Shown here piece after piece: positions 1-14,468 of a DNA stretch of 14,468 bases. The notes under the pieces are model-generated. The model did no database searches and was not told where the DNA came from. It was given only the letters and a program-made list of their open reading frames with translations. Each line of letters begins with the position of its first letter. The first letter of the stretch is position 1. Source of the DNA: Candidatus Micrarchaeia archaeon (GTDB lineage: Archaea > Micrarchaeota > Micrarchaeia > Micrarchaeales > CABMGC01); contig JBMFUT010000017.1 of NCBI GenBank assembly GCA_049966395.1, positions 1 to 14,468 of the forward strand. The letters run 5' to 3'. A program made the translations under genes and the position numbers.

Positions 1-176
1 GCGCCGTTGTTGTTGGAGAACTCAAAGTTTGCAATGCTGCCATTGTACGCGGTATAGTTCTGATAATTTGATTTCGAGAACCGGGCCATCTGCTGAAACA
101 GTGCTGGCGTTGCGGATGATTGCGAATTAGCCAGCGAAATGGGCACGGGCTCATACGAAAGTGCAGCGCCCGAAGC
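1..176 (-). CDS. 5' portion of a DUF2341-like/surface-protein-domain gene running off the left edge; start uncertain (GTG at 146 or ATG at 89); possibly a 5'-truncated remnant
   Basis: Manual translation of the - strand after an in-frame TAA (179-177) gives ASGAALSYEPVPISLANSQSSATPALFQQMARFSKSNYQNYTAYNGSIANFEFSNNNG..., open to the edge. This resembles the 'YVPITITNxQxxATPxPFQQMI...NxEF...NG' motif I recall from secreted proteins of acidophilic archaea. It is not in the ORF track. Confidence 0.55.
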
Positions 177-265
177 TTAGCAATAGCCTTAAATACTGTA
201 CTGCAAAATATATTTCATGCCATAGCCTTCTTTGCTATGCATTTAATGTTTGTCGTGTGTTTTTC

Positions 266-3200
266 ATGTCTTTGTTGCTTGTGGTAATAGAGGCGTTCCT
301 AGCCATCATGATACCAGGAGTGCTGCTCTCTTTCGCCCTACTTAAGAAAACAAGCCTTCCAACTTTCGAGATAGTCGTAATAGGATTCATATTCGGCCTT
401 ATATTTCCCCCGGCAGCGGTGTGGCTCGAATCCTATTTGATACCGTACATCCATGCATTCTCTTTTTCGGCAGCGCTCTACAATGCGAACGTCATTATGC
501 TTACTATAATAGGGTTTGCGCTGTGCCTGCAGCAGCGCGTCTTCACGCTTAACGACATATCAAATTACATCTTCGGAGCGAAGCCTCATCGGGAAGAGGC
601 GAGGATAGAAGAATTCGGCGAAAGGATAGCAAAGCTGCGCAAGGAGATAAGGTCTTACAACATTGATCTGCATATTGTTAATGAGCATGAGCGCGAGGAG
701 AAGGAGCTCGCCGCCAGGCACAGCGAAGAGATGTCGATGCTAAAGTCAGTCTCCCCGGAGGAGCGGGCGCGCATATCTGCAATGCACGCCGAGGAAGAGC
801 GCAAGCTCATCGAAGAGCACGAGAAAGAGGAAAAATCACTTCTGGAAAGCACAGCCAAGCAGAAGAAAAGCGGCAACAGCACAATGTGGACAATTCTCTT
901 GCTGCTGATGCTTTTCTCTTTCGGCACAAGAATGCTTAGCATAGGCATAGCCCCCAGGTTCTTCGAGTTTGATCCTTATTTCGACATGATAAGCACCGAA
1001 TACATACTCACTTACGGCTACCAGCTGCTGTACGACCATTCAGCATGGCCGACTGTTGCAACTGGCACAGTGCACAGGATACAGCCAATAGTGCCGTATC
1101 TTGAAGCTTATTGGTACGATCTTGCCAGCGCAGGTCCTCACAGCGCGCTGAGTACCACGCTTCTGAGCGACGTGAGCAGCTTCTATCCTCCAATAACAGC
1201 AGCGCTTCTGGTCTTTGTAGTTTTCATGTTCATATACCACGAGTACGGCAGGTTCCCCGCCCTTGTTGGTGCCGCGCTTGCGACAGCAATGCCTGTGCTA
1301 ATAACAACTTTCATAGCAGGGGAGCAGCTGCTGGAGCCTTGGGGCATTTTCTCGATGTTCTTCTTCTACGCTGCATACCTGCTCGCCGTTAACAATCCAA
1401 AAGACAACAGGTTCGCAATACTTGCGGGTATAGCATTTGCCTCGACATTTCTAGGCGCCCACTACTACACCGTCAATGCCGGAGTGTTTGCAATATACAT
1501 AATATTCCAAGGCATAATACACGTGTTCAGGAGGGAAGAGACAAGGGACTTCTACAAGATGAACGCAATAGTGATAGCAGTATCTGCAGTGTTCTACGTA
1601 CTCTATGCGCCTTATGGTGCTACACTAACTGAGCGCATACCTAGCATGTTCCACATACCTATAATCATAGGTCTCCCTCTGTTCTCGCTGCTCTTCATAT
1701 TCATTTTCGAGAAGCTGCCGCATCTGCTCAAGAGCCGCAAGATGATAAAGGAGGTTAATTTCAGCACATACGCAGAATTCCTGATTCTGCTGTTAGTTAT
1801 AGTAGGCGTGCTGGCTGCCTTCACATCGTTTGGAGAGCCGCTGCGCGTTTACATATCGCTTAGCGAGCACTTTACCACGCCGTCGATACCGCTTTTCATG
1901 ACTGTGCAAGAGTACGCTCCAACCGGAGCCAACTTCAATTTCGGTGCTGCTGGGCTTGGCCCAATAGCCAACAGTGTTGGCGGAATCGCAATAATAGTCT
2001 GGGCCGTAATGATTGTGTTTTTCATTTTGATGATTGCTGCAATATTCTACAGGAATTCTAAGGTAAGCATACTTGCAATTGCAATGGCTATACCTCTTGC
2101 AGTGGCAGCGATGAGCGAGGTCAAGTACCTGCCGCACTTCGGCGTCGCCTACATAATAATGCTTGCATTCATAATAGGCGAACTTGCAATATACGTCAGG
2201 AATGGCTACTCTTTTGGCAAGAAGCGCGAGATGCAAGAAAGCAGCACAAAAAGGGCGCTGCAGGCCATATTAGTCTTCGGCATCCTTCTGGTAATACTTG
2301 AATGGCTGGTGTTTGTCAATGTATTTTCCGCAATAGGCCAGAACTGCAATACAATAGCGACAAACTTCAATTCAATAGGCTACGACATGTACTGCAACGT
2401 AGTTCCAAATGCGTGGCTAAACGCAATGGCATGGGTCAAGGCAAACGTCGGCCCTTATGCGCCTAGAGTACTTTCATGGTGGGACTATGGAGACTGGATA
2501 AACTGGTTTGGCAACAGCAACGCGGTGCTGCGAGGCGACAACGCAGTTGCGACATTAGACTACAAGACGGCCGCAATATACGTGCTCGGATCCGCAGACG
2601 GCTACAATGCTTCTGTGCTGGCGCACTATATGAACAGCATACAGACAAAATACGTGATATTCGACAACGAGCTGCAGCAGAAGTGGTCTGCATTAGACTT
2701 CCTTGGTTGCGTTGCTGTAAACGAGACAAGCAAGGCCGCGGCTGTAGCTGCAGGCAAGCAGTACGGCCAGCCTTACATGCTCGGGACCTCGCAGTGCGAG
2801 CTCTCCCACGATCCAGTATACGCGCTGCTGCCAGCTTCTATCAACAATGTCAACGCCTACTGCCAGTTCTCAAATTCTTCTTTCACAGCTGTAAAAGTCC
2901 TGCTGCTTGCGGGCAATACCTTCTTGAATGAAACCTACTGCGTGTCTTCGCAGATATACACATCGACAGCGCCAGAGCCACTATACACCGCTAATGGCAC
3001 AAAGATAAACGCAATTATAATACCTAATGGCCAGTTCTACTATGGCCAGCTAAGCGTGAGCGGCCAGAACTTCATAGACTTCATGGTACTCTACACGCCA
3101 AACGGTCCTAACGATTCAATAACCGACGCTCCGACGGAATTCTACCAATCTACATATTACAAAGGATTCTTCTTCGGCAAGCTACCTGATTTCACGCTCG

Positions 3201-3346
3201 TCTACCCGACAAACTTTACTGGAATGAACTACGTAAACACCACTGCCGCGGTAATGATATATGCTCTTGACAATTATACCGGAGGTCTGCCTCCAGTCAC
3301 TCCAAAGCCGCCTTGGGTTAACAACAATTACACAATGCCAGGCTGA
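266..3346 (+). CDS. aglB: Oligosaccharyltransferase AglB (STT3 family) with N-terminal TM plus charged coiled-coil extension
   Basis: WWDYG motif (VLSWWDYGDWI), EFDPYF (first catalytic Asp), TVQE (TIXE-like), RGDN and DNELQQKW (DK-like motif), many TM segments and an Asn/Thr-rich extracellular C-terminus. The start is moved from 161 to ATG 266 (MSLLLVV), which follows a TTTAAT box at 242-247. Confidence 0.93.
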   Translation: MSLLLVVIEAFLAIMIPGVLLSFALLKKTSLPTFEIVVIGFIFGLIFPPAAVWLESYLIPYIHAFSFSAALYNANVIMLTIIGFALCLQQRVFTLNDISNYIFGAKPHREEARIEEFGERIAKLRKEIRSYNIDLHIVNEHEREEKELAARHSEEMSMLKSVSPEERARISAMHAEEERKLIEEHEKEEKSLLESTAKQKKSGNSTMWTILLLLMLFSFGTRMLSIGIAPRFFEFDPYFDMISTEYILTYGYQLLYDHSAWPTVATGTVHRIQPIVPYLEAYWYDLASAGPHSALSTTLLSDVSSFYPPITAALLVFVVFMFIYHEYGRFPALVGAALATAMPVLITTFIAGEQLLEPWGIFSMFFFYAAYLLAVNNPKDNRFAILAGIAFASTFLGAHYYTVNAGVFAIYIIFQGIIHVFRREETRDFYKMNAIVIAVSAVFYVLYAPYGATLTERIPSMFHIPIIIGLPLFSLLFIFIFEKLPHLLKSRKMIKEVNFSTYAEFLILLLVIVGVLAAFTSFGEPLRVYISLSEHFTTPSIPLFMTVQEYAPTGANFNFGAAGLGPIANSVGGIAIIVWAVMIVFFILMIAAIFYRNSKVSILAIAMAIPLAVAAMSEVKYLPHFGVAYIIMLAFIIGELAIYVRNGYSFGKKREMQESSTKRALQAILVFGILLVILEWLVFVNVFSAIGQNCNTIATNFNSIGYDMYCNVVPNAWLNAMAWVKANVGPYAPRVLSWWDYGDWINWFGNSNAVLRGDNAVATLDYKTAAIYVLGSADGYNASVLAHYMNSIQTKYVIFDNELQQKWSALDFLGCVAVNETSKAAAVAAGKQYGQPYMLGTSQCELSHDPVYALLPASINNVNAYCQFSNSSFTAVKVLLLAGNTFLNETYCVSSQIYTSTAPEPLYTANGTKINAIIIPNGQFYYGQLSVSGQNFIDFMVLYTPNGPNDSITDAPTEFYQSTYYKGFFFGKLPDFTLVYPTNFTGMNYVNTTAAVMIYALDNYTGGLPPVTPKPPWVNNNYTMPG

Positions 3347-3350
3347 CTAG

Positions 3351-4490
3351 ATGAAAATGATCGTAGCGCAGCCCTATCTCAATCTGATGGGTGGCGCGGA
3401 AAAGGTGGTGCTGAACATAGCCCAGCACTACGATGCTAAGATATACACCCTAGAGTACAAACCGTCAACAACTTTCGAGGGCTTCAGAAATCTCGATGTC
3501 GAAATAATAGGGAAGAAGATCCCGCTGTCGGAGCACTTGCCTTACAGGGCTTCCCAAGGCCTTAACTACGGCTTCAACTTCTACAATCTCAAAGTGAAAG
3601 AAGACTACGATTTGATAAACGCGCACATATCCCCAAGCGAATGGATAAGGCACAAGAACGAGAGGGTGCTGTGGTACTGCCACACGCCGCCGCGAGAGGT
3701 TTACGACCTTTATGCAACAAGGATGAAAAACAGGTCTTACAAGCAGAAAGTGCTCTATGCAGTGCTTGCAAGCAGCTACAGGTTTGTGGCATCCAACATA
3801 GTGAAGCAGATAGAAGGGATAGCCACAAACAGCGAGAACACAAGAAGCAGAATAATGAAGAACTTCTCTCGTAACGCCGCAGTAATAAATCCCGGAGTAG
3901 ACTACAAAGAGTTTTACAACAAAGGGGCTGAGAAGTTTTTTCTCTATCCTTCAAGGATAATACCCAACAAGCGCCAGGATTTCGCAATAGACGCATTCGC
4001 AAAGTTTGTGAGAAAGAGCGGCCTCAAAAACTACAAGCTCATAATAGCGGGGGCGCTGTCAAAGGACAAGGAGCACCAGCAGTATTTCGAAAAGCTGAAG
4101 TCGAAGAATGTGCCTGGAGTAGCATTCAAGGTTAATGTGGGAGAAAAAGAACTACATAATCTGATGTCAAGGTGCACGGCTGTGCTTTTTGCTGCAATAA
4201 ACGAGGATTTCGGCTATGTGCCTGTAGAAGCGATGGCCAGCTCAAAGCCAGTAATTTCAATCGCAGAAGGCGGGCCTAGCGAAACTGTAGTGAATGGGAA
4301 GACAGGCTATCTTGTAAATTCTCCAGAAGAAATGGCGGACAAGATGCAGTACGTTGTTGAGCATCCAGACGTAGCCGAGCAGATGGGTGCAGAGGGGAGA
4401 AAAAGAGTAATTGAAAAATACTCCTGGGAATCCTTTTTCAGGAAGTTCGACAGGCTTGCAACAAAAGTGGCCAAAGGAGGCAGTTTCTAG
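3351..4490 (+). CDS. Glycosyltransferase family 4 (GT-B, RfaB-like)
   Basis: N-terminal GGAEKV, YCHTPPR, SRIIPNKRQ and EDFGYVPVEAMASSKPVI (E-x7-E signature), GGPSETVVNGKTGYLV. It starts 4 nt after the aglB stop, so probably the same operon. Confidence 0.93.
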   Translation: MKMIVAQPYLNLMGGAEKVVLNIAQHYDAKIYTLEYKPSTTFEGFRNLDVEIIGKKIPLSEHLPYRASQGLNYGFNFYNLKVKEDYDLINAHISPSEWIRHKNERVLWYCHTPPREVYDLYATRMKNRSYKQKVLYAVLASSYRFVASNIVKQIEGIATNSENTRSRIMKNFSRNAAVINPGVDYKEFYNKGAEKFFLYPSRIIPNKRQDFAIDAFAKFVRKSGLKNYKLIIAGALSKDKEHQQYFEKLKSKNVPGVAFKVNVGEKELHNLMSRCTAVLFAAINEDFGYVPVEAMASSKPVISIAEGGPSETVVNGKTGYLVNSPEEMADKMQYVVEHPDVAEQMGAEGRKRVIEKYSWESFFRKFDRLATKVAKGGSF

Positions 4491-4820
4491 CTAAGAACTT
4501 ATTATGAATTTTGATATTACCTTTGTTGCATACTCCAGCACTTTCTTTATCGCTGCCTGGGTGTTAGAACCAGTGCATATGAGCTTGCCATTCTTGAAAA
4601 GTATTATTACCGCCTTAGGGTCCTTTATCCTGAAAATAGCACCAGGGAACTGTTCAGGCTCGTAGTCTACCTCCTTTACGTTTTTTGAGAGGGTGAACAG
4701 GTCTATCGTCGCATGGAGGTCTGCGCTGACGACTATATTCTGTATCTTTATGGGAGGCTTCATGTTAAGCTCTCTCTTCTGACCTTGTTCTTGTGCAGCC
4801 ATGGGTACACCTTGCGCCAT
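4491..4820 (-). CDS. tbp: TATA-box-binding-protein family protein with only ONE TBP repeat (half-TBP); alternative starts at 4802 or 4763
   Basis: IKIQNIVVSADL...IDL...YEPEQFPGAIFRIKDPKAVIILFKNGKLICTG is one complete TBP repeat. The protein is 109 aa, whereas canonical archaeal TBP is about 180-190 aa with two repeats. Confidence 0.88.
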   Translation of the reverse strand: MAQGVPMAAQEQGQKRELNMKPPIKIQNIVVSADLHATIDLFTLSKNVKEVDYEPEQFPGAIFRIKDPKAVIILFKNGKLICTGSNTQAAIKKVLEYATKVISKFIISS

Positions 4821-4878
4821 TCCGGCATTGCCAAATTTGGCGCTGTGCCGTCAGGCATTAGAAATATGGCAACAAAGG

Positions 4879-4887
4879 TTTATATAT
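4879..4887 (-). promoter_or_regulatory. Putative TATA box for the half-TBP gene
   Basis: ATATATAAA on the - strand in the 102-nt gap between the malic enzyme stop and the TBP ORF. Confidence 0.55.
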
Positions 4888-4922
4888 GTTAGGAGAGCGC
4901 CTCGATAGCTGCTAAGGCAGTG

Positions 4923-6221
4923 CTATTGCTTTTGCAACTGCCTTGCCGCAAGCTTCTCCATCTTTGCCACTTTTTTTATCATCGCAGTGGCGTTCGAACG
5001 CATGGCCTTTTCGTCGAGTTCCTTCAGCCTGGAATTGCCGCTTCGCACGGCGCTCCTTGCAATGGCAACTGAAACCTTGGTGAGCACTTTCAATGTTTCC
5101 CTCATGCTATACGGCGTTGGCAATATGTGCTCAACTCCCAGTTCCGCGCCTGTCGCTTTTGCCAGTGCCTTTGCGCCTTCCAGAAGCATTTCGTAGTCGA
5201 CTTTTGTAGCCCTTGCATCAAGAAGCCCTCTCATTATGCTTGGAAATCCCAGGACGTTATTTACCTGATTGGGGAAGTCTGATCTTCCGGTGGCAACTAT
5301 GAAAGCGCCTGCCCTTTTCGCATCATCATATGAGATTTCTGGCACAGGATTCGCTAACGCAAAGACTATGGGCTTGTCGTTCATGCCTTTTATTACCTCT
5401 TCAGTGAACGCTCCTGCTTCCGATACCCCTATCAGGACGTCAGCCCCCTTTGCTGCATCCTTGAGCGAGCCGCTGATCTTTTCTTTGTTTGTGCTTCTGG
5501 CTATTTCCTGCTTGAATTCGTTCATGCCCTCTTGCCTTCCTTCGTAAATTATGCCAGTCCTGTCTACCAAATAAAGTCTTTTTGCTCCTGCCGCGAGCAG
5601 CATCTGCGCTATGCCCAAACCTGCAGCGCCCGCGCCGTTTATCACTATCTTAGAGTCCTCCAGCCTCTTCCCAGAAAGCTTGAGAGCATTCATGAGCCCC
5701 GCGGTGACAACCATAGCCGTGCCATGTCTGTCGTCATGCAGCACCGGTATCTCGAGCATTTTAGAAAGCCTGTCTACTATTCTGAAGCATTTTGGAGATT
5801 CAATATCCTCTATGTTGAATGCGCCGAAAACGGGCTCTATGGCCTTTGCAACTTTGACTATAGACTCTTCATCCTGGAAGCTCAGGCATATTGGGACAGC
5901 GTCAACGCCTCCATACTTCTTGAAGAGCAGGGCCTTGCCCTCCATAACAGGCAAAGCCGCCTCTGGTCCAACGTTTCCTAGGCCAAGCACCCTGCTTCCG
6001 TCTGTTATTATTGCTATGTTGTTAGACTTGCCGGTGTATGTAAAGACCTTAGACTTGTCGGTGCTTATTTCTTTCGAAGCAACCGCTACTCCAGGCGTGT
6101 AGTGTATAGAAAGATCTTCCCTGTTGCTGATCGAAACTTTAGGCGCAATCTCTATCTTGCCCTTTGTCGCGGCGAAAATTTCCAATACTTCATTGTCGCT
6201 CTTCATGAAATCACTCAGCAT
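4923..6221 (-). CDS. mae: NAD(P)-dependent malic enzyme (small prokaryotic type, no PTA domain); start may be ATG 6206
   Basis: YTPGVA, TDGSRVLGLGNVGPEAALPVMEGKALLFK, IEDI, HDDRHGTA, Rossmann GAGAAG, FALANPVPEI and ATGRSDFPNQVNNVLGFP. Confidence 0.95.
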   Translation of the reverse strand: MLSDFMKSDNEVLEIFAATKGKIEIAPKVSISNREDLSIHYTPGVAVASKEISTDKSKVFTYTGKSNNIAIITDGSRVLGLGNVGPEAALPVMEGKALLFKKYGGVDAVPICLSFQDEESIVKVAKAIEPVFGAFNIEDIESPKCFRIVDRLSKMLEIPVLHDDRHGTAMVVTAGLMNALKLSGKRLEDSKIVINGAGAAGLGIAQMLLAAGAKRLYLVDRTGIIYEGRQEGMNEFKQEIARSTNKEKISGSLKDAAKGADVLIGVSEAGAFTEEVIKGMNDKPIVFALANPVPEISYDDAKRAGAFIVATGRSDFPNQVNNVLGFPSIMRGLLDARATKVDYEMLLEGAKALAKATGAELGVEHILPTPYSMRETLKVLTKVSVAIARSAVRSGNSRLKELDEKAMRSNATAMIKKVAKMEKLAARQLQKQ

Positions 6222-6314
6222 AAGCGCTTACGCCTGCGCCAAAAGCGCAAGCAAACTATGTTTCAAACTTATCCTGCGCAAATTATTTTAATCTATTGCA
6301 GGAAAACAGTGACT

Positions 6315-6332
6315 TTTAATTCGCGAATTAAA
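6315..6332. promoter_or_regulatory. Perfect 18-bp palindrome in the divergent mae/thermosome intergenic region; candidate operator
   Basis: TTTAATTCGCGAATTAAA is its own reverse complement. The function is inferred only. Confidence 0.4.
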
Positions 6333-6581
6333 TGTGCACCAAGACCAAATTCCAGGTATGATATTGTTAAATAGGCATTCTTCGGGATTCGCAATACCTT
6401 CATGCCTCCTTTTGGCATTCGGGAGCGCAACTTTTACATTCTCGCACTCATGGCAACGTTAATAATAAAAATCTATCCTGTATATAATAATATCAAGTTA
6501 CGGGGATAGTAGGATTGCAAATTGTCACTTCGGTATTTCTGGCTAATTGCTTTCTATTGGTGTAATCAAAAAGGTGAGAAT

Positions 6582-8228
6582 ATGGCTGAAAATCAATTGG
6601 GAGGGCAACCTTACCTTGTGTTGCCTGAAGGAGCTACAAGACTTCTAGGTAGAGAAGCGCAAAGGACAAACATAGCAGTTGCATACGCAGTTGCAAGCGC
6701 AATAAAGACAACACTAGGCCCAAAAGGAATGGACAAAATGCTGGTAAGCGAGCTTGGCGACATAGTCATAACCAACGACGGCGCAACAATCCTCGAAGAA
6801 ATGAACGTGGAGCACCCTATTGCAAAGATAATGGTAGACATAGCAAAGACCCAGGACAAGGAAGTTGGCGACGGCACAACAACCGCAGTGATACTCGCAG
6901 GGGAACTGCTCAAATCAGCTAGCAATCTCATAGAGCAGGGCATACATCCCACAACAATAGTAAGAGGTTACAAGATGGCCGCCAGTAAGGCTAGTGAAAT
7001 ACTTCAGGCGTCCTCTTACAAAGTCACCATAGACGACGAGGACAAGCTTGAGAAGATAGCCCTCATATCTATGGGCTCCAAGAACATAGGCGACGACAAA
7101 ACAAAGAGACAGCTCGCAAAACTGGCGATAGCGGCAATAAAGCAAGTGAGCGTGGTGGCAGATGGCAAGCTGACAATAGACCACGATTTCATAAAACTGG
7201 AGAAGAAGGAAGGAGGCAGCATCGACGAGACAGAGTTTATAAACGGCGTGCTCGTAGACAAGGAAGTGGCGCACCCAGGAATGCCAAAGTCAATAAAGAA
7301 CGCGAAGATAGCGCTGCTTGACGTGGCGCTCGAAATAGAAAAGACGGAAACCGACGCCAGGATAGAAATAACCTCGCCAGAGCAGATGCAAGCGTTCCTT
7401 AGCCAGGAAGAAAAGATGTTAAAAGACATGGTGGACAAGATAGCCAAGAGCGGAGCAAACGCAATATTTGTACAGAAGGGAATAGACGACGTCGCGCAGC
7501 ACTACCTTGCAAAGGCGGGCATAATGGCTGTAAGGCGTGTAAAGAAGAGCGACATGGAGAAGCTCTCAAAGGCGACAGGCGCAAGGCTTGTCACAAGCCT
7601 GGATGATCTCGGCGCTGAAGACATAGGCTTCGCGGGACTTGTAGAAGAGCGCAAGGTTTCTGGCGAGCAGATGGTGTTCGTGGAGAAGTGCAAGGACCCT
7701 AAGAGCGTTACAATATTCATAAGGGGCAGCACGCAGCAGGTCGTAAACGAGGTAGAAAGGGCCTTGAATGACGTCATTGGCGCGCTCTCGAGCACTGTAG
7801 AAGAGCAGAAGTACGTGATCGGCGGTGGCAGCATAGAAGTTGATGTAGCCAATGCGCTGAGGAGCTACTCAAGCGACGTCGGCGGCCGCGAGCAGTTGGC
7901 AATACAAGCATTTGCAGACGCCATAGAGATAGTGCCAAAGACGCTGGCAGAAAGCGCCGGAATGGATCCTATAGACACCCTAGTGCAGCTCAGGAGCAAG
8001 CACAAGAGCAAGGACGGCAAGGCATACGGCGTTGACGTATACAGGAACCAGACCAGCGACATGGAGAAACTCGGCGTGATAGAGCCCCTGAAGGTCAAGG
8101 AGCAGGCGATAGCGAGCGCGAGCGAAGCCAGCGAAATAATATTGAGAATAGATGACATGATAAGCTCCAAGGGCAAGGCGCCATCGTCTTCAATGCCGCC
8201 GGGAGGCGCTCCTGGCGAGATGGAGTGA
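6582..8228 (+). CDS. ths: Thermosome (group II chaperonin) subunit
   Basis: [37 protein letters not shown] and a Gly/Pro/Met C-tail. The start is reassigned from 6522 to ATG 6582 ([10 protein letters not shown]), which follows the SD AGGTGA at 6572-6577. Confidence 0.97.
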
Positions 8229-8230
8229 TC

Positions 8231-8265
8231 CCTTCCTTTCTTTTATTTTTTATTCTTTTTGCTTT
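8231..8265 (+). terminator. Oligo-T archaeal terminator region after the thermosome gene
   Basis: CCTTCCTTTCTTTTATTTTTTATTCTTTTTGCTTT lies directly after the TGA. Confidence 0.55.
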
Positions 8266-8327
8266 GCATTAGGTTTTTTTATATTTGCTAGTGCTAAAAT
8301 ATACTGGCGCAAGCCGAAATTGATTAG

Positions 8328-8903
8328 ATGCCAAAGATTGTTCTCGTGATAGGCACCCCCGGTGCAGGAAAAACCACAATAATGAACGGGGTTACTGAAA
8401 GCAAGAGCATCAAAAGCTACAAAGTAGTCAACATGGGCACCGAAATGCTCAAGAGGATAAACAAGCACATGGAGCGCGACAGCATAAGGAGCAAGCTAAG
8501 CAGCGCCGAGATAATGAAAATCCGAGCAGGAGTCCTGGAAAGCATAAACCGCATGAAGGGAAACATAGCAATAGACACACACGCTTCGGTGAAGACGGCA
8601 AACAAAATAATACCAGGATTCTCTTTTGCCGAGCTGGCAAAGCTCGACAAGGTAGTTTCAATACTTTACATAGATGCGCCAGCGCGAGAAATATACGCCA
8701 GGCGCCTCAATGACAACTCTAGGAAGCGGGAGAGGGAGAGTCTATCAGAGATAAAGTTGCACCAAGAAATAAATTTCTCCTTCGCAATAGCGTATTCCGC
8801 CGCGCTCAATGTGCCTATTTACATACTTGAAAACAGGCAGGACATGGTGAGCAAGGCAATAAAGGAAGCTAGCGACATACTAAAGACATCTTTCGGTGAG
8901 TAA
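8328..8903 (+). CDS. adkA: Archaeal adenylate kinase
   Basis: P-loop GTPGAGKTT, VVNMG, the DTH motif and RRLNDNSRKRE. It sits in the conserved context upstream of DUF106-L34e-cmk-L14e. Confidence 0.9.
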   Translation: MPKIVLVIGTPGAGKTTIMNGVTESKSIKSYKVVNMGTEMLKRINKHMERDSIRSKLSSAEIMKIRAGVLESINRMKGNIAIDTHASVKTANKIIPGFSFAELAKLDKVVSILYIDAPAREIYARRLNDNSRKRERESLSEIKLHQEINFSFAIAYSAALNVPIYILENRQDMVSKAIKEASDILKTSFGE

Positions 8904-9378
8904 TTTGTCAGCTGTAGGCATAGAAATATTTGCAGCAAGCATAATATACGTGGCAGTTTCAGTGTTCCTTCAGCGCAAGCTTTCAGACATGAAGAAAGTG
9001 TACGCCATACAGGAGGAGACAAAAATAAAATCGAAGGAACTTAACGACCTTGCCAAGGCAAACGCCAGCAAGGAGGAAATGATGAAAAAGCAGCAGGAGC
9101 TAATGGCTCTTGTCCAGCAGAGCATGAGAGCCCAGATAAAGCCCATGCTTGTAATACTGCCATTGTTCTTTGTAGTGTACTACGTACTTCTGCCTTATGC
9201 ATTTGCCGGCCAGCAATTCGTGTTCTACTTGATGGGCATGAAGCTCGGCTACAAGCTCTTTTTCATATTCGTGGCTTTCGTGCTGGGCTTCGCGTCTTCA
9301 ATAGCCTTCATGATCTATGACAGGATGAAAATAGCAAAGGAGCGGCAGAAGGAAGCCGCTGCGCAGCAGGTGCAGTAG
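8896..9378 (+). CDS. DUF106 / EMC3-TMCO1 (Oxa1 superfamily) membrane protein
   Basis: Architecture of one TM, a cytoplasmic coiled coil (KQQELMALVQQSMRAQIKPML), then two TMs. It lies between adkA and rpl34e, with a GTG start overlapping the adkA end. Confidence 0.85.
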   Translation: MSNLSAVGIEIFAASIIYVAVSVFLQRKLSDMKKVYAIQEETKIKSKELNDLAKANASKEEMMKKQQELMALVQQSMRAQIKPMLVILPLFFVVYYVLLPYAFAGQQFVFYLMGMKLGYKLFFIFVAFVLGFASSIAFMIYDRMKIAKERQKEAAAQQVQ

Positions 9379-9427
9379 ATTTTTATATGCGATGCCAGTA
9401 TAAATTCATACTTATAAGGGTGTTTTA

Positions 9428-9754
9428 TTGCCAAAACCAATGCACAGGTCAAGGAGCTTCAGGAGGCTCGACAAGGTGACTCCTAAGAAGCGCCACGTGA
9501 TACACTACAAAAGAAAGGCGTCGTCTCTGCCGCACTGCGCAATATGTGGCAAGGAGCTCAACGGCATACCAGGAAGGAACAAGCTCGAAGGAAAGTCGCT
9601 TAGGACCAACTCGAGGATATTTGGGGGCGTGCTGTGCGCCAGCTGCGCATCGCGCGTCATAAAGCTTGCCAGTAGAGTGGAGAACGGCGAACTGAGACTC
9701 ACAGACATAAGCGTAAGGGACAAGGAATACGTTTTGCAGATGGTATCCCACTGA
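9428..9754 (+). CDS. rpl34e: 50S ribosomal protein L34e
   Basis: MPKPMHRSRSFRR..VTP, CAICG.ELNG and RIFGGVLCASC. TTG start after a GGGTG SD-like sequence. Confidence 0.93.
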   Translation: MPKPMHRSRSFRRLDKVTPKKRHVIHYKRKASSLPHCAICGKELNGIPGRNKLEGKSLRTNSRIFGGVLCASCASRVIKLASRVENGELRLTDISVRDKEYVLQMVSH

Positions 9755-9764
9755 AGATGTTCAC

Positions 9765-10328
9765 ATGCTCTCGATAATAATATCAGGCATGCCTGCGGTA
9801 GGAAAAACGACGGCCGCGAACCTGCTCGCGCAGGAACTGGGCTTGAAGGTTATTGGAGGCGGGGACATACTGAAAGAGATGGCACGCGATAGGGGTTACG
9901 ATCCGAAGGACGAAACGTGGTGGGACACAGACGAAGGCATAAGCTTCCTGAGGGAACGCGAAGTCAATCCCGAATTCGACAAAGAAGCAGACAGGAGGCT
10001 TCTGCAAAAGATAAAGCAGGGCAACGTCATTGTCACGAGCTACACCGCCCCTTGGATATCAAAGGTGGGCTTCAAGGTTTGGCTTGACGGGAGCCTGGAA
10101 AAGCGCACTGAAAGAATGGCAAAGAGAGACAACATAAGCCTAGAAGAATGCAGGGCGAAGATAATAGTAAGAGACAAGGAAAACTACGAACTTTACAAAA
10201 GGCACTACGGCATAGAGTTCGGCACAGACAAAAAGCCTTTCGACATGGTTATAAACACAGACAACCTCACAGCAAGGCAAGTGGCCGATGCGATACTTGA
10301 AAAGATGAAAGAAACTGGAATATGGTGA
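9765..10328 (+). CDS. cmk: Archaeal cytidylate kinase
   Basis: ISGMPAVGKTT P-loop, GGDILKEMA, FDKEAD, KVWL, RMAKRD and YGI..D...FDMVINT. It lies between rpl34e and rpl14e. Confidence 0.9.
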   Translation: MLSIIISGMPAVGKTTAANLLAQELGLKVIGGGDILKEMARDRGYDPKDETWWDTDEGISFLREREVNPEFDKEADRRLLQKIKQGNVIVTSYTAPWISKVGFKVWLDGSLEKRTERMAKRDNISLEECRAKIIVRDKENYELYKRHYGIEFGTDKKPFDMVINTDNLTARQVADAILEKMKETGIW

Positions 10329-10332
10329 TTTT

Positions 10333-10551
10333 TTGGCACTGGTAGAAATAGGAAGAATATGCGTAAAAAAATACGGAAGGGATGCAGGCAGCAAGGCGGT
10401 AATCACTAAGGTGATAGACAAGAATTTTGTCAATGTTATAACTTCCGAAAGGAAGAAGGAACGCAGGTGCAACATAAGGCATCTTGAGCTGCTTGACCAG
10501 AAGATAGATATAAAAGACAAGGCCGCCGTTGACAAAGTGCTAAAAGAATGA
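10333..10551 (+). CDS. rpl14e: 50S ribosomal protein L14e
   Basis: EIGRICVKKYGRDAGSKAVITKVIDKNFV...RRCNIRHLE (KOW motif). TTG start after GGTGA. Confidence 0.95.
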   Translation: MALVEIGRICVKKYGRDAGSKAVITKVIDKNFVNVITSERKKERRCNIRHLELLDQKIDIKDKAAVDKVLKE

Positions 10552-10590
10552 GCGTAAATACCGACAAGGGCAACACATAAATTACTTGTT

Positions 10591-11922
10591 GTGGTATTGT
10601 TATTCGTGGCTAAAATAAAAATAGGGAAGAAAGCGCTCGGCGTAATAGGCAGAGACAAAAAGGTAATGCTCACTACTACCAGGGAATCCTATCCTTTCGT
10701 TGCAGATCGCGGAGACGGGGATTTCGTCTACGACATAGAGGGCAACAAATTCATAGACTTCTCTAGCTTCATAGCAGTTTACGACCTCGGGGTCAATGCC
10801 AATTCCTATGTCAGATCTGCCATAAAAAGTCAGGTTGACAGACTGATGCATTCTGCATTTACCGATTACTATTCAGAGATGCCTGTTCGCTTTGCGGAGC
10901 GGCTTATCAAGATGTTTCCGAAGGGCTTTGGCAGGGTTTTCTTCTCCAACTCCGGCACAGAGGCTAACGAAGCCGCCCTTAAATTTTCAAAAGTTTTCAC
11001 AAAGAGGCAATATTCAATCGCTTTCTACAACGCTTTCCATGGCAGGACAATGGGCTCCCTTGGGCTTACGGCTTCCAAGAGCGTTCAGCGGGAAGGCTTT
11101 GGGCCGTTCAATTCTACAATACACGTGCCATTTGCATATTGCTACAGGTGCCCTTTCAAGCAGGAGTACCCTTCATGCGGCCTTGCCTGCGTCGATTACA
11201 TCAAGAAATACCCGCTTGGAAAGGAGGTTTCGCCAAGCGAGGTTTCGGCGATTTTCATAGAACCTATACAAGGAGAGGGCGGCTACATAGTGCCTCCTAA
11301 GGATTTCTTCAAGGAGATAAGGAAAATAGCAAGCGACAATGGCATCCTTCTTGTTGACGACGAAGTACAAGCAGGGTATATGAGGACAGGCAAGTTTCTT
11401 GCCTTAGACAACTTCGGAGTAGAAGCCGATATATACACAATGGCGAAGGCACTTGGCGGCGGGCTTCCAATAGGCGCTACAATAACAAGAAAGTCGCTGG
11501 GCGACATACCTTCTGGTTCGCATGCAAATACCTTCGGCGGCAACCTCGTTTCGATAGCCGCAGCAAACGCCTCTTTGGAATACATGATGGCTAACGAGTC
11601 CAGGATAAGAAATGCCGTTCGTTCAAACGGCGCCTACATAATGAAGAGGCTAAACAAGATGAAGGATGATTACGAGATAGTCGGAGATGTAAGGGGAATA
11701 GGAATGATGATTGGCATTGAAATAGTCAAGGACAAGAAATCCAAGGATTACGGAATAGAGGAAAGGGAAAAGATACTCAACAATTCCTTCTACAACGGTC
11801 TGCTCCTTTTGCCAGCGGGCGCGTCATCGATAAGGATAATTCCTCCTCTTACCATAAAGAAAAGCAGCCTAGAGGCAGGGATGGACATACTGGAAGACTC
11901 CATAAGAAACGCTAACAAGTGA
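10591..11922 (+). CDS. Class III PLP-dependent aminotransferase (acetylornithine/4-aminobutyrate aminotransferase family); start may be GTG 10606
   Basis: DIEGNKFIDF, FSNSGTEANEAALK, FHGRTMG, EPIQGEGGY, DEVQAGYMRTG, MAKALGGGLPIGA (PLP lysine), HANTFGGN and DVRGIGMMIG. The substrate cannot be assigned from sequence. Confidence 0.93.
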   Translation: MVLLFVAKIKIGKKALGVIGRDKKVMLTTTRESYPFVADRGDGDFVYDIEGNKFIDFSSFIAVYDLGVNANSYVRSAIKSQVDRLMHSAFTDYYSEMPVRFAERLIKMFPKGFGRVFFSNSGTEANEAALKFSKVFTKRQYSIAFYNAFHGRTMGSLGLTASKSVQREGFGPFNSTIHVPFAYCYRCPFKQEYPSCGLACVDYIKKYPLGKEVSPSEVSAIFIEPIQGEGGYIVPPKDFFKEIRKIASDNGILLVDDEVQAGYMRTGKFLALDNFGVEADIYTMAKALGGGLPIGATITRKSLGDIPSGSHANTFGGNLVSIAAANASLEYMMANESRIRNAVRSNGAYIMKRLNKMKDDYEIVGDVRGIGMMIGIEIVKDKKSKDYGIEEREKILNNSFYNGLLLLPAGASSIRIIPPLTIKKSSLEAGMDILEDSIRNANK

Positions 11923-11926
11923 TTTT

Positions 11927-12085
11927 TTGGTTTCATATGACGGGAAATACTACATGTGCGACATATGCAAGCTGCACTATGCCAAGAAGGAAGATGCGGA
12001 AATGTGCGAGAAATGGTGCTCCACGCACAACGCGTGCAACCTTGAAATAACCAGGCGTTCAATAGAGAGAAGCGGACAACATTAA
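11927..12085 (+). CDS. 52-aa Cys/His-rich zinc-finger-like mini-protein (not in the ORF track)
   Basis: Manual translation gives MVSYDGKYYMCDICKLHYAKKEDAEMCEKWCSTHNACNLEITRRSIERSGQH*, with pattern CxxC-x12-CxxWCxxHxxC. The TTG start has the same GTGATTTTTTGG context as rpl14e, and the ORF fills the gap exactly up to the convergent pilin stop. Confidence 0.8.
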   Translation: MVSYDGKYYMCDICKLHYAKKEDAEMCEKWCSTHNACNLEITRRSIERSGQH

Positions 12086-12549
12086 TTTACCTTTGCCACT
12101 ATTTTTCCTGGGGCGGTCTGCTGGAAGCCTGTAATATCATCAGTGTAATTTATTTTTATGTTACCAGTGAAAAGAGTGCCGGGAGAGAGCGCAGTCGGAG
12201 AGCAAATAATACTCACGTAGCTGCCGCTCCCAGAAGCTACGTACACCTGGTTGGAAGGCGGATTGTAAGGTGGCTGCATGGTGATTACACCGCTTGCCTG
12301 TGCACACCCGACCGCTGTAATATTCATAGGATCCTGCATTGAGTTCACTATCTGCACTGAAAGGGTGCCGTTTGAGTACAAGAAAAAGTTGCTGCAAGAG
12401 AGGCCTGAAGGCAGAGTGCACGATGGAGTCACGAAGGCATTGGGACTGAAAACCCCGCTGGCTACAAGCGTCGCGAAGACTATGGCTATGATGAGTAGCG
12501 CCCAGCCATACGTCATGAGGTATTCCATTGCTGATTGTGCTCTCTCCAT
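12082..12549 (-). CDS. Type IV pilin-like protein with class III signal peptide
   Basis: MERA|QSAMEYLMTYGWALLIIAIVFATLVASGVF (basic residue, A|Q cleavage site, E at +5, hydrophobic helix), four Cys and N-x-S/T sequons (NGT, NIT, NYT). The start is reassigned from 12609 to ATG 12549. Confidence 0.88.
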   Translation of the reverse strand: MERAQSAMEYLMTYGWALLIIAIVFATLVASGVFSPNAFVTPSCTLPSGLSCSNFFLYSNGTLSVQIVNSMQDPMNITAVGCAQASGVITMQPPYNPPSNQVYVASGSGSYVSIICSPTALSPGTLFTGNIKINYTDDITGFQQTAPGKIVAKVN

Positions 12550-12644
12550 GTAACTGCAATAGCATTGCTGAAACAAAAGATATAAACTTTGTCGTGAAAT
12601 TAGCATCAATGATCTATTCGTTGAGAGTGGCGCTGATAAAGCGG

Positions 12645-12896
12645 ATGAAAATCACGCGCTTCCAAAAGAGCGTGCTCATTGCTGCTTCGCGCATACCTAT
12701 GGGAAAAACAATGACGTACAAGGAGCTTGCGGCAAGCATAGGCAAGCCTAGCGCGAGTAGGGCTGTAGGCGCCGCGCTGCACAGGAATCCGCTGCCAATA
12801 ATAATACCTTGCCACAGGGTCGTTGCCTCGAACGGCCCAGGCGGCTACTCTCTTGGCACCGCGACGAAAAAGCTTCTTCTTTTCTTCAAGCTCTAG
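12645..12896 (+). CDS. ogt: Minimal O6-methylguanine-DNA methyltransferase (MGMT/Ogt C-terminal domain only); alternative start 12609
   Basis: FQKSV...IPMGKTMTYKELA..IGKPSASRAVG.AL.RNPLPIIIPCHRVV...GGY, including the active-site PCHRV. Confidence 0.88.
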   Translation: MKITRFQKSVLIAASRIPMGKTMTYKELAASIGKPSASRAVGAALHRNPLPIIIPCHRVVASNGPGGYSLGTATKKLLLFFKL

Positions 12897-13227
12897 CTGC
12901 AACAGAGTAAACTCCCCTGCTGACTCCTATGCGCGCCTGCACGACGCTCCTGACAGTTGCGATGCCAGATCTCGTGAGCTCCAAAGGCCTATACTGCTCC
13001 CCTTTCTCTGCGAAATCAACCATGCCTTTTTGCTTAAGCTTCTTAAGCGTGTACCAGACGCCGCTCCTCGAGAAGCCATACTTATCTGACACGTAGTCTA
13101 CAAATGCTGTAGCGGAAGTTATGTGATCAAGGCCTATTTCTGACACAAGTATTTCTTCCTTTTGAGAGCACTGCTGCCGCTGTCTCTCTTTCTTGATTTC
13201 TAATAAGTGTTGTTTTATTGCATGCAT
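12886..13227 (-). CDS. Winged helix-turn-helix DNA-binding protein (putative transcription regulator)
   Basis: Helix-turn-helix/wing pattern VSDKYGFSRSGVWYTLKKLKQKGMVDF...LELTRSG. SD AAGGTG lies 5 nt before the ATG. Confidence 0.7.
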   Translation of the reverse strand: MHAIKQHLLEIKKERQRQQCSQKEEILVSEIGLDHITSATAFVDYVSDKYGFSRSGVWYTLKKLKQKGMVDFAEKGEQYRPLELTRSGIATVRSVVQARIGVSRGVYSVAARA

Positions 13228-13354
13228 AAAAGCACCTTAAAAAAGAGTTAAAGACCGCTTTTATGCAGCAACGAGCACAAATGTGCTATAATTGCTTGTG
13301 CAGCTGCAGCTAGCCCTAATTGGCATATCCCACTTTATTGTGTGCTGCTGCATA
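13223..13354 (-). promoter_or_regulatory. Structured 5' leader with overlapping, mutually exclusive inverted repeats (attenuator-like)
   Basis: An 11-bp perfect IR at 13223-13233/13257-13267 contains the wHTH ATG. A 9+5-bp IR (13262-13270 and 13275-13279 with 13341-13354) shares the 13262-13267 segment. Confidence 0.5.
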
Positions 13355-13371
13355 CCGCAATCATCCTGCAT
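13261..13371 (-). CDS. Putative leader peptide/uORF (36 aa from ATG 13371, or 30 aa from ATG 13353) upstream of the wHTH gene
   Basis: MQDDCGMQQHTIKWDMPIRASCSCTSNYSTFVLVAA*. An SD-like GGATGAT lies 6 nt before ATG 13353, and the ORF sits between a BRE/TATA and the wHTH start. Confidence 0.4.
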   Translation of the reverse strand: MQDDCGMQQHTIKWDMPIRASCSCTSNYSTFVLVAA

Positions 13372-13413
13372 TGGCTTAGAAAAGCCTCTATGTATTATTC
13401 TTGTATCTGGTAA

Positions 13414-13430
13414 CCTTTTTAAATCTTTTC
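13414..13430 (-). promoter_or_regulatory. Putative BRE + TATA promoter for the leader/wHTH transcript
   Basis: The - strand reads GAAAAGA-TTTAAAAAGG, a purine-rich BRE directly followed by TTTAAAAA. Confidence 0.55.
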
Positions 13431-13466
13431 TGCAAATTCGTTAATCATTCATGTGTTTTGGCGCCA

Positions 13467-13482
13467 GAAAAGCATATTATAA
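13467..13482 (+). promoter_or_regulatory. Putative BRE + TATA promoter for the prepilin peptidase (leaderless mRNA)
   Basis: GAAAAGCATATTATAA ends 22 nt before ATG 13505. Confidence 0.5.
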
Positions 13483-13504
13483 TTGACACCCAATATCTGT
13501 TTGC

Positions 13505-14365
13505 ATGTACCTTTACGCTTTAAGGATAATCTTGCTGCTGTCAATAGCCTCGCTCTACGCTATATACGATGTGTACAACAAGCGCAATGTGCCTGAAGTT
13601 TTCGTGTATTCGTGCTTTGCCATAGGCATCGCGCTGACGCTTACTCTAGCACCAAGCGTTGCCGTGTTGAGCATACTAATTGCAGTGGCGATCCTTGCAA
13701 TAGGATACCTACTTTACAAAGCCGGCCAGCTTGGCCTGGGTGACAGTTTCGAATTTGCGACAATCTCCCTAATACTGCCAATACAGCAGTCAGCGCTGCT
13801 TTCTAGCAACAACCAATTCGGAATGCCCTTCATAGTGTCGGTATTTATAGCAACCGGAATAGCCACCTTGATCTCAGTGCCAATATACTACCTGCTTTTT
13901 GCGGGAAACGCCTCCGGCTATAAGGATTCAAAGATCAATGCTGCAAGCATAATAAAGGGCCTGGCATTGCTGCTGGCATACATTACGCTTTTCTTTTTCA
14001 TAACATTTTTCTTCGGCTTCAGGGTCGTATCTCTTGTGTTGATACTGGTTCTTGCAATTCCATCGGCAATTCTCGGAATATACGAGCAGCGCATAAACCT
14101 ACGGATGATAAATTTCGTTTATCCTAGCATGCTTGATGAGGGTGACATAATAGCCACCAACCTTATGAGCGATTCAGACATAAATTATTTCAAGAGGATT
14201 TCGAGCAATTTCGGCAAGCTCGCCACTAAGAACCTTATAGCCAAAATAAAAAATTCACGGAAGAAGCTGCCTGTATACAAGGCCGCAGTTCCTCTTGCCC
14301 TTTTTATCCTGATAGGCACTATAATATCAATCCTGTTTGGCGACGTTCTGCTCTTCCTGCTTTAG
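13505..14365 (+). CDS. A24-family prepilin/preflagellin peptidase (PibD/FlaK/EppA-like)
   Basis: First catalytic Asp in YAIYDVYNKRNVP, GxGD motif LGLGD, multiple TMs and C-terminal 'LDEGD...VYKAAVPLALFILIG'. Confidence 0.88.
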   Translation: MYLYALRIILLLSIASLYAIYDVYNKRNVPEVFVYSCFAIGIALTLTLAPSVAVLSILIAVAILAIGYLLYKAGQLGLGDSFEFATISLILPIQQSALLSSNNQFGMPFIVSVFIATGIATLISVPIYYLLFAGNASGYKDSKINAASIIKGLALLLAYITLFFFITFFFGFRVVSLVLILVLAIPSAILGIYEQRINLRMINFVYPSMLDEGDIIATNLMSDSDINYFKRISSNFGKLATKNLIAKIKNSRKKLPVYKAAVPLALFILIGTIISILFGDVLLFLL

Positions 14366-14468
14366 CAATACAAGCTAGAATTTAGCGCCGTCTAAGGTCA
14401 GGCGTGTGACATACTAGCAACAGCACCTAATTTCGCCATTTTGCCTTTTTCAATTAAGTATTTAACAA

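What the first reader, a model, noticed from the sequence alone, without database searches (positions are those of the whole stretch)
4491..4820. Stand-alone half-size TBP: one repeat with intact DNA-binding residues
Seen: the ORF encodes exactly one TBP repeat. There is no room for a second, because its stop abuts the convergent GT4 stop (4490/4491) and only 102 nt with an in-frame TGA separate it from mae. It retains the NIV strand, both intercalating Phe equivalents (EQF, ILF), the acidic YEPEQFPG stirrup and GKLICTG. It mixes features I associate with repeat 2 (QNIV, YEPEQ) and repeat 1 (ICTG), and it has its own TATA box. Known: TBP is a pseudo-symmetric two-repeat saddle thought to derive from a single-repeat homodimer; single TBP-like domains are otherwise mostly known as parts of other proteins or as divergent forms. 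Inference: it could homodimerise into a symmetric TBP binding TFB on either side (suited to divergent promoters), pair with a second half as a split TBP, or act as a TFB-titrating regulator.
Basis: partly seen in the sequence, partly recalled or inferred. Interest (0 to 1): 0.85.

Follow-up and report, generated by a model that had tools for sequence, protein, structure and literature searches.

The report
Second half-size TATA-binding protein paralogue
This gene encodes only one of the two repeats of the TATA-binding protein; its group of tiny archaea appears to lack the normal two-repeat protein and to assemble it from half-size chains, which makes the proposed origin of this core transcription factor by duplication and fusion testable in living lineages.

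Summary
Confirmed: 4491-4820(-) encodes one intact TBP repeat, probably starting at 4802 (103 aa). The genome (89% complete) showed no two-repeat TBP but has a second single-repeat gene ('A') at the ancestral rpl21e locus; this ORF is paralogue 'B'. Single-repeat TBP is the rule in this order (named Micrarchaeales/Micrarchaeota by database labels). Of 64 family genomes examined, 32 have A+B, 30 A only (two of them single-contig) and 2 B only, so A must work as a homodimer. B is under purifying selection (median dN/dS 0.09), keeps the DNA- and TFB-facing residues, and is predicted to form a B2 saddle (0.47 vs control 0.01; may reflect likeness to solved TBP). A-B pairing was not modelled; sequence hints favour it slightly. 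Trees place A and B as sisters in a Micrarchaeota+Iainarchaeota clade, with several recent tandem re-fusions, including A-A genes with 84-89% repeat identity. So this is most likely a secondary half-TBP replaying TBP's origin, not a relic, though AU tests did not reject a split origin. Not found in print in nine searches; this scan noted it before on other genomes.

The parts
4491..4820 (-). tbpB: single-repeat TBP, class B; likely start ATG 4802 (103 aa); domain residues 24-105 of the 109-aa ORF
4808..4812 (-). AGGTG, Shine-Dalgarno-like, 5 nt before ATG 4802 (inferred; archaeal SD consensus recalled)
4879..4886 (-). TATA-like element (TATATAAA on -, TTTATATA on +), candidate tbpB promoter; not above chance alone
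   Evidence: a looser motif lies within 200 nt upstream of 29 of 34 and 20 of 20 class B loci, no null computed
3351..4490 (+). GT4 glycosyltransferase; conserved convergent neighbour of class B (43 of 54 loci); marks the locus, no functional link shown
4923..6221 (-). malic enzyme; lies between tbpB and the thermosome gene only in this genome among the loci held (context, not part of the system)
6522..8228 (+). thermosome subunit; divergent upstream neighbour of class B in many family relatives (context)

Best explanation
The ORF is tbpB, the second of two single-repeat TBP paralogues in an order that lacks two-repeat TBP. Two half-chains pair through antiparallel S1-S1' strands and helix H2 to rebuild the TBP saddle (predicted for B2). 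The saddle binds the TATA minor groove (inferred from conserved N28, V30, F58, F75 and others) and recruits the single canonical TFB through E54/E56 (inferred). Direction comes from TFB-BRE contacts (established for archaea). Paralogue A at the ancestral rpl21e locus is the housekeeping form and must homodimerise where it is alone. B is an accessory subunit that changes the DNA-facing surface (Q27, R64, V71, I73 versus A's E, K, A, L), so it should tune promoter affinity or asymmetry. Which dimer dominates is open; my split is A-B about 45%, B2 about 35%, both substantially about 20%. History (inferred): one lobe was kept in the Micrarchaeota/Iainarchaeota ancestor, A and B arose by duplication in the order's stem, B was lost at least twice, and tandem re-fusion happened several times.
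For: Shown. (1) No two-repeat TBP was found in the own genome, only A and B. (2) 60 of 61 family genomes match PF00352; the only ORF with two full repeats is a canonical-type TBP on a 3.7-kb contig. (3) Single-contig genomes G032 and G017 have exactly one repeat even at E<=1. (4) Two A-only genomes keep the GT4 site without B. (5) In sister family f3, 72 of 74 genomes have 2 or more matches, and all 20 fetched pairs are A+B (picked from genomes with two listed matches). (6) Median dN/dS for B is 0.093 over 15 unsaturated of 561 pairs. (7) N28, V30, E54, F58, P59, I62 and F75 are invariant in all 146 single-repeat sequences. (8) A+B are sisters (100/98) inside a Micrarchaeota+Iainarchaeota clade (100/99; 99/92), and share 6 residues rare in both canonical repeats. 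(9) A-A fusions P0273-P0276 have 84-89% repeat identity; 3 of 80 metagenome loci carry them beside rpl21e, with 10-21 synonymous versus 3-5 amino-acid differences between repeats. Predicted: B2 scores ipSAE 0.47 versus best control 0.01. That mark was reached by 20 of 30 solved homodimers and 1 of 23 single chains; runs agree in at least 89% of contacts, pLDDT at least 86; interface residues 18-37 plus H2. The pass may come from likeness to solved two-repeat TBP.
Against: No expression, dimerisation or DNA-binding data. AU tests on 92 columns did not reject A+canonical R1 versus B+canonical R2 (p=0.068; p=0.27), nor a single fusion within the lineage on the first row set (p=0.25). A single fusion was rejected only after adding fusions picked for near-identical repeats (p=9e-7). 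NCBIfam models align B to their C-terminal half in 9 of 10 cases and A to the N-terminal half in 7 of 10, which fits a split origin as well as convergence. The sister phylum is mostly two-repeat (58 of 61 genomes with paired matches), so repeat homogenisation followed by repeated loss remains possible. The two-repeat Micrarchaeia clade has only SH-aLRT 87.6.
Confidence: 0.78

Rival explanations
1. Obligate split TBP: A and B are the separated N- and C-terminal repeats of a canonical TBP and act only as a heterodimer.
For: B carries canonical C-lobe residues (Q27, V71) where A carries N-lobe ones (2 columns for, 1 against). NCBIfam half preference. AU tests do not reject it. All 20 fetched f3 genomes have both. 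A has D/E at position 23 in 16 of 17 B-bearing genera and in 0 of 12 A-only genera by majority residue.
Against: 30 of 64 family genomes have A only, consistently by genus and with empty B sites, so a heterodimer is not obligate. A+B are sisters with shared derived residues. A-A fusions exist, and no A-B fusion was seen among 126 two-repeat hits. The position-23 pattern rests on only 1-2 independent pairs (sign test p=1), and f3 A has Thr there in 20 of 20.
Confidence: 0.08
2. B is a regulator that titrates TFB or poisons A dimers rather than a working promoter-binding subunit.
For: B is dispensable in 12 genera, the acidic stirrup is kept, and there is mostly one TFB gene per genome.
Against: DNA-facing positions are as conserved as in A, and B has Arg64 where canonical TBPs have Arg. 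B is retained in nearly all f3 genomes.
Confidence: 0.08
3. The single-repeat form is a primordial relic from before the TBP duplication.
For: Single-repeat TBP occupies the deepest Micrarchaeia branches in the RNAP tree, and one Iainarchaeota genome has it at the same locus.
Against: The repeats nest among canonical C-terminal repeats in the wide tree (weak backbone) and carry the C-lobe YEPEQ stirrup. A relic would need the same duplication to arise independently in all other archaea and eukaryotes (inference).
Confidence: 0.04
4. Pseudogene, recent deletion or misassembly.
For: The genome is a 34-contig assembly, 89% complete.
Against: 114 of the 120 best homologues are single-repeat class B proteins of 90-142 aa. 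Synteny is conserved across two families, and dN/dS is about 0.1.
Confidence: 0.01

Closest known systems
Canonical archaeal TBP (PF00352 x2; NCBIfam PRK00394; PDB 1MP9, 2Z8U, 1AIS/1PCZ)
   Same: Lobe fold, NIV strand, both Phe, FPG, and the acidic stirrup that binds TFB (PMC7221094 section 11).
   Different: One repeat per chain; 67-89 bits against cut-offs of 181-347; the saddle must be built in trans; two paralogous halves at unlinked loci.
Halobacterial TbpA (single TBP domain; PMC3597702, passages)
   Same: Stand-alone single lobe closely resembling TBP repeats.
   Different: TbpA is described as non-essential and very similar to full-length TBPs of the same species; here no full-length TBP was found in the genome or, apart from two canonical-type genes on small contigs, in the listed matches of the order.
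Divergent monopartite TBP-domain proteins of Euryarchaea (e.g. P. furiosus NP_578195; PMC3597702, passages)
   Same: About 90-100 aa, one TBP domain.
   Different: Those are strongly diverged from TBP and coexist with it; this protein scores 86 bits on PF00352 and keeps the TBP DNA/TFB residues.
Two-repeat TBPs of other Micrarchaeia and of Iainarchaeota
   Same: Same repeat clade (FPGAI, FKNGK signatures) and same rpl21e locus as paralogue A (24 of 24 two-repeat Micrarchaeia loci, counted from the map).
   Different: Fused; repeat-to-repeat identity 44-71%, up to 89% in recent fusions, versus a median of 36% in 121 canonical representatives.

Membership tests
Canonical archaeal TBP | Two tandem PF00352 repeats in one chain | tested here: not met
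   One repeat; no second in any frame
Canonical archaeal TBP | Passes an NCBIfam PRK00394 cut-off | tested here: not met
   Best 88.8 bits versus cut-off 181
Canonical archaeal TBP | TBP lobe fold | tested here: met
Canonical archaeal TBP | Conserved DNA-facing Asn, Val, two Phe, Thr and the TFB-binding Glu pair | tested here: met
   residue roles from PMC7221094 sections 7 and 11 and from recall
Canonical archaeal TBP | Two-lobed saddle formed through S1-S1' | tested here: inconclusive
   Predicted in trans only (0.47 vs control 0.01; mark reached by 20 of 30 pairs and 1 of 23 singles), possibly from likeness to solved TBP
Canonical archaeal TBP | Binds and bends TATA DNA, recruits TFB, supports transcription | not testable with these tools
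   Needs biochemistry
TBP-domain superfamily (PF00352) | Score over the Pfam cut-off | tested here: met
   86.1 versus 22.9 bits
TbpA-type or divergent monopartite TBP-domain proteins | Accessory to a full-length TBP in the same genome | tested here: not met
   None found in the own genome (89% complete) or in single-contig relatives
Split gene (N-half plus C-half) | The halves descend from repeat 1 and repeat 2 respectively | tested here: inconclusive
   Best trees make A+B sisters; AU p=0.068 and 0.27 do not reject the split tree
Split gene (N-half plus C-half) | Both halves always required | tested here: not met
   30 of 64 family genomes are A-only

The most novel reading that the evidence does not exclude
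A whole DPANN lineage shed one TBP lobe and ran basal transcription on a perfectly symmetric homodimer, then replayed TBP's origin by two routes: repeated tandem re-fusion (caught at 84-89% repeat identity), and duplication into unlinked A and B chains. B re-evolved C-lobe residues so that an A-B heterodimer regains the N/C asymmetry of canonical TBP.
Probability: 0.5. Interest if true: 0.92.

Novelty: new variant of a known kind. Interest (0 to 1): 0.8.

Why it matters
TBP is described as a two-repeat, pseudo-symmetric protein derived from a single domain, and the known single-domain forms are accessory or divergent (PMC3597702, PMC7289017; passages). Here single-repeat chains appear to be the only TBP. 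That gives a natural series of homodimer, paralogue pair, fresh fusion and diverged fusion, in which one can test whether a symmetric TBP is sufficient, whether BRE-TFB alone sets direction, and what fusion or asymmetry adds. It also questions the use of repeat-to-repeat similarity as a measure of closeness to the ancestral TBP (PMC4910066, which assumes a single duplication), and it explains why several of these genes are annotated 'hypothetical protein'.

Tried and rejected
RNA runs: none was listed; no evidence either way. Size compensation between S1 positions -4 and +3 across lobes in 121 canonical TBPs: not supported (Fisher p=0.39), so the idea that B's I24/V31 versus A's F/A makes the chains self-sort is unproven. 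A's core interface residues do not differ between 32 sequences from B-bearing genomes and 31 from genomes without B. Genome-wide promoter profile: A-rich upstream and TATA-like core, no clear extra symmetry against Iainarchaeota loci; the motif was seeded, so the test is weak. The sigma-70 scan is not applicable to archaea and found no promoter. No A-B or B-B fusion was seen among 126 two-repeat hits; only 8000 candidates were scored. B does not track a second TFB gene. Two-repeat ORFs in G041 and G112 were treated as probable contamination: canonical type, 3.7- and 8.4-kb contigs, no rpl21e neighbour; this is not proven. The G018 partial repeat (32 of 32 codons identical, contig end) and a truncated G055 class B sequence were dropped from trees. 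One AU test (all R1 including canonical) did not finish. The first species tree included an antisense shadow frame; it was redone without it on 45 of 60 genomes. Literature: nine searches found no paper describing this. The supplements of PMC7221094 had no Micrarchaeota term in 4 searchable files; one file was unreadable. Subscription journals and preprint supplements are not covered.

Full report
OBSERVATION. The ORF at 4491-4820(-) gives 109 aa with a single PF00352 domain (86.1 bits). Its stop touches the convergent GT4 stop, and the frame is closed 10 codons upstream. The model folds as one TBP lobe. The likely start is ATG 4802 (103 aa). The TATA-like 8-mer at 4879-4886 is not above chance by itself (65 of 200 shuffles).

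OWN GENOME. G000 (693,655 bases, 34 contigs, 89% complete) has two PF00352 matches, both single-repeat: this one and a 106-aa gene on C5 that is 44% identical. The C5 gene lies divergent to rpl21e and near RpoF. One canonical TFB passes its NCBIfam cut-off.

DISTRIBUTION. 60 of 61 family genomes match, as do 147 of 151 order genomes (150 of 260 matches listed). I extracted repeats from fetched loci. They fall into class A (IENIVAS) and class B (IQNIVVS; this ORF), about 50% identical to each other. Of 64 family genomes examined, 32 have A+B, 30 have A only and 2 have B only (72% and 88% complete). Presence is largely consistent by genus: 17 genera with A+B and 12 with A only. Single-contig G032 and G017 hold one repeat even at E<=1. 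In G011 and G046 the GT4 site is intact but has no B. In sister family f3, 72 of 74 genomes have at least two matches, and the 20 pairs I fetched are all A+B. Among 35 genomes of other families of the class, 8 have one single-repeat gene, 25 have a two-repeat ORF, 1 has partial matches and 1 has none. In the phylum of G196 (Iainarchaeota by record titles), 58 of 61 have paired matches and one has a 90-aa single repeat at the rpl21e locus.

SYNTENY. A lies next to rpl21e in 55 of 63 f1 and 16 of 20 f3 loci. So do 6 of 9 other single-repeat genes and 24 of 24 two-repeat genes (counted from the map). A is therefore the orthologue of the normal TBP gene. B lies convergent with the GT4 gene in 43 of 54 loci.

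SELECTION AND RESIDUES. Median dN/dS is 0.093 for B in f1 (15 unsaturated of 561 pairs) and 0.083 for A (154 of 1953). N28, V30, E54, F58, P59, I62 and F75 are invariant across 146 single-repeat sequences; E56, K79, I81 and T83 are nearly so. By alignment to 1AIS, 1MP9 and 2Z8U, E54/E56 correspond to the C-lobe glutamates that contact TFB (PMC7221094, section 11); the DNA-contact roles of the other positions are partly recalled. B differs from A at Q27/E, V31/A, R64/K, V71/A, I73/L and I24/F.

DIMER. Two copies of B (residues 15-109) score 0.47 against a best control of 0.01. The mark was reached by 20 of 30 solved homodimers and 1 of 23 single chains; runs agree in at least 89% of contacts, with pLDDT at least 86. 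The interface is residues 18-37 plus H2, the place where the lobes meet in canonical TBP, so the pass may reflect likeness to solved structures. A-B was not modelled. Hints for A-B: B has C-lobe-like and A has N-lobe-like residues at two columns, with one column the other way; NCBIfam models prefer the C half for B (9 of 10) and the N half for A (7 of 10); A has an acidic residue 23 in 16 of 17 B-bearing genera and 0 of 12 A-only genera, near B's conserved H36 by the model's strand register, but on only 1-2 independent pairs, and f3 has Thr there. Hints for B2: the prediction, and an A interface core unchanged by the presence of B.

HISTORY. All Micrarchaeia and Iainarchaeota repeats form one clade apart from canonical R1 and R2 (99/92; 100/99), nested among canonical C-terminal repeats in a wide FastTree with a weak backbone. 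A+B are sisters (100/98; left unresolved). On the RNAP tree, single-repeat TBP occupies the deepest branch, the whole order and two further branches, while two-repeat forms sit in one nested clade (SH-aLRT 87.6). A-only genomes form two separate clades, so B was lost at least twice. Four proteins are in-frame A-A fusions with 84-89% repeat identity. Three metagenome contigs confirm them beside rpl21e with mostly synonymous differences between repeats; all three are cut by the contig end. Other fusions pair their own two repeats (P0280, P0291, P0154). Against this reading: AU tests did not reject a split origin (p=0.068, 0.27) or one early fusion on the first row set (p=0.25); rejection (p=9e-7) came only with fusions picked after seeing them. 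Gene conversion between repeats followed by loss of one cannot be excluded for the deep nodes.

MECHANISM. Shown: one lobe, no two-repeat TBP found, conservation, and an A-only state in single-contig genomes. Predicted: a B2 saddle. Inferred: TATA binding, TFB recruitment, and a tuning role for B. Established: archaeal PIC orientation depends on TFB-BRE (PMC7289017), so a symmetric TBP is compatible with directional transcription. Confidence is 0.78 that B is a working subunit of a dimeric TBP.

KNOWN SYSTEMS AND NOVELTY. It works like TBP but fails TBP membership on the two-repeat criterion. Known monopartite forms accompany a full TBP (PMC3597702). Papers seen: PMC3597702, PMC4910066, PMC12917281, PMC8407392, PMC7289017 as passages; PMC7221094 as abstract, passages, sections 7 and 11 and a supplement search; PMC13607799 and PMC13257274 as term searches with nothing relevant. 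Nine searches found no description of Micrarchaeota half-TBPs. [quoted passage not shown] This scan recorded the same system on other genomes; those notes are not independent evidence.

VERDICT. A real new variant of a known kind; interest 0.8.

Noticed in passing
window 4760-4858 (-): A 32-codon upstream ORF starts at ATG 4858, about where a start site would fall after the TATA-like element; its TGA overlaps the ATG of Met20 of the TBP ORF. May be chance.
   Followed up: no
window 4923-6221; G012:C5, G004:C11, G002:C22, G011:C20: In several relatives the malic enzyme gene lies within about 2 kb of the TFB gene; here it sits beside tbpB instead.
   Followed up: partly
L327, L328, L329; proteins P0273-P0276: Recent in-frame A-A tandem fusions at the rpl21e locus.
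   Followed up: yes
L085 (G018:C39:11027-11423): A partial repeat identical in 32 of 32 codons precedes class A at a contig end: a very recent duplication or an assembly artefact.
   Followed up: partly
Iainarchaeota genomes, e.g. G196:C1:420110-420310: Many carry a second, weak PF00352 match (21-32 bits) in ORFs of about 95 aa, possibly the divergent monopartite type.
   Followed up: no
G187 (93% complete, 9 contigs): No TBP repeat was found with Pfam or the class B profile.
   Followed up: partly
G025, G045, G059 (genus g26): No TFIIB-family match in 3 of 3 genomes at 87-94% completeness.
   Followed up: no
G051:C41 and C23, G007:C28: Clusters of TFIIB-like domains, including one ORF of 1035 aa, in genus g8.
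   Followed up: no
proteins P0037, P0207: Chimeras switching class at the shared YEPEQFPG stretch (B to A; canonical to Micrarchaeia type), probably misassemblies.
   Followed up: no
protein P0002: A three-repeat TBP (272 aa) with a duplicated first repeat, seen on one 1.6-kb contig.
   Followed up: no
window 161-3346, 6522-14365: Ordinary context: STT3/AglB-like gene (below cut-off), thermosome, kinases, EMC3-like, L34e, aminotransferase III, MGMT-like, A24 peptidase; 12082-12609 and 12886-13227 have no Pfam match.
   Followed up: no
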